Below are positions 1 through 64,000 of a stretch of 64,000 bases of DNA, piece by piece (positions within the stretch are counted from its first letter, which is position 1; each line of letters opens with the position of its first letter). The notes below the pieces were generated by a model. That model was not told the origin of the DNA, searched no databases, and saw only the letters and a list, made by a program, of their open reading frames with translations. The DNA lies in the NCBI GenBank assembly GCA_016932735.1, contig JAFGCI010000006.1:127144-191143 (forward strand), given 5' to 3'. The translations under genes were made by a program, and so were the position numbers. The stretch comes from Candidatus Aenigmatarchaeota archaeon (lineage in GTDB: Archaea; Aenigmatarchaeota; Aenigmatarchaeia; QMZP01; QMZT01).

Positions 1-2
1 AT

Positions 3-503
3 AAAAGTCTCCCGCACATACATCCTGAATTATGCTCACAGGAACAGGGGTGCAAGCTCAAGAGGACCGCAGTCTATCTTATGATAGGGATTTTTCTTCA
101 CAATTTTCCCGAAGGTATGGCTATAGCTTTGGGCGATGTCGCAACGACCACGTCCCTGACATTAATAATCGCACTCGCAATAGCAATCCATGACATACCC
201 GAAGCGATATGTACCTCAGCGCCTTATTACCACTGCACAAAAAAGAGGCTAAAGGCCTTCCTGCTATCTTCATCTACCATGATTCCGACATTTATAGGAT
301 TTATAATCGGGAAGATTCTTTTCGGTATAATACCCCTATCGGTTGTGGGTATAATAATAGCAGCAACTGCAGGTATAATGATTTACATATCAGCGGATGA
401 ACTTATTCCGGCTTCATGTGTGCAGAAATCCGACCACGGAACCATATTCTCGCTTATAATAGGGATATTATTTGTGATGTTCTTGGGATACATAGGAATT
501 TAG
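3..503 (+). CDS. zupT: ZIP-family (ZupT/GufA) divalent metal transporter, 5'-truncated by window edge
   Basis: HNFPEG and HDIPEA metal-binding TM motifs; frame is open from position 3 upstream of the ATG at 81. Confidence 0.85.
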   Translation, partial: KSLPHIHPELCSQEQGCKLKRTAVYLMIGIFLHNFPEGMAIALGDVATTTSLTLIIALAIAIHDIPEAICTSAPYYHCTKKRLKAFLLSSSTMIPTFIGFIIGKILFGIIPLSVVGIIIAATAGIMIYISADELIPASCVQKSDHGTIFSLIIGILFVMFLGYIGI

Positions 504-514
504 AAGTCATTTCA

Positions 515-1117
515 CTACTTCTTCCTGTCGCCGCCTCCGCGAAGGAAAAGAGCGAACCTGAGAAGCAGTTCAAGGACGACTATGAATAGGAAGTAGTATA
601 TAAGTGTACCTGTCATTTCCGGAAGCGTGAAAAGCATCTGGAAGAAGAATGTATATGAAACTCCGGCTATGTCCAGCAGGAAGACGCCCATGAGCGCGAA
701 GGGAAGGAGTTTTGCAACATCCTTGGAGAGATCTTCATCGTAGTAGGCAGTAACTCTTATTGATGTCAGAACCGCCATTGCAATAAGGAATATATTGTCT
801 ATTGAAACAACTTTGGAAAGAACAGTCATCATTGCTGTGAATCCTATGAACCACATGAAAGCGACGATAGGGAACAGGAACACATATTCCAGAACAAGCA
901 GAAGCTTTTTCAGGCCTTTGTGGCTGTCGCCTTCCCTTATCTTTATCTTAAAGACTTCCCGCTTTGCGATGAAACGGTAGAACTTGAATATGAAGACAGA
1001 GTATATTATCATGCCGATTGCAAACATTATCAATGGCTCCAGAATCGTTACGGCATTGCCCACAGACAGCCCCGTTACCTGCCCGCTTATTGTTGAGAGG
1101 GTCTGCATAATGTCCAT
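515..1117 (-). CDS. Hypothetical multi-pass membrane protein
   Basis: 200-aa ORF with about 5 hydrophobic segments; no family recognised. Confidence 0.7.
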   Translation of the reverse strand: MDIMQTLSTISGQVTGLSVGNAVTILEPLIMFAIGMIIYSVFIFKFYRFIAKREVFKIKIREGDSHKGLKKLLLVLEYVFLFPIVAFMWFIGFTAMMTVLSKVVSIDNIFLIAMAVLTSIRVTAYYDEDLSKDVAKLLPFALMGVFLLDIAGVSYTFFFQMLFTLPEMTGTLIYYFLFIVVLELLLRFALFLRGGGDRKK

Positions 1118-1190
1118 ATTGACATATTCGCAATCCGGATATTTTAGCTTTTTTAATATTTTTTTAAACTTTCCGATTCAATCTCTTGTT

Positions 1191-2168
1191 ATGATTTGTT
1201 TAGGAATCGAATCGACCGCTCACACGTTCGGTGTGGGGATAGCGGATGAGAAAGGAAACATCCTTTCAGACGAGAAGGACACATACAAGTCCAAGGAAGG
1301 GTGGGGCATCATCCCGATTGAATCAGCAGAGCATCACAGGGAAGTCGCAGATTCGCTGATACAAAAAGCGCTCGCGGCAGCTTCTCTTGAAATGAAAGAT
1401 ATTGACCTGATTTCATTCTCGCAGGGTCCTGGTCTTGCACCGTGCCTTTATGCGGGGCTCAACAAGACAATGGAGCTATCCAGGAACTTCAGCATACCGT
1501 ACATAGGAGTCAATCATTGCGTGGCTCACATAGAGATTGGAAAGATTTATGCAGAACAAAAAGACCCAGTCGTTGTCTTCACATCCGGCGCGAACACGCA
1601 GATAATCTCATTCAACAATGGTAGATACAGGATATTCGGGGAGACAATGGATGTCGGTCTCGGGAACGCTCTTGACAAGTTCGGAAGAAGCGCGGGGATA
1701 GGTTTTCCGGCCGGCCCGAAGATAGAGGAGCTGGGACGCTCAGGAAAGTGGATAGAGCTTCCTTACGTCGTAAAGGGAATGGATTTATCCTTTTCCGGTA
1801 TCGTTACAGAAGCTTCCAAGAGGCTTGAGAAAGGGTGCAGGCTTGAAGACGTCTGCTTCTCCATTCAGGAATCGATGTTTTCAATGGTGACAGAAGTCAC
1901 CGAAAGGGCGATTGCGCATCTGGGAAAAGAGGAAGTGATGCTCACGGGAGGCGTTGCTGCAAACAGATTCCTGCAGGAAAAATTAAGGATAATGTCTGAA
2001 GAGAGAAAAGCCAGATTCTCGGCATGCCCGATGAAGCTTGCAGGAGACAACGGAGCAATGATCGCATGGACAGGAATCCTTGCACATAAGTCAGGATATA
2101 AATCGGAAAAGGGAAAAATCCTCCCCAGATGGAGAGCAGATGACATGGAAATTTCTTGGATGAAATAA
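1191..2168 (+). CDS. kae1: tRNA N6-adenosine threonylcarbamoyltransferase Kae1/TsaD, stand-alone (no Bud32 fusion)
   Basis: LGIESTAHT, SQGPGL, VNHCVAH, ETMDVGLGNALD, GGVAAN, DNGAMIA motifs; start moved from 984 to ATG 1191 (MICLGIES). Confidence 0.95.
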   Translation: MICLGIESTAHTFGVGIADEKGNILSDEKDTYKSKEGWGIIPIESAEHHREVADSLIQKALAAASLEMKDIDLISFSQGPGLAPCLYAGLNKTMELSRNFSIPYIGVNHCVAHIEIGKIYAEQKDPVVVFTSGANTQIISFNNGRYRIFGETMDVGLGNALDKFGRSAGIGFPAGPKIEELGRSGKWIELPYVVKGMDLSFSGIVTEASKRLEKGCRLEDVCFSIQESMFSMVTEVTERAIAHLGKEEVMLTGGVAANRFLQEKLRIMSEERKARFSACPMKLAGDNGAMIAWTGILAHKSGYKSEKGKILPRWRADDMEISWMK

Positions 2169-2173
2169 AGGAA

Positions 2174-2731
2174 CTAACGTTTGGATTTTTTCTTCTTTAC
2201 AGGCTTCCTTTTTGTTGCTTTCTTCCTGATTGTTTTTCTCGCAGTCTTCTTCTTTATGACCGGTTTCCTTTTTGCAACCTTTCTTTTTGATGGTTTTTTC
2301 TTTGCGGAAGAAGCTTTTCCTTTAGGCATTCTTATTATGTCAATCTCAGCCATCTCAAGCTTCTCCATGTCTATCGGCTCTTCTTCCTGAACTGCCGGTT
2401 CTGTGTCCGGCTGCTGTTTTTCCCTGATGAATTCCGACCTGACGTTTTGCTCTTTGATTTCGGAATATACCGGTATCCCGCTCTTCAGTTCTGTTGCTTT
2501 TGTTTTCAGAAATTCGGAATCGGATTTCTTGTAGTGCTGGGTTTTTCTTCTGACGTAAAGATGATGCACTATGATAACAGTTCCCCACCCGACGACGAAA
2601 TAGAGAATCCACATATACTGGGCAAAAATGAAAAGGTTTGCAACGCCCAAAACAACTATGAGAACAAGATAAACCAGGAAATGCTTTCTGAACATTGCTT
2701 TTGTTCTGACAAGACTTTCATTAATCGACAT
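2174..2731 (-). CDS. Two-TM membrane protein with acidic linker and Lys/Arg-rich histone-H1-like C-terminal tail
   Basis: F..H...Y...N.....W....W 2TM-like pattern; tail KKKPSKRKVAKRKPVIKKKTARK...; probable start ATG 2731. Confidence 0.7.
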   Translation of the reverse strand: MSINESLVRTKAMFRKHFLVYLVLIVVLGVANLFIFAQYMWILYFVVGWGTVIIVHHLYVRRKTQHYKKSDSEFLKTKATELKSGIPVYSEIKEQNVRSEFIREKQQPDTEPAVQEEEPIDMEKLEMAEIDIIRMPKGKASSAKKKPSKRKVAKRKPVIKKKTARKTIRKKATKRKPVKKKKSKR

Positions 2732-2858
2732 TATAACTACCCCCCATCGAAACAGTGGTTTATTGTTCTTTTGCTGTCTTATAAAATTTTTCTGATTGTT
2801 ATCCCGGATTGAGGCAAACCAATTAAAAATTACTATACAAACAGTTACTGGGTGTTTT

Positions 2859-4202
2859 ATGGAGAGATTGAAGGTAGTTATAATAGGCGCAGCTGGAATG
2901 GATTTCCATGTTTTCAACACGGTTTTCCGGGATAATAAGGACTGCGATGTCAGAGCATTTACGATGGCGGGGGAGCAGAATCTCGGAACCGTCGAAGGTA
3001 AAAAAAGAATCTATCCGCCGGAACTTGCAGGCGTCCTTTATCCAAAAGGCATTCCAATCATTCCCGAAACAGAACTTGAGAATTTCATAAAAAGCGATAA
3101 CATTGATGAATGTTTCCTCGCCTATTCAGATCTGCCTTATCAAGAAGTCATGGCAAAGGCTTCCAAATGCCTTGCCGCGGGAGCGAACTTTTCCCTTATT
3201 TCTCCCAGATTCACCATGATAAAATCCAAGAAGCCCGTAATCTCGGTCTGCGCTGTAAGGACAGGATGCGGAAAAAGCCAGACGTCAAGAAAGGTTGTGC
3301 AGATAATAAAAGACCTCGGCTACAGGGTGGTCGCCATAAGAGAACCCATGCCTTACGGCGACCTTAAAGAGCAGGCATGCATGCGTTTTTCGGATTATTC
3401 TGATTTGGATAAGCACAAATGCACGATAGAGGAAAGGGAGGAGTACGAGCCTTACATAGAGAGGGGCCTTGTAATCTATTCCGGAGTCGATTACGGAAAG
3501 ATTATCAGGGAAGCCGAGAAGGAGGCCGATATAATCGTCTGGGACGGAGGGAACAATGAAGTATCTTTCTATGTTCCGGATATACTAATAACGGTTGCTG
3601 ACCCTCTTAGGCCAGGTCATGAACTGTCATACTATCCGGGAGAGGTCAACGCCAGAATGGCGGATTACATAATTATAAACAAGGAGGATTCTGCAAAACG
3701 GAGGGACATTGACAAGGTTCAGAAAAACATACTCAGAATAAATTCCAATGCAAAGATAATACACGCCGATTCGGTGGTAAGCGTAGATGACCCCGAAGCC
3801 GTGAAGGGCAAGAGGGTCATTGTAGTGGAAGACGGCCCCACGATAACACATGGCGAGATGCCTTATGGCGCGGGCATAGTTGCGGCCAATAAATACGGAT
3901 GCCTTATTGTTGGGGCAAGGGAAAACGCCGTGGGAACACTGAAAGATGTCTTTAGGAAATTCCCCCATATAGGCGATGTGCTTCCTGCAATGGGATACAG
4001 CGACCTTCAGCTGAAGGAGCTTGAGGAGACCATAAATAATACGGATTGTGATGTTGTTCTCAGCGGAACACCCATCGACCTGAGCAAGATAATCAAGACA
4101 GATAAGAAAATCATCAGGGTCCGCTATGACTTGGAGGAAAAGGGCAAACCAGACCTTAAGGATGCTATAAACGACTTACTTGATAAAAGTAACAGGGAAT
4201 AA
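2859..4202 (+). CDS. cpgS: Cyclic 2,3-diphosphoglycerate synthetase-like P-loop protein (COG2403-type)
   Basis: GAAGMDFHVFN, AVRTGCGKSQ, REPMPYG, WDGGNN, VEDGPTITHGEM motifs; start ATG 2859. Confidence 0.8.
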   Translation: MERLKVVIIGAAGMDFHVFNTVFRDNKDCDVRAFTMAGEQNLGTVEGKKRIYPPELAGVLYPKGIPIIPETELENFIKSDNIDECFLAYSDLPYQEVMAKASKCLAAGANFSLISPRFTMIKSKKPVISVCAVRTGCGKSQTSRKVVQIIKDLGYRVVAIREPMPYGDLKEQACMRFSDYSDLDKHKCTIEEREEYEPYIERGLVIYSGVDYGKIIREAEKEADIIVWDGGNNEVSFYVPDILITVADPLRPGHELSYYPGEVNARMADYIIINKEDSAKRRDIDKVQKNILRINSNAKIIHADSVVSVDDPEAVKGKRVIVVEDGPTITHGEMPYGAGIVAANKYGCLIVGARENAVGTLKDVFRKFPHIGDVLPAMGYSDLQLKELEETINNTDCDVVLSGTPIDLSKIIKTDKKIIRVRYDLEEKGKPDLKDAINDLLDKSNRE

Positions 4203-4283
4203 AAACAATATTAACCGGTTGGCTCGGGATTTAGCACAGTTTATATTTTATAACTATAATTATCTTCTGTGGTGGAAGGCAGG

Positions 4284-6308
4284 ATGGACTATCCGGATAT
4301 AAAAGCAGGTACAGAAGAAGCGCAGGAAATCATAAAGCTAGACGACATGATAGACAGGCTTGAAAACTTCCTGGACCAGAAATACAAGAAAGAGCTTCTC
4401 AAGGTCTCCCAGAAAGAACAGCCTCTTGTCATTGAATTCAAGAAGCTGGACAAATCCGTCTTTGCACTTTCTGAATTCCTTGTCAGCAACCCGGACAAAT
4501 TCTTTGAAGCCTCTGAAAAGGCAATAGCAAGGATGGACATCCCGAACCAGGTAAAGCTGCGTGTAATGGGCCTTCCGGAAGCTGTTATAATCAGGAACCT
4601 CAGGGCTGAACACCTGGGGAAATTCATTTCTATCGAGGGTATGGTAAAGAGAGCTTCCGAGATAAGGCCGGAAATCGTTGAGACTATATGGCACTGCGCA
4701 GGCTGCAACAGCGATATCAATCAGCCTGTTAAGATGGGATTCGTCACGAAGCCTTACATATGTCCTCATTGTAGGAAAAGAGAGGATTTCATCCGCAAGG
4801 GAAAGGTAATGAAAGATACAAGATGGGTTACAATTGAAGAGCCTTACGAGTTAACAGAGGGCGACCGGCCTTCACAGCTTACTGTTGTCATGAAAGAGGA
4901 CCTTGTCTCACAGGACGGGAGGCGAAACAGCGACCCTGGAAACAGGGTAAAGGTCACCGGCGTTATGAGGGAGATACCTAAAGGAAAGCCGACTTCTGTC
5001 AAAATGGATTTTTATCTTGAGGCTAACCATGTGGAGCCTGTGGAAATGGGCTGGAATATGATTGAATTCACGAAAGAGAACATAAAGGAAATTAAGGATA
5101 TGGCAGCCGATCCTAAGATTTATGAAAGGCTTGTCGATTCCCTTGCGCCTTCGCTATACGGCCTGAGGGAGATAAAGGAGGCAATCATTCTTCAGTTATT
5201 CGGCGGTGTTGGCCAGAGGCTTCCGGACGGAACGCATTTCAGGGGTGATATACACATACTCATAATCGGTGACCCGTCTGCGGGCAAATCGCAGCTTCTG
5301 AAGATGGTGCCGGAGATAATCCCGAGGGGAAAATACGTATCAGGCAAAGGTGTCACGGGAGCGGGTCTTACCGCAACGGTCCTGAAGGATGAGCTTTCGG
5401 GCGGATGGGTGCTTGAGGCGGGGGCGCTCGTCCTTGCCAATAAAGGTCTTCTGGCGATTGACGAGTTCGAGAAGATGGAACAGCAGGATCAGGTCGCGAT
5501 GCACGAAGCCCTTGAACAGGGATCGATTTCAATTGCAAAGGCTTCAATTGTAGCGACGCTTCCCGCAAAAACATCAGTCCTTGCCGGCGGAAACCCCACC
5601 AATTCAAGGTTTGACCCTTACCAGCCTATTGCAAAGCAGATAACGATTCCGGAGACGCTTCTTTCGCGTTTCGACCTTAAGTTCGCATTAAGGGATGTCC
5701 CCAATGAAGAGCAGGATAAGATACTCGTAGAGCATGTCCTGAAAGTCAGGGAAGGCGACAAGGATGTTGCTATGCCCGCAGTTGACAAGGAGCTCGTCAG
5801 AAAATACATAGCGTATGCGAAGGAGAACTGCAAACCGGTACTGACGCATGAAGCCGGAAAGACTCTTAGGAATTTTTATGTCGACATGAGAAAGAAGTCC
5901 GAGGGAACTGACAATGTTTCCATAACTTTAAGGCAGTTTGAGGGTCTCGTCCGTCTGGCAGCCGCATCAGCAAGAGTCCAGCTTTCTGATGTCATCAGGA
6001 AGGAGGACGCGAAAAGAGCTATCAAGCTCATGAAGTTCTCTCTAGTACAACTCGGTTATGATTACGAGACCGGTCAGATAGATGTCGACCGTTCTGAAGG
6101 CGCCACAAGCTCAAGCGAAAGGTCCAAGATAAGGAGATTGATGGAGATAATCGACATAATGTCCGAGACGGAGAAAGAGATGAAGATTTCCAAGATACGC
6201 GAGAAGGCAAAGGCGCAGGGCATAGATAACATTGATGAGATGATAGAGAAACTCAAGCTTCAGGGCATCCTGTGGGAGCCGAATCCGGGATTTGTCCAGA
6301 AGGCCTAG
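4284..6308 (+). CDS. mcm: MCM replicative helicase
   Basis: Zn finger CAGC..CPHC, Walker A GDPSAGKSQ, Walker B IDEFEKM, arginine finger SRFD, ITLRQFEGLVR; no intein. Confidence 0.97.
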   Translation: MDYPDIKAGTEEAQEIIKLDDMIDRLENFLDQKYKKELLKVSQKEQPLVIEFKKLDKSVFALSEFLVSNPDKFFEASEKAIARMDIPNQVKLRVMGLPEAVIIRNLRAEHLGKFISIEGMVKRASEIRPEIVETIWHCAGCNSDINQPVKMGFVTKPYICPHCRKREDFIRKGKVMKDTRWVTIEEPYELTEGDRPSQLTVVMKEDLVSQDGRRNSDPGNRVKVTGVMREIPKGKPTSVKMDFYLEANHVEPVEMGWNMIEFTKENIKEIKDMAADPKIYERLVDSLAPSLYGLREIKEAIILQLFGGVGQRLPDGTHFRGDIHILIIGDPSAGKSQLLKMVPEIIPRGKYVSGKGVTGAGLTATVLKDELSGGWVLEAGALVLANKGLLAIDEFEKMEQQDQVAMHEALEQGSISIAKASIVATLPAKTSVLAGGNPTNSRFDPYQPIAKQITIPETLLSRFDLKFALRDVPNEEQDKILVEHVLKVREGDKDVAMPAVDKELVRKYIAYAKENCKPVLTHEAGKTLRNFYVDMRKKSEGTDNVSITLRQFEGLVRLAAASARVQLSDVIRKEDAKRAIKLMKFSLVQLGYDYETGQIDVDRSEGATSSSERSKIRRLMEIIDIMSETEKEMKISKIREKAKAQGIDNIDEMIEKLKLQGILWEPNPGFVQKA

Positions 6309-6484
6309 CATTTGATTAGATTTATATTTATAACTACAGCATATAGCAAAATACAGGCAGATTTAACCAAGATGAGAATATTATGAAGTTCCTTGATTAA
6401 AAACGAGGACGGCTTTATGTCGTCTGGTGATTTGATACGTCAATTGAAATAAACGTCATAAAAAATATAGATGAATGCAAAAGA

Positions 6485-7366
6485 TTGTGGAATAAGTTCT
6501 CGCCTAACAGGGTCATTTGGGACCTTTGGGATATCAGCTTTTCGTTCTTTGATGAAAACGTCCATAAACCTTACTTTATTCTTATAAAGAATGAAAAGGA
6601 GGAGGGGATACTTCCATTGTGGTGGGATAACGAAAGCAAAGAATACCGTTATTTTGGTGGCGGCTTCACGGAAAACAGGTCATTCTGGTTTGATCTTAAA
6701 TATTTCTCGGTTATATTTGAGGCTATACCTGAAGGAACAAAAATTTATGATATAAATGAAAAATCGGCAGAGCCCTCGATTATAGCATACCCTCATCTGG
6801 GAAATTTCGTCGAAAAAGACGATTTTCGCTATTTCCTGAATATAGAGAAACTTAACAGCAGCTTCGATGAATATCTGAAGACTTTAAGTAATACACACAG
6901 AAAAAAATTCCGTCAGGATATAAAGAAAATAGAGAATATAAAACATTCCATTGAATGGTGCGGAAACGAATGTTTTGATGATTTGGTAAGATTCAACGTA
7001 AAAAGATTCGGAGACCAGTCGGATCTTTCAGACCGTTTCTTTACAGAATCTTTGAATAAGCTTTTTTCATATCTTGAGAAGGAAAAGATGCTCCAAGTCT
7101 CTGTATTTAAGATTAATGAAGAGGTAGAGGGCATACAGTATGCTGCTTTTTATGAAGGAATATATTATGTAATACAGGGAGGATATAATCTTGATATCAA
7201 GAATCTTGGCAAGTTTCTGATTACAGAACAGATAAAAAGAGCTATATCGCTGAATGCGAAGGAAATTGATTTTATGTGTGGTGAGAAGGACAGCTGGAAA
7301 GCGTTATGGAATTTTGAAACGGAGCAATATTATAATCTAAAAAAGCAGCCGTCAATGAAGAATTAA
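6485..7366 (+). CDS. GNAT-superfamily (FemAB/CelD-like) acetyltransferase-domain protein
   Basis: YLKTL...RKKFRQ, YQ-GGY, LG.FL...I..A, IDFMCG motifs; true start uncertain (frame open to 6431). Confidence 0.7.
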   Translation: MWNKFSPNRVIWDLWDISFSFFDENVHKPYFILIKNEKEEGILPLWWDNESKEYRYFGGGFTENRSFWFDLKYFSVIFEAIPEGTKIYDINEKSAEPSIIAYPHLGNFVEKDDFRYFLNIEKLNSSFDEYLKTLSNTHRKKFRQDIKKIENIKHSIEWCGNECFDDLVRFNVKRFGDQSDLSDRFFTESLNKLFSYLEKEKMLQVSVFKINEEVEGIQYAAFYEGIYYVIQGGYNLDIKNLGKFLITEQIKRAISLNAKEIDFMCGEKDSWKALWNFETEQYYNLKKQPSMKN

Positions 7367-9133
7367 ATCTGATAGCTCTTTGTTGAAATTTCTTACGATA
7401 TCAAATCCTCTGTCCCAGAACCTGCTGTCATCTATATCTATTCCTGCGCTCCGCAGCAGGAGCTTTCTGGGATTTTCGCTTCCGCCTGCCTCCAGCACGG
7501 CTTCAATCTTTGGTATGAAATTCTTCCCTTCTTCTTTGTACCCTGAATACAGGGAGAGCGCGAGCAGCTCTCCAAAATTATATGAATAACAATAGAATGG
7601 CGTATGGAAGATATGGGGTATGAAACTCCATTCATATCTGAACTCTTCAGGAACTTGGACAGCAGGTCCGAACTCTTCTTTCAGATTCTTTATATAAATT
7701 TCCGAGAGCTCGTCTTCTGTAAGGCCTTTAGGAATGTTTTCATGCGCTTTCAGCTCGAATTTTATGAAATAGTTCTGCCTTGATATCGTTGCATAAAATT
7801 CCTTCATCTTGTCAGAAAGAAGTGATATTTTCTCCTCTTTAGATGCTTCTTCGAGTAGCTTCTCAAACGCTATCATCTCGCAGAACGTTGAAGCCGTCTC
7901 GCATAACGGAAGCGGGGCATGATAGATGCTAATGGGATTTTTGCTGGCATAGGCATCATGTATCGCGTGGCCCAATTCATGTGCCAGTGTCGAGACATCG
8001 GTCGATTTTCCTGTATAATTCAATAAAATATAAGGGGTTATTTTTGGCGTCACGCTTGAACATGAACCTCCGGCCATCTTGTCTTTTCGCGGGTGGGAAT
8101 CTATATGGCCTCTGAAAAGAATGTCAGCTTTCTTTCTGAATGAAGGTGAGAATTCGGAAAATGTCGACAAAACAGTCTTTCTTGCTTCTGCAAAAGGTAT
8201 GTATTTCTTCTTTTCTTTAATCGGTGCATGGAGATCATATCTGGAAAGCTTTTTCATTCCCAGTGCTCTGGCTTTCAGCCTGAAGAAATCCCAGAATATT
8301 TTCCTGTTCTTTGTACAGGATTCTATCAATGCACCGACTGCATTATCGTCGATGTCATTAACAAAATTCCGCATGCTTATCGGAGAAGGGTATTTTCTCA
8401 GCTGGGATTCTATAAGCCAGTCCTTTACTATAGCCGAATATATAGTGAAAAACTTTTCCCTGTTGCATCCATAAACGTTAAAGACTGATTTATAAGCTTC
8501 CTTCCTTTTTTCTCTGTCAGCATTATGGAAAAGAGATGTTATCTCATCGAGAGTCAGTCTCTTGGTCTTTCCTCTTACATTCATTTCAAAACGCAAATCA
8601 TTAACTATCTTCCCATAAAGTTCCGTTACAACGCTAATTCCGTTCATGTCTTTTCTTGTTATTATGCTCTCCTCTTTCTGGGAAAGCGTATGTTTCGCTG
8701 ATTCCCGGTCACGCATGAATGCGTACTTCATCTTAGGAACTGAAGAAAACAATTTCTCAGCGTTCTTATCATCAAGTCTTTCTTTTCCTTTTACGGAGAA
8801 ACCTTTAATCCAGTGACCAATGGGTCTCGATTTGTCGCTTATTTTTATTGAAAGGTTCTCATTAATCGATTTATATTTCATTGCTTTCTGGGATTTCATA
8901 TTCTGAGCGTAGATGAGAAAGCTATATGTCCCAAGCATTGCCATCTTTTCTTCCAGAGCCTCCTCGAAGAATATCATCTTTCTGAATTCGGATTTGTCCA
9001 TTGAAGGTGACAGCTTTTCAAAGAAAAAATCCAGTTTTTGCATTTCATTTTCTATGTTTTTCGCCATCTCCAGAAATTTCGAGTCATTACTGATGATATC
9101 CCTGAGATTCCATAAAAGTTTTTCTTCTTTCAT
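7352..9133 (-). CDS. pepF: Oligoendopeptidase F (peptidase M3B)
   Basis: HELGH zinc motif, ETASTFCE, HIFHTPFYCYSYNFG. Confidence 0.92.
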   Translation of the reverse strand: MKEEKLLWNLRDIISNDSKFLEMAKNIENEMQKLDFFFEKLSPSMDKSEFRKMIFFEEALEEKMAMLGTYSFLIYAQNMKSQKAMKYKSINENLSIKISDKSRPIGHWIKGFSVKGKERLDDKNAEKLFSSVPKMKYAFMRDRESAKHTLSQKEESIITRKDMNGISVVTELYGKIVNDLRFEMNVRGKTKRLTLDEITSLFHNADREKRKEAYKSVFNVYGCNREKFFTIYSAIVKDWLIESQLRKYPSPISMRNFVNDIDDNAVGALIESCTKNRKIFWDFFRLKARALGMKKLSRYDLHAPIKEKKKYIPFAEARKTVLSTFSEFSPSFRKKADILFRGHIDSHPRKDKMAGGSCSSVTPKITPYILLNYTGKSTDVSTLAHELGHAIHDAYASKNPISIYHAPLPLCETASTFCEMIAFEKLLEEASKEEKISLLSDKMKEFYATISRQNYFIKFELKAHENIPKGLTEDELSEIYIKNLKEEFGPAVQVPEEFRYEWSFIPHIFHTPFYCYSYNFGELLALSLYSGYKEEGKNFIPKIEAVLEAGGSENPRKLLLRSAGIDIDDSRFWDRGFDIVRNFNKELSDLILH

Positions 9134-9135
9134 TT

Positions 9136-10185
9136 CTACACCGTCGTAGGCCCTAGCATCTTGGAAGCAAAATAAACCACAATGATGACAATAACCATGA
9201 GAATGAGAAGAATTATCCAGAGAGGGAGTCCTTCCTTGGATCTGTCCTCAGAAACGGGCGGGGAATTCTGCGGACTTCCTGACTGGCCGGAGCCATTTCC
9301 ATCTGATGCATCGCCGGTCGCATTCATACCATTCCCGTTGATTGTCTGGTTTGTGATGTTCATCGTCCCGTTCGTAATGGTGTTGTTAGTTATGTTCTGG
9401 TCAGTGATATTCTGCAGCGTGTCGTTAATCGTTTCATTGATTGTTACATTGGCGGTCCCATTCCCTGTATCGTTTGCAACAGGCCACTCATATCCATACT
9501 CGGCCAGAAGGAAAATGACCTTATATTCCGCGAAAAGCCTTTTCATCTTTACTGTCAGATCATTTGTCTTGTTCCCGTCAGCGTCTATATCAATATAACC
9601 GAGAAAACCTATCGTAAAGTTTGCGCTTGAGGGAGTGAGCATAAGGCTTGCGGAATCGACTGTTATGTTGGTGACTATAAGGCTGAACTTTTCCTCACCT
9701 ACCTCAAAAAGCCACCTGTCACCGAGATACATCTCCCCCTCCCAAGGGTTGCTTAGGAAAACGGAATAGCTTTTTCCTGACCATGGAGGCTCTTCCTCGG
9801 GGCAATCATAATTGAATGTCCTGTTATCGCCCCAGTCGTAATTGGAGGTGTCATTGTCCTCAACGCAATAAACATTCCATAAGTAAGATTCATCGCATGT
9901 GAAAAGCGATAAAGGGGGAATGAAATTATAATTTCCGGGAGTAAGGTTTTCGTTAGGGCCTTCCTCTTCTCCCCAGCCGCCTGACCAGTTTCCGTAGAAA
10001 GAGCAGTTCGCGTTATCGCCTGCAAAAGAGAAAGACAGCGCAAAACCGCTATCGCCCTCTGAGACCATATAACCGTTAACGGGCGACTGTGACGTTATTG
10101 TTATCTGGTCGCCGTCCGCCGCAAGGACGAAAGGCATAGCCAACAGAACCGCAACAAAACAAAAAATAACGGATACGGGTTTCAT
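9136..10185 (-). CDS. Secreted cell-surface glycoprotein with C-terminal TM anchor
   Basis: Signal peptide, Ig-like W..YC.D segment, dense N-x-T linker, C-terminal hydrophobic helix. Confidence 0.75.
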   Translation of the reverse strand: MKPVSVIFCFVAVLLAMPFVLAADGDQITITSQSPVNGYMVSEGDSGFALSFSFAGDNANCSFYGNWSGGWGEEEGPNENLTPGNYNFIPPLSLFTCDESYLWNVYCVEDNDTSNYDWGDNRTFNYDCPEEEPPWSGKSYSVFLSNPWEGEMYLGDRWLFEVGEEKFSLIVTNITVDSASLMLTPSSANFTIGFLGYIDIDADGNKTNDLTVKMKRLFAEYKVIFLLAEYGYEWPVANDTGNGTANVTINETINDTLQNITDQNITNNTITNGTMNITNQTINGNGMNATGDASDGNGSGQSGSPQNSPPVSEDRSKEGLPLWIILLILMVIVIIVVYFASKMLGPTTV

Positions 10186-10246
10186 ATTAATTAATAGGGC
10201 ATGGTGTTAATAAAATTACTCCGATAAAATCAATCAGCGTGTTAAT

Positions 10247-11005
10247 ATGAGGATAGGAATAATCGGCGCAGGAAAAATTGGAACGGGAATAATCGATGCG
10301 ATAAAAGGGAAAGGATTCGATTTTATCGCAAGCTCAAAGACCGCCAAGGCATACAAAGGCGTCTTCATATCTGACGATAATAAGATGACAGCGGAGGACT
10401 CTGATATCATACTGATATGCGTAAAGCCTGACAAGGCCAAAGAAGTCTTGGACGAGATAAAGGATGAGGCGAAAAGAAAGATAATAATGACATTCGCGGC
10501 AGGGCTTCCCATAAAGTTCTACACGGACATAGCCGATGTTAAAGTTGTCCGCGTTATGACAACTCTTGCGCTCAGGAATAACAAAGGCGCCGGAGCTTAC
10601 GTATTCTCTTCGGGCTTTTCCGAATCCGAAAAAAACGAAGTAAGAAGAATACTTGAAGCTCTCGGAGAATACATAGAGCTATCCGGCGAATCTATTCTTC
10701 CAGTCGTAACCGCAATCTCCGGAAGCGGGATTGCATATCTTACAAAGATATTCGACATCTTCATAAAGGAAGGAATCTCCCGCGGACTCACAAAGGAACA
10801 GTCAGAAAAACTAATCATCGGGACAATCAAAGGTTCGCTTTCCATGATGGAAGAAACCCAACCTGAACAAATAGTCAAACAGATTGCAGTTCCCGGCGGG
10901 ACTACAGAGCAGGGACTTCTTGCATTAGAAGACGGAAAACTTGAAGAAGTTCTGAAGGATGCGTTTGACAGGACGATTAAGAGGGCGGAGGAGATTGGGC
11001 AATAA
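10247..11005 (+). CDS. proC: Pyrroline-5-carboxylate reductase
   Basis: IGIIGAGKIG Rossmann motif, VKP, SGSGIAY, VPGGTT. Confidence 0.9.
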   Translation: MRIGIIGAGKIGTGIIDAIKGKGFDFIASSKTAKAYKGVFISDDNKMTAEDSDIILICVKPDKAKEVLDEIKDEAKRKIIMTFAAGLPIKFYTDIADVKVVRVMTTLALRNNKGAGAYVFSSGFSESEKNEVRRILEALGEYIELSGESILPVVTAISGSGIAYLTKIFDIFIKEGISRGLTKEQSEKLIIGTIKGSLSMMEETQPEQIVKQIAVPGGTTEQGLLALEDGKLEEVLKDAFDRTIKRAEEIGQ

Positions 11006-11006
11006 T

Positions 11007-11270
11007 CTAATAATATCCCCACTTATAACCACATTTTTTACAATGAAAAGTCCATTTAGAAGCATCCCAAGGATTTACCTTTTCTTTGCAACCCGGTTTA
11101 GCACATTTTCCTTCTTTGTTTCTATTTATTCTTTTCAATTTTTTGAGAGCTTTTAATTGTTTATTTTCTGGAAGATTTTGTAAAATATCATCATGATATT
11201 TACAAAAACTCAACAATTTCATATCTTTCAAATTATAACCGCATTTTGGACATTTCTTTGGAACTCCCAT
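11007..11270 (-). CDS. Small Cys/His-rich putative zinc-binding protein
   Basis: CPKC, CKYH, CAKPGC, CKKC motifs in 87 aa; start ATG 11270; AT-rich. Confidence 0.55.
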   Translation of the reverse strand: MGVPKKCPKCGYNLKDMKLLSFCKYHDDILQNLPENKQLKALKKLKRINRNKEGKCAKPGCKEKVNPWDASKWTFHCKKCGYKWGYY

Positions 11271-11368
11271 TCTTCTTATGTGAAGTGTATGAAGAACAAA
11301 CTCAAACCAGAATATTGGATTAATCTTCATTCAAAAATAATTGATAAAAAAATTAAAAAGGTTGTTCT

Positions 11369-11908
11369 CTACTCCACCAAATACTCCCAGCCCGGCTGCC
11401 ATGCCTTCTTTTTTCTCCAATCGCAGGAGATTGCCTGTTCCCAAGTCTTTCCTTTTGTAAGAACTTCCAAAGCCAGTTGCGGGGCTTTGTGGGCGACTAT
11501 TGCAATATTCTTATCCTCATATTTCTTCTTCAGGAACAGGAGAAAATCTGATATCCTGTTCTCAACGTCTTTGAGGCTTTCGCCGTTCGGGAATGGAATG
11601 TCTATATGTTCCTCATATACGACTTCATGTTCGCTGGATTGTTGCAGATCGCCGTAATCGCATTCCCTCAGTCTTTTATCTGCAATGATATCATTTCTGT
11701 CTTTGAATACCAGTTTGGCAGATTCTATCGCCCGTTTCAGATCAGAGCAGAAAACCAAATCGAAATTCTTTCCCTTTATCTTTTCCGAAAGCTCTTTTGA
11801 CTGCCTTATTCCGAGTTCAGAAAGCTCTCCATGAGCCTGACCTGTGGAAATCCCTTTCTCGTTATCGGTTGTTGTCCCATGGACAAAATAAGTGATTCTG
11901 ACAGCCAT
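11369..11908 (-). CDS. Histidine phosphatase (PGM-like) family protein, RHG motif variant VHG
   Basis: YFVHGTT, LSELG..Q, SDLKRA..SA, LRECDYG, PNGES, IVAHKA. Confidence 0.85.
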   Translation of the reverse strand: MAVRITYFVHGTTTDNEKGISTGQAHGELSELGIRQSKELSEKIKGKNFDLVFCSDLKRAIESAKLVFKDRNDIIADKRLRECDYGDLQQSSEHEVVYEEHIDIPFPNGESLKDVENRISDFLLFLKKKYEDKNIAIVAHKAPQLALEVLTKGKTWEQAISCDWRKKKAWQPGWEYLVE

Positions 11909-11954
11909 AATAATAGAAATAATCTAATAATTAAATAAAAAGCCCCGAGCGGGA

Positions 11955-12047
11955 ATTTCAGCGGAGTGTACTTCATCTCTTCTTTTCATGATGAGTAACA
12001 CGTTAGGGAAGCACGAAAGCAGGCTTGCTTCTTTAGCTTCTCTCCGT
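11955..12047 (-). other. 93-nt tRNA intron at position 59/60 (T-loop) with BHB-like splice motif
   Basis: Central helix TTCA/TGAA, bulges AA|A and AT|T, exon helix GCGGG/CCCGC, intron helix CGGAG/CTCCG with one extra C. Confidence 0.88.
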
Positions 12048-12088
12048 TTTGAACCCGCGACCTCAGCGTTACCAACGCTGCGCTCTAC

Positions 12089-12200
12089 TTCCTGAGTTTT
12101 CATTCTTCTTCCACTTGAGTGCTTCTTTGCGAACGCAAATTCAGAAAGACGCAGATGAAATCTGCGTCAATCCGGCCTTTGCTTCTGGAAAGAAGGCCTC
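12089..12200 (-). other. About 112-nt tRNA intron in the D-loop (after position 20) with BHB-like motif
   Basis: Central helix CCTG/CAGG, bulges GT|G and AA|G, intron helix AG/CT; junction ambiguous by 2 nt (112 or 114 nt). Confidence 0.82.
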
Positions 12201-12254
12201 ACCAGGCTGAGCTATCGAGGCATCTTGAACGAGCGTTTACATGCGAGTTTAAGA

Positions 12255-12275
12255 CATTGCACTTTAGTGCACATG
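12255..12275. repeat. Bulged hairpin element, copy 1 (CATTGCAC-TTTA-GTGCACATG)
   Basis: Same arms as 40050-40072 with a different loop. Confidence 0.55.
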
Positions 12276-12316
12276 TAGACGCACGGATTATGGATTATTG
12301 GGCATTTTATTTTAAA

Positions 12317-12574
12317 TTACTTTTCAGGCCTCTGCCAGACAACTTTCCCTTTTTCGAGGACGACTTTTATCCGGTGGAAGGGGATTTCATGCTCTTTCCC
12401 GTCCTCTCCAACGGTAGAAAATGAGAACTTATCGCCTTTTCTTATCCTTATTTCGTCGAAAGGCCGGTAGAATATGTCGTCGGAAACTCTGTCGTAAATG
12501 CCTATCTCAAAATCGTTCGGGTCGAGACTCTCGTCCCATTGTATCTTATTCAGAAGCTTCTGAATAGGAATCAT
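12317..12574 (-). CDS. DUF504 / MJ1316-family small protein (predicted RNA cyclic-phosphate end recognition)
   Basis: LLNKIQWD, IGIYDR, IPFHRI..V...G..VW.R family signature. Confidence 0.85.
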   Translation of the reverse strand: MIPIQKLLNKIQWDESLDPNDFEIGIYDRVSDDIFYRPFDEIRIRKGDKFSFSTVGEDGKEHEIPFHRIKVVLEKGKVVWQRPEK

Positions 12575-12612
12575 AGTTAATATTTTCTCTCCGTTAAATT
12601 TAAATACTTTAG

Positions 12613-12653
12613 TGAATATATATTCATTATAGTTATGAATAATGATTCATAAC
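12613..12653. promoter_or_regulatory. TATA region with two palindromes, candidate operator for the DUF5320-DUF134 operon
   Basis: TGAATATATATTCA (12613-12626, perfect) and GTTATGAAT-AATG-ATTCATAAC (12632-12653). Confidence 0.55.
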
Positions 12654-12718
12654 AAAAAAGAATGACGGCTAATATTGGTTAGAAAAAGCCGTCTATACGA
12701 TTGAGGGAGTGATATACT

Positions 12719-12982
12719 ATGCCAGGATTTGACGGAACAGGACCGCGCGGAATTGGTCCCATGACCGGAAGAGGAATGGGTCCATGCGGGCGCGGAATGG
12801 GCTTTGGCCGCGGAGCCGGAAGAGGATTCGGAAGAGGCTTCTGGGCTCAGGAACAGTTCGCAAGACCCTATCCGGAGCTTACAAAGGAGCAGGAAATCGC
12901 GGATTTAAAGGCTGAAAGGGAATTAATACAAAGAGACATTGAAGCCCTTAACAAAAGGCTTTCCGAGTTAGAGAAAAAGTGA
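12719..12982 (+). CDS. DUF5320-family Gly/Arg-rich protein
   Basis: MPGFDGTGPRG.GPMTGRGMGPC start, RG-rich middle, C-terminal coiled coil. Confidence 0.88.
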   Translation: MPGFDGTGPRGIGPMTGRGMGPCGRGMGFGRGAGRGFGRGFWAQEQFARPYPELTKEQEIADLKAERELIQRDIEALNKRLSELEKK

Positions 12983-13332
12983 ATATAATGTGTCCAAGGC
13001 CCATGCATTGCAGGAGGGTCTTTTTCAATCCTCCTGTTAATTTATTTAAGCCGGCTGGAGTCCCGCTGAAAGAGATTCTGATTCTTAGTGTGGATGAGAT
13101 AGAGGCAATCAGGCTGAAGGACAATGAAGGGCTTGACCAGACCAAATCCGCTGAAAGCATGAACATCTCCCAGCCCACTTTTCAGAGGATATACAATTCG
13201 GCAAGAAAGAAAATTGCCGATGCAATAATAAACGGGAAAGCTCTTAAAATTGAAGGCGGGAATTACAGGATTGAGAAGAATATTTCAGGGATTGGCTTTC
13301 ACGGCAGAAGGGGTAGAAGATTCCTTCAATGA
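12979..13332 (+). CDS. DUF134 (UPF0251) HTH DNA-binding protein
   Basis: RPMHCRRV, F.PAG, EIEAIRLKD.EGLDQ, M.ISQPTF.R, ARKKIADA, IEGG. Confidence 0.9.
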   Translation: MNIMCPRPMHCRRVFFNPPVNLFKPAGVPLKEILILSVDEIEAIRLKDNEGLDQTKSAESMNISQPTFQRIYNSARKKIADAIINGKALKIEGGNYRIEKNISGIGFHGRRGRRFLQ

Positions 13333-13992
13333 AGAATCGGAAAACGTATTGAAGATAAGACTTTCAGGTATCTCCCATTCCCCTTCCATTATATATGGCG
13401 AGCCATTGCCTGCTTTTTGTATGAAGAGTTCTTCTGCCTTTCCCCTTCCCATCCATTTTGGTATGAACTTTTCAATCTTTCCGAAGCCGGACCTTTTGGG
13501 GTCATATATGTCCTTGACTCTAAGTACTGTGCCGCTGTCTGTTTTCTGAACATAGAAGCTGAATTCTCCCATTGCTTCCTGCTCGAGAGGAGACAGGTTG
13601 CCTCCGTGGAGCAGTATCAGTGTTTCCTGGCCGGAGTTGTACCTTTCGAGAATCTTTTTCGGCCTTCTTGATGCTTTCCTTGCTTCCCTGAAAACCTCGC
13701 ATATGGAACTGTCTGAGAATCCTTTGGTGTTCCAGTCCGAAGTGATGTTGTATATGGGGTAAAGCGTGCCATTGTCCTTATTTCCTTTGTTCTCGTGCCA
13801 AGAAGCTTTAGGCATCCCAGAAAGGGTTTCCGGGTTTAGGTATTGTTCATAATACCGTTTCGCGTATTTTCTGGAAGAGGTATCCGGGATTTGTTTTTCC
13901 TGCGAATACAGGCCCGATGCAGTTGATGTTATATAGATAAGGGTAGCAAGAAACAAAGACTTCCTGAAACCGCTTGGCATATAACTGTTCAT
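13285..13992 (-). CDS. Hypothetical secreted protein
   Basis: 235-aa ORF with N-terminal signal-like helix; overlaps the DUF134 3' end by 48 nt. Confidence 0.55.
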   Translation of the reverse strand: MNSYMPSGFRKSLFLATLIYITSTASGLYSQEKQIPDTSSRKYAKRYYEQYLNPETLSGMPKASWHENKGNKDNGTLYPIYNITSDWNTKGFSDSSICEVFREARKASRRPKKILERYNSGQETLILLHGGNLSPLEQEAMGEFSFYVQKTDSGTVLRVKDIYDPKRSGFGKIEKFIPKWMGRGKAEELFIQKAGNGSPYIMEGEWEIPESLIFNTFSDSSLKESSTPSAVKANP

Positions 13993-14044
13993 AATTCAAA
14001 ACAAAAGCAGAGAAATCTTTTAAATTTAACTGGATGCGGACCGT

Positions 14045-15583
14045 TTATTTACTCATGAACCTTCTGAGAGCCGGGTTCATGTCTTCCATGTGCTGGGTTG
14101 CTATTTGTTCATAAAGCTGGTATATTATCATTGTCGCCAGAAGAAGACCTGTTCCTGTTCCTATGGCCATTGTGAAATCCGCATATGCGGCCACGAAACC
14201 TACAGCCGCTCCGCCGATTACCGCCAGTGGCGGTATGTATTTGTCAAGGACCCTTTCTATGACCCTTATGTCCCTTCTGTATCCCGGTATCTGGAGTCCT
14301 GTTGATTGTATCTGCTTCGCTACCGACGCAGAATCCATTCCCGATGTCTGGACCCAAAATATGGAGAAAATCATAGCACCTGCTATCATTATAATTGAAT
14401 ATGTGAATATCCTTGCAATGTCCATTAACGGAATATATGCAAACGATGACAGGTTCATCGACATCATTAGAGCATACCATGCAACCCCCCCAAGAACTCC
14501 GAAACCTAAAGAAAGTTTCCATCCAAGGTTCTTTTTCTTAAGGAAATATGCAAGTACGGCTCCGGCTAAAGCAAAAGCACCTATCATTACCATGTAGCCG
14601 GCAACAGCCTGCGACGTTGGAGGGAAAAGGAAATACACTATTCCTCCGGTAATGTTGCCGTTGGCATCAAACGTCCCGAGCCATTCCGCTCCCGATTTGG
14701 ATGCCATGTTAGCGAACATCTGGAGGTTGGCAAGTAAAGCTCCGATAAGAATAACCGGCATATTGGATGTATAGAAGAATTTTAACGGCCATCTCCTTCC
14801 GAATCCCCGGACTGAGCCGAAAGCCAATGGTATCTCAACCCTGATTGACTGCGTATAGACTACGATAATGAATACAATCACTGTCGCTATTATCGGCGTT
14901 ATTGTGATGAAAGCCCCCATAGGGTTAGAGCCCAACTGCCAGATGGCATTCAACAACAGACCGGAAGGCGGCTCTGCGATGCTTGGGAAACCGCCCGTCT
15001 GTGTAAGCGGGTTGAGAGTCCTTATGATTATGCCTTTTGCAACCCCTGCAACTATGAAAAGGCTTACGCCTGAGCCGAAGCCCCATTTGGATATTACTTC
15101 ATCCATGAATATAATGAGGATGCCGCCGACAGTAAGCTGTAGAATAACCAGGCTTATGAGCGATGGTGTATTGGCAGGTATTGCCCCCATGAGGACATAT
15201 ATACTCGCTTCAACAAGGCAGAGGAAGAATGCAAAAAGCTTCTGCGTCCCCTGGAATAATGTCCTTCCCTTATCTGTTCCGAGGTCCCATGGAATCAGCT
15301 TTGAACCTACCAATAGTTGCAAAATGATTGATGCTGTTACGATGGGTCCGATACCCAGCGTGATGAACGAGCCGAAACTGGAGCCAAGAATTATTTCAAG
15401 GAATTCAAAATTAAGGACAGCATCCTGATTGATGCCATAGGCCATTATCTGGGACATGACAAAATAAAGAATCAGTACGATTCCTGTCCACTTCAGTTTA
15501 TCCTTGAACGTGAGCTTCTTTATTGGATCGGTTATGCCCGGTATCCTCTTCAGAAGTTCTATATATGATTCTTCCAATGTCAT
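14045..15583 (-). CDS. secY: Preprotein translocase SecY (Sec61alpha), with extra hydrophobic insertion
   Basis: LGIGPIVTASII.QLL, KWGFGSG.SLFI, LKFFYTSNMPVIL, GLQIPGYRRD, GTGTGLLL. Confidence 0.97.
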   Translation of the reverse strand: MTLEESYIELLKRIPGITDPIKKLTFKDKLKWTGIVLILYFVMSQIMAYGINQDAVLNFEFLEIILGSSFGSFITLGIGPIVTASIILQLLVGSKLIPWDLGTDKGRTLFQGTQKLFAFFLCLVEASIYVLMGAIPANTPSLISLVILQLTVGGILIIFMDEVISKWGFGSGVSLFIVAGVAKGIIIRTLNPLTQTGGFPSIAEPPSGLLLNAIWQLGSNPMGAFITITPIIATVIVFIIVVYTQSIRVEIPLAFGSVRGFGRRWPLKFFYTSNMPVILIGALLANLQMFANMASKSGAEWLGTFDANGNITGGIVYFLFPPTSQAVAGYMVMIGAFALAGAVLAYFLKKKNLGWKLSLGFGVLGGVAWYALMMSMNLSSFAYIPLMDIARIFTYSIIMIAGAMIFSIFWVQTSGMDSASVAKQIQSTGLQIPGYRRDIRVIERVLDKYIPPLAVIGGAAVGFVAAYADFTMAIGTGTGLLLATMIIYQLYEQIATQHMEDMNPALRRFMSK

Positions 15584-15629
15584 TGAATCACGATTATATA
15601 AGATTAGATATCCTGCTTATATTAAAATT

Positions 15630-16079
15630 TTATTCATCCGTCTGGGCTTCCTCTTCGGCTGGTTTCGTTTTTTCAGGCTCGGGTTCAGGAACTATGGCCT
15701 TTCCGCCCGCTGTTTCAACTTTCTCCCTTGCCTTTGAGGATATGAAATCAACATGTACTGTAAATGGCCTGGAAAGTTTTCCCTTTCCAAGAAGCTTGTC
15801 GTAACCCATTTCCTTGAGTTTTACTTCCTTTATTCCAAGCCTGTCTGCAAGCCTCTCAAGCTCGCATAAGTTTATTGTCTTCAGGTTCTGTGAAACATGA
15901 GAAGTGAATCCGTATTTTCCTATATGGCCCGGTTTCTCCTTGAGGAATTTAACGAACCTGTGCGCCTTTGCGCCTGTCATTCCTCTTCCGCCGCGTGAGC
16001 CTGCGCCCCTTCTCTTCTTATGTGAGCCGCAGCCATGGGTTCTGCTTCCCCTGAATCTGTTTACTCTCTTGCTTGCCAT
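15630..16079 (-). CDS. rpl15: 50S ribosomal protein uL15
   Basis: RGSRTHG.G..KKRRGAGSRGGRG, KLLGKG, A..KVE.AGG. Confidence 0.95.
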   Translation of the reverse strand: MASKRVNRFRGSRTHGCGSHKKRRGAGSRGGRGMTGAKAHRFVKFLKEKPGHIGKYGFTSHVSQNLKTINLCELERLADRLGIKEVKLKEMGYDKLLGKGKLSRPFTVHVDFISSKAREKVETAGGKAIVPEPEPEKTKPAEEEAQTDE

Positions 16080-16095
16080 AATTACACCAAAAACA

Positions 16096-16521
16096 TTAAA
16101 TCATTCTTTCAATAAGGTCGTTTATCTTGTCCTTTCTGTATCCAAGGTCTCCTTTCGGGAAGCTGAGCTTTGTCGCTCTGTAGCCTTTCAGAGGCGGGCC
16201 GAGCCTGAAAACAGGAACAAGGTCATTAACTTTCAGAGTGCTTGTTTTTGTTATTTCGTCCACATATCCCTTGACTTTTGATTTCTCAATCGGTTTGTTG
16301 CCTTTCAGCCTTCCTTTATTCTCAACAAGTTTCTGGAGCATTTCGGGTTTGATTTCACCCCATGTAATGAACTTCTGAGCTTTTATCAGCATGCCTCTGG
16401 TCAGTTCGCCTTCGGGAAGTACAACACAATGGTTCGGGCTGTTAAGCCTTAGCATCTTAAGCGTATCAGCTATGTCTTTCCTTACACCGACCGTTCCTCT
16501 TACCCTGACAACTGCAAACAT
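16096..16521 (-). CDS. rpl30: 50S ribosomal protein uL30 (archaeal long form)
   Basis: VRVRG, TLKMLRL, ITWGE, FRLGPPLKGY, GDLGYR. Confidence 0.95.
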   Translation of the reverse strand: MFAVVRVRGTVGVRKDIADTLKMLRLNSPNHCVVLPEGELTRGMLIKAQKFITWGEIKPEMLQKLVENKGRLKGNKPIEKSKVKGYVDEITKTSTLKVNDLVPVFRLGPPLKGYRATKLSFPKGDLGYRKDKINDLIERMI

Positions 16522-16529
16522 AATCGCAC

Positions 16530-17402
16530 CTATTTCTCCTCTCGTTTTGTTTCTTCAACCGTCTCTTCTGCGTTTTTTGTGATTGCAATGGACTCGGTTG
16601 GGCTCTTATCACCTTTTCTTGAACTCAGGTTCTTCAGGGCATCGAATATTGCAATGGCAAGATTCGTTCTGGTTCCTGTCTGGCCCGAAGCGTTGACCCA
16701 TATATCCTTTATCCCGGCAATCTGGAATATTTTCTTGGATTCCTTGTCTGAAACAATACCTACGCCTTTTGGCGTCGGAAGGAATTTTACGATAACAGAG
16801 CCTCTCTTGGCTTCTGTCTTATAAGGGATAGAATGGCTCCCGCCACAGTTGCACTCCCATGAACCGCAACCCATCTTTACCCTTATCACTTTGAGCTTTG
16901 CCTGTTTTGTGGCTTTCTCTATTGCAATTCGGTGCTCCTGGGACGATGCGCTTCCTATTCCTACAATACCGTCGCCGTTTCCCACTACAATAAGAGCATT
17001 AAGTGTCATTCTTCTTCCGGATTTATGCATCCTGGCTGTCATTTTGGTGGCAGTCCTTCTTATACCGCCGCCCTTTCCCGGAGTTCCTCCTATGTAAATT
17101 ATCTCCTGCTGTAGGTCCGGAACAAGATAATCCACTATCTCCGGCTCAAGAATGACCTTTCCTTCAGCAAAAACATCATCAATCGTCTTGTATTTGCCTT
17201 CAACTACGTCCCTGCCGAGCTGAGTTCTCGGAACCCAGACGACTTCTTCTTCTCTTCTCGGAGACCTTCTTCCATCGTTTCTGCCCCTTCTGGTGTTTCT
17301 TCTTCCGTCATTTCTTCTACTATCACTGCTTCTTCTACCATCACTGGTTCTTCTACTATCACTGTTTTTTCTACCATCAATTCTGCCAATTTCTCCGGCC
17401 AT
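16530..17402 (-). CDS. rps5: 30S ribosomal protein uS5 with Arg/Asp/Ser repeat N-terminal extension
   Basis: WVPRTQLG, GNGDGIVG, GCGSWEC.C, P.PKGVG; start 17402 chosen (alternatives 17414, 17417). Confidence 0.95.
   Translation of the reverse strand: MAGEIGRIDGRKNSDSRRTSDGRRSSDSRRNDGRRNTRRGRNDGRRSPRREEEVVWVPRTQLGRDVVEGKYKTIDDVFAEGKVILEPEIVDYLVPDLQQEIIYIGGTPGKGGGIRRTATKMTARMHKSGRRMTLNALIVVGNGDGIVGIGSASSQEHRIAIEKATKQAKLKVIRVKMGCGSWECNCGGSHSIPYKTEAKRGSVIVKFLPTPKGVGIVSDKESKKIFQIAGIKDIWVNASGQTGTRTNLAIAIFDALKNLSSRKGDKSPTESIAITKNAEETVEETKREEK
17312..17383. repeat. 4 x 18-nt in-frame tandem repeat within uS5 5' end
   Basis: Units TTCTTCTAC(T/C)ATCACTGN at 17312, 17330, 17348, degenerate at 17366; encodes xSD(G/S)RR. 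Confidence 0.9.
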
Positions 17403-17510
17403 CGTATCAACCATCACTATAATTCAAATACATTAATTAATAATGCTATATATTTATATCTTACCGGTTACATCTCATTTTACAAAAAGATATATAAATA
17501 CCACTCATTC

Positions 17511-17631
17511 GCGGACTCTCACCGCTTTAGCGGTAGGTATCTTATGTATGTTCTGCACATTCTCAGAACGGGCGCGGCACACTAAGCGCCTATTTATCAG
17601 TTTTGCCTTAGATGAAATCTAAGGATTACCG
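17511..17631 (+). ncRNA. Candidate small structured RNA (four hairpins); strand inferred from an upstream TATA box
   Basis: Purine run plus ATATATAAATA at 17484-17500; hairpins at 17521-17534, 17550-17569, 17571-17590, 17606-17624; no ORF. Confidence 0.35.
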
Positions 17632-17636
17632 ATTTA

Positions 17637-17711
17637 TAGCGGGGGATGGATTTGAACCAACGACCTCTGGGTTATGAGCCCAGCGAGCACTCCAGGCTGC
17701 TCTACCCCGCT
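17637..17711 (-). tRNA. tRNA-iMet: Initiator tRNA-Met(CAU)
   Basis: AGCGGGG..CCCCGCT A with A1:U72, A11:U24, anticodon arm CTGGG CTCATAA CCCAG with three G:C pairs. Confidence 0.96.
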
Positions 17712-17836
17712 ATCTTTGGACAGATACCTATTCATGTATATGTCGGTTTTCGGACAGTAATTTATGCGTGTCTGCCTTATACCTACATATTATATCTATA
17801 GCGCTTTTAAAGGTAACTAAAACCCAATATTAAATT

Positions 17837-18850
17837 ATGAGTTCTCTGATGAAAGCCATGGTTCTTGAAAGTTGTGCCGATATAGACGAATCTCCCCTCA
17901 GACTGAAAGATGTTCAGATACCTGAGCCCGGAAATAAAGAGGTCAGGATCCGGGTAAGCGCATGCGGTGTATGCAGGACCGACCTGCATACGATTGAAGG
18001 CGATATTGGATATCCCGATTTGCCTTTAATCCCCGGCCATCAGATTATAGGTAAGATAGATAAGCTCGGCAAAAATGCAAAGAGGTTCAAAATCGGCGAC
18101 AGGATAGGAATTGCATGGCTCCGCCATACATGCGGTAATTGCGTATTGTGCAAGGACGGAAAGGAAAACCTTTGCGAAAACTCTTTGTTCACTGGATATC
18201 ATAAGAATGGGGGTTATGCCGAATATGCCATTGTTCCTGAAGATTTTGCATATGAAATACCAAAGATTTTCACAGATGAGGAAGCTACGCCTCTCCTCTG
18301 CGGGGGAATAATAGGCTACAGATGCCTTAAAAGGGCCGGAGTAAAGCCCGGTCAGTCTCTGCTTCTTAACGGTTTCGGCTCATCGGCGCATATAGTAATC
18401 CAGATAGCAAAATATTGGGGATGCAAGGTGTATGTCGTCTCAAGAAACCTGAATCACCAAAACCTTGCGAGGAAATTCGGGGCTTTCTGGGTCGGGGGAA
18501 GTACGTCAGGCGTCCCTGAAAATGTCGATGCCGCTATAATCTTCGCTCCGGCAGGGAATCTTGTCCCGCAGGTTCTCGAAAAGCTGAAAAAAGGCGGAAC
18601 AGTTGCACTGGGGGGAATTTACATGTCGGACATCCCTGAGATGAACTACGAGAAGCACCTATTCTATGAGAAGAATATACACAGCGTCACAAGCAATACC
18701 AGAAAAGATGGGGAAGAACTGCTAAAAATTGTAGCAAAGATACCAATAAGGCCCCAGACCAATACATACCCTCTTGAAAAAGCGAATGAAGCCTTACAGG
18801 ACTTAAAGCATGATAAGATAGAAGGGACAGCTGTATTGGTTCCTGTATAG
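17837..18850 (+). CDS. adh: Zinc-dependent alcohol dehydrogenase (MDR family)
   Basis: CGVCRTDLH, PGHQ, C..C..C.......C structural Zn site, LLCGG. Confidence 0.92.
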   Translation: MSSLMKAMVLESCADIDESPLRLKDVQIPEPGNKEVRIRVSACGVCRTDLHTIEGDIGYPDLPLIPGHQIIGKIDKLGKNAKRFKIGDRIGIAWLRHTCGNCVLCKDGKENLCENSLFTGYHKNGGYAEYAIVPEDFAYEIPKIFTDEEATPLLCGGIIGYRCLKRAGVKPGQSLLLNGFGSSAHIVIQIAKYWGCKVYVVSRNLNHQNLARKFGAFWVGGSTSGVPENVDAAIIFAPAGNLVPQVLEKLKKGGTVALGGIYMSDIPEMNYEKHLFYEKNIHSVTSNTRKDGEELLKIVAKIPIRPQTNTYPLEKANEALQDLKHDKIEGTAVLVPV

Positions 18851-18852
18851 AA

Positions 18853-19059
18853 TTATCTATACATAAGCTCTAACATTCTACTTTCCTGTTCTTGTGTTTC
18901 TTTTGGAATGGTCGCTTTTGAGTAAGGAAATCCTTCTATTGCAGGATTTCTTACAGCATTTTTCCTGAATCTATCCAAAACATGATATACTGTCTCCCAA
19001 TTAGGACTATCTCTTACCCTCTGTAAAGCCATTGTTAATGCCAAAGTACTGTAATTCAT
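18853..19059 (-). CDS. Small hypothetical protein
   Basis: 68-aa ORF filling the gap between adh and next gene; no motif. Confidence 0.4.
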   Translation of the reverse strand: MNYSTLALTMALQRVRDSPNWETVYHVLDRFRKNAVRNPAIEGFPYSKATIPKETQEQESRMLELMYR

Positions 19060-19099
19060 AAATAAAATATCACCTTAATATTTATAAATTTACTCCTTT

Positions 19100-20389
19100 T
19101 TAATCACTAATTTTATACCTGACATAAAGGTTCTCTTCGATATAGGAAACCAGCTTCTTCTTGAGCTCTTTTATCTCTTTCTTCAGATTCTCGGCTTCCT
19201 CCCCGTTCCGCTTCAACTCCTTCCCGACCTTTTCCTTTTCCGATTTCATCGTCTCAATATCAGTTTCTATGGAGGATTTTCTCTTTCTCACGGTTTCGAT
19301 AGCCTTTATCTCCTTCTTCATCTCTTCAAGCGATTTGAGCATTTTTATGTATTTATCCTTTATTTTCCTGACTTCGCCAGATTTTATCTTCTCAGCAAAG
19401 GATGCTATCTTCTTTGCATCCTTTTCGGCAAGTCCGACTTCCTTGTCTTTTTCGTGCTTTGCAACTATCCTTATGACGTTCTCAACCTTGTTTTCTCCTC
19501 CATCGGAAAGGCAGACATCGACAGGGGATCCGAGAAATTCGCTTATAACCCTGGCCTCGCCTGCTTCAGAGCCGTGTTTTATCTTCTTCAGTGGACGGTT
19601 CATTGTTGAAAGTTCTTCAGAAAGATTCATCTTTATTGAGATGGCTTCCTTTTCGGTTTCAGCAATATTCTTTTCCAGAGAGAGCAGTCTCTGCATCTCG
19701 GTTCCTTCTGCAAGGTCTGAAAGGTTCTTCTCCCTTTCAGCCTCCATTTCATCAAGGTGTTTCAGCTCTTTCTTCATCTTTCCAACATTAACCAGACACT
19801 CTTCGCTATCTTTTATTTTCCGGTTGATATCATTAATCATCTTATTGACATCGCCCCTGATTCTGAGTGCGCTCTTCTCTTTGGTCAGCTCCCGAAGCGA
19901 GGCAAGTTGTTTATTTATTTCTCCCATGCTGGAGACTATATTCTTCATGCTGTCCTTGAAATAGTTGGAAAGAATGTAGTTCTGGCGCAGGTTCGTTGTG
20001 TTGGCCCCTCCTATGAATTCAGTCATGTTTTTTGTATATTCATTTATAGAATCGATGGTAGTTTCGGCAAGCTTTCTCTGGGAATCAACAGAAGCTATGA
20101 ATTTCTTGAGCCATGCGTCCTTGACCATGTTTATGCGTGTGTATGTCTTATCCGTCTTCTCAAAATATGTGTCGCGCATCTTTTCAGCAGCCTTCTTCAC
20201 TTCCTTCAGCTGGGCTTCTATATTATCATTTATCTTCTCTATCTCCTTCATGGAGTTCTCGATGCCGTCGGCAAGCTTTGACTGGACCGCTTCCATTATA
20301 CCTTCAAAAGTCGTCTCTTCTTCCGTCAATTCGGGAGTTTTCTCTTCCTCCCTTTTCCTGAAAACATCAAAGAAACCCATATATACCAA
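19100..20389 (-). CDS. Long coiled-coil hypothetical protein
   Basis: 429 aa, E/K-rich heptads; no SMC/ATPase motif. Confidence 0.75.
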   Translation of the reverse strand: MVYMGFFDVFRKREEEKTPELTEEETTFEGIMEAVQSKLADGIENSMKEIEKINDNIEAQLKEVKKAAEKMRDTYFEKTDKTYTRINMVKDAWLKKFIASVDSQRKLAETTIDSINEYTKNMTEFIGGANTTNLRQNYILSNYFKDSMKNIVSSMGEINKQLASLRELTKEKSALRIRGDVNKMINDINRKIKDSEECLVNVGKMKKELKHLDEMEAEREKNLSDLAEGTEMQRLLSLEKNIAETEKEAISIKMNLSEELSTMNRPLKKIKHGSEAGEARVISEFLGSPVDVCLSDGGENKVENVIRIVAKHEKDKEVGLAEKDAKKIASFAEKIKSGEVRKIKDKYIKMLKSLEEMKKEIKAIETVRKRKSSIETDIETMKSEKEKVGKELKRNGEEAENLKKEIKELKKKLVSYIEENLYVRYKISD

Positions 20390-20414
20390 TTAGAGTTTGG
20401 GAACTAATATTTAA

Positions 20415-21473
20415 ATGTCGGTTTATTCAGACATAGTTATGGCGATAATAATAGGTTCTGACGAGCATAAGGATTTCGTCTCTTCGATTGCAAAAAACAT
20501 TGAAGGCTCGAAGGTTTTTTTCTACAAAAAAACACAGTTCAAGGGCTATTCTTCAGGAGGTATCTGGATCGGGGAACATAAAATCTCATTTCCGGAAGAA
20601 CTTATCAAAGAAATGCAGAAAGATGATGACGTCATACTCGTGATCAGAGGGAAGTACAAATACTGGAACTCAGATTCGATGTTCATGGAAGCATGCCAGT
20701 TAGTCGATACGCTGAAAAGCAGTGGACCAAACATGAAGGGCGTAAAGGCCGGAAGGCTTTGTCTCGTTCTTCCGAAAGAGGGTTATGTAAAGCAGGATAA
20801 GATTTTCAAAGACGATAAAGGAGAAAAGGTTTTTGGTGAATCCTTGTCGATAGCTACACATAGAAAAGTCCTGAAAAAGCTTGGCACAGACATCATTATC
20901 TCATTGTATCCCCACGATTTCCGGATGCCTGAAGATAGTGAAGACTGGATAAAGACTGATTACCAGAACTGGAAGGAATTCGCCTGGGCCGTGAATCCTG
21001 TAAAGTTGATACCGGATTATTTCAGAAAGAATAATATAGCGATAGACATTGTCGTAGCTCCTGATAAAAGTGCTTATGATTTCTCCAAATATATTGCAGA
21101 TTCAATCGGAGCCGATTGCCTCTGCATAGATTCTCACCGGTCAAGAGAAGACTGTGGCATTGTAACATCAAAAAACGCCTTGCACAGGAATCTTTCAGGA
21201 AAGTTTGTCCTCATACCCGATGACTGGATACTTGCAGGGGGGAAGACGAAGAATGCAATAAAGTTTGTGAGGCCGAAGGGGCATGAAGATAAATGGCCGA
21301 AAGAAATCCATATAGCAGTAATTCATGGAGAAATGAACGGAAATGCTTACGATGAACTAATGGAAAGGGACATAAAATTATACTGCACAAACAGCGTGGA
21401 GAATCCGGCCGGAGTAATTGATGTAACGGGCATTCTAGCTGACAGGATTAAGAAACTTTTTTTGGATGGATGA
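20415..21473 (+). CDS. Divergent ribose-phosphate pyrophosphokinase (PRPP synthetase)-like protein
   Basis: YVKQDK (cf. YSRQDR), APDKSA (cf. SPD.GG), LIPDDWILAGGK (cf. IVDD...TGGT), IHG, TNSV. Confidence 0.7.
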   Translation: MSVYSDIVMAIIIGSDEHKDFVSSIAKNIEGSKVFFYKKTQFKGYSSGGIWIGEHKISFPEELIKEMQKDDDVILVIRGKYKYWNSDSMFMEACQLVDTLKSSGPNMKGVKAGRLCLVLPKEGYVKQDKIFKDDKGEKVFGESLSIATHRKVLKKLGTDIIISLYPHDFRMPEDSEDWIKTDYQNWKEFAWAVNPVKLIPDYFRKNNIAIDIVVAPDKSAYDFSKYIADSIGADCLCIDSHRSREDCGIVTSKNALHRNLSGKFVLIPDDWILAGGKTKNAIKFVRPKGHEDKWPKEIHIAVIHGEMNGNAYDELMERDIKLYCTNSVENPAGVIDVTGILADRIKKLFLDG

Positions 21474-22158
21474 AATGAAAGAAGAAATAATAGCAGGAAT
21501 TGATGAAGCCGGAAGAGGCCCGGTTCTTGGGCCGATGTCAATCGCAGGAGTCTCTATCAGGAAAGCGGATGAGAAAAAGCTCATTGAAATTGGTGTAAAA
21601 GATTCCAAGGATCTGACTCCAAAAAAAAGGGAGGAGCTTGCGAAGAAGATTGAAAAGATTGCAAAAGATATCTTCGTCATAAACGTAGCTCCGTGCAGGA
21701 TTGATAATTATCTTTTATATCAGAAACTGAGCCTCAACGAAGTCGAGATAATCCGTTTTGCCGACATCGGAGACCTTCTTCGTTCCGACAAACTATACGT
21801 CGATTCACCGGAAGTTAAGACGGATAAATTCGCAAACAAGCTGAAAGCAAAAATGGAATACAAAAATACCGAAATAACAGCCGAAAACAAAGCAGATTCG
21901 AAATATCCGGTAGTATCAGCCGCATCGATAATTGCAAAGGTCGCACGCGATGCAGAGATGGAAAAGCTCAGAAAGGAGTTCGGAGTCCGCGGTTCTGGTT
22001 ACCCTTCAGATGAAGAAACTATCTCATGGATGAAAGAATATCTTGATAAGAACGGGAAATTCCCGGAGAAAGGGCTTGTCAGATTCTCATGGGACACTAC
22101 TAAGAAAATGCTTGCTGAAAGGAAGCAGTCAAGGCTTTTTGGTTTTTTCAGGAAATAA
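21466..22158 (+). CDS. rnhB: Ribonuclease HII with C-terminal PCNA-binding PIP box
   Basis: GIDEAGRGPVLGP, DSK.L, KAD..YPVVSAASIIAKV.RD, GSGYPSD; QSRLFGFF PIP box. Confidence 0.96.
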   Translation: MDEMKEEIIAGIDEAGRGPVLGPMSIAGVSIRKADEKKLIEIGVKDSKDLTPKKREELAKKIEKIAKDIFVINVAPCRIDNYLLYQKLSLNEVEIIRFADIGDLLRSDKLYVDSPEVKTDKFANKLKAKMEYKNTEITAENKADSKYPVVSAASIIAKVARDAEMEKLRKEFGVRGSGYPSDEETISWMKEYLDKNGKFPEKGLVRFSWDTTKKMLAERKQSRLFGFFRK

Positions 22159-22160
22159 AA

Positions 22161-22604
22161 CTAGTCCATGCAAAGATACTTCTGCTGCCTCAGATAAACG
22201 ACTTTCGCGCCTTCCGCACGAAGCCTTTTTCCAAGCTCGATGTCCTGAGTGCATATAACGAACCTGCTTCCTTTTTTGAAAAGCTCATCGTCTGTCTTGG
22301 TGCCTTTCTTCTTCTTTACTTCGACTATCTTTATTCCGAGCCTTTCAATGAATGACAAGGCGAGCTTCGCTGACCTCTTGGTCTCACCTTTGCCTTCTTC
22401 TATATGCGTTTTCAGCTCATCGACTACCATGTCCAGTGTATATAGCTCCGGCTGCCCGAATTCGTTTAATTTCTCGAATATATCAACGCCGTGCTTTCCC
22501 GGAATCATCAGGAAGCTCGTGTCGAGCAGGAATTTCATACTATCCTCTTTGACTGCCATCTTTATAAGAGAATTCGGATAAGAATCTATTATGCTGGCAA
22601 ACAA
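22161..22604 (-). CDS. PIN-domain protein (Fcf1/Utp24-like)
   Basis: LLDTSFL, V..EL, TDD.L, TQD..L..R, LRQ; start may be near 22538. Confidence 0.85.
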   Translation of the reverse strand: MFASIIDSYPNSLIKMAVKEDSMKFLLDTSFLMIPGKHGVDIFEKLNEFGQPELYTLDMVVDELKTHIEEGKGETKRSAKLALSFIERLGIKIVEVKKKKGTKTDDELFKKGSRFVICTQDIELGKRLRAEGAKVVYLRQQKYLCMD

Positions 22605-23013
22605 GGAAAAGGATCAGGATAAGCATCCTGTTTTCAAGACAAAGCTGACATTCGGTGAAAGGGCATCTGATGTCATAACGCAGTTCTGCGGAACCTGGAA
22701 GTTCATCATTTCTGTATTGGTATTCATTGCTGTATGGATGTCCATTAATATGCTGGCGTGGCTTTCTCACTGGGACCCGTATCCGTTTATACTTCTCAAT
22801 TTCATCCTGTCATGCCTTGCTGCCATGCAGGCTCCGATAATCCTTATGAGCCAGAACAGGGAGGCTCAGAGAGACAGAATACAGGCAAAATATGATTACC
22901 AGGTGAACAGAAAATCAGAGCGCGAGATTGAAAATATGCAGAAAGATCTTGACGAGATAAAAGGATTAATCCATGAAACTCATGAAATGATTAAAAACTC
23001 AAAGAAGATATAG
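22591..23013 (+). CDS. DUF1003 membrane protein
   Basis: TFGERASD....F.G.W.FI, DPYPFILLN..LS..AA.QAP.I.MSQNR. Confidence 0.92.
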   Translation: MLANKEKDQDKHPVFKTKLTFGERASDVITQFCGTWKFIISVLVFIAVWMSINMLAWLSHWDPYPFILLNFILSCLAAMQAPIILMSQNREAQRDRIQAKYDYQVNRKSEREIENMQKDLDEIKGLIHETHEMIKNSKKI

Positions 23014-23025
23014 AATCGTTTAGTG

Positions 23026-23601
23026 TCACGATGGTATAAACGACCATTTCCTTTTTCTCGGATATACGAGAAGTACGGAAACAAGAAGCCCTGTTACTGA
23101 TATAATGAGCATTACGGCGAATAGCAGCCTGAAACCAAACATCAACGCCAGCAGCCCGCCGACTGCGGCTGCAGCGGCTGTTATTATCCTGTACATAGAT
23201 TCCCACATGCCCCATTCGGAGACGAATTTTCCCCTGTCAAGATGCCTTGAATACAGGCCGTCGAATGCAGGAGTATTGACAGCTTCGCCAATACCGAACA
23301 TTATCTGGACAATGAAAAGGTCAATAGGGCTCCTTATGAAAAGATAGCCGGCATAGCCCATACAATTCAGGAGGAAACCAATTATGACGAGTTTCTCCTG
23401 ATGCTTGACATGATCTTCCCACCTGCTCAGAAAGAAAATAAGTATTCCGGCGGAAATCGAGAAAGCTCCATAAGCGCCTCCTGCCGTCAGCAGGTCTCCG
23501 CCTATCTGCTCGACAAAGACAGCATAAATCGGCCCGAACAATCCTCCCGCTAGCAGGAAAAGGTTCGAGGACGTAAGAAGAATCTTTAGCTCTCTTTGCA
23601 T
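23026..23601 (-). CDS. Half-size (6-TM) MFS-like transporter
   Basis: 191 aa, six hydrophobic helices, G.GEA...PA and D....G.EWG MFS-like segments. Confidence 0.7.
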   Translation of the reverse strand: MQRELKILLTSSNLFLLAGGLFGPIYAVFVEQIGGDLLTAGGAYGAFSISAGILIFFLSRWEDHVKHQEKLVIIGFLLNCMGYAGYLFIRSPIDLFIVQIMFGIGEAVNTPAFDGLYSRHLDRGKFVSEWGMWESMYRIITAAAAAVGGLLALMFGFRLLFAVMLIISVTGLLVSVLLVYPRKRKWSFIPS

Positions 23602-23624
23602 AATAAGATTATATTTGTGCGCCC

Positions 23625-24125
23625 TTATATCTTCCTTCTCATATCGATATGATAATCAGCAAAGCCCCATTTTCCGTATATTTTGTGAGCCTTTGGATTT
23701 TCCGGACTTACCATTATAGACGTATGTTTTATGTTCTTGGATTTAAACCACTCGAATGCTTCGTTAATTAACATAGAACTTATTCCCTGATTTCTGTATT
23801 TCTTCTCTACATACAGGTCTCCGATATGTCCGAGAAGTTTTACTTTGAATATCGGTATGTTCTTTTTGATAATACAGAGACAGTATCCGAGAATTCCGTC
23901 TTTATTTTCTGCAAGAAAAATGACTGCATTCTTTGAATGTATGCATCTCTTTGCATAAATTCTGAATTTTTCAGAAGCATCGCTAAGATGCTCACAATAA
24001 GGTTTTAGTGAAGGGTTTCTATCAACTACCGTCTTATCATGGCTTTCCATGAAGACCTTCCACATTCCAAGGATTTCAGTAACGTCCTTTAAGCGCGCTT
24101 TTCTTACAGAGATTGGGGAGTTCAT
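23625..24125 (-). CDS. GNAT N-acetyltransferase
   Basis: IGDLYV...YRNQGISS.L, V...N..A...Y.KWGF. Confidence 0.9.
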   Translation of the reverse strand: MNSPISVRKARLKDVTEILGMWKVFMESHDKTVVDRNPSLKPYCEHLSDASEKFRIYAKRCIHSKNAVIFLAENKDGILGYCLCIIKKNIPIFKVKLLGHIGDLYVEKKYRNQGISSMLINEAFEWFKSKNIKHTSIMVSPENPKAHKIYGKWGFADYHIDMRRKI

Positions 24126-24181
24126 GATATGAGATTGGACAGGTGTATTTTTATTGATTAGAAATTTTTCAGTCGCATGCT

Positions 24182-24601
24182 CTATCCAAATCCCAATAGT
24201 TTTAGAATTCTTCTCATTATTGATTGTTTTCTTTTGATTTTTCTTATTCTAACCACTGGTTTAAAATAGTCACCTTCCGCGTCTTCATCAAAATAAGTCT
24301 GAATCCATGTAATAACTTTGTACCCATTAATTTCTTCTGGGAAATTATCATATCTATTAAATTGTTTATTAATTATTCTGTATCCTCTTTTCACTCTGAC
24401 TTTGACTCCCTTTGGTATACCACCACAACTACCTGGACTTTTCATCAGCCAGTTTAATCTTTTCATCGCATGATTGGATCCATAGTACCATGCAATATTT
24501 TTGTTATAATTTCTTTTTCTATCGTTTTTCCTTTTCATAACTTCTCTTAACGATATTTTTGGTATTGAAGCATAAATAAAATCGTTTACAACATTTGGCA
24601 T
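24182..24601 (-). CDS. Hypothetical basic protein (AT-rich patch)
   Basis: 139-aa ORF, visibly more AT-rich than flanks; no family recognised. Confidence 0.5.
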   Translation of the reverse strand: MPNVVNDFIYASIPKISLREVMKRKNDRKRNYNKNIAWYYGSNHAMKRLNWLMKSPGSCGGIPKGVKVRVKRGYRIINKQFNRYDNFPEEINGYKVITWIQTYFDEDAEGDYFKPVVRIRKIKRKQSIMRRILKLLGFG

Positions 24602-24651
24602 CGTGCTGTACTGTATTTAAATCCGTTTTTGAATTGATAATAAGATTAATT

Positions 24652-25167
24652 ATGAAGAAAAGAAAGAAAAACAAAACAGAAAAAACTGAAGAGATACCAA
24701 GTGGTAGCAATTGGAAGGAAATACTTTTAGAAATATATCATACGGCTCCTCATCTTTACGGTCAGAGTCACTATATCAATTATCAGAACGACAATCATCC
24801 TATCGCAAAAAAGATTAAGATAACGGGAAAAGAATTAGATGCAGGTATTCTATTTCTTCTTTTACATGGATTGATAGAAGAAAATAATAAAAAAGAAGTA
24901 CTGGATATGATAAGTGAAAACTGGTCTTCTTGGATAGAATTGACAGAGAAGGGTTTTCAAGTTGCTTTGGATATAGAGAAAAATAGAAGTGAAACCAGAA
25001 CCAATAACGCAATTGTTCTTCTAACTTCAATTATAGCTTTCACGGGGGCAGCCTCGTTTCTTTTTCCATTAAATAGTACAGACTTGCAAAAATCAGCCAC
25101 TTTGTTAGTTTATGCATCATTCTTCATAATAATATTTGTGATTTTGAAAAGAAAGAAAACGTTATAA
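24652..25167 (+). CDS. Putative winged-helix protein with two C-terminal TM helices (AT-rich patch)
   Basis: IAKKIKI..KEL...I.FL...GLIE..., LTEKG wing; two hydrophobic segments at the end; start ATG 24652. Confidence 0.55.
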   Translation: MKKRKKNKTEKTEEIPSGSNWKEILLEIYHTAPHLYGQSHYINYQNDNHPIAKKIKITGKELDAGILFLLLHGLIEENNKKEVLDMISENWSSWIELTEKGFQVALDIEKNRSETRTNNAIVLLTSIIAFTGAASFLFPLNSTDLQKSATLLVYASFFIIIFVILKRKKTL

Positions 25168-25175
25168 GGAACTCC

Positions 25176-28067
25176 TCACTCAGCAATAATCCCCGGCTTT
25201 CCAGGGCTTGCCTTCATTGCCCTCTGGTTGTCTGTCTCGTCCGCCTTTATGACTTCGATATCGCAGTTGTATTCTCCCTGCAGGAACTCCTTTGCGGATT
25301 CGATTGTCTGAAACTCCCTTTCTGCGTCAAGGACCTCAGGAACGCTTCCTGCCTTTATGAACTTCGGAAGTATCTTTGTTATTTCCTGCCCGTATGACTT
25401 GAAGTCATCCGCCATTATCCTTCCCATGATTTCCTTGAAATCCCTTGTTTCGGAGAGTATTTTATCAAGCTCCTTGTAAAGAGCGTACTTCCACGGGCTC
25501 GAGACAAAGATTGTCAGTTTCTTCGGCTTCTCGAGCTTCGCTAATTTGAGGACTGTTTGTATATCGCTCATTATTTCCTCGATTACCTGCTCGCTTTTGT
25601 CAGCGTCATTGTCAATCTTTTTTTCGTCGGCTTTCGGCCATTCTGCATTGGAAACGAAGCCTTCCTTTCCAATCATTGACCACATTTCCTCAGCAAAATG
25701 AGGCGTTATCGGAGAAAGCATCTTTATCTGGGTCTCGATGTATTGCTCAATAAGTGCCTTGTTCATCATCCCTCCGGTTCTTCTCTGGTACCATTTCAGT
25801 ATCCTTCCCATGTCAAGAAAACCGTTCCTGACAGCGGACTTAAACATCATGTTCTCAAGGTTTTCCGTTGTTTCCTTTACCTGTTTATTTATCATTGATT
25901 CGAACCAGTCATCAATCGGTTTTCTGGTCTCTCTTCCTTTTCCGTAGTTCTCTTCCACAAACCTTGAGAAATCGCTTAATCTTCTCTTTCCTGTCTCGAT
26001 AAAGTCCATATCGAAGTTCGCGTCGTCTATCCCTTCACCGGCATTCGCCGCCGCAATCCTTATCAGGTCTGCGCTGTGCTTTTTGTAAAGCTCTCTAATC
26101 GTGAAGAAGTTACCCTTGGACTTCGACATCTTCTCATTGTTGACCATTACCCTTCCGTTTATGACGTAGGCCTTCTGCCAGTGCTTTTCCGGGAATATTG
26201 CAACATGATTGAATATTGAGAACGTGAGATGGTTCTGGATGAGGTCCTTTGCAGAATTCCTGAAATCGTATGGATACCAGTGCTCAAAATCCATCTTCAT
26301 CGTATCTATCATCTTCTCAGGGATTCCTGTTTCCTTGGAAACTTTTCCGGCGTTTCCAATATTCAGGAAAACATAATCAAAGAACGAATCATTGAGCTTG
26401 TCAACAGAGAATTTATACTGTTCGGGATGCTCAAGATACTTTGCGATTGTGCAGTAGGCCATCTGGATGGTCGAATCAGATAACGATTCAATCTTCCATT
26501 CCGTAGCCCATGGAAGGCTCGTTCCAAGTCCGAATTCCCTTGTGCAAGCCCAGTGGTCGAGCCAGTCTATGACGTAGTCAAACTGTCCTCTGATTTTGTC
26601 CGGATAAAGCGTCATCGAGTCAAGGCATTTGTGGGCTTCCTTCTTCCAGTCGATGTCATTGTATTCTAAGAACCACTGGTCTGAAACTATCTTTACAATA
26701 GACGGGACGCCGCATCTGCATACGACTTTTCCTGTTAGTTCATAATAATTCTCTCCCCATCCTCTGGCGATGACCTCGTTCCAGACGTAGTCCTTCATCT
26801 CCTGGACAGGCTTTCCGACAACATTCTTTTCAAAGACGCCTTGATAAATCTTTCCGAACTTCGCTGAATAGAAGCTTAGCTTGTAAAGCTCCTGCTTAAT
26901 CTTTTCAAGCTTCTCCCGCTCGTTTTGGTTCTTTACGTTGTATTTTTTCAGGAAATGCTCAGCCGGAACTCCGCCTAAATCACCCGTTTCCAGAACTTCA
27001 ATAGGCTTTAGCTCTTTGATTTTTGATATATCAAGTCCATACTTAGCACACGTCTTTTCATCTTTCTGAAGGTCCCACAAAGCTATCAGGTCGTCGGCCG
27101 AATCAGACGGGACTGAATGGACAAGGCCCGTCCCGAACTTCGGGTCAAGGAATGTCGCGGGAAGGACAATCGATTTGTAATCATTAAACTCGGTTACTTC
27201 TTTTCCTATGAATTCGCTTCCCTTGACGGCTTTCTTCTTGACGAGTTTCCAGTCCTGCTCAATGAGCTTCTGGACCGCGTTCTCGCCAAGAATCCATGTC
27301 TCCTTTCCATTCTTTGTTTCTATCTCTATTTCAACATAATCTGAATCGGGGTTTATGTAGAGGTTGGTTATCCCGAGGATTGTATCGGGTCGAAGAGTCG
27401 CGCTGACTATGAATCTTCCGTCGGGAAGCCTGTGCCTTACAAGAAGGTATTTCTGCGGGGTCTCGCCTTCGCCTTCGGCTCTTGCGTGGTCGCTTACCGG
27501 GTTCCTGCATTTGGTGCACCACACGACAGGATGCTTTCCTTTCTTGACATAGCCTTTCTCTTTGAGCTTACGAAACTGCCATTCTATCATCTTATCGTAA
27601 GGCGGGTTTAGGGAAGTCGTTATGAAGGTGTATCTCGGGTCTATTGAGAATCCAAGGGCTGAAAGGTCCTTTAAGGTCTCCTTGGGGAAATATTCAACCC
27701 AGTGCTCGGGCTTTGAGAACTTCTGTATTTCTGAATCAGGAATCTCCATCTGCTTTAATGCATTTATCTGTTTCTCATCGCCTTCCTCAACTTTCTTTGC
27801 GGCGGTGACAATCGGGCTTCCCGTGCAGTGGAATCCGAACTTGAAAAGGACGTCGAATCCTTTCATCCTCTTGAATCTTGAGATGACTTCAGGAGCGATA
27901 TAAGTGAACAGATGGCCGAGATGGAGAAGCCCGCTCATGTAAGGGTAAGGCGTCGTGATGTAGTACTTTTTCTTCCCGTAATCAGCCTCGACAGAAAAGA
28001 CTCCTTCATCTTTCCACTTCTTCTGCCATTTCTCTTCCACTTTCCTGAAATCTTCCGTTTCCATCAT
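25176..28067 (-). CDS. leuS: Leucyl-tRNA synthetase (archaeal type)
   Basis: PYMSGLLHLGH (HIGH), ATLRPDT editing domain, GTGLVHSVPS, KMSKSKGN. Confidence 0.97.
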   Translation of the reverse strand: MMETEDFRKVEEKWQKKWKDEGVFSVEADYGKKKYYITTPYPYMSGLLHLGHLFTYIAPEVISRFKRMKGFDVLFKFGFHCTGSPIVTAAKKVEEGDEKQINALKQMEIPDSEIQKFSKPEHWVEYFPKETLKDLSALGFSIDPRYTFITTSLNPPYDKMIEWQFRKLKEKGYVKKGKHPVVWCTKCRNPVSDHARAEGEGETPQKYLLVRHRLPDGRFIVSATLRPDTILGITNLYINPDSDYVEIEIETKNGKETWILGENAVQKLIEQDWKLVKKKAVKGSEFIGKEVTEFNDYKSIVLPATFLDPKFGTGLVHSVPSDSADDLIALWDLQKDEKTCAKYGLDISKIKELKPIEVLETGDLGGVPAEHFLKKYNVKNQNEREKLEKIKQELYKLSFYSAKFGKIYQGVFEKNVVGKPVQEMKDYVWNEVIARGWGENYYELTGKVVCRCGVPSIVKIVSDQWFLEYNDIDWKKEAHKCLDSMTLYPDKIRGQFDYVIDWLDHWACTREFGLGTSLPWATEWKIESLSDSTIQMAYCTIAKYLEHPEQYKFSVDKLNDSFFDYVFLNIGNAGKVSKETGIPEKMIDTMKMDFEHWYPYDFRNSAKDLIQNHLTFSIFNHVAIFPEKHWQKAYVINGRVMVNNEKMSKSKGNFFTIRELYKKHSADLIRIAAANAGEGIDDANFDMDFIETGKRRLSDFSRFVEENYGKGRETRKPIDDWFESMINKQVKETTENLENMMFKSAVRNGFLDMGRILKWYQRRTGGMMNKALIEQYIETQIKMLSPITPHFAEEMWSMIGKEGFVSNAEWPKADEKKIDNDADKSEQVIEEIMSDIQTVLKLAKLEKPKKLTIFVSSPWKYALYKELDKILSETRDFKEIMGRIMADDFKSYGQEITKILPKFIKAGSVPEVLDAEREFQTIESAKEFLQGEYNCDIEVIKADETDNQRAMKASPGKPGIIAE

Positions 28068-28137
28068 AAAGCACCGTTATAATGTAAATTATATTATATG
28101 GATTATACCATTAATCTTATAAATTTCAGGTGCTTTA

Positions 28138-28407
28138 ATGAAAACCGTTCATGTCCTGGTTTCAGGTATTGTACAGGATGTTGGTTTCCGTTATTTTACA
28201 TCAAAGAATGCAAAAAATCTCGGAATAGGGGGCTGGGTCCAGAACACTCCTGACAGGAAGGTCGAGGCTGTTTTTCAGGGAGAAGAAGCCGATGTCGATA
28301 AAATGGTTGAGCTTTGTCGGAAGGGACCTTCTTCAGCCCACGTAAAAGATGTCAGGATAACCGAAGAGACAAACAACGTCGTTTACGATGGTTTCAAAAC
28401 TTACTAA
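28138..28407 (+). CDS. acyP: Acylphosphatase
   Basis: VSGIVQDVGFRY, GWVQN..D.KVE, GPSSA.V. Confidence 0.92.
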   Translation: MKTVHVLVSGIVQDVGFRYFTSKNAKNLGIGGWVQNTPDRKVEAVFQGEEADVDKMVELCRKGPSSAHVKDVRITEETNNVVYDGFKTY

Positions 28408-28553
28408 ATTATACTGCATGTGCAGTTTGTCTCTTCTCTTTTGTCTTTTACAGCTTTTCTGAGCTCTTTGCTCGATGAATTTTTTCTTGATTCAAGAACA
28501 CATAGCTCATCACATTTCAGTTCTTCAACGAGTCCTTTTTCAGTTGATGTCAT
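28404..28553 (-). CDS. 49-aa Cys-containing small protein, absent from ORF track
   Basis: MTSTEKGLVEELKCDELCVLESRKNSSSKELRKAVKDKREETNCTCSII; GAGGTGA RBS upstream; divergent from hxlR. Confidence 0.65.
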   Translation of the reverse strand: MTSTEKGLVEELKCDELCVLESRKNSSSKELRKAVKDKREETNCTCSII

Positions 28554-28648
28554 TATAATCACCTCATTTCAATAAATCAAAAGAAAAATTCTCTATAGTA
28601 TAAAAAAGATAGTAAATATATAAAACCCAGAGTTTCTAAAAATATAGT

Positions 28649-29008
28649 ATGAATGAGAAATGTCCCGTTTATCGTGCTTCAAATATTCTTGGAAAGAGAT
28701 GGACAATCCTCATACTTCTCGAGCTGTACAAAGGAAAAGACAAATGGAAAAGATATACAGCAATAAAATCAAAGCTCATGGACATCACTCCTAAGATACT
28801 TTCAGAGAGACTGAAAGAGCTTCAGGAAGAAGACCTCATAAAGAAAAGAATTGATGCATCAATCGTTCCTGTAAAGTCTGAATATTCGCTTACCAAATCA
28901 GGTGAAGACATAATACAGATTATACAATGCATGAAAATATGGGCGCTGAAATGGAAGATAAAAAATAAGGAATGTGAAAAACTCAGTTGCGAACAGTGTG
29001 AGCTATGA
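28649..29008 (+). CDS. HxlR-family winged-helix transcriptional regulator
   Basis: CPV..A..ILGKRWTILIL, LSERLKEL, P...EYSLT..G. Confidence 0.92.
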   Translation: MNEKCPVYRASNILGKRWTILILLELYKGKDKWKRYTAIKSKLMDITPKILSERLKELQEEDLIKKRIDASIVPVKSEYSLTKSGEDIIQIIQCMKIWALKWKIKNKECEKLSCEQCEL

Positions 29009-29865
29009 AAGGGTTTTGTGAATTGTGTAAAAAAGAAACGGAAGTTGTTAAAAGTCACATTGTTCCTAAATTTGTTTTCGATTGGATTAAAAAAACATCA
29101 GCAACTGGTTATATGCGTTCTCCGGAAAATCCAAATAAGAGGCTTCAGGATGGTGTTAAGGATTATTTATTGTGTAGAACGTGCGAAATTCTTATCTCAG
29201 AATATGAGACATATTTCTCAAGAGAAATATATTATCCATACCTCAACGAGAAAAGACATTATTTCGAATATAATGAATTATTAATGAAGTTTATTGTATC
29301 TGTTTCTTGGAGAGTTGCAAATAATAATCTAAGAAAGTTTAGTAAAAATAGCGTGATGGAAAAATATGCACACGAGGCAGAAGAGTATTGGCGAAAGATT
29401 ATTTTAGAAGATGAATTGGATAAAAAATATGAACATAGAATATATTTTCTCGATTACATAGAAAATGGACCACGTTCCCTTCCAAAAAAAATAAATGATT
29501 ATATAATGAGAAGCGTTGATGCAACAATAGCTTCTAATAGTGAAAGAATATTTATTTATTCAAAATTCCCTGGAATAATTATAATATCATTAATACAGCC
29601 TCAATCTTCCGAAAGAAATGATGGTTCCAAGATTGCCTTTAAAGGTAAAATAAATCTACCATGTACATACTACTTTGAAAATGGTCTATATGAATTTCTG
29701 ATTTCAAGGGCTTCTATTATTGATAATAAGCCTTTATCTGGTCGAAGTCTTCAGAAAGTAGTCAGTGATATGCTTAAAAATCCTGATAGAGTGCTAAACT
29801 CTAAATCATATCAAGCTTTTCTAGAAACTCAGTCTTGGAAAATGAAAAAGCGTTCATCAAAATAA
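29005..29865 (+). CDS. AT-rich hypothetical protein with N-terminal HNH-like/Zn motif
   Basis: CELC....SHIVPK and LLCRTCE..S..E; strongly AT-rich relative to neighbours. Confidence 0.55.
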   Translation: MKGFCELCKKETEVVKSHIVPKFVFDWIKKTSATGYMRSPENPNKRLQDGVKDYLLCRTCEILISEYETYFSREIYYPYLNEKRHYFEYNELLMKFIVSVSWRVANNNLRKFSKNSVMEKYAHEAEEYWRKIILEDELDKKYEHRIYFLDYIENGPRSLPKKINDYIMRSVDATIASNSERIFIYSKFPGIIIISLIQPQSSERNDGSKIAFKGKINLPCTYYFENGLYEFLISRASIIDNKPLSGRSLQKVVSDMLKNPDRVLNSKSYQAFLETQSWKMKKRSSK

Positions 29866-30038
29866 TCACGGTTTTTTCATTACAAGTAAAAAAGAGAATT
29901 AATCACAAAGGTTGTGAAATTAATATACATAAATCCAAATAATTAACAAGATAATTATAGTGAAGGATATAACAGATTAGAATAAAGTCTTTCACTATAT
30001 TTCAACGGCATACTAAAATTTGCTATGTCGGTGATTAT

Positions 30039-30233
30039 ATGTGTATGGCATTATTGGGTAGGGTCTCTGAAGTCGATGGCGATTCAGCTGTTATAGACTT
30101 CGGCGGCGTCACGAAAAGCGCGGATGCCAGGTTCCTTCCCGTGAAAAAGGATGACTATGTCTACGTCTTTGACGGCTTCGTGATAGAGAAGCTGACAAAG
30201 AAGGACGCGAAAAAGATTCTGAAAGGTGAATGA
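30039..30233 (+). CDS. hypC: Hydrogenase maturation chaperone HypC/HupF
   Basis: MCMALLGRV N-terminal Cys, A..DFGGV....D, DYV.V..GF.I. Confidence 0.85.
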   Translation: MCMALLGRVSEVDGDSAVIDFGGVTKSADARFLPVKKDDYVYVFDGFVIEKLTKKDAKKILKGE

Positions 30234-30812
30234 ATGTTTAAGACCTTGCCGATAAAAGACAGGGAAATGTTCCTGAAATATGCCATCCCCTGCGGGGATG
30301 TCCTTGTGGACAGGGGCGAACTGAAGCAGAGGCTCCTTGATAAAATGAAAGGCTCTGTAATCGACCAGAAAGAACTGAACTATGATATTGAGAACACGTT
30401 CAAGGTCGCAACCCGTATGTGCACAATACTGGGAACCAATATGGGCAAGAGTGATATAGACGAGGAAGTCATAAGAAAATACTTCCTCCATGAGCATGAA
30501 AAGGCCATACAGTGGAGGATGCAGATAAAGCCTGATGTCATCCCGGAGAAGTGCATGGTCTATCCCGGAAGAGTCGTGAACACGAACAGCAAGGGCGTCA
30601 CTCTGAACACCCCGCTCGGAAGGGTAGTTGCTAAAGACGAATTCATCGACAGGCTCAGAACAGGCGACTGGGTGAGCATGCATTATTCACAGATAGCTGA
30701 AAAGATACCTAAGAAGGAAGCGGATTCGATGGTTAACGAATTTAAAGAAAGACTGGAGAAAAAATATATAATCACCGGCAATAACAAAATAGGAGATGCC
30801 GTTGAAATATAG
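30234..30812 (+). CDS. Hypothetical protein with C-terminal HypC-like beta-barrel (DUF6390-like)
   Basis: FLKYAIPCG at N-terminus; C-terminal C.VYPGRV...GDWVSMHY..IAEKI; abuts hypC. Confidence 0.55.
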   Translation: MFKTLPIKDREMFLKYAIPCGDVLVDRGELKQRLLDKMKGSVIDQKELNYDIENTFKVATRMCTILGTNMGKSDIDEEVIRKYFLHEHEKAIQWRMQIKPDVIPEKCMVYPGRVVNTNSKGVTLNTPLGRVVAKDEFIDRLRTGDWVSMHYSQIAEKIPKKEADSMVNEFKERLEKKYIITGNNKIGDAVEI

Positions 30813-30863
30813 TAAACGACCTAACCTAAAAAGTTACGTCGTTAACTATAACAGGGTGAATAT

Positions 30864-31772
30864 GTGAACAAGGAATATCTGGGAACGTTGCTTGCAATAT
30901 TGACTGCAGTCGTTAGCGGCATATCGATACCGCTTAACAAGATTTTTGTCGTCGACCTCGACCCTCTCATATTCACTGCGGTAAGGGGTCTTATAATCGG
31001 TCTTGTGTTCCTTGTTTTGACCATTGTCCAGAAGAACAGGTTAAAGAAACCTATGAAACAAGTTTCGTGGAAATACCTGTTGGCTATTGCAGTAATAGGC
31101 GGCTCTCTGGCATTTGCAATGTTCTTCAGCGGTCTCCAGCTGACTACAAGCGGAAGAGGCGCGTTCCTTCATAAGACGCTTCCTTTGTTTGCAACGTTGT
31201 TCGCATTCATCTTCTTAAAAGAGAAGATACCAAAAAAGCAGTTATACGCCCTTCTTGCGATGTTTGCAGGATTAGTTATCATGACCGTTTCCCAGATTGA
31301 GCCCGGTCTGCTCTGGTCAAATCCTCAGGTCGGCGATTTCCTTATAATCGGTGCCACAATACTATGGGCTCTTGAGAACACCATAGCAAGAAAGGCCATG
31401 ATAGAAGGGGAGCATAATTTCATCGTCGCCTTCTCAAGGATGTTTATCGGAGGTCTTATACTTTTCGGAATAGTCGGAGTTTTCGGAAGATTTGATGCTC
31501 TCATTGCACTAACATCCTCACAGTGGGCTAACATCCTCGTCTCGTCAGGGATACTGTTCTGCTATGTGTTCTTCTGGTACTGGAGCATAAAGCTCATAAA
31601 TGTTTCAAAGGCGTCGATGCTGCTCCTGCTGGCGCCTGTAATATCATTGATAGCCGGAATGTCGTGGCTGGGTGAGCCTTTGCCGATGTTACAGCTCGCA
31701 GGCTCAGCGCTTATACTAATCGGAGCATGCTTCGTTGTGGGGATAAAGAGCAGGCTGTCAACAGGTGTTTAA
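30864..31772 (+). CDS. EamA/DMT family transporter
   Basis: Ten TM segments in two repeats, G..LI..A...WA.E, GE. Confidence 0.9.
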   Translation: MNKEYLGTLLAILTAVVSGISIPLNKIFVVDLDPLIFTAVRGLIIGLVFLVLTIVQKNRLKKPMKQVSWKYLLAIAVIGGSLAFAMFFSGLQLTTSGRGAFLHKTLPLFATLFAFIFLKEKIPKKQLYALLAMFAGLVIMTVSQIEPGLLWSNPQVGDFLIIGATILWALENTIARKAMIEGEHNFIVAFSRMFIGGLILFGIVGVFGRFDALIALTSSQWANILVSSGILFCYVFFWYWSIKLINVSKASMLLLLAPVISLIAGMSWLGEPLPMLQLAGSALILIGACFVVGIKSRLSTGV

Positions 31773-32978
31773 TGAAATATCCTCAAGAACTTCCAGAAAC
31801 TTCTTCACTTCTTCTTTCGTGTTGTAGAAATAGGGGCTTGCTCTCACTGTCCCGCCTATGCCGAGTTCCCTCATGAGGGCATTGGCACAGTGCTGGCCGC
31901 TTCTCACTGCAATACCTTCCTGGTCAAAAAGCATTGCAACATCATGCGGATTCATGTCTTTGATGTCAAAAGAGAATATTGCGCCTCTTTTCTCGGGGTT
32001 TTCAGGTCCGTAAAGATTGACGTTTTTAAGCTGCGATATCTTATCAATGACAAGCTTGTTCATCTCTATCTCATATTCTTCGATATTATCCATTCCGACT
32101 TTCCTGAGATAATCGATTGCGGCAGAAAAGCCGACTGTTCCTGATATATCGGGAGTTCCGGCCTCGAATTTCTCCGGCGGTTTAGTGTATGTGGAATCTG
32201 CTATCCAGACATCCTTTATCATTCCGCCCCCGCCGAAGAACGGGTCGAGATTCTCCAAGACTTCAGACTTCCCGAAGAGTCCTCCGATGCCGGTAGGGCC
32301 GAGCATCTTGTGTGCCGAGAAAGCGAAGAAATCACAATCCATCTTCTCCACATTCACTGGTATGTGAGGAGCCGACTGGGCTCCGTCAACAACTGTTAAT
32401 GAGCCGTTTTCTTTCGCCAATCGGCATATCTTTTTAACATCGTTGATTGTTCCGAGCACATTGGAAACGTGTCCTATTGCGACTGTTTTTGTTTTTTTGT
32501 TAAGAAGTTTCTGGAAAGATTCAATTGAAACGGAAAAGTCGTCTCCAAAATCTATGGCCTTTATCTTGGCTCCTGTTTTTTTGGCTATGAGATGCCATGG
32601 AACCATGTTTGAATGGTGTTCCATCTTCGTTATTATAATTTCGTCATCTCTTTTGAGGTGGTTCATGCCCCATGCATAAGCGACCAGGTTCAGCGATTCC
32701 GTCGCGTTCCTTGTGAAAATAAGTTCAGAAGGGTCACATTTTATGAATTCTGCTATATTTTCCCTTCCTGAATCATACATCTCGCTTGCTTCCTGTGAAA
32801 GGGTGTGGACGCCTCTATGTATGTTTGCATTGGTATTCTTGTAGTATTCAGATATGGCATCTATGACCTGCATCGGCTTCTGAGAAGTTGCTGTGTTATC
32901 TAAGTAAATCAGTTTATTCCCGTTTACTTCCCTTCTGAGTATGGGAAAATCCTCCCGTATCTTGTCTATATTTAGCAT
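31758..32978 (-). CDS. sufS: Cysteine desulfurase, SufS type
   Basis: YLDNTATSQKP, EHHSN, DGAQ, SAHKMLGPTG, FEAGTP, RSGQHCA. Confidence 0.95.
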   Translation of the reverse strand: MLNIDKIREDFPILRREVNGNKLIYLDNTATSQKPMQVIDAISEYYKNTNANIHRGVHTLSQEASEMYDSGRENIAEFIKCDPSELIFTRNATESLNLVAYAWGMNHLKRDDEIIITKMEHHSNMVPWHLIAKKTGAKIKAIDFGDDFSVSIESFQKLLNKKTKTVAIGHVSNVLGTINDVKKICRLAKENGSLTVVDGAQSAPHIPVNVEKMDCDFFAFSAHKMLGPTGIGGLFGKSEVLENLDPFFGGGGMIKDVWIADSTYTKPPEKFEAGTPDISGTVGFSAAIDYLRKVGMDNIEEYEIEMNKLVIDKISQLKNVNLYGPENPEKRGAIFSFDIKDMNPHDVAMLFDQEGIAVRSGQHCANALMRELGIGGTVRASPYFYNTKEEVKKFLEVLEDISLNTC

Positions 32979-33032
32979 TAATCTACTGTTTGATAGAAAC
33001 TATATATAACATTTCGTTGCAGAAAATGAAAT

Positions 33033-33701
33033 TCATTCGATTTTTTCAAATATAAGTTCATATTCCTTGAGGTTTTTCAGAACAAGGTCGGCTCCGGCTT
33101 CTTCCAGTTTGTCCTTCCTGTAGGGCCCGGTCTCAACACCGACAGCAAAGCCTTTCATTATTTTTCCCGCCTTTATGTCAGAAGGGGTGTCGCCGATAAC
33201 TATCAGTCTTTCGATTTCAAGCCCCATTTCATTCGCATTACTCAGTGATTTTTTTATTAGATCGCTCCTTTCATAAAGACCGTCGGAATATGACTGGATT
33301 TTAAAGAATTCTGAAAGTCCGGCGCTCTCAAGAAGATACTTTCCTACATTTTGCGAATTGCCTGTTATCAGGCCGCATGTCTGGTTTCTTGACTTTATTT
33401 CATTCAGAAATTCGATGACTCCGGGGAGGACTCTAATTCCCTCGTTTTTAACAGCCCCTTCCATATATTCTTTCCAGCTTTCCCCTATCTTTCTTATATC
33501 GGATTCAGTTGGGTTTATGCCCAGTTCAGAGCACACCCCCATGTGAAATGTTGAAGCGGTCTTGCCTGCATTCCTGTTGAATACTTCGTCATCAACGATC
33601 GCATTAAATACGTGTTTGTAAGCCCTTCTGAAGGATTCTATATGAAGCTTCATGGAATCTATGAGGGTTCCATCCAGATCGAATAAATAGAAATCCTTCA
33701 T
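33033..33701 (-). CDS. HAD-superfamily hydrolase
   Basis: FDLDGTLIDS, ITGN, IGDT.SDIKAG; start ATG 33701. Confidence 0.9.
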   Translation of the reverse strand: MKDFYLFDLDGTLIDSMKLHIESFRRAYKHVFNAIVDDEVFNRNAGKTASTFHMGVCSELGINPTESDIRKIGESWKEYMEGAVKNEGIRVLPGVIEFLNEIKSRNQTCGLITGNSQNVGKYLLESAGLSEFFKIQSYSDGLYERSDLIKKSLSNANEMGLEIERLIVIGDTPSDIKAGKIMKGFAVGVETGPYRKDKLEEAGADLVLKNLKEYELIFEKIE

Positions 33702-33809
33702 AATTTCACTTAACAATTCTATCTTCAACCATATATTTATTGTTTCGGAGGCCTTAGTTTCATCAAAAGAAACCAAAATATATATATAGTTTCTGCGTAT
33801 TCCAATAGC

Positions 33810-35456
33810 ATGGTAGTTAAAAATTTTGTGGTATCGATAGGGGTTTTCTTAGTCCTGACGTTGCTTCTGATGGCATATCCCACAAGCGCGCAGGAAGACA
33901 TCATTTGCACAGTGTATATAACAGGCGTAGGATGCCCAAACTGTGCATACACAGATCCAGTCCTTCTATCAGATTACACTTCACAATATGACAATCTTGT
34001 CGTAATAGAATATGAAATATACCATAACAGCGAATTCAATCAAAAAACGGCAAATATGTACTTTGATAATTATATAACAAATACGAGGCCGGGAGTGCCT
34101 TTCCTGATTTTCAGTAAGAATCAGACAGCATTGGGCAGGATCGAAGTAATTGATTCAAATTCATTCATAGACCAGATTTCTTCCAACGAATGTCCGTTAC
34201 CAGACGGTTCCTCAATAAGTTTTGAGAATATGGATTTTGCCGGAATCGAGGGAAAAGTAAATATATGGGCAAATGGCAGGGTTCTCATTTCAGGAGAAGA
34301 TAAACCCGATAACGATTTGATTAAAAGGCTTATAAAAGCAGATGATATCTCTTCTGAGATTTCGAAAGCGGGGGGCATTAAGACAGAGCCTGCTCCTGTT
34401 GCGTTATCCGAATCTTATATATATTTCAGAAACGCGGCAAAGGTCGGTGACTGGACAATTCAGTGGGAAATAACAAAAGAGCCTCCTAAAAAGGAAGAAG
34501 AAGCAGACATTGGATGGTTGGCATGGTGTCTTGCCATTATAGGAATGGCTTTGATCGTATCAAGAAAGATTATGCCTACAAAAAAGGAAGATTCCAAAGA
34601 ATCAAAAGGATTCATGCTCACGGAAAGGCAGGAAGACTACCTCATGATTGTTGCTGCAGTGCTTTTCATAATATCCTTCTTCATAGCCGCCCAAAGCGTT
34701 CCGCAGAATTTCATTGAGGAGGCAGGATATTTCCTTCCACTTCCGGTTTTCACCTTGTTTATAGCATTGATAGACGGATTCAATCCGTGCAATCTTTTTG
34801 TCCTTACATTCCTTTTGGGCCTTCTCACATCGGCGTCCCATTCGAGAAAGAGGATTTATGTAATAGGCTACATATTCGTGATAGTGGTATTCCTTATATA
34901 CTTCATATTCATGGTATTCTGGCTAAATGTTTTCAAATACATAGGGTTTATAGATCCTCTAAGGATAGGCATTGCCGTAATTGCCATAGTCGCAGGAGTC
35001 ATTAATATAAAAGAGCTGCTCTTCTTCAGAAGGGGAGTCACTTTGATGATTCAGGAACAGCACAAGAAGCCTCTTATGAGCAGGATAGAGAAAATGGATC
35101 ACATAATAAAGAAGGGAACGATGCCCGTCCTGATAGCATCGTCCATAGTGCTTGCGATCTTTTCCTCTCTTGTCGAACTCCCATGCACTGCCGGATTCCC
35201 TATAATATACACGGCCATCCTTTCCGGAAAGGTGCTTGATAATGCCTTGTTGTATTACTTGTATCTGGTTATGTACAACATAATATATGTTATACCTCTT
35301 ACAATAATTATAGCGGTTTTCGGGTGGTCTTTCCGGGGCAAGCAGGTGAGCAAAAGGCAAATGCAGTACATAAAATTCATCGGCGGGCTTATAATGATAA
35401 TTCTCGGCATTGTTTTGCTTGTAAACCCTTCCCTGATAGGCATGGGCATGGGCTAA
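33810..35456 (+). CDS. Thioredoxin-like (CPNC) plus CcdA/DsbD-like transmembrane redox protein
   Basis: Extracellular GCPNC and GVP; TM region DGFNPC...ELPCTAG.P. Confidence 0.82.
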   Translation: MVVKNFVVSIGVFLVLTLLLMAYPTSAQEDIICTVYITGVGCPNCAYTDPVLLSDYTSQYDNLVVIEYEIYHNSEFNQKTANMYFDNYITNTRPGVPFLIFSKNQTALGRIEVIDSNSFIDQISSNECPLPDGSSISFENMDFAGIEGKVNIWANGRVLISGEDKPDNDLIKRLIKADDISSEISKAGGIKTEPAPVALSESYIYFRNAAKVGDWTIQWEITKEPPKKEEEADIGWLAWCLAIIGMALIVSRKIMPTKKEDSKESKGFMLTERQEDYLMIVAAVLFIISFFIAAQSVPQNFIEEAGYFLPLPVFTLFIALIDGFNPCNLFVLTFLLGLLTSASHSRKRIYVIGYIFVIVVFLIYFIFMVFWLNVFKYIGFIDPLRIGIAVIAIVAGVINIKELLFFRRGVTLMIQEQHKKPLMSRIEKMDHIIKKGTMPVLIASSIVLAIFSSLVELPCTAGFPIIYTAILSGKVLDNALLYYLYLVMYNIIYVIPLTIIIAVFGWSFRGKQVSKRQMQYIKFIGGLIMIILGIVLLVNPSLIGMGMG

Positions 35457-35568
35457 AGCAGAAAGTCTCAGAATTGTTTGCTTATTTAAACTTTATTTTT
35501 AATAATAGATTAATCTATCAAAAATCCTGAATTAAGCTTTCAGCATTTAGGTTTGGGAGGGGTGTGAT

Positions 35569-35922
35569 ATGGGCTTGAAAAATATATTTTCGAAGACCGG
35601 TGAATTTGACGTTGATGACAACACTGCCGGGGAAGAATATTTTGAAGTAAACGTCATGGACGGGAAGAATGCAAAAGGCAAACTTTCAATAGCTGTCGAG
35701 AATCTTGAGGACTTTTCAGATACTGACAGGATTTTAAAGGCTATAAGAGACGGTCATGTTGTTTTTCTGAAAATAAAGAACATGAAGGAAAAGGACATAG
35801 GCGAGCTCAAAAGGTCTGTTGAAAAACTAAAAAAGACTGTAATTGCAAACAATGGTGAAATTGTAGGCGTTGATTCAGACTGGCTTCTGATAAATCCTCA
35901 GTATGCAACACTCGTAAGATAA
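35569..35922 (+). CDS. sepF: Archaeal cell-division protein SepF
   Basis: D...I...IRDG.VV...I, ELKR.VEKLK......G.IVG, LLI.P. Confidence 0.85.
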   Translation: MGLKNIFSKTGEFDVDDNTAGEEYFEVNVMDGKNAKGKLSIAVENLEDFSDTDRILKAIRDGHVVFLKIKNMKEKDIGELKRSVEKLKKTVIANNGEIVGVDSDWLLINPQYATLVR

Positions 35923-35947
35923 ACTGGACAAGAAGGCAGGAGATAGA

Positions 35948-36256
35948 ATGAAAATCAATAGAGCCAAGAATCCGGACTCTATGATAGACTTCGAGAAGAA
36001 GCATACTCCCTTCATAGAAAAGGTTTCTAGAAAGATAATAGTCAGCGTAGGCACAGAAATAGAGCATCCAATGAATCCTGAGCATTACATAACGTGGATA
36101 GAACTTTTATTAAATGGAGAATCTTTGGGAGTCAAAGAGCTTGATAACGAGGATCCGCCTTCTGCGACATTTGAGCTTGACAAAGAGCCGTTCCCCTCAG
36201 ACGAGATAAAGGCACGGGCAAACTGCAATCTTCACGGAACTTGGGAATCTTTCTGA
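35948..36256 (+). CDS. sor: Superoxide reductase (neelaredoxin, 1Fe-SOR)
   Basis: EKKHTP, HPMNPEHYITWI, CNLHG iron ligands. Confidence 0.9.
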   Translation: MKINRAKNPDSMIDFEKKHTPFIEKVSRKIIVSVGTEIEHPMNPEHYITWIELLLNGESLGVKELDNEDPPSATFELDKEPFPSDEIKARANCNLHGTWESF

Positions 36257-36314
36257 ATAACCAATATAAAATTTCAAATATACAATATATAAGAAATTTT
36301 TATTGCATACATTA

Positions 36315-36380
36315 ATCGCTTCATATCGTTTTGCATCGCTGAAGTAATTAACAATCTTGAATGAAGCGGTCGTTATCGTT
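36315..36380 (+). promoter_or_regulatory. Helically phased ATCGYT repeats and 8-bp stem in the nrdJ leader
   Basis: ATCG(C/T)T at 36315, 36325, 36335, 36375; CGCTTCAT (36317-36324) pairs with ATGAAGCG (36361-36368). Confidence 0.4.
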
Positions 36381-36397
36381 CAGATGAGGGGGAGCAG

Positions 36398-38803
36398 ATG
36401 GAGAAGGAAGTTAAATTTGTAAAGAAAAGAAACGGCCGCATTGTAAAGTTTGATGTGAATAAAGTTGCAAATGCTATTTTTAAGGCCGCACAGTCGGTCG
36501 AAGGGCAGGATTTCGCATTAGCAAAGACGCTGGCGGATAAGGTTGCTGTGACCGTTAACGAGAAGTTCGACGGCCATACAATGCCTGGAGTGGAGCAGAT
36601 TCAGGATATTGTTGAGAAGACGCTCATAGAAAACGGGCATGCGCAGACAGCCAAAGCCTACATACTTTACAGGGACAGGCAGAAGATGAAAAGGGAGACC
36701 AAGTACATACTTGGTGTCACGGACGAGCTTAAGCTTCCTATCAATTCAATAAAGGTTCTCAAGTCCCGTTACCTTCTGAAAGACGACAAAGGTCAGGTAA
36801 CAGAGACTACCATGCAGTTCTTCAGAAGAATAGCAAGACATCTGGCTCTTGTTGACATCCTCTATCATGAATATGTTTATGATAAAGAAAGGGGACAGAC
36901 AGTAAAACATCAATTCCCTGAAAAGGACCTCGACGAAAGCATGGTCTCTGAAATCGGACTGAATATTCATAATCTCAGAATGCTTTACATGTCATATAAC
37001 AGGCTTAATACCCAGAAGCATATGAAAGTAAGCTTTAAGGAACTCATTGAAGTGACAAAAAACAGGTGGGAATATATACAGGAAACCGAGAACGAGTTCT
37101 ATGATATGATGTCATCGTTCGGGTTCCTTCCGAACAGCCCGACCCTGATGAATGCAGGAACTCATTTAGGGCAGTTGTCGGCCTGTTTCGTTCTTCCTGT
37201 TCATGATGACATCACAAGCATTTTTGATGCTGTGAAGAACACAGCAATAATCCATCAGAGCGGTGGAGGAACCGGGTTTTCATTTTCCGAGCTCCGTCCG
37301 AAAGGGGATGTAGTCAAGAGTACGAAGGGGGTTGCATCGGGCCCTATTTCTTTCATGAGAGTCTTTGATGTTTCAACAGAAGTCATAAAACAGGGCGGCA
37401 AAAGGCGCGGAGCCAATATGGGAATTCTCAGCGTCAGCCATCCAGACATACTTGAATTCATAACAGCAAAAAACAGCGAAAACACCATTCTTACCAATTT
37501 CAATATCTCGGTTGCTGTTAATGACGATTTCATGAGGGCCATTGAGAAGAAGAAAGATTTCAGCCTCGTTAATCCCAGGACAGGAACTACTGAAAAATCG
37601 ATAAACGCTAAACAGCTCTGGGATATGATTATTTATCAGGCATGGAAGACCGGAGACCCGGGAGTAATATTTATTGATGAGATAAACAGGCATAATCAGA
37701 CTCCGCTTATCGGGAGGATAGAATCGACAAACCCCTGTGGCGAACAGCCTCTTTTACCCTATGAATCCTGCAATCTGGGCAGCATAAATCTTAGTAAATG
37801 TTTGAAGAAAACAGGAGTTAAGTACGAGATAGACTGGGAAAATCTCGGATTGTTGGTCGAGAAAAGCGTTCACTTCCTTGACAATGTCATCGACGGCAAT
37901 AATTATCCGATAAAGCAAATCGAGTTCATGACCAGGGCGAACCGGAAGGTTGGCCTCGGTGTTATGGGATGGGCAGACATGCTCATAATGCTTGGTATAC
38001 CTTACGCATCCAAAGATGCTGTTGTTCTTGCAGAAAAGGTCATGAAATTCATTTCTGAGAAAAGTATAGAATCGTCTTCCCACCTTGCTGATATAAGAGG
38101 CAACTTCCCGAATTTCGTGGGAAGCGAATGGGATAAAAGAGGATTCAAAAGCATGAGAAACGCAACTGTGACTACAATAGCCCCCACAGGAACGATAAGC
38201 ATCATAGCAAACGCAACAAGCGGTATAGAGCCGCTGTTTGCTGTTGCTTTCATGAGAAAGAACATACTGGGGGGCGAAGAGCTGATGGAGATAAACCCTC
38301 TTTTTGAAAGAATTGCAAAAGAGAAAAGATTCTTCAGTGGAGAGTTAATGAAAAGGGTCGCTGAGAGAGGTTCTCTGCATGATATAGAGGAAATACCCAG
38401 AGACGTAAAAGATCTTTTTGTGACTTCGCATGACATAGAGCCTGAATGGCATATAAAAATGCAGGCGGCTTTCCAGAGATATACAGACAATGCCGTCAGC
38501 AAGACTATCAATATAAGGAATGAGGCAACTATTGAAGAAGTCGAAAGAGCATATCTGCTGGCCCACAGACTCAAGTGCAAAGGCATCACTATATACCGTG
38601 ACAGCAGCAAGGTCACGCAGGTTCTTAACCTTGGCAACGGAAAGAAGGAAAAGGAAGAAGCAAGAAGAATAAAAATGTCTTATGAAAAGGATGAGACAAT
38701 ACTTGAGCAGACTGGTGAGAAGTGCCCCGTCTGCGATTCAAAGCTTTATTATGCAGAAGGATGCTCAACATGCTTATCATGCGGATATAGTAAATGCGGA
38801 TAA
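36398..38803 (+). CDS. nrdJ: Class II (adenosylcobalamin-dependent) ribonucleotide reductase with N-terminal ATP cone
   Basis: VKKRNG..V.FD cone, PNSPTLMNAG, SACF, GGGTG, KRRGANM, TNPCGEQ, CNLGSINL, APTGTIS, C-terminal CPVC...CSTC..CG. Confidence 0.93.
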   Translation: MEKEVKFVKKRNGRIVKFDVNKVANAIFKAAQSVEGQDFALAKTLADKVAVTVNEKFDGHTMPGVEQIQDIVEKTLIENGHAQTAKAYILYRDRQKMKRETKYILGVTDELKLPINSIKVLKSRYLLKDDKGQVTETTMQFFRRIARHLALVDILYHEYVYDKERGQTVKHQFPEKDLDESMVSEIGLNIHNLRMLYMSYNRLNTQKHMKVSFKELIEVTKNRWEYIQETENEFYDMMSSFGFLPNSPTLMNAGTHLGQLSACFVLPVHDDITSIFDAVKNTAIIHQSGGGTGFSFSELRPKGDVVKSTKGVASGPISFMRVFDVSTEVIKQGGKRRGANMGILSVSHPDILEFITAKNSENTILTNFNISVAVNDDFMRAIEKKKDFSLVNPRTGTTEKSINAKQLWDMIIYQAWKTGDPGVIFIDEINRHNQTPLIGRIESTNPCGEQPLLPYESCNLGSINLSKCLKKTGVKYEIDWENLGLLVEKSVHFLDNVIDGNNYPIKQIEFMTRANRKVGLGVMGWADMLIMLGIPYASKDAVVLAEKVMKFISEKSIESSSHLADIRGNFPNFVGSEWDKRGFKSMRNATVTTIAPTGTISIIANATSGIEPLFAVAFMRKNILGGEELMEINPLFERIAKEKRFFSGELMKRVAERGSLHDIEEIPRDVKDLFVTSHDIEPEWHIKMQAAFQRYTDNAVSKTINIRNEATIEEVERAYLLAHRLKCKGITIYRDSSKVTQVLNLGNGKKEKEEARRIKMSYEKDETILEQTGEKCPVCDSKLYYAEGCSTCLSCGYSKCG

Positions 38804-38947
38804 GACAAATTCTTTTATATTTCTGTTTCTCATATTTTCTTTACTATAGTACCTTGCCTTGCATATCACATTGTTTGCATAAGGATATGTAAGGTCTTCA
38901 TACAAGTAACAGTTATCCAATTAACGAATTAGACGGTTAGATGGTAT

Positions 38948-39424
38948 ATGTCAAGGCCGAGCTGGGATGAATATTTCATGCAGATCGTGGATGCGGTCGC
39001 ATCAAGAGCTACATGCAATCGTGGAAAGAGCGGCGCTATAATAGTTAAGGATAAGCGGATTCTGACAACAGGCTATGTAGGAGCTCCTATAGGGCTTCCG
39101 CATTGTGATGAAGCTGGTCATTTGATGATGAAACATCTCAATGAAGACGGGACCATTTCGGAGCATTGTGTAAGAACAACACACGCCGAACAGAATGCGA
39201 TAGTCCAGGCTGCGGCAAATGGCGTCGCCATCAAAGGTGCAACGCTGTATTGTACAATGGAACCCTGTATGGTCTGCGCTAAAATGATAATAAATGCGGG
39301 GATTGTCAAAGTAGTGTGCAAGAAAAGATATCATTCAGGAAAGATTACAAGGGATTTTTTCGAGCAGGCCGGCATAGAGCTTCTGGTTTTGGATGATTGC
39401 GTCATGGAATATGATGAGAAATAA
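38948..39424 (+). CDS. comEB: dCMP deaminase (ComEB-like)
   Basis: RPSWDEYFM, HAEQNAI, PC..C Zn motif. Confidence 0.9.
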   Translation: MSRPSWDEYFMQIVDAVASRATCNRGKSGAIIVKDKRILTTGYVGAPIGLPHCDEAGHLMMKHLNEDGTISEHCVRTTHAEQNAIVQAAANGVAIKGATLYCTMEPCMVCAKMIINAGIVKVVCKKRYHSGKITRDFFEQAGIELLVLDDCVMEYDEK

Positions 39425-39425
39425 A

Positions 39426-39956
39426 TTAGAGCAGATCCGTTTTTGTTATTATTCCAACGATGTTTCCGTTCTTAGATATTAAAACGGCTTGTGAATAATC
39501 CAATAGAGTTTTAACGGTCTCAATATCTTCCTTGAAATCGAGAACGGGAAAGGGTTTATCCATTATTTCCATTACTTTGATATTATAAAAACCCCGATGT
39601 GTTTTTTCTATTATAGTGGATTCCTTTATGGAGCCTACCATCTTTTCTTTATTAAAAACCGGAAGCTGGGAAATTTTATTCTTCTTCATTATGTCTATTG
39701 CCTGTCTCACTTCGGTATCATATTCCAAGGCGACCGGCTTTTTCATATAGTTTCTGCATTCTTTTATTTTTCCCCTGTTTTCGAGAACAGATATTATCGA
39801 GTTGACTGTCGATAGCCTCGGGTCAACGTTACCTGTCTCTATTTTTGCTATATGCGCCTGCGATATTCCGGCAAGCTTTGCCACTTCCTGCTGAGACATT
39901 CCTATCCCGTCTCTTAGCTGCTTTATATATTGTCCTGTAACAATCAGTATAACCAC
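39426..39956 (-). CDS. XRE-HTH plus tandem CBS-domain regulator
   Basis: MSQQEVAKLAGISQ.HIAKIE.G.VDPRLST; two CBS repeats. Confidence 0.9.
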   Translation of the reverse strand: MVILIVTGQYIKQLRDGIGMSQQEVAKLAGISQAHIAKIETGNVDPRLSTVNSIISVLENRGKIKECRNYMKKPVALEYDTEVRQAIDIMKKNKISQLPVFNKEKMVGSIKESTIIEKTHRGFYNIKVMEIMDKPFPVLDFKEDIETVKTLLDYSQAVLISKNGNIVGIITKTDLL

Positions 39957-40029
39957 CAGTTATATTTATTCTTCATATTAATATAGTAAAGTATATAAAG
40001 TTGTTAAATAAACTTTTAGTAATCATTAT

Positions 40030-40088
40030 ACTGAATATCAGATTCAGTGCATTGCACGTTCATGTGCACATGAAAGTTTAAGGAGTGA
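40030..40088 (+). promoter_or_regulatory. Structured metK leader with overlapping inverted repeats and RBS
   Basis: ACTGAAT/ATTCAGT (40030-40048), perfect 16-bp palindrome TTCATGTGCACATGAA (40059-40074), bulged hairpin copy 2 (40050-40072), AGGAGTGA RBS. Confidence 0.5.
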
Positions 40089-40092
40089 TGAA

Positions 40093-41274
40093 ATGGCAGT
40101 AAAACATATTTTTTTCACATCGGAGAGTGTGACAGAAGGCCACCCAGACAAGATATGCGATCAGATAAGCGATGCTATTCTGGATGAATGTCTGAGGCAG
40201 GATCCCCAGTCAAGGGTAGCGGCAGAGACATGCACAAAAACCGGAATGGTTCTGGTAGCAGGTGAAATAACAACAAAAGGTTATGTGGACATCCCAAAAA
40301 TTGCAAGAAATACCCTTAAAGAAATAGGTTACTTACACACTAACCAGGGAATAGAATGGGAATCGTGTGCAGTCCTTGTACATCTGGAAGAGCAGAGCCC
40401 CGACATATCACAGGGGGTCAATGAGTCGGATACAGAAGGGAAAGAAGGCCATGGTCAGGGAGCCGGAGACCAGGGAATGATGTTTGGATTTGCATGCAAT
40501 GAAACCAAAGAACTCATGCCTCTTCCGATTCATCTTGCACACAGGCTCGCAGAGAAACTTGCAGACGTAAGAAAGAAAAAAATAATACCTTATTTCGGTC
40601 CTGATGGAAAGAGTCAGGTCACGGTAGAATATGTAGACGGCAAACCAAAAAGAGTTGATACTGTTGTAATATCAAACCAGCATGAAGATGGGATAGAACA
40701 TAAAAAAATAAGGGAAGATGTAATTGAGAAGGTTATAAAACCCGTTTGTAGTAGCTGGATAGATGAAAAAACGAAATTCTATGTGAATCCAACCGGTAAA
40801 TTCGTAAGAGGCGGTCCATATGCAGATGCGGGTCTCACCGGAAGAAAAATAATTGTAGATACATACGGCGGTATGGGAAGACATGGCGGTGGTGCTTTCT
40901 CCGGAAAGGATCCGACAAAAGTTGACAGGAGCGCAGCATATGCAGCAAGATATATTGCAAAGAATATTGTTGCTGCGGGTCTTGCTGATAAATGTGAAGT
41001 GCAACTTGCTTATGCAATCGGTGTCGCAGAGCCTGTGAGCATATTCATTGATACATTCGGAACCGGAAAAGTTGATGAACAAAAATTATCGGAAGCTGTG
41101 AGAAAAATATTCCCGGTAAGGCCTTCAGACATTCTCAAACAGCTTAATCTGAGGAGACCCATCTACAGAAAAACAGCAGCATATGGTCATTTCGGAAGAA
41201 ACGATCCTGATTTCTCCTGGGAGAAAACCGATAAAAGTGAAGACCTTAAAAAATATTTGATTAATGAAAAATAA
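40093..41274 (+). CDS. metK: S-adenosylmethionine synthetase, bacterial/eukaryotic type
   Basis: [54 protein letters not shown]. Confidence 0.97.
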
Positions 41275-41299
41275 AATTAAAATAAAAAAAGAAGCTGCT

Positions 41300-41431
41300 T
41301 TATTTTTTCTTTTTCTTCTTTGCAGCTTTCTTTTTGACTGGCTTCTTCTTTACTGGTTTCTTTCTAACGGTTTTTCTTTTAACAGCCTTTTTCTTTACAG
41401 TCTTTTTCTTAACTGGTTTTTTCTTTGCCAC
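41300..41431 (-). CDS. 43-aa histone-H1-like lysine-repeat protein, absent from ORF track
   Basis: GTG start with AAGGTGA RBS; MAKKKPVKKKTVKKKAVKRKTVRKKPVKKKPVKKKAAKKKKKK; T-rich run after stop. Confidence 0.8.
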   Translation of the reverse strand: MAKKKPVKKKTVKKKAVKRKTVRKKPVKKKPVKKKAAKKKKKK

Positions 41432-41593
41432 CAAATTTATCACCTTCTAACCATTTCACCTGTTTATTATTTGTTTACCCATAGTATATAAAATTTTCTA
41501 TTTGTATTATGTAGATAAATTTTATTTTTTTAAAAAAATTAGTTGATGTGTATCGCTTTTCATGATATATTGTTTTAGTGCCAATAAATAAAT

Positions 41594-42745
41594 TTATTTT
41601 CCGAAAATTATTTCTATGACATCTCCATCGTTAATTTTCTGTTCCGCGCCGATTTTTCTTTTTGTTTTGTATTCCATTCCACCAATGAATTTGTCTGCCA
41701 TATCGCTATGCACCTTAGATGCCAGTTCTTTTAGAGTTGTGCCTTTCTTAACGAGGAAGACATCAGGTAAAATATTTCCTTTTTTGTCAGTGGCATGATT
41801 TATGTCAGCCACGGGGTATACTGTAACATATCCTAATTTTTCAAAAACCATTTTATTCAGGATCTTCTGAACACCGGTGGTCCCAAATCTTTTCAGGACA
41901 TTTGATCTGATAAATTCAAGTGCGGCTTTCTGTTTCTCATTAAGGTTTCCAGATGCAATCGTAAAATCACTGGAGCCCAGTTTGTAATTGATTAACCCAT
42001 GCTTATCCGCTTCTCGCAAAGCAAGTTCGGAGTCTGCTGAACATGAAATCATTTCTCCACTGCTTTCTCTCACCTTCTCAAAAATTTCCTTTGCCCCGCT
42101 CTTATCTATCTTGTTGGCAGCTATTATAATCGGCTTAGATATTTTTCTCAGCGTTGTTGTAAATTCTCTTTCATCCGGATTATTATCTCTCATCGCTGCC
42201 TTTATTTCATGCTCCTCTATTCCAAGACCTGAAAGATTCTGAGCCAGCATCCTTTCAATCGGCTTTTTCTCCATCTCTGCAATCCTTTTTGACTTGATAT
42301 AGTTTTTCTGGATGATTCCATAAATCCATTCGTCAATTTCATTCTCTAGAATCTCAATTGTCTTTGAGGGGTCCCATTCATTCTCCTTTCCTTCTGCATC
42401 CGTCTTTCCAGATATATCAAGGACATGTATCAGGCCGTCTGCCTGTCTCAGATCATCAAGAAACTGGTTGCCAAGGCCTTTGCCCTCATGCGCCCCCGGA
42501 ACAAGACCTGCTACATCAAGAAGTTTGACCGGAATGTGTCTTACACCATCTACGCATGCAGAGTTCTGCGGGTTACATTTCACTCCCAGCATTTTGCATG
42601 GGCAGGGAGCGGTTATATGAGCAACGCCCTGGTTGGGCTCAATTGTCGTGAATGGGTAGTTGGCAATTTCTATGTCAGCCAGTGTGGCTGATTTGAAAAA
42701 TGTGGATTTACCCGAATTTGGAACGCCGACAAGACCTATTAGCAT
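41594..42745 (-). CDS. ychF: YchF/Ola1-family Obg-like GTPase/ATPase (archaeal type) with TGS domain
   Basis: GVPNSGKST, NYPFTTIEPN, DVAGLV, GLGNQFL, NKID; start ATG 42745. Confidence 0.93.
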   Translation of the reverse strand: MLIGLVGVPNSGKSTFFKSATLADIEIANYPFTTIEPNQGVAHITAPCPCKMLGVKCNPQNSACVDGVRHIPVKLLDVAGLVPGAHEGKGLGNQFLDDLRQADGLIHVLDISGKTDAEGKENEWDPSKTIEILENEIDEWIYGIIQKNYIKSKRIAEMEKKPIERMLAQNLSGLGIEEHEIKAAMRDNNPDEREFTTTLRKISKPIIIAANKIDKSGAKEIFEKVRESSGEMISCSADSELALREADKHGLINYKLGSSDFTIASGNLNEKQKAALEFIRSNVLKRFGTTGVQKILNKMVFEKLGYVTVYPVADINHATDKKGNILPDVFLVKKGTTLKELASKVHSDMADKFIGGMEYKTKRKIGAEQKINDGDVIEIIFGK

Positions 42746-42767
42746 GTATTTCAATTGGGTACATGAT

Positions 42768-43067
42768 TTAAATGTTATTGCTTCTCTTTTCCAATGCTTT
42801 TTCGTCTTCCTGTATACCATAAATGAAGAGTTTTATGAGAACAAATAATGCTATTGTACCGACAAATGTGAAATAGTAATATGGTTCAGTGGTCTTGAAA
42901 ATGAATTCAAGCGGAAATACGGGCATCTCGTAGAAACTATGATGGACGTCAAAGAGGAATACAACCGCGAACGAAGCGATAAAGGATATGAAAATGAATA
43001 TGCCGTCGGCTATTAGTTCGTCTCTGCTTATGGGACTTTTTCTAACCTTCTTGATATGCTTTTTCAT
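42768..43067 (-). CDS. Small two-TM membrane protein
   Basis: 99 aa with two hydrophobic helices. Confidence 0.6.
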   Translation of the reverse strand: MKKHIKKVRKSPISRDELIADGIFIFISFIASFAVVFLFDVHHSFYEMPVFPLEFIFKTTEPYYYFTFVGTIALFVLIKLFIYGIQEDEKALEKRSNNI

Positions 43068-43095
43068 GATAATTAATTGGTCCTAATAGGATATA

Positions 43096-43470
43096 TTATT
43101 TATCCGCGATAATCTTCTCAACTTCAAACTCGTTTCCTTTCCTTATTTCTATTTCCGTTGAATCACATTTAGGGCAGGCGAATTTTGGGAGAAATAAATG
43201 ATCAATCACGTTTTCCCTGAATTTAAGCTTCCCGGCATATCCGCACTTTCTGCAGAGAATCTCCGATTCCTGACCCTTTATTTTAACAAGAAGTCCTTCC
43301 GCAATCGTGCCTTTTGAAAGTTCTTTCAGCCAGAATTTAATCTGGTCATGATTCAGCAAAGTGAGAGAACCGATTATAATATGTGCAGTTTTAATCTTTT
43401 TTAACTTGTTTTTTTTAGCTTTTTCCAGCATTAAAGACAATGCCTTTTCTGACATGGAGATTTCATGCAT
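43096..43470 (-). CDS. hypA: Hydrogenase nickel chaperone HypA
   Basis: MHE start, C..C and CPKC Zn site, G.EF.V. Confidence 0.93.
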   Translation of the reverse strand: MHEISMSEKALSLMLEKAKKNKLKKIKTAHIIIGSLTLLNHDQIKFWLKELSKGTIAEGLLVKIKGQESEILCRKCGYAGKLKFRENVIDHLFLPKFACPKCDSTEIEIRKGNEFEVEKIIADK

Positions 43471-43473
43471 ATT

Positions 43474-43950
43474 TCACCACTTATACCATTCCGGTTCTCT
43501 CAGATCATCGGGCATATCAAAATGAGAAACGTAAGGTTTTATATCCAATATTTTACTTCCGTTTATTGCATCCAAACCGCCGACAGTAATTACATTTTTA
43601 GTTTTTTTGATAAACCGTACAAGCCTTAATGCCATCTTATTTGGCCTGTACTGGCTGCGGGTTGCAAAGATTCCGGCTTTGGGCAGGTTCTTCATTGAGG
43701 AAGGTCCCGGATGCGTCTTAATCTCAGTCCTTTCGGCCCTGTCCAGAAAATAGATAATCCATAAATGAGAGAATTCATCCGTCCGGAACAGGCCTTCTGC
43801 GAATTCATCCTTCAATATTATTTCTGAAATGCTTTCTGCTCTTTTTCCTTTCTCGCAGGCAAAATGTAGTTCAGAAGGATTTTTATATTCCGATTTAACT
43901 ATGCCTATAGGTTTCATCAAAAACTTCTCATCTTCCATATTTCTCATCAA
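43474..43950 (-). CDS. trmO: TrmO/TsaA-like SAM-binding protein (m6t6A37 methyltransferase family)
   Basis: KPIG.V.S, FSHLWIIY, GIFATRSQYRPN, LDAINGSKILDIKPY. Confidence 0.88.
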   Translation of the reverse strand: MMRNMEDEKFLMKPIGIVKSEYKNPSELHFACEKGKRAESISEIILKDEFAEGLFRTDEFSHLWIIYFLDRAERTEIKTHPGPSSMKNLPKAGIFATRSQYRPNKMALRLVRFIKKTKNVITVGGLDAINGSKILDIKPYVSHFDMPDDLREPEWYKW

Positions 43951-44672
43951 AAACCAATAGCTTTTATAATCTCATCAATGTTTTCCAAATTCTTCAGAGA
44001 AGTTTTTATAACATCTGCCTTTGGCTGTATAGAATGAACCTCATCCTCGAATTTGTCCGGATTAACTTCCATCACGTCTGCCAGATCTGTTTTATTTATA
44101 ACGACAAGACAAGCTTCCTTAAACATTAAAGGATGCTTAAGAACCATATAAGGGCCTTCTGTCACTGAAATAACAACAATCCTTTTTTCTTCGCCCAAAT
44201 CAAAATTGGCGGGGCATATCAGATTTCCCACATTTTCTATAAAGATTATATCCTTGCCATATGTTCCTATTTCATTAATCGATTTATTTATAAGGTTTGC
44301 GTCCAGATGGCACATTCCTCCTGTATTTATCTGTTCAACGTCAACGCCTTCTTCCTTTATTCTTTTAGCATCTATATCTGTCGTGATATCCCCCGCAATT
44401 ACCTTAATTCTGTATCTATCCTTAAGCTTTCTGCATAAAGCTTTTATTAGTGTGGTTTTTCCGCTACCGACAGAGCCCATGATATTTATTGCCGTTATTC
44501 CCTTGTTTCTGAAGATTTTTCTGTTGTTTTCCGCTAAAATGTTTTCTTCTCTGATTACATCTTTTTTTATCAATATTTCAAAGTTTCCCGATTTCTCCGG
44601 TAAAACTGCTTCGCTTTTCATAACCAGATTCTTCTTTGTCCGGCAGCCGCATTCATCGCACACTTTAATCAA
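43947..44672 (-). CDS. hypB: Hydrogenase nickel-insertion GTPase HypB
   Basis: N-terminal CDECGC, GSVGSGKTT, CHLDA, ENVGNLICPA.F.LGE, NKTDL. Confidence 0.94.
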   Translation of the reverse strand: MIKVCDECGCRTKKNLVMKSEAVLPEKSGNFEILIKKDVIREENILAENNRKIFRNKGITAINIMGSVGSGKTTLIKALCRKLKDRYRIKVIAGDITTDIDAKRIKEEGVDVEQINTGGMCHLDANLINKSINEIGTYGKDIIFIENVGNLICPANFDLGEEKRIVVISVTEGPYMVLKHPLMFKEACLVVINKTDLADVMEVNPDKFEDEVHSIQPKADVIKTSLKNLENIDEIIKAIGF

Positions 44673-44798
44673 CCAAGATAATTTTTTATCTTATCCTTTC
44701 AAAACTCTGGTTTTGTATATCCTTATCTTTCTTTTTGACTTAATTGAATCAAGTAAATCTCTCATTGTTAGATATGGAAAAACAGCAATAAATATCTG

Positions 44799-45221
44799 CT
44801 AAATAAGACCTTCATCAATGAGCATCTGCTTATGGTCGTAAGCCAGTTCCATTTTCCTGATTTCTTCCGGCTTAAACCATCTCACTTCTGAAACTTCCTC
44901 CGGCTGATTTACATTGGGCTCTCCGGAAACAATTCTGGATATATGAGGAAGGCATATGACAGTTTTCTTCGGATGCCTCCCCATGGAATCATAATATCGC
45001 CCCAAAAACCTTACAACCTCAATTTCGACTCCGATTTCTTCTCTCGCCTCTCTTTTTGCAGCCTCTTCAACCGTTTCCCCCCAGTCTATAAAGCCTCCTA
45101 CAAGACACCAGTATCCAGGAAAAGTCCACATGGAATCCGATCTTCTTTCAAGAAGTATCTCGCCTTTATTATTGACTATTATATTATCCACTCCGACATA
45201 AGGGTGATCTTTTTCTTCCAT
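44799..45221 (-). CDS. Nudix hydrolase
   Basis: GG..DWGET.EEAAKREAREEIG Nudix box. Confidence 0.92.
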   Translation of the reverse strand: MEEKDHPYVGVDNIIVNNKGEILLERRSDSMWTFPGYWCLVGGFIDWGETVEEAAKREAREEIGVEIEVVRFLGRYYDSMGRHPKKTVICLPHISRIVSGEPNVNQPEEVSEVRWFKPEEIRKMELAYDHKQMLIDEGLI

Positions 45222-45270
45222 AGATTAATTTTAATCTTAAAGTTAAAAAATCTTAAAAAGATAGCAAGAG

Positions 45271-46116
45271 TTATTTTTTCATATTAACTACCGTGGGTAT
45301 TGAATCAATTACATCTGTTGCGAGAAGTCCTTCTCCAACTCGTTGTGAAGCGATTTCCCCCGCGGCTCCAGAAATAAAAGCTCCGCCGCATGCGGCATCA
45401 AAAATTTCCACTTTTCTGCCAAGAAGCGACAGAATTATTCCGGAAAGAACGTCTCCTGTTCCTCCCTTTGTCATGTAAGGCGTTCCGGTTTCATTGACGG
45501 CGACTTTCTCCCCGTCAGAAATCACGTCAACGTGGGATTTCAAAACTACTGTACATTCTAATTTTTTGGAACATTCCTGAACTTCGGATAATCTTCTGTT
45601 TGGCTCCACATCTGGCTTTTCACCTGTCAGATAATAATATTCCCCCTCATGCGGCGTGATGACAAAATTCTTCCCGAGCTTTTTTCCTTTGACTGCCTTC
45701 AGCCCATCGGCATCAACTATACAAGGCTTGTCAATAGCTTTCAATAGTGAAGAAACGAGATTCATTGTTTCCTGTTCTGTTCCGAGACCGGGACCTATAA
45801 GTACTGCGTCGACTTTGTCGACAAGCTTTATTATCTCTGTGAAATCCTTTTCTTTCAGAAAAGCTCCTTTAAATGGTACTGTTATCAGGTTTGGCGACAA
45901 TGACGCATCGGTATCTGCCGCCCTTTCCGGAGCTGCTATTATTGCAAGGTCGGAACCTGATCTCAGGGATGCCATTGCAGAAAGAGCAGGCGCACCCGTA
46001 TACTTCTCACTACCGCCTATTACGAGGACTTTGCCAAAATCTCCCTTATGGCACCACTCTGTCCTTCTTGGATAAAGTCTTTTGACAATATCCTTATCCA
46101 CTTCAAAGACTTCCAT
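45271..46116 (-). CDS. nnrD: ADP-dependent NAD(P)HX dehydratase
   Basis: HKGDFGKVLVIGGS, GPGLG, VDADGL, TPH.GE, GGTGDVLSG. Confidence 0.92.
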   Translation of the reverse strand: MEVFEVDKDIVKRLYPRRTEWCHKGDFGKVLVIGGSEKYTGAPALSAMASLRSGSDLAIIAAPERAADTDASLSPNLITVPFKGAFLKEKDFTEIIKLVDKVDAVLIGPGLGTEQETMNLVSSLLKAIDKPCIVDADGLKAVKGKKLGKNFVITPHEGEYYYLTGEKPDVEPNRRLSEVQECSKKLECTVVLKSHVDVISDGEKVAVNETGTPYMTKGGTGDVLSGIILSLLGRKVEIFDAACGGAFISGAAGEIASQRVGEGLLATDVIDSIPTVVNMKK

Positions 46117-46148
46117 AAATAATAATTTGGCGCGGTCTGTTATATTTC

Positions 46149-47078
46149 TTAGGCCCAGTAAGGGTTCCTGAGGTATTTGAATATCGAATAAACTGCAAGA
46201 TGGCCTTCTCCTATGGCTTCGGGTATCCGCATCAGTTTCCCCGTTATATCACCAGCGGCATAAATGCCGTCAATGGATGTTTTCATCTGATTGTCGACAA
46301 CGACTTTGTTGCCTTCCATCTTTATGTCAAGGTCTTTGAGATAATCAATACTTATGACAGAACCTGCAAAAATGAATATATCATCGAACTTATCGTTCTT
46401 TGTTTTGCTTTTGATGTTATCAAGAAGGGTCACCGATTCTATGTTTTCAGCGCCAGCCTTTATTTCAGTGAGTTCTGTGTTGAACAGAATTATGGCATCT
46501 GTCTTGTTTATACATGCAGTATTCTTTTCAGTGCATCTGAAGACATCTTTCCTGTGCACAATTGACACGTCGGCCTTGGCATTAGATAATGCGAATGCGG
46601 CCTCAACTGCCGTATCGCCTCCTCCCACCACAAGAACCTTGTGACCCTCATATAGTGCAGGATTCTTTATTGAATAATGGACTCTCTTATGATCCTCCCC
46701 GTTTATTCCAAGTTTCCTAGGCGTTCCTGCAATTCCCGTTGCTATGAGAATCGACTTGGTCTCGTATTCCTTTTTAGTGGTATGAATCATGAATGTCTTG
46801 GATTTTTCATTCTTTTCTATCTTCTCGACCGGCTCCTTTTCCCTGATTTCGCTTCCTTCCCTCTGGACATGATCCATCATTATGTCCGACATCTCCTGCC
46901 CGGTCTTATTCCAAAAGCCGAGGAAAGAATCGACCTTCTTCCAGGGATAACCCTGTATCAGCGCCCCTCCTCCAAGGTTGGCCTCAATTACTATATGTTT
47001 AAGCTTGAGATAGGAAGCTGTCAGGGAAGCTGAAAGCCCCGCTGGCCCTGCACCGATAATGATAAGGTCATAAATCAT
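46149..47078 (-). CDS. Thioredoxin-reductase-fold FAD/NAD(P) oxidoreductase lacking CxxC (FNR/YumC-like)
   Basis: IIGAGPAG, ATG, VGGGDTA, TS..GIYAAGD; VHYSIKNP where TrxR has CxxC; start ATG 47078. Confidence 0.85.
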   Translation of the reverse strand: MIYDLIIIGAGPAGLSASLTASYLKLKHIVIEANLGGGALIQGYPWKKVDSFLGFWNKTGQEMSDIMMDHVQREGSEIREKEPVEKIEKNEKSKTFMIHTTKKEYETKSILIATGIAGTPRKLGINGEDHKRVHYSIKNPALYEGHKVLVVGGGDTAVEAAFALSNAKADVSIVHRKDVFRCTEKNTACINKTDAIILFNTELTEIKAGAENIESVTLLDNIKSKTKNDKFDDIFIFAGSVISIDYLKDLDIKMEGNKVVVDNQMKTSIDGIYAAGDITGKLMRIPEAIGEGHLAVYSIFKYLRNPYWA

Positions 47079-47130
47079 AAAATCACTGATTATTCTATGG
47101 ATTTCTAAATATAAATCCTTCCCGGAATCT

Positions 47131-48168
47131 ATGAACATGTACAAGATTAAGTCGGTTCCGCAGGATTTCGTGGTCGATGAGATTACAGACATAGAGGAAT
47201 CTAAAGCTTCTTCAAAACTTCGCTGGAAGGAGAAAATGGATTTGCTAAGGAACAAAAAAAAGAAACCGGCAAGGAAATTCACTGTTTTCAGGATGACAAA
47301 AACCGATATAGATTTTTTCAGGGCAATTGAAATGCTTTCTGAGAAAACAGGAATTCCTAAAAAGGAATTCGGATACGCCGGGACAAAGGATAAAAAAGCT
47401 GTGACCAGCCAGATGATTTCCATTCCGGAATATCATAAAGAGAATCTGGGAACAATGAAAATAAAAGGAATAAGGATATCGGATATATTTGAGACGGATA
47501 AACCGATAAAGCTTGGCAATCTTTCCGGAAACAAATTCAGGATAATTGTCAGGAACATCGATTCCGAAGAAAGAATCAGAATAGAAAAAAATATCGAAAA
47601 GATAAAGAAAGATGGTTTTCTTAATCTCTTCGGGGAGCAGAGATTCAGCAAAGACAACATAGAAATAGGGAGGCTTCTTGTCAGGAAGGATTTCAAAAAA
47701 GCCGCAGAACTCATCGCATCCTCAAATAACGATGTCAGGCATTACCTTTCCAGAAACAATGATGACTGTATAGGGGCAATAGAAATCCTTCCTAGAATGC
47801 TTTCAAAAATGTTTGTCCATGCTTACCAGTCCTATATATGGAATATGACCGCTGGCCAGATAAAAAAAGACTGCATGATACCAATAATCGGCTCAAAAAC
47901 CAAACTTGAGAATTATCCGGACTCAAGGAAGATAATAGAGAAGATAATGAAGAAAGAGGGGATACTTCTTTCGGATTTCGTGATAAAGGATATCATGCCC
48001 CTAAGCACGCGGGGAGAAGAAAGAAAATCGATGATAAAACCGGAAAAATTCACTCATACATTCAAAGAGGACGGGATGAATAAAGGGCAACTGAAGCTAA
48101 TCCTGAGTTTTGTGCTTCCCAAAGGAAGCTATGCAACGGTCCTTATTGATTTTATAATGAAGATATAA
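47131..48168 (+). CDS. truD: tRNA pseudouridine(13) synthase TruD/Pus7
   Basis: PQDFVVDE, YAGTKDKKAVTSQ, LG.L.GN.F.I, FGEQRF, F.LPKGSYAT. Confidence 0.93.
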   Translation: MNMYKIKSVPQDFVVDEITDIEESKASSKLRWKEKMDLLRNKKKKPARKFTVFRMTKTDIDFFRAIEMLSEKTGIPKKEFGYAGTKDKKAVTSQMISIPEYHKENLGTMKIKGIRISDIFETDKPIKLGNLSGNKFRIIVRNIDSEERIRIEKNIEKIKKDGFLNLFGEQRFSKDNIEIGRLLVRKDFKKAAELIASSNNDVRHYLSRNNDDCIGAIEILPRMLSKMFVHAYQSYIWNMTAGQIKKDCMIPIIGSKTKLENYPDSRKIIEKIMKKEGILLSDFVIKDIMPLSTRGEERKSMIKPEKFTHTFKEDGMNKGQLKLILSFVLPKGSYATVLIDFIMKI

Positions 48169-48191
48169 GGAAGAAAAAAGAATTTCTTATT

Positions 48192-49280
48192 ATGCCTAAA
48201 AAAGCTTCCGAGCCTAAGAAGTCTAAAACCGTTCCTGAAGGAACTTTGAGAATTAGTTCCAAAGAACTGAACGTTTATGAGAAAACAAAGTCGGGCTGGG
48301 AGAAGTCGGATAAACAGTTCCCTAATGCGATGCATGTTATTGACCTTTTCAAAGCTCATGATAATTTTGACATCCTGACAGACAAGAAAAATCCGAAGTG
48401 GCTCAAGGGACAGGTTTCCCCTGAAGGTAAATTGCAAGGGGCGAGAATAAACGTTCTTCCTGACGGGCGCCAGCTTGACAAGGCTTTCTCTTTGTTTGCG
48501 GAAGAGCTGACAATACATGATGCAACGACGAATGACCACTGGGACGTCCTTTACAGGAATCCCGGCGGGACTTATTCCTACGTATACACGCTCGAAAAGG
48601 ATGCAAAGACGAGAAGCAAGAAATACCAGGCGGTCGGGGAGTTTGAAAGGGTCTATCCCATCCTCATCGAAAATGTCAGAAAGGCGCTTTTTGATGAGAA
48701 CGATGACATGGCGGTTCCCATGTACACTCTTCTGAAAACACTGATGAGAATAGGCAATGAGATATATTTCAAAGCCCACGGACACAAAGGCCTCACAACC
48801 CTGAAGAAGAAGGATGTGACAATACGGGGAAAGCATGTCACTTTCAAATACCTTGCAAAAAATGGCGTGCCTTCAACAACAACAAGAAAGTTTCCCGGGA
48901 TTTACGTGGACAGGCTCAGCAAGAGGCTTTCAAAAATAAAAATGTCAGATTTCGTTTTTGCGAATACTGAAACAGGACATCCTTTAAGCGAGTCCGCATT
49001 CAAGCATGCATTCGCCAGATACTGCGGCGAGGAATTCTATCCGCATATTGTCAGATCATATTACGGAACAAAGAGAGCTGAGGATTTTCTTAAAAACAAC
49101 AATGAGGCAACCAAAAAAGAGGTAAGGAGATTCTTCCTGTCGGTTGCCGACAAGCTCAACCATAAGAGATTCGTAAAGAAAAAAGGCATCTGGACGGAAA
49201 GCTGGACGGTCACAGTCAATCATTACATAAGGCCGGAACTCGTGGAGAAGATAAAAAAGCTATCCGAATCAAATCTGTGA
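48192..49280 (+). CDS. DNA topoisomerase IB-like protein (tyrosine recombinase/TopIB catalytic fold)
   Basis: Catalytic pentad in order: MRIGNE, GLTTL, YLAKNG, HIVRSY, KLNHKR, NHYI.PE. Confidence 0.78.
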   Translation: MPKKASEPKKSKTVPEGTLRISSKELNVYEKTKSGWEKSDKQFPNAMHVIDLFKAHDNFDILTDKKNPKWLKGQVSPEGKLQGARINVLPDGRQLDKAFSLFAEELTIHDATTNDHWDVLYRNPGGTYSYVYTLEKDAKTRSKKYQAVGEFERVYPILIENVRKALFDENDDMAVPMYTLLKTLMRIGNEIYFKAHGHKGLTTLKKKDVTIRGKHVTFKYLAKNGVPSTTTRKFPGIYVDRLSKRLSKIKMSDFVFANTETGHPLSESAFKHAFARYCGEEFYPHIVRSYYGTKRAEDFLKNNNEATKKEVRRFFLSVADKLNHKRFVKKKGIWTESWTVTVNHYIRPELVEKIKKLSESNL

Positions 49281-49314
49281 GTATTGTTAAAAATCTAACA
49301 TCTAAAAAATCATC

Positions 49315-50247
49315 ATGGTTGAGATGATAGCTTTTGGTCCTGTTCCATCAAGAAGACTTGGAAGAAGTGTAGGCGTCAATAACATTCCACCAAAGAAATG
49401 TACATATTCATGTATATATTGTCAGATAGGTGGAGCATATAAAATGGGTATTACACGTCGTGAATTCTATGAACCAGATCATATTTTAAATGAAGTTAGA
49501 AAAAAGGTCGTGACGGCTAAAGGAACAATTGATTATCTTACATTTGTTCCTGATGGGGAGCCAACCCTGGATGTAAATCTCGGTCATGAAATCAAGTTAC
49601 TAAAAAAATTGGGTATAAAGGTTGCAGTGATTACTAACTCTTCGCTTATGCATAGCCCAGATGTAAGGGAAGATCTCATGGAAGCTGATCTTGTTTCAGT
49701 TAAAGTTGATTCCACTCAGGAAGATGTTTGGAAAAGAATCAATAGGCCTCATGGGAAATTGAATATCAATTCAATTCTTAATGGTCTATTATCTTTCTCA
49801 GGTGAATATGAAGGCAAATTAATCACTGAAACTATGTTAGTTAAGGGTGTAAATGACTCTGATGAAAATGTGAATCGTGTTGGAAGTTTTATTTCCGAAC
49901 TCAAAGCTGAGAAATCATATCTTTCTGTTCCTATAAGACCCCCCGCGGAAAAATCTGTCCACATTGCTGATGCCAGCACCATAAATAGGGCATATCAAAT
50001 TCTTAAGACTAAAATCGGGAATGTGGAGTATCTTATAGGTTATGAAGGCAACGAATTTGGTTTTAGTGGGGATGTAAAAAGGGATATCCTTAGCACAACA
50101 TCCGTCCATCCTATGAGACAAGATGCTGTAGAAATTCTATTGAAACAAGCCAACTGTAAATGGTCTGTTGTAAATGAATTGATTGAACAAGGACAATTGG
50201 TAGAGACCGAATATAATAAACATAAGTTTTACATGAGAAAAATCTGA
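49315..50247 (+). CDS. Radical SAM protein (COG0731/TYW1-like group; function uncertain)
   Basis: FGPVPSRRLGRS.GVN, CTYSCIYCQ, GEPTL, TNSSL, ETMLV.GVND. Confidence 0.88.
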   Translation: MVEMIAFGPVPSRRLGRSVGVNNIPPKKCTYSCIYCQIGGAYKMGITRREFYEPDHILNEVRKKVVTAKGTIDYLTFVPDGEPTLDVNLGHEIKLLKKLGIKVAVITNSSLMHSPDVREDLMEADLVSVKVDSTQEDVWKRINRPHGKLNINSILNGLLSFSGEYEGKLITETMLVKGVNDSDENVNRVGSFISELKAEKSYLSVPIRPPAEKSVHIADASTINRAYQILKTKIGNVEYLIGYEGNEFGFSGDVKRDILSTTSVHPMRQDAVEILLKQANCKWSVVNELIEQGQLVETEYNKHKFYMRKI

Positions 50248-50299
50248 ATTTGTAATAGAAAAATCAATTATAATCAGGTGATTTAATGGGATTTTCGAA

Positions 50300-50485
50300 G
50301 TGGATGAATTCAAAGCTGTCAAAAAGAACTGGAAGGACATAGCTTTGGTAAAGCTCTGCGTTTTCTTTTTCGCGCTCATGGTGGCAAAGTTATGGAACCC
50401 TGTATTGAGTCTTGAATGGTACTGGTATGGTTTGCTATTCGTGATATTCGCAATAAAGCCGCTCTATTCGATATTCAGTAAGTAG
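50300..50485 (+). CDS. Small two-TM membrane protein
   Basis: 61 aa, W.DI.L.K....F..L..AK.W pattern. Confidence 0.6.
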   Translation: MDEFKAVKKNWKDIALVKLCVFFFALMVAKLWNPVLSLEWYWYGLLFVIFAIKPLYSIFSK

Positions 50486-50523
50486 AAGATTTAATTATAT
50501 AGGAAACCTGACAAATAATAATT

Positions 50524-51162
50524 ATGAAGAGATTCCTTATCATAGCTCTGATACTGGTGATACTCTCATTCATAATGGGACTTGCATTCTATCCTATATT
50601 GCCAGAAGACGTTCCCTCTCACTGGAATGTCAGAGGCGAAGTGGACGGCTATCTTCCGAAGTTCTGGGGAGCCTTCCTCTTTCCTATAGTAACTGTCGGG
50701 CTGTTCCTGCTATTCGCATTGATACCGCACATTGACCCTAAGAAGACCAACATAGAAAAAATGGAAAAGTATTATGGAGGAATCGTCGTCCTGACAATGG
50801 GATTCCTTTTCTATATCTACATACTGACAATCGTCTGGGCGCTAGGTGCAAGAATCGGAATGAACATAATGATAATGCCTGCAATGGGTATCCTTTTCTA
50901 TGCATTGGGAGCGATAATGCATAACCTGAAAAGCAACTGGTTCGTCGGAATCAGGACACCATGGACCTTATCCAGCGAGAGCGTCTGGAAGAAGACGCAT
51001 GCACTCGGAGGAAAGGTATTCAAGATATCAGGAATCCTGGCTGTAGCGAGCATATTATTCGGCAACTATGCCTTATTCGTGTTCATTGTTCCGCTCCTTA
51101 TAGGAGTCGGATATACATTCGTGTATTCTTATCTTGAATATCAGAAAGAAGCCAGGAAGTAG
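50524..51162 (+). CDS. sdpI: SdpI/YhfL-family membrane protein (DUF1648 + SdpI)
   Basis: LP..VP.HWN..G.VDG, N.FVGIRTPWTL.SE.VW.KTH. Confidence 0.92.
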   Translation: MKRFLIIALILVILSFIMGLAFYPILPEDVPSHWNVRGEVDGYLPKFWGAFLFPIVTVGLFLLFALIPHIDPKKTNIEKMEKYYGGIVVLTMGFLFYIYILTIVWALGARIGMNIMIMPAMGILFYALGAIMHNLKSNWFVGIRTPWTLSSESVWKKTHALGGKVFKISGILAVASILFGNYALFVFIVPLLIGVGYTFVYSYLEYQKEARK

Positions 51163-51174
51163 AGGAGGTTTATT

Positions 51175-51657
51175 ATGCCGGAAAAGAAAGTCAAAGAAAC
51201 CGGTTGCTGTCCCATATTCGACCCAAAGCCATGGGACAAGAAGACCATAAAGTGGGAAAATAAGCTCTTCTTAAAAGACAGAGTTTTTAGCTTTTTTCAT
51301 ATACCGATTAATTTCGGAGCAATCATGAAAAAAGACGTTGAAATTATAGAGAAAACGAAGTCAAAAGACCCGGAAATGATAGTCCTTTCAGATGAGAATT
51401 CGCTGTTCGGGGCGGATGTGTATCTTTCTGTCAAAAAGAATGTCCCCGGAGCAAAGATGGAAAAGATTTCCGGAACATTCCTGTCGATGGTTTTCGAAGG
51501 CCCTTACGGGAGCATGGGGAAATGGGTAAAAGAGATTCAGGAATATGCAGAATCCAAAAAGAAAACAATCAAAAAGATGTATTTCTACTACACGACATGC
51601 CCTAAATGCGCCAAGGAATATGGAAAGAATTATGCAGTGATATTAGCTCAGGTATGA
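51175..51657 (+). CDS. Conserved hypothetical protein (GyrI-like fold suspected)
   Basis: CCP.FDP..WD, FEGPY....W, YYTTCPKC.K.YGKNY. Confidence 0.75.
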   Translation: MPEKKVKETGCCPIFDPKPWDKKTIKWENKLFLKDRVFSFFHIPINFGAIMKKDVEIIEKTKSKDPEMIVLSDENSLFGADVYLSVKKNVPGAKMEKISGTFLSMVFEGPYGSMGKWVKEIQEYAESKKKTIKKMYFYYTTCPKCAKEYGKNYAVILAQV

Positions 51658-51666
51658 TGTTAGAAT

Positions 51667-51753
51667 CTATTTTTCCTCTTCCTCGTCGTACCAGTCGTCT
51701 TCTTCGTCATATTCATCTTCGTCGATGAATTTTTTCTTCTTTTTCTCCTCCAT
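51667..51753 (-). CDS. 28-aa basic/acidic peptide, absent from ORF track
   Basis: MEEKKKKKFIDEDEYDEEDDWYDEEEEK; GGAGG RBS 6 nt before ATG. Confidence 0.5.
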   Translation of the reverse strand: MEEKKKKKFIDEDEYDEEDDWYDEEEEK

Positions 51754-51840
51754 CCAAACCCTCCGAAACATTCTCATGTGAGAAAGCATTTGCCTGTCTA
51801 TATTTGATTAATAAAGTATCATAAATATATCTCTTACATT

Positions 51841-53211
51841 ATGTTTAAGTTCTCATCCAGGAATGGCGAAAAAGACCTCACCAAAGGTCCCATAGGAAAG
51901 ACGTTGTTCTACCTTTCAGTCCCTGTTATCCTCGGAATGGTCCTTCAGACAGGATATAATATCGCGGATACGTATTTCATAGGACTTTTAGGCTCCGAGG
52001 AACTGGCGGCAATTAGCGTGACTTTCCCTGTAGTCTTCATATTCATCGCAATAGCTGCAGGGCTTTCTGTAGGCTCTACAGCTCTCGTTTCACAGGCACT
52101 GGGGGCCCGAAAGAAGAAAGAAGCTAACAACATGGCGGAACATTCGCTGCTGCTGTCTCTTATAGTAGGAATTATAATCGCCGTCTGCGGAATACTATTC
52201 TCAGCGCCGCTTTTTGAGTTCATGGGAGTCAGCGGACATGTTCTTGATATGACAATCCAGTATTCCAACCTGATTTTCATAGGATTCATATTCCTTTTCA
52301 TAGGATTCATCTCGCAGGGAATAATACAGGCAGGCGGAGATACTGTCACACCGGCAATATATCTGTTCATTTCTGTTATCCTGAATATAATACTGGATCC
52401 GATAATGATTTTTGGATTCGGCCAGATACCTGCAATGGGCCTTGCCGGAGGAGCCGTAGCAACTGTATTGTCAAGAGGCGTAGGCGCTTCTCTCAACATA
52501 ATTCACCTGTTAACCGGAAAGTCTGCAGTCGATATAGACCCAAAATGTTTCTGCCTCGATTTCTCTATAATGAAGAGAATTATTACCGTAGGGATTCCCT
52601 CTTCGGTCAGCAACTCGATAAACAGCATAGGTATGATAGCCCTGATGAGCATTGTCGGCGGATTCGGGACAGCCGCGATAGCAGCGTTCGGTGTCGGTGT
52701 CCGCCTAGAATCACTTGCGATAATGCCTGTAATAGGGCTGTCAACTGCTGTGACCCCGTTCATAGGCCAGAATCTGGGAGCAGGAAAACTCAAAAGGGCG
52801 AAGAAATCCATAATGCTTGCATCAGTTGCTGTTATCGGATTTATGGGCATATTCTCGCTGGTATGGTATTTTGGGCCTTCAATACTTTATTCGCCTTTCA
52901 CTCAGGATCCTGACGTGATGTCTATTGGCATAAACTACCTCCAGATAATCGCGGCAGGATATATATTCATGGGATTGAGCTTCATAATAAACGCGGCTTT
53001 TCAGGGCTCAGGCCATACAAGGCTTCAGCTTTTTGTGAACAGTACAAGATGGATATTCGTGGTTGCTATAGCATTCATGTTTGTTAGCGCGCATAGGTTG
53101 AATGGTGTATGGATCGGGTTCCCGATAGGAAATTTTGCAGGCTTTGTTGTGGCTTTTACACTGTATAAATCCGGATTGTGGCTAAAAGGATTCGGTAAAG
53201 AGAAAATATGA
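51841..53211 (+). CDS. MATE-family efflux transporter
   Basis: L..GPI...L, D..FIG.LG...LAA, G.T..P, NIILDP..IFG, G..GGA.AT, GQN.GAG...RA. Confidence 0.93.
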   Translation: MFKFSSRNGEKDLTKGPIGKTLFYLSVPVILGMVLQTGYNIADTYFIGLLGSEELAAISVTFPVVFIFIAIAAGLSVGSTALVSQALGARKKKEANNMAEHSLLLSLIVGIIIAVCGILFSAPLFEFMGVSGHVLDMTIQYSNLIFIGFIFLFIGFISQGIIQAGGDTVTPAIYLFISVILNIILDPIMIFGFGQIPAMGLAGGAVATVLSRGVGASLNIIHLLTGKSAVDIDPKCFCLDFSIMKRIITVGIPSSVSNSINSIGMIALMSIVGGFGTAAIAAFGVGVRLESLAIMPVIGLSTAVTPFIGQNLGAGKLKRAKKSIMLASVAVIGFMGIFSLVWYFGPSILYSPFTQDPDVMSIGINYLQIIAAGYIFMGLSFIINAAFQGSGHTRLQLFVNSTRWIFVVAIAFMFVSAHRLNGVWIGFPIGNFAGFVVAFTLYKSGLWLKGFGKEKI

Positions 53212-53269
53212 ATAGGAAATATTAGACTGCATTAAATTATAATAAGCAACATTATAAAATGATTATAAT

Positions 53270-53929
53270 ATGAAAGGCAAAAAGGAGGAGCACGAAAAGC
53301 CTCTTCTGGTTCTACGACCGCACATCTTCAATGCCATCCTTCCGATGTTCATGCGGAACCTGATATACTCGATCATAATTAATTTCGGACTGTTCGGTAT
53401 ACTTTATATCACTGAATATGTTGGATACATGACAGGCACAATGCAATATGGAATCCTCGTGTTCTACCTGCTTTTCATCATATCAACAGCCTTCATGGCG
53501 ATGATGCCTCTCCTATGGAGGATAGTATTCCTGCTCAACACGACATACATCTTCTACAAGAAACATCTTGTCAAGGAGTTCGAGTTCATTGTAATAAGGA
53601 CGTCCTCCGTTTCATATGACCACATAGTTGATATAACCATAAGCATATCACTGTGGGACAGGATATGCAAATCCGGTGATATGACACTGCATACGGCAGA
53701 GAATCGGGCACCCGACATAAAGCTGATGTACGTAAGCAAACCTGAAAAGATTGAACACCTAATATATGACATTATCAGCAGAGGTTCGAGAAATTATGAA
53801 AGCAGGGTCCACGAAAAGGCAAGAATGCATCCCGCGAATAGTATGCATGGACACAAAGATTCTCATACTGGGAACATTCCCGAGCATAAAAGCTCTCGAA
53901 AAAATGGAATACTACGGAAATCCAAATAA
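53270..53929 (+). CDS. Bacterial PH-domain (bPH_2) membrane protein
   Basis: Two TM helices then T.Y.......L, I.D....ISL..RI...G.....TA. Confidence 0.75.
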   Translation: MKGKKEEHEKPLLVLRPHIFNAILPMFMRNLIYSIIINFGLFGILYITEYVGYMTGTMQYGILVFYLLFIISTAFMAMMPLLWRIVFLLNTTYIFYKKHLVKEFEFIVIRTSSVSYDHIVDITISISLWDRICKSGDMTLHTAENRAPDIKLMYVSKPEKIEHLIYDIISRGSRNYESRVHEKARMHPANSMHGHKDSHTGNIPEHKSSRKNGILRKSK

Positions 53930-54311
53930 TCATTTCTGGGAAATCATAGGATATTGCCTCGATATTCCTGATTTTAATGAAATGCCTTACGAAAAAAGAC
54001 TCTCCATCCTGAAGAAGAATAAGATAGGACTGTGGGACGCAATAAGAAACTGTGAAAGAGAGACGAGCCTTGATGTAAAAATTGAAAAAGAAGAATACAA
54101 TGATTTGTCCGTTCTCAGAAAAGAATGTCCCCAACTGGAAAAGATTGTTCTTTCCAGTAAATTCATGCTCCAGACAAAGAAAAGGAAAGAAGTCCTCAAG
54201 AATGCGAAAATCCCTTTTGAAGCCGCACCCTCACCGAGCAGACGATATATAATCCCGGTAGAAGAGAAGAAAAGGATATGGAAGGAGATTATTCAAAAAT
54301 CGGTCCGTTGA
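53796..54311 (+). CDS. Uracil-DNA-glycosylase-superfamily (family 6, hypoxanthine/deoxyinosine) glycosylase
   Basis: KILILGTFPS..AL....YYGNP.NHFW, IGLWD.I..C.R..SLD..I, PSPS. Confidence 0.85.
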   Translation: MKAGSTKRQECIPRIVCMDTKILILGTFPSIKALEKMEYYGNPNNHFWEIIGYCLDIPDFNEMPYEKRLSILKKNKIGLWDAIRNCERETSLDVKIEKEEYNDLSVLRKECPQLEKIVLSSKFMLQTKKRKEVLKNAKIPFEAAPSPSRRYIIPVEEKKRIWKEIIQKSVR

Positions 54312-54951
54312 CATCCCCGTCATTATTGTATCCCCGGGATTCCCAGTAACCCTTGTATTCGGGGTCATTTCCAAGCTCAATTTTTGTGACCCATTTTATC
54401 CATTTGTATCCCCATTTATCCTCAGCCACAAGCTGGAAAGGATATCCTCTTTCCGGAGGAAGGGTCACATTGTTCATCCTGTATGCGAGCATTATATCAT
54501 TGTCAAGTATATAATCCAGAGGCAATGATGTCGTATAGCCATCATATGCATGGAATATCACGGTATTCGCTTCACTTGTCGGAAAGGCTTCATACAGCAA
54601 ATCTTTGACAAGAACTCCTTCCCAGAATATCGTTGCGGACCATCCCTCAACACAATACAGGGTTGTTACCTTAGAATATTTCTGCCTGTTAAGGACTTCA
54701 CCATAAGTCAGGCTTTGTGGATTACCGACAAGACCTGTTATTTCCAGCTTATAATTTTCTATCGGGACATGCTGAGGCCCTTCAATTGAATTCTCCATAA
54801 AATCATTGACTGATGAAAGCTTCTGGCCCTGGTATTCATTTATCTCGACTCCGTCAAGCTGTATCGGCTGGTTTACGCAGCCTGAGACCGCAATAAGGCA
54901 CATGACAAAAATAACGATAACGACTTTCTCTTTCATTATGAGAAATTCCAT
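54289..54951 (-). CDS. Molybdopterin-dependent oxidoreductase (sulfite oxidase/MsrP-like) with lipoprotein-like signal
   Basis: L.I.GLV, CVEGWS, DGYTTSLP, L.P.RGYP..L, KWGYKWIKW, GYWE.RGY. Confidence 0.88.
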   Translation of the reverse strand: MEFLIMKEKVVIVIFVMCLIAVSGCVNQPIQLDGVEINEYQGQKLSSVNDFMENSIEGPQHVPIENYKLEITGLVGNPQSLTYGEVLNRQKYSKVTTLYCVEGWSATIFWEGVLVKDLLYEAFPTSEANTVIFHAYDGYTTSLPLDYILDNDIMLAYRMNNVTLPPERGYPFQLVAEDKWGYKWIKWVTKIELGNDPEYKGYWESRGYNNDGDVNGPIFE

Positions 54952-55001
54952 TCTGGGACTAATATAAGATTAGGTATCTCTTTGGACATCTCATAGAAAT
55001 G

Positions 55002-55074
55002 CAATTAACCGAACAAAAACCTCAATAAACCCTCAAAATCTGAGGGTTTATCGAACAAAATGTTCGGTTAATTG
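55002..55074. repeat. 73-nt nested inverted-repeat element (MITE/REP-like or structured RNA)
   Basis: Outer 14-bp arms CAATTAACCGAACA/TGTTCGGTTAATTG, inner 11-bp arms ATAAACCCTCA/TGAGGGTTTAT, CGAACAAAA present twice. Confidence 0.75.
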
Positions 55075-55082
55075 GTGTTAAA

Positions 55083-56003
55083 CTACCCACTCATTATATC
55101 CTCAAGCTCTCTCAGGTTCCTGCACAATGTTATTTGCTGTCTCATTTCGGCTCCGCCGCGAATGCCTTTGGTAAGCCACAGTGCATGGTTCTTAATCACG
55201 TCAAAAACGACATCAAACTTCCTTGTTATTTCAAGATATTCAAAGAATTGTTCTATGCCGTTCTTTTTTTCATAGCTTCCTGTTTTAATGTAATCTTCAA
55301 TCTGCCTGAATATGTATGGGTTGGACAATGTTGCTCTTCCTATCATTATCGCATCAACGCCGCTTTCCTCGAGCCTTTGTTCAAAGATTTCAGGAGATGT
55401 TATGTCTCCGTTTCCAATGACAGGTATATTGACAGATTCCTTTAATTTTTTCACGATGCCCCAGTCGGCTTCACCTGAATAATCCTGCTTCTGAGTCCTT
55501 CCGTGTATTGTTATTGCAGAGGCGCCCGCATCTTCTGCAATCTTTGCGACTTCGAGAGCATTAATGTGCTTTTCGTCGATTCCCTTCCTTATCTTGATTG
55601 TGACCGGCTTATTGACGACGGAGGCTGTCTTATTTACTATCTTTCCTATCTTCTGCGGATCCTTCATCAGTTCGCTACCAGCTCCGACTTTTACGACCTT
55701 TTGTGCAGGGCATCCGCAGTTGATATCAATGACATCAAACATGTTCTGTAGCATCTCCGCGGCTCCCACTATCTCCTCCACTTCATGGCCGAATATCTGG
55801 ACTCCTATAACATCCTCTTCTTTTGAGGTCTGTATCAGCCTGAGCGTCTTTTCATTCTCATGCATCAGGCCGGCGCTGCTGACAAATTCCGTATATGTCA
55901 TCGCGGCCCCGTATCTCTTTGCAAGGACCCTGAAAGAGACGTCTGTGACTCCGGCCATGGGAGCAAGTATTGCCTTTCCTTTAAGTTTAGGAAATTTTTT
56001 CAT
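55083..56003 (-). CDS. dusB: tRNA-dihydrouridine synthase (DusB-like)
   Basis: LAPMAGVTD, QIFG, IDINCGCP, G.GSELM, KIR.G, HGRT, GNGDI, MIGR. Confidence 0.92.
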   Translation of the reverse strand: MKKFPKLKGKAILAPMAGVTDVSFRVLAKRYGAAMTYTEFVSSAGLMHENEKTLRLIQTSKEEDVIGVQIFGHEVEEIVGAAEMLQNMFDVIDINCGCPAQKVVKVGAGSELMKDPQKIGKIVNKTASVVNKPVTIKIRKGIDEKHINALEVAKIAEDAGASAITIHGRTQKQDYSGEADWGIVKKLKESVNIPVIGNGDITSPEIFEQRLEESGVDAIMIGRATLSNPYIFRQIEDYIKTGSYEKKNGIEQFFEYLEITRKFDVVFDVIKNHALWLTKGIRGGAEMRQQITLCRNLRELEDIMSG

Positions 56004-56063
56004 AGAAATAAGAATATAACCATGATTAATAAATCATGAATTGTCCAGCCTCTAAATTAAAAA

Positions 56064-57644
56064 TTAAAAAACGGGTTTGTGTGTATCCCCGATTCGTCTT
56101 TTCTTTACAACGAAAATTATAACTACTATTATGATTATGACGATGATTATTACAGTAACCCATGTTAAATCTATTGTCGGCATTGAAGTTTGTTCTGACC
56201 CGCCGACAGGCTGTTCCCCTGATGCCGGATTGCATTCGAGCGTCGCGCTGTTGCAGCCATTGGAACAATCCTGCAATTTTATCCATGCCGTTCCCGCGCC
56301 ATTGCATTGTTCCAGAACATCATCGCTGCATCTCTTCAGTCCTGGGTTGCAGCCACCGTCTGCTAAAGTTTCACCTTGATAATTTAATCCGTAAACTTCA
56401 AGGAAAGTTTCATCAATTACACTCTCGTTTTTTTCTTCGTTGATATCATATGTTACCGTAAGTTCCTGTCCCGGAATTACTGTTGGGTAAATAAATGCGA
56501 ACTCTGGGTCCGCTTTTACTATTCTAACGGTTGCTCCGGGGGCAGATATCATTATATTCGCAGCGTTTTCCGCAAACGATTTCGGTAATATGTCATACAG
56601 GACCAGATTTTCAACCGTTTTCTGTCCATTGTATGTTACATGCAGTTTCATTGTGCTTTTGCCGTTCTGTGCTCTGAAGTTTCTCGAAAGAACAATATTA
56701 TCTTTTATTTCGTCAGATATCTGTTTAAGGGATGCTTTCATGATGTCGCTGAGTTTTCCCAGAATCTCTTCTAAAGATGTTATGAATCCTTCCCTATTCG
56801 CTAAATTGGATTCAAATTTCAGTTCATACATCTTCGTTATACTGCCGTCATCTTCTGTTGTTTCATTAGTAACGTTTTGTGTCGGTGATGGCGCTCCGCC
56901 TCCCGGGCCACTCGTTGGTGTTCCGCCGGGAGTTCCCGGACTGCTGACTGTAAAGGAGATCGTATCTGTCTGTGTATCAGCGTTAGATGCGGATGTCTGG
57001 ATTGTTATCGAATTGCTTCCGGCGGTCATTGTCCCGAAGGAAACGACCCATGAAATTCCCCAGCTTTCACCGGAGCCGCCTGCTCCGCCGCTTAGTGTGG
57101 ATTTGGTCTGTGTAACAGAGCCGGAAGATAGTGTAACGCCGGTTGGCAGGGATATTGTTGCCGATACGTCATTTGCAGTTGTTTCCCCCCAGTTCTGGGT
57201 TGTCAGCTGGATAGTCTTCGAACCAGTTGGATCGATTGAAGGTATGCTATGCGATAAAGATGTTACCAATGAAGGAGACAATTTAACTGTGAACGAATTG
57301 GAATCTGCTGTAGATGGTGAACCCAAAGTCTCTATGCTTGCTGTTATTATCTGGGCGGATTCGTATAGCTGGTTTATTGATGCAGTTGTCCATGTTACAG
57401 ATGTGGTTCCATCGCTGAATGACTTTGAATATTCCCCATCGACTGAGAATCCTGAAGGATAGTTTGTAAGGCTGACAGTTCCTGAGCCGGAGAGTCCTGA
57501 AACGGATATTGTAAACGCCACGCCTTTCATAACGCTTCCGCTGTCCGCGCCTGCCTGCGAGACCGTCACTGTCGCCGCGCTTGCAGGAGACGCCATAAAC
57601 AAGGCGACCATTAAAAATCCCAAGACAAAGTATTTGCATTTCAT
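56064..57644 (-). CDS. Cell-surface protein: signal peptide, Ig-like domains, Pro/Gly linker, Cys-rich module, C-terminal TM anchor
   Basis: N.G...A.DV.ATI.LP.G Ig-like motif; CNPGLKRC....EQC....W....C..GC; C-terminal hydrophobic helix plus KKRR. Confidence 0.82.
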   Translation of the reverse strand: MKCKYFVLGFLMVALFMASPASAATVTVSQAGADSGSVMKGVAFTISVSGLSGSGTVSLTNYPSGFSVDGEYSKSFSDGTTSVTWTTASINQLYESAQIITASIETLGSPSTADSNSFTVKLSPSLVTSLSHSIPSIDPTGSKTIQLTTQNWGETTANDVSATISLPTGVTLSSGSVTQTKSTLSGGAGGSGESWGISWVVSFGTMTAGSNSITIQTSASNADTQTDTISFTVSSPGTPGGTPTSGPGGGAPSPTQNVTNETTEDDGSITKMYELKFESNLANREGFITSLEEILGKLSDIMKASLKQISDEIKDNIVLSRNFRAQNGKSTMKLHVTYNGQKTVENLVLYDILPKSFAENAANIMISAPGATVRIVKADPEFAFIYPTVIPGQELTVTYDINEEKNESVIDETFLEVYGLNYQGETLADGGCNPGLKRCSDDVLEQCNGAGTAWIKLQDCSNGCNSATLECNPASGEQPVGGSEQTSMPTIDLTWVTVIIIVIIIIVVIIFVVKKRRIGDTHKPVF

Positions 57645-57657
57645 ATAATCACCCCGT

Positions 57658-60600
57658 TTATTGTCCTCCTTCCTGTCCTATACGGAACCATGCATCCGTC
57701 CTTTCTGTCGAATACGTCCCGTTAACAGCAAATGATGCAATGTAGTCGCCTTCAGACCATGTGCCTGTCAGCGGGTATATCTTGAATATGGCATATCCAT
57801 CGCTGTTTGTCATATTGAGTATTTCCTCAACGTTATAATGCACCCCTTTCACGTATTCCTGCGCTCCCATGAAGCTCATCCTCATAAGACTGTCAAGAGA
57901 TACATTTGCTCCTGAAAGGGCTGTCTGGTTGAAATTATACGCCCTGAGGATGAAAGTGACATTATCCGTTATATTCAGGTTCCACCTGTTCTTCTTCAGA
58001 AGCATTGAATCGCCGCTTGAATACTTCTCGATTTCCCATCTCGGCTGGTATTCCCACGAGACGTTATCGATATCCGCGCCGAATCTCAGGTCGCCTTTCC
58101 ATATTCCCGTTGGAAGGTTCCCCTGGTTTTCATAAATTCCCGACTCGTTATCGTAGAAGTCATAGTAGACCTTATCCTCCTCGTTCTGTGCCATGTTGTT
58201 CCACCATTCTTCCGTTATGTTAAGGTCGTCGTCGAGAAGGAAATTTGTGAGGACGGTCTCACCATCGTCTTCCTGATCATATGTAACTATATAGAACGTT
58301 TCATTCAGTTCTCCATCTACGTTAAGGTCTAAATCCATTGCATATTCATCAATGACGCCGAAATAGCTTGATGTTGCATCGTTCATTGCAAGCCTTGCAT
58401 CAATTCCGGGGTACATGGGAAGTCCGAGTCCCACAAGGTTTGTGAAATTACCAACCACAACTCCTTCCCAAAGCCCAGGACCGACTCTTGCAAGATATAA
58501 ATCGTTGGTGAAATTCTCACCGATTATCACAGGTGTAATGCCGGTGAAATTTCCGTTAGATGTAAACATTGCTTTCTCTGAATACTCGTTCATATTCCAG
58601 TTTTCCGCCTGCGGATATGGAAGGCTGTCATCGCTTCCTATGACAATGTCGTATAATGTTCCGAAGATGCTCACATTGTGAAGGAAGCCCCACTCATAAG
58701 GCCATTCCATCTGCTGACTATCGTTCCTGAGCGGGCTTAATGTCGCTTCATCGATTCCGGGGAGGCCGAAATCTATCCTCCAGCAGGGTCCTCCGCAGTT
58801 CGTAAGATGATAGACGCTTGCATCAAGTATCTTTACTGTATAATTGCCATTTTCCATCGACAGGGTTATGCCATCTCCTAAACTGAAAGTTGTCTCGGCT
58901 CCTGTGAAATTGCAGCTAGTATCGTTCCTGTAAATATCTCCGCTTTCGTTGTTGAAGATGAAATATTCATCAGTTCCACCGGAACTTCTTCTCATTATGC
59001 TGCAGTTTATTCCCCAAGAGGCACCACATAAAGCCGGCGGAACGCACTGCGAGTAATCGAAAGTCTGAGCGTCAGTAAGAACGCCGTTTATTACATTGCT
59101 CGCATTCCTCGCATCCTGCCTCAGCCTTCTTTCAATCTTCGAGTTGGACCAGTCGTATCTGGCCAGAGGAAACTCATAAAAGTCTGTCACATATCCTCCG
59201 AAACCCTGTTGCGTCTGGACAAGGAATGATCTCATTGTAGCTCTTGGCCATCTCCATTCTTCAAGCTTTTCAATCGTCGCGTCTTTCTGTGCTTTAAGTT
59301 CGAATACATATTCTCCTGTTCCGAATCCAAAACCGCTTATATTCTGTATAAGTAATTCGCCTATACCTGATATAGTCGCATTTGGTATGGAACCAGTTAA
59401 CGTGTGGAATACATTCTGGCCTGAAGACTTGACTCTTATGTGCTCTACGGAGATGTTGGCTTCTGTGAGGGCCCCTGAAGGCTCGGTCACGAATACGGGT
59501 ATTCTTATGTTACCATTTATGTTGTAATCCCCGAGGTCTGACCATTCACCTGACGTGTTTGCATAGCATATCACTCTCTCAGCGCCTGCTGATATGCCCA
59601 GAAGCCAAAGGCTGTCATTGTTGCCGAAGTTCCTTTCTCCCCAACTCCCTGAAACACTCATAGGTATTGTGAAGTTGTCTGTTGTGGAGAAGAACATTGT
59701 ATCATATACCCCCGAAGACTGGCTGTCGGAGATGGCTACATAGAAGGAGCCGTTCGTATAGCTGTCGCCGTCCATGTCGAGGCCGCTCTTTGAGCCCTGG
59801 TTCTTGTTAAATCCTCCCAGATATTCTTCCCTCATCTTTTCGAACTTGAATGTTCCGCTCTTTGATAAGGAAGTATTCACATATATACCAGTCTCAGCGA
59901 GCACATTTAATCCTTTGAGTGTGACCTTGTTGTTTTTTATCGCCTTGATAAGCCACTGACCTCCATATGGGTCGGTCATTGTTTCCCCTACAGTATAGCC
60001 TGTTACCGTCGTAAGGTTAGTCGTATTCCACATCCACACACTGCTAGTGTTATGGAAGATATAGACGGGCCTGCTCACATTGAATAGCGGACCCAGCCAG
60101 TTAGCATACTGTGTCTGCCTAAGGCTGCTGACTTTTCCGAAGTAGACATTGGTCGATGAAACGGGAGCCACTATCTGGATGTTTTCATCGCCGTACTCGC
60201 TCCATGCACGTCCGCATACATATCCTTGCGCGCTGCTCAGTTCAACGATACAGTTGCCGCTCCCGCACGATATGGAATCTATTGACCAGTTCTTATCGGA
60301 AAGGTTAAGGATGGTATCATTCTCATAATATGGCATTGAGCCAACCGTAGAGTTGGTGGTGTTGAACCAAAGAGCAGTATCATTGACAATTAAGTATAAG
60401 TCTTCTGCCTGCATCTGGCTGCATAACTGACCTGGCGAAGCCATGTTCCACTGGCCCTGCGGGCTTACGCAGTAATGGCCTCCGTACATTTGCCCGTATC
60501 TTCCTGCAACTGTTATGTTAGTCATTCCACCGTCGAATACCAGCATGTAGTATGAAGTGTTCTGAAGCATTCTGAACCTGCTTGGCTCAGGCCCTCCCTG

Positions 60601-63600
60601 GCTCATTCCCACATCAACAATTATCCATGTGGCGCCGTCGCCTGTCGTGAATGAATCGCCTTCAGTGAGAGGCGCCCCATTCAGGATGTTAGTTGTGTTT
60701 GCCCAGATGTGGGTAGTGTTTGAAACAAAATACCATTGCTCCCAGCCGGCTCCCGACTGGACAGAATCCCATCCGCCGCTATCCATCCATCCTCCGGTTG
60801 TAAGGTTGTATGCACTTGTCACAAGTTTGTTTGTCAAATATCTTTGCGAAACAGCGATGTCAAGATTCCTGTCCTGCCTTCTGACAAGCAATGTATCATT
60901 TATTACCGTATCGTTGTTGAAGTCCAGAACAGTTGTTATCTGCCAGTTTCTGAACCCTATGTCGACTGTATCTCCAGTTATATTTGGCACTATACCACTC
61001 ATGTCAATTAAGTAGTTAGACTGGCCTGTCGAATTTACCCATAAGTCCGTCCCGTTTGTTGCCGCAAATATCGGCGTACCCGAATTTGCTAAACAATCAG
61101 ACGGATCGCTTACATACTGGGTTATGAATGAGCCGTTGGGAAGAACGCATGCATATCCTCCGAAAAGATTTCCAGTCACAGATGAACCGAATGACATGTT
61201 AAGGCTGCCGCCATAAAGGCACACGACTGTATCATCTGCCGGACATTCCGAAATAGAGTGATTTATTGAGAATGAAGACTCGTCTCCAAGGTTATAATCC
61301 GGCATCTGGGTATTGTCGTTAGATGGCTGTAAATTGTTTGCACACTGGTCTCTGTCATTATCAATGTTTATTTCTTTTGTCCATGTATCAGTTGAGCCGA
61401 CATACATTTCCTGCAGTGCGGCAATTGAAACAACAAGACCTCTGGTTTCGAACTCTATCATTTCTTCCTTTGAGACGCCGTTCTCATCAACGATGCGGAA
61501 TTCGGCCATGTATTTGCCGCCCTGCTGAAGCGATGACAAATCAGCATCAACAGTGCATAGGTTCTCGTTGCAGTTTGTCGTAGAGTTCAGCTTTCTTGGC
61601 GAATCTGTTTTCATTTCGAATATGTATCTTAGTTTAGTTGAATTGGTGATATTGTGAGGATTGTCATCAAAGTCTGTCGCCGTGAAATTTACTGTAAGGT
61701 TTTCAGTGTTGCTAAAGACTACGGGCCATTCTTCCATACCCCTGTATGTCATATCCAGTTTGTACGTAGACATGTCAAACCATAATGAGCCTATGTCTGT
61801 TCCGAGGTTTGTATAAACCTTAGTATTTGCCTGACAATAGCCGTTCACGCTTTGAATTCCTGTTATATTTATTACATAAGCCTCGTATGTTTCAGCTCCC
61901 CACTCCTCAACAAAAGTCACATTAACCAGACTCGTTGAATAGTCGAAATCGAGTGATGCGGGCGGCTGTGATATCATCCAGTTTATATTCTGGACTTCCG
62001 GTGCCTGAGTTTGGGAAAGCATATTCCAGTTTGATGGGTTTCTCGGGATGACTGTGAACAATATATCTGAGCCGCTCTCGAATGTGGTGGCCCCGCCTCC
62101 TTCACCGCCTCTTGAGGCAGTGTAGTTTTCGCCATCAAAATCAACGGCAATTGTATCGACCCAGAAATTCCTTATCTCGAAACCGCCCCATCCGAAATAT
62201 GTATCCCCTGTCTGTGTATCGTTGACAACAATATCGACTCCATACCAGCCTGTAGGAAGGCCATTCGGTCCAGGAGATATCCCGACAGTCGCGGATGAAT
62301 TGACAACATAACCCTGTGCTACATTATAATCTCCCGAAGGTATCTCCTTGAAAAGCTGGTCGTTGAAAAGCTTATCGATGCTGACGGTTAGTCCCGTGCA
62401 GTCAGTGCATGTAAGTAGACTTGAGCCACCGTCCTTTCCCATCGAATCAAGTATGCTTCCTTTGTCTATATCGACTATACTGACTCTAAGTGTTATGTTA
62501 TCGTCGGTTCCGAAAATGCAGAATCCTCCCATCTGACATTGCGGCTCCGCCCATATCATGTACTTCTTAAGCATGAAAGCGGCTTTGCCTATGCCTTCCT
62601 GCGGTGTGGTATTAACAATAGCTTTGAATTTGAATTTGAGTGAGAAAAATCCTTCTGAATTTGGTGATGTGAAAATAAGTGTTCCATTCTCAATGCTTTC
62701 ATTCATCACAGCTCTGTAAGAGTCTGTAAAGACGTCCTCGAATGTCGGGAATTCCCTTACTATGCCTATGATTTTTGCATCCGTGATGTTTGCAGCCGGG
62801 ATCTCTTCCCTTGTGGCCAGATCCTGTATCTTCAGCTTTATTCTCAATGTGGAATTGGGTGCATAGAACCAGAAGTTGTCCCCGTTAAAGTCTACCGATT
62901 CGCCCTTTGCAATAAGGCTCTGGACTCCAAAAATTGCCGCACCCTTTACAAGAGAGCCGCTGTTATTTACCTGTATGCTTGCCTTGTAATTGGCTGTTTT
63001 ATCTGGAGCCTCAAACATCACAACACACTGGGTCATCATGTTCTGAGGAGGTCCTTCGTCCTCCGGTGGAAGGGGATTTAATGCAAGAGCGTTTGTAAGG
63101 TTCATTATAGTCGCATTGACGGAGTACAATTTTCCTGTATCATCCCTGACCTCAAGAAGCCTTACAAGAGATGGGCATTCATCGGCGAATGTGGATGAAT
63201 TATCAATATCTATCAGCGACATACCTTCCGGCCCCGTTGCCTGCATGCCTCCCCCGGACACGTTTGCGAGCAGTGTGATCAGTGTCACGTTCGTATTCGG
63301 AGCGAATGCGCTGACCATACCAGCCCCGCTGTCTGCCTGATCTATGAAGTCCATGTTAACTGCCATCACTTCCATTTGCACTGCCCTTATCTCGAATCCG
63401 ATCATGAAATACTGGGTATCTCCGCTATACGTTCCTGAAACATCGACTCCGTAGAAGCCTTCAGATGCTCCGTTCATGTCGAGCTCTTTTGAATATATGC
63501 CGTCAGATTCGTATGAGAGGGAGAATGTTGTGGTGCTTCCGTTAGGATATTTCAGAACAAAAGATGATGATGTCAGATTGACAAGGGTGCCATCAGCGAG

Positions 63601-63987
63601 TTTCGAGACCGCCGTTATCTTCACTTTGGGATTTGGTGCGAAAACAAATGCCGGATTGCCTGACAAATCTGTTACCTTGCCTTTCAGCTTGAAAGATTCC
63701 ACCATAAAGAATTCCACACCGAGGCTGTCGTTGACGCTTATCTTATATTCGCCCGTAGTACTCGGGGCGGTGAAATTGGATTTATACTTCCCGTATCCGT
63801 CTGTGGTTCCGGAATCGCTCGAATGGACCGTACCCGCCGAATCCTTTAATTCGAGAGAAATATCAATGCCGGGTATCATCTCCCCGTTGTCATCTCTTGC
63901 GACAACTACGAAATGCACATCAGACCCCACAGAATATGCATTTGTTGTGACTGGCTCAACGAGCACTATCAGATTGCCCGAGTTCAT
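57658..63987 (-). CDS. Giant (at least 2109 aa) secreted surface glycoprotein with repeated MG2/Ig-like domains, probably 5'-truncated
   Basis: Frame stays open to the window edge (GGC CAC ATA GAT ATG); repeated Y/F.PG..V.I.V modules; abundant N-x-S/T; no C-terminal TM. Confidence 0.85.
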   Translation of the reverse strand: MNSGNLIVLVEPVTTNAYSVGSDVHFVVVARDDNGEMIPGIDISLELKDSAGTVHSSDSGTTDGYGKYKSNFTAPSTTGEYKISVNDSLGVEFFMVESFKLKGKVTDLSGNPAFVFAPNPKVKITAVSKLADGTLVNLTSSSFVLKYPNGSTTTFSLSYESDGIYSKELDMNGASEGFYGVDVSGTYSGDTQYFMIGFEIRAVQMEVMAVNMDFIDQADSGAGMVSAFAPNTNVTLITLLANVSGGGMQATGPEGMSLIDIDNSSTFADECPSLVRLLEVRDDTGKLYSVNATIMNLTNALALNPLPPEDEGPPQNMMTQCVVMFEAPDKTANYKASIQVNNSGSLVKGAAIFGVQSLIAKGESVDFNGDNFWFYAPNSTLRIKLKIQDLATREEIPAANITDAKIIGIVREFPTFEDVFTDSYRAVMNESIENGTLIFTSPNSEGFFSLKFKFKAIVNTTPQEGIGKAAFMLKKYMIWAEPQCQMGGFCIFGTDDNITLRVSIVDIDKGSILDSMGKDGGSSLLTCTDCTGLTVSIDKLFNDQLFKEIPSGDYNVAQGYVVNSSATVGISPGPNGLPTGWYGVDIVVNDTQTGDTYFGWGGFEIRNFWVDTIAVDFDGENYTASRGGEGGGATTFESGSDILFTVIPRNPSNWNMLSQTQAPEVQNINWMISQPPASLDFDYSTSLVNVTFVEEWGAETYEAYVINITGIQSVNGYCQANTKVYTNLGTDIGSLWFDMSTYKLDMTYRGMEEWPVVFSNTENLTVNFTATDFDDNPHNITNSTKLRYIFEMKTDSPRKLNSTTNCNENLCTVDADLSSLQQGGKYMAEFRIVDENGVSKEEMIEFETRGLVVSIAALQEMYVGSTDTWTKEINIDNDRDQCANNLQPSNDNTQMPDYNLGDESSFSINHSISECPADDTVVCLYGGSLNMSFGSSVTGNLFGGYACVLPNGSFITQYVSDPSDCLANSGTPIFAATNGTDLWVNSTGQSNYLIDMSGIVPNITGDTVDIGFRNWQITTVLDFNNDTVINDTLLVRRQDRNLDIAVSQRYLTNKLVTSAYNLTTGGWMDSGGWDSVQSGAGWEQWYFVSNTTHIWANTTNILNGAPLTEGDSFTTGDGATWIIVDVGMSQGGPEPSRFRMLQNTSYYMLVFDGGMTNITVAGRYGQMYGGHYCVSPQGQWNMASPGQLCSQMQAEDLYLIVNDTALWFNTTNSTVGSMPYYENDTILNLSDKNWSIDSISCGSGNCIVELSSAQGYVCGRAWSEYGDENIQIVAPVSSTNVYFGKVSSLRQTQYANWLGPLFNVSRPVYIFHNTSSVWMWNTTNLTTVTGYTVGETMTDPYGGQWLIKAIKNNKVTLKGLNVLAETGIYVNTSLSKSGTFKFEKMREEYLGGFNKNQGSKSGLDMDGDSYTNGSFYVAISDSQSSGVYDTMFFSTTDNFTIPMSVSGSWGERNFGNNDSLWLLGISAGAERVICYANTSGEWSDLGDYNINGNIRIPVFVTEPSGALTEANISVEHIRVKSSGQNVFHTLTGSIPNATISGIGELLIQNISGFGFGTGEYVFELKAQKDATIEKLEEWRWPRATMRSFLVQTQQGFGGYVTDFYEFPLARYDWSNSKIERRLRQDARNASNVINGVLTDAQTFDYSQCVPPALCGASWGINCSIMRRSSGGTDEYFIFNNESGDIYRNDTSCNFTGAETTFSLGDGITLSMENGNYTVKILDASVYHLTNCGGPCWRIDFGLPGIDEATLSPLRNDSQQMEWPYEWGFLHNVSIFGTLYDIVIGSDDSLPYPQAENWNMNEYSEKAMFTSNGNFTGITPVIIGENFTNDLYLARVGPGLWEGVVVGNFTNLVGLGLPMYPGIDARLAMNDATSSYFGVIDEYAMDLDLNVDGELNETFYIVTYDQEDDGETVLTNFLLDDDLNITEEWWNNMAQNEEDKVYYDFYDNESGIYENQGNLPTGIWKGDLRFGADIDNVSWEYQPRWEIEKYSSGDSMLLKKNRWNLNITDNVTFILRAYNFNQTALSGANVSLDSLMRMSFMGAQEYVKGVHYNVEEILNMTNSDGYAIFKIYPLTGTWSEGDYIASFAVNGTYSTERTDAWFRIGQEGGQ

Positions 63988-64000
63988 ATCTATGTGGCCT

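What the first reader, a model, noticed from the sequence alone, without database searches (positions are those of the whole stretch)
48192..49280. Compact type IB topoisomerase-like enzyme with eukaryote-like active-site motifs
Seen: R-K-R-H-Y in TopIB order: MRIGNE (human LRAGNE), YLAKNG (FLGKDS), HIVRSY (KVFRTY), VADKLNHKR (VAILCNHQR; bacterial forms have LGNT), NHYIRPE (NYLDPR). About 20 residues separate His and Tyr, longer than poxvirus and much shorter than the eukaryotic linker; the N-terminal domain is unfamiliar. Established: archaeal TopIB is best known from Thaumarchaeota/TACK and Asgard lineages. Inference: a distinct minimal TopIB clade in a DPANN-like genome, informative for TopIB origins; it sits among housekeeping genes and not in an evident mobile element.
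Basis: partly seen in the sequence, partly recalled or inferred. Interest (0 to 1): 0.75.

Follow-up and report, generated by a model that had tools for sequence, protein, structure and literature searches.

The report
Compact DPANN-specific type IB topoisomerase
The gene encodes a real, probably active DNA-relaxing enzyme (type IB topoisomerase) of a compact, strongly conserved family found only in tiny DPANN archaea; topoisomerase reviews do not describe it, and it is no more eukaryote-like than bacterial- or phage-like.

Summary
The ORF at 48192..49280 (+), 362 aa, is as described. It passes Pfam Topoisom_I (46.8 bits, cut-off 23.7) and fails Phage_integrase. A confident AlphaFold model (pLDDT 91) matches only TopIB structures at E about 1e-11; recombinases score 1e-4. 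In 120 homologs R186, K223, R288 and H324 are invariant, Y345 is kept in 119, and the His-Tyr spacing is always 21.

The protein belongs to a sharply bounded family (100/100 support, very long stem). It occurs in 17 of 371 genomes of the window's phylum (Aenigmatarchaeota by record labels) and 37 of 401 around a Woesearchaeota genome. It is single-copy and chromosomal, with no conserved neighbours and no viral-contig hits. The host also has Topo IA, Topo VI and gyrase.

"Eukaryote-like" is only locally true, at HKR...W.ES after the His. Profile comparison scores jumbo-phage (206) and bacterial short TopIB (200) above long TOP1 (121). The second Arg sits in H-x-x-R, as in jumbo-phage TopIB and tyrosine recombinases, not K-x-x-R. 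True long TOP1 exists in sister orders.

The sister group is unresolved: three placements survive AU tests. Residues 1-64 have no detectable relative. Verdict: a new variant of a known kind. The same family was already flagged elsewhere in this scan.

The parts
48192..49280 (+). Gene for the 362-aa short DPANN-type topoisomerase IB (stop codon included)
   Evidence: ORF list; Pfam Topoisom_I 46.8 bits against a cut-off of 23.7; AlphaFold model pLDDT 91.1, pTM 0.80; Foldseek top 22 PDB hits are all TopIB.
48192..48239 (+). Residues 1-16: Lys-rich, poorly conserved, disordered N-terminal tail (MPKKASEPKKSKTVPE)
   Evidence: pLDDT below 50 for residues 1-5 and mean column conservation 0.29. A DNA-contacting role is inference only.
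48240..48443 (+). Residues 17-84: family-specific N-terminal extension (three short strands 19-38, helices 44-55 and 59-62)
   Evidence: Conserved as strongly as the catalytic core (0.69). Residues 1-64 lie outside every profile-profile alignment. In the 1.84-billion-protein representative search, matches outside the family start at about profile position 97-138, so the first ~100 residues matched nothing outside the family. No PDB fold match; only weak SH3/Sso7d-like hits at probability 0.35.
48444..48590 (+). Residues 85-133: beta-sheet N-domain (cap) ending in the hinge tyrosines Y130/Y132
   Evidence: Strands 86-132 in the model. hhalign to jumbo-phage TopIB covers residues 65-354. 'SYVY' aligns with 'KYVW' of CsTOP1, whose Y207 is the DNA-contacting hinge tyrosine (PMC8748870). 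Y132 is invariant and Y130 is kept in 114 of 120.
48591..49268 (+). Residues 134-359: catalytic domain. Codons: R186 48747-48749, K223 48858-48860, H285 49044-49046, R288 49053-49055, H324 49161-49163, Y345 49224-49226
   Evidence: R186, K223, R288 and H324 are kept in 120 of 120 homologs, Y345 in 119 of 120, H285 in 115 of 120. Aligns with the CsTOP1 tetrad.
49164..49223 (+). Residues 325-344: 20-residue segment between the catalytic His and Tyr, predicted as a beta-hairpin (325-328 / 333-336) with invariant W334, then a short helix
   Evidence: Secondary structure from the model. His-Tyr spacing is 21 in all 120 homologs and W334 is invariant. It is an insertion relative to the bacterial and phage profiles. 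Its start aligns with the start of the long-TOP1 linker.
48150..48157 (+). TTTTATAA, a possible archaeal TATA box 35-42 nt upstream of the ATG, inside the 3' end of truD
   Evidence: Read directly from the sequence. Inference only.

Best explanation
The gene encodes a functional type IB DNA topoisomerase of a DPANN-specific short family.

Inferred mechanism, from the family chemistry. The two-lobed enzyme clamps duplex DNA between the N-terminal beta-sheet cap (residues 85-133, hinge Tyr130/132) and the catalytic domain. Tyr345 attacks one strand and forms a 3'-phosphotyrosyl link. R186, K223, R288 and H324 stabilise the transition state and protonate the leaving group. The cut strand swivels and is resealed, which relaxes positive and negative supercoils without ATP or Mg2+.

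Family-specific additions. There is a conserved ~65-residue N-terminal extension and a conserved 20-residue beta-hairpin between His and Tyr, at the site where eukaryotic TOP1 carries its coiled-coil linker. Both probably add DNA contacts or control rotation. There is also a recombinase-like or phage-like His (H285) in place of the usual Lys, three residues before the second Arg.

Cellular role. The enzyme is accessory. It supplements Topo IA, Topo VI and, in this genome, gyrase, most likely as a swivel during transcription and replication.

Shown: family membership, fold, conservation, distribution, chromosomal context. Inferred: enzymatic activity, the roles of the extension and hairpin, and the cellular role.
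For: Pfam Topoisom_I is above its cut-off and Phage_integrase is below. The nearest solved proteins by sequence are CsTOP1 (5.9e-13), D. radiodurans TopIB (8.6e-11) and poxviral TopIB (about 1e-7). The model has pLDDT 91. The top 22 Foldseek PDB hits are all TopIB (7e-12 to 4e-6), and XerH recombinase scores only 1e-4. The pentad and the 21-residue spacing are conserved in 119-120 of 120 homologs, and the N-extension is as conserved as the core, which indicates purifying selection on the whole protein. The family is one clade with 100/100 support. It is single-copy in a genome that is 90.6% complete with 0.3% contamination. It is present in 17 of 91 genomes of the order and is near-fixed in some genera, for example 8 of 10 in g15. 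It was found in 149 species genomes overall and in 37 of 401 genomes around a Woesearchaeota genome. Neighbours are housekeeping genes and differ between genomes. There were no hits in 2.9 million viral contigs or 50,697 phage records. Topo IA, Topo VI-A and GyrA are present in the same genome.
Against: The Pfam score is modest (46.8 bits, against 97-130 for the short TopIBs outside the family that were scanned), so this is a divergent branch. H-x-x-R in place of K-x-x-R, plus a sub-threshold Phage_integrase hit (21.8 bits), leaves room for a strand-transferase activity other than simple relaxation. Distribution is patchy (about 5-9% of sampled genomes), so the enzyme is dispensable. One homolog (P0015) has His in place of the Tyr, but its three cluster mates at 89-93% identity keep Tyr.
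Confidence: 0.85

Rival explanations
1. The family is a reduced derivative of the long archaeal/eukaryote-like TOP1. An Aenigmatarchaeota or DPANN ancestor carried the long enzyme. The CAP domain was replaced or shrunk, and the coiled-coil linker collapsed to the 20-residue hairpin. This is the 'eukaryote-like' reading in evolutionary form.
For: Both careful ML trees place the family as sister to the long TOP1 clade. The profile's best PDB hit is CsTOP1. The post-His segment GHKR-F-VKKxxx-WKES resembles NHKR-x-LPKx-WExS at the start of the linker. Genuine long TOP1, with Topoisom_I_N + Topoisom_I + Topo_C_assoc and E=9e-147 to CsTOP1, occurs in 13 genomes of other orders of the same class. No genome in the 371-genome sample has both forms.
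Against: Support for the sister grouping is weak (66/16 and 80/31), and it joins the two longest stems (1.0-1.3 and 1.5-1.7), the classic long-branch pattern. The AU test does not reject a bacterial-sister tree (p 0.47) or a phage-group tree (p 0.43). hhalign scores long TOP1 lowest (121, against 200 and 206). The long forms have K-x-x-R, not H-x-x-R. Extended His-Tyr spacers with a Trp also occur in unrelated short clades (P0185/P0220, jumbo phages), so the hairpin need not be a linker remnant.
Confidence: 0.25
2. The family shares a specific common ancestor with the TopIB of jumbo phages (PaBG, Lu11, phiRSL1, Motura and similar) and an environmental group (P0180/P0262). Together they form an 'H-x-x-R type' lineage, and the gene reached DPANN (or the phages) by ancient transfer.
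For: The best Foldseek hits of the whole model in the viral library are these phage proteins (2e-16 to 6e-14, TMq 0.61-0.63, 320-337 columns, against about 270 for PDB TopIBs). They give the highest hhalign score and the longest alignment, residues 65-354, which includes the cap domain. His three residues before the second Arg is shared: 115 of 120 in the family, 6 of 6 in phage, 4 of 4 in the P0180 group, against Lys in 49 of 50 other sequences. The phages also have extended His-Tyr spacers of 15-19 residues. The quick tree grouped the family with the P0180 group (SH-aLRT 81). The AU test does not reject the joint clade (p 0.43).
Against: The careful ML trees do not recover the grouping. The phage proteins are 541-668 aa, with an N-terminal region of about 250-300 aa that is absent here. 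There is no tblastn hit of the protein in phage records, no PHROG hit and no IMG/VR hit. H-x-x-R could be an ancestral state shared with tyrosine recombinases and not a derived one.
Confidence: 0.3
3. The protein is not a general relaxing enzyme. It is a site-specific strand transferase (tyrosine recombinase, resolvase or telomere resolvase) that happens to score as TopIB.
For: A sub-threshold Phage_integrase match (21.8 bits, E 1.7e-4). The recombinase-like H-x-x-R motif. Some homologs carry precomputed PF00589 hits, and NCBI nr names one 'tyrosine-type...'.
Against: Topoisom_I is above its cut-off and Phage_integrase is below. The fold match to TopIB is 7e-12, against 1e-4 for XerH, and no protelomerase appears among the hits. 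The beta-sheet cap with its hinge Tyr and the Y-I-x-P motif are TopIB features. There is no association with mobile elements, repeats or viral contigs, and gene neighbours vary.
Confidence: 0.05

Closest known systems
Bacterial short TopIB (Deinococcus radiodurans TopIB, PDB 2F4Q/3M4A; Pfam Top1B_N_bact + Topoisom_I)
   Same: Similar size (about 300-370 aa). Two-domain build with a small beta-sheet cap and a catalytic domain. Same Arg-Lys-Arg-(His/Asn)-Tyr order. The block RVGNEIY..HKGLTTL resembles RVGSDIYARQHKTYGLSTL. hhalign score 200, E 1.5e-27; Foldseek 1e-11. The best non-family hits in the 1.84-billion-protein search are of this type.
   Different: No Top1B_N_bact match. An extra ~65-residue N-terminal extension. 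Always His where 21 of the 28 aligned bacterial-type sequences have Asn (LGNT). His-Tyr spacing 21, against 9. H-x-x-R, not K-x-x-R. A 98/97-supported branch keeps it outside the bacterial-type clade.
Jumbo-phage TopIB (Pseudomonas phage PaBG gp84, Lu11, Ralstonia phiRSL1 ORF108, Achromobacter phage Motura; phrog_23460)
   Same: Highest structural and profile similarity: Foldseek 2e-16 to 6e-14 and hhalign 206 over residues 65-354, cap domain included. Shared H-x-x-R. His at the fourth catalytic position. Extended His-Tyr spacer.
   Different: The phage proteins are 541-668 aa, with a large extra N-terminal region. The spacer is 15-19 residues and lacks the invariant Trp hairpin. No direct BLAST or PHROG match. 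The careful trees do not recover them as sister.
Long archaeal/eukaryotic TOP1 (Caldiarchaeum CsTOP1, PDB 6Z01/6Z03; human TOP1; thaumarchaeal TopIB)
   Same: The same catalytic tetrad aligns residue for residue. His at the fourth position. HKR...W.ES after the His resembles NHKR..P..WE.S. The hinge tyrosine is conserved. It is the ML sister in both careful trees, with weak support.
   Different: No CAP domain (Topoisom_I_N), no coiled-coil linker, no Topo_C_assoc. About 200 residues shorter. H-x-x-R, not K-x-x-R. Lowest profile score of the three (121). True long TOP1 exists separately in sister orders of the same class.
Poxvirus TopIB (vaccinia/variola, 314 aa; PDB 1A41, 2H7F, 3IGC)
   Same: Compact two-domain enzyme with His at the fourth catalytic position. 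Best single Foldseek PDB hit (variola, 7e-12, 270 columns). Sequence hits at about 1e-7 with the profile.
   Different: No match to the viral N-terminal domain model. The poxviral His-Tyr spacing is 9 and its Tyr motif is S-K-x-x-Y (established knowledge), against 21 and T-[IV]-[HN]-H-Y here. This family has an extra N-terminal extension.

Membership tests
Type IB topoisomerase superfamily (Pfam PF01028 Topoisom_I) | Significant match to the Topoisom_I catalytic-core model above the curated cut-off | tested here: met
   46.8 bits against a cut-off of 23.7, E 3.2e-12, residues 142-331. The same result came from the whole-genome search.
Type IB topoisomerase superfamily (Pfam PF01028 Topoisom_I) | Catalytic Arg-Lys-Arg-His/Asn-Tyr pentad, in order and conserved | tested here: met
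   R186, K223, R288 and H324 kept in 120 of 120 homologs, Y345 in 119 of 120. The first four align with the CsTOP1 tetrad R269/K306/R367/H410 (PMC8748870). The Tyr aligns with the Y-I-x-P tyrosine of the bacterial and phage profiles.
Type IB topoisomerase superfamily (Pfam PF01028 Topoisom_I) | TopIB fold: catalytic domain plus N-terminal cap with a DNA-contacting hinge tyrosine | tested here: met
   Model pLDDT 91. Top 22 PDB hits are all TopIB, E 7e-12 to 4e-6. Y130/Y132 align with the CsTOP1 hinge Y207 region.
Type IB topoisomerase superfamily (Pfam PF01028 Topoisom_I) | ATP- and Mg-independent relaxation of both supercoil signs through a 3'-phosphotyrosyl intermediate | not testable with these tools
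   Needs purified protein.
Long eukaryote-like TOP1 (eukaryotes, Thaum-/Aig-/Bathyarchaeota, Asgard) | CAP domain (Pfam Topoisom_I_N) N-terminal to the catalytic core | tested here: not met
   No hit even at E<=10. The long TOP1 of a sister order scores 182 bits.
Long eukaryote-like TOP1 (eukaryotes, Thaum-/Aig-/Bathyarchaeota, Asgard) | Coiled-coil linker between the catalytic His and Tyr, and the Topo_C_assoc C-terminal domain | tested here: not met
   His-Tyr spacing is 21 residues in all 120 homologs. No Topo_C_assoc hit (against 62 bits for L097).
Bacterial short TopIB (DraTopIB type) | Top1B_N_bact N-terminal domain | tested here: not met
   No hit. Present in 8 of the nearest non-family relatives.
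Bacterial short TopIB (DraTopIB type) | Falls inside the bacterial-type clade; K-x-x-R and a short (9-residue) Asn/His-Tyr spacing | tested here: not met
   A 98/97 branch excludes it. It has H-x-x-R and a spacing of 21. A sister relationship is not rejected (AU p 0.47).
Jumbo-phage TopIB (phrog_23460, PaBG type) | Match to the phage family model and its full 540-670 aa architecture | tested here: not met
   No PHROG hit for the window protein, while the PaBG protein scores 985 bits. No tblastn hit in phage records. The window protein is 362 aa, against 541-668 aa for the phage proteins.
Jumbo-phage TopIB (phrog_23460, PaBG type) | Common clade with the phage enzymes; shared H-x-x-R | tested here: inconclusive
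   H-x-x-R is shared and the hhalign and Foldseek scores are the best of all groups. The ML trees do not unite them, and the AU test does not reject the union (p 0.43).
Tyrosine recombinase / integrase (Pfam PF00589) | Phage_integrase model above cut-off; recombinase fold closer than TopIB; association with a mobile element | tested here: not met
   21.8 bits, below the cut-off of 27.1. XerH scores 1e-4, against 7e-12 for TopIB. Neighbours are housekeeping genes and vary between genomes, and there are no viral-contig hits.

The most novel reading that the evidence does not exclude
DPANN short TopIB, jumbo-phage TopIB and a related environmental group may form a third, 'H-x-x-R type' lineage of type IB topoisomerases. 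This lineage would keep the recombinase-like His next to the second Arg and carry a small hairpin between the catalytic His and Tyr, at the exact site where eukaryotic and archaeal TOP1 has its coiled-coil linker. It would then be an architectural intermediate, either between tyrosine recombinases and canonical TopIB or between short and long TopIB, and the eukaryotic linker would be an elaboration of this hairpin. The conserved, DPANN-only N-terminal extension would be a new DNA-binding or regulatory module.
Probability: 0.25. Interest if true: 0.75.

Novelty: new variant of a known kind. Interest (0 to 1): 0.55.

Why it matters
Reviews and primary papers describe TopIB as either long (eukaryotes and archaea of the Bathy-/Aig-/Thaumarchaeota group and Asgard) or short (bacteria and viruses). 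A 2021 table of archaeal topoisomerases lists no TopIB for DPANN (PMC4824112, PMC8748870, PMC8185306). This family is a short archaeal TopIB with its own architecture, present in about 150 species genomes.

It shows three things. DPANN archaea with roughly 1-Mb genomes can carry four topoisomerase types. Short and long TopIB coexist within one archaeal class, in different orders. The His-Tyr segment and the residue beside the second Arg vary more across TopIB than the textbook classes suggest.

A small, strongly conserved enzyme like this is an attractive subject for structural and single-molecule study of how caps and linkers control strand rotation. It also adds a long-missing archaeal branch to the debate on TopIB origins. 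The limits: the function is predicted, not measured; the phylogeny is unresolved; and databases already hold the family, with IMG naming some members 'DNA topoisomerase IB'.

Tried and rejected
- NCBIfam gave no family. PHROGs gave none for the protein or its N-terminal 135 residues.
- The fold search of residues 1-135 alone found no significant PDB match. The SH3/Sso7d-like hits at probability 0.35 are too weak to use.
- Viral origin was tested and not supported: no relative in IMG/VR by family peptide patterns and no tblastn hit in 50,697 phage records.
- Conserved operon or mobile element: the commonest neighbour cluster occurs in only 12 of 92 loci, none of the window's neighbours recur, and there is no recurrent integrase.
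- Replacement of another topoisomerase was rejected. Topo VI-A is in 86 of 91 genomes of the order. GyrA is confined to two families, while TopIB occurs with it (11 genomes) and without it (6 genomes). The window's own genome has all of them.
- A lineage that lost the catalytic Tyr (P0015, Tyr to His) was rejected. Its cluster mates at 89-93% identity keep Tyr, so it is a singleton.
- Resolving the sister group: two careful ML trees and two AU tests leave three placements standing.
- Source names for the neighbouring unlabelled clades were mostly absent.
- The sigma-70 promoter and terminator scan was uninformative for an archaeon.
Full report
OBSERVATION. The window has an ORF at 48192..49280 (+) of 362 aa. 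Pfam's Topoisom_I model matches at 46.8 bits, above the gathering cut-off of 23.7 (E 3.2e-12, residues 142-331). Phage_integrase reaches only 21.8 bits against a cut-off of 27.1. NCBIfam has no model for the protein.

IDENTITY AS A TOPOISOMERASE IB. As a single sequence, the protein's nearest solved relatives are D. radiodurans TopIB (1.2e-5) and the variola and vaccinia enzymes (about 1e-3). With a profile of 32 family members (A1) the ranking becomes Caldiarchaeum subterraneum TOP1 (6z01, 5.9e-13), D. radiodurans (8.6e-11), vaccinia and variola (about 1e-7), then Leishmania (0.016). In that alignment R186, K223, R288 and H324 fall exactly on R269, K306, R367 and H410, the published CsTOP1 catalytic tetrad. 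The 'SYVY' of the cap aligns with the hinge tyrosine Y207 (PMC8748870).

An AlphaFold2 model built from the family alignment is confident (mean pLDDT 91.1, pTM 0.80). Its top 22 Foldseek hits in the PDB are all TopIB: variola 7e-12, Deinococcus 1e-11, human 1.7e-11, CsTOP1 2e-11. Tyrosine recombinases (XerH) appear only at 1e-4, and no protelomerase is listed.

Across 120 homologs, R186, K223, R288 and H324 are invariant and Y345 is present in 119. The His-Tyr spacing is 21 in every sequence, and W334, P348 and Y132 are invariant. The one Tyr-to-His sequence (P0015) is a singleton, because its cluster mates at 89-93% identity keep Tyr. I conclude, with about 85% confidence, that this is an active type IB topoisomerase.

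THE FAMILY. The word-indexed search found 528 or more homologs at 55-82% identity. Almost all are called 'hypothetical protein' in Aenigmatarchaeota and Woesearchaeota MAGs; IMG names a few 'DNA topoisomerase IB'. An exhaustive profile search of 1.84 billion cluster representatives shows a sharp boundary. About 30 representatives score E<1e-30, the full-length ones at 250-515 bits. The next best score is 83 bits, and those matches start at about profile position 97-138. So the first ~100 residues are found only in this family.

The nearest non-family hits are bacterial-type short TopIBs carrying Pfam Top1B_N_bact. In GTDB species genomes, 149 stretches encode a family member. Their labels are Aenigmatarchaeota, Woesearchaeota, Nanoarchaeota, Pacearchaeota and others that look like mislabelled bins.

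ORGANISM AND TOPOISOMERASE COMPLEMENT. The window lies in a 1.18-Mb genome of 11 contigs, 90.6% complete and 0.3% contaminated, with one TopIB gene. A genome of the same order is an NCBI 'Candidatus Aenigmatarchaeota' chromosome. The window's genome also encodes Topo IA, Topo VI-A and GyrA.

Within the phylum sample of 371 genomes, 17 carry the short family. All 17 are in the window's order, so 17 of 91 in that order. Thirteen genomes in other orders of the same class carry something else. Those 13 genes are genuine long TOP1. They have Topoisom_I_N + Topoisom_I + Topo_C_assoc domains, a coiled-coil linker, E=9e-147 to CsTOP1 and 6e-79 to human TOP1. No genome in the table has both forms.

Topo VI-A is near-universal in the order (86 of 91). 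GyrA is limited to two families. The short TopIB occurs with gyrase (11 genomes) and without it (6 genomes). Around a Woesearchaeota genome, 37 of 401 sampled genomes carry the family. The enzyme is therefore accessory. It is patchy between families yet nearly fixed in some genera, for example 8 of 10 genomes in g15.

CONTEXT. The window neighbours are an NAD(P)HX dehydratase, a thioredoxin-reductase-like flavoprotein, TruD, a radical-SAM protein, SdpI-like and hydrolase proteins, and a MatE transporter. Across 92 loci no neighbour is conserved (maximum 12 of 92), none of the window's neighbours recur, and no integrase recurs. The family is absent from 2.9 million IMG/VR contigs. The protein has no tblastn hit in 50,697 phage records. 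The gene is a stand-alone chromosomal gene. A TTTTATAA at 48150-48157, 35-42 nt upstream of the ATG, could be its TATA box (inference only).

ARCHITECTURE. The model shows five parts:
- a disordered Lys-rich tail (residues 1-16);
- an extension of three short strands and two helices (17-84);
- a beta-sheet cap (85-133);
- the catalytic domain (134-359);
- within the catalytic domain, a beta-hairpin (325-328 / 333-336) between H324 and Y345.

The extension is as conserved as the catalytic core (0.69). Modelled alone, residues 1-135 fold confidently (pLDDT 89.1) but match nothing in the PDB (best E 0.15).

IS IT 'EUKARYOTE-LIKE'? Only locally. This gene's LNHKR is the minority form: the family has Gly before the His in 118 of 120 sequences, giving LGHKR. 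After the His, GHKR-F-VKKxxx-WKES does resemble NHKR-x-LPKx-WExS at the start of the long-TOP1 linker.

Like-for-like profile-profile comparisons rank the long form last:
- jumbo-phage TopIB: score 206, E 3.3e-27, family residues 65-354;
- bacterial-type short TopIB: score 200, E 1.5e-27, residues 112-355;
- long TOP1: score 121, E 8.2e-16, residues 113-340.

The phage link came from Foldseek against the viral library. The best hits are the TopIBs of Achromobacter phage Motura, Pseudomonas phage PaBG and a relative, at 2e-16 to 6e-14 and TMq 0.61-0.63 over 320-337 columns. I fetched six such genes.

One character separates the groups. The residue three before the second catalytic Arg is His in the DPANN family (115 of 120), in jumbo phages (6 of 6) and in a related environmental group (4 of 4). 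It is Lys in bacterial-type (29 of 29), long TOP1 (7 of 7) and 13 of 14 other sequences. H-x-x-R is also the tyrosine-recombinase arrangement (established knowledge). That explains the sub-threshold Phage_integrase hit.

The long His-Tyr spacer is not unique either. Jumbo phages have 15-19 residues. A bacterial-MAG clade (P0185/P0220) has 19-20 residues with a Trp.

PHYLOGENY. I built two careful IQ-TREE analyses (LG+C20+F+G4 PMSF) of the catalytic domain. The first used 102 sequences and 280 columns. The second used 79 sequences and included the labelled phages. In the first run the ultrafast bootstrap had not fully converged, so its values are rough.

Both give the DPANN family 100/100 support on the longest stem (1.46-1.66). 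The long TOP1 clade gets 100/100, the jumbo-phage clade 100/99 and the bacterial-type clade 98/97-99/81. In both trees the ML sister of the family is long TOP1. Support is only 66/16 and 80/31, and the pairing joins the two longest branches. AU tests do not reject holding the family with the bacterial clade (delta lnL 2.0, p 0.47) or with the phage/P0180 group (delta lnL 5.1, p 0.43). The family is a distinct deep branch, and its sister group is unresolved.

LITERATURE. Dahmane et al. 2016 (PMC4824112) and Takahashi et al. 2022 (PMC8748870) describe short TopIB in bacteria and viruses, and long TopIB in eukaryotes and the Bathy-/Aig-/Thaumarchaeota (plus Asgard). Garnier et al. 2021 (PMC8185306) list no type IB enzyme for DPANN in their table. 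Full-text searches that paired topoisomerase IB with DPANN lineage names found no description of this family. The library covers open-access papers only, so a description elsewhere cannot be excluded.

EARLIER NOTES OF THIS SCAN. Three follow-up reports on other genomes (e1-1494350, e1-1117210, e1-1458738) reached the same core reading: a DPANN-wide short TopIB that is chromosomal and undescribed in reviews. I consulted these notes only after I had formed my own reading, and they are not independent evidence. New here are the jumbo-phage structural and profile link, the H-x-x-R character, the long TOP1 in sister orders of the same class, the co-occurrence tests with gyrase and Topo VI, and the AU tests.

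VERDICT. The gene is a real, very probably active TopIB of a DPANN-specific short family with its own N-terminal extension, His-Tyr hairpin and H-x-x-R motif. It is a new variant of a known kind.

Noticed in passing
L097-L104 (genomes G060, G011, G114, G092, G117, G116, G121 of other orders of the same class): Other orders of the same class as the window's genome carry a full-length eukaryote-like TOP1 (495-578 aa) with Topoisom_I_N, Topoisom_I and Topo_C_assoc domains, at E=9e-147 to Caldiarchaeum TOP1. So long TOP1 also exists in this DPANN phylum, apparently never in the same genome as the short form.
   Followed up: partly
L101 (G117:C30:24500-29000, minus strand), 740-aa ORF: One long TOP1 carries an insertion of about 170 residues inside the CAP domain, between '...LSPGAPIP' and 'WKEVVWLKDCMWISRWDD'. 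It could be an intein or an inserted domain.
   Followed up: no
G344:C157, G342:C6, G274:C129, G351:C2, G337:C35: In several genomes of the order the GyrA match is split at about Pfam position 80-92, within open frames of up to 1107-1366 aa. That suggests an intein or other insertion at a conserved GyrA site.
   Followed up: no
P0235 (855 aa, environmental): A protein that fuses an ADP-ribosyltransferase exoenzyme domain (PF03496) and zinc-finger motifs to a C-terminal short TopIB catalytic domain. P0242 fuses a TopIB to DUF5661.
   Followed up: no
window 46149..47423 (-): The longest ORF for the thioredoxin-reductase-like flavoprotein has a hydrophobic N-terminal stretch of about 116 residues before the Pfam match starts, at 'MIYDLIIIGAGPAG'. 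Either the true start is that internal Met or the enzyme has a membrane anchor.
   Followed up: no
G000: C11:5563-6774, C1:2393-2602, C1:8312-9628, and window 48192-49280: A 1.18-Mb DPANN genome encodes four topoisomerase types: Topo IA, Topo VI, gyrase and TopIB. Within the order, gyrase is confined to two families (f1 and f4).
   Followed up: partly
P0185, P0220 and relatives: A separate clade of short TopIBs, one member labelled a Deltaproteobacteria MAG, also has a 19-20-residue His-Tyr spacer containing a Trp but keeps K-x-x-R. Extended spacers therefore occur in several TopIB clades.
   Followed up: partly
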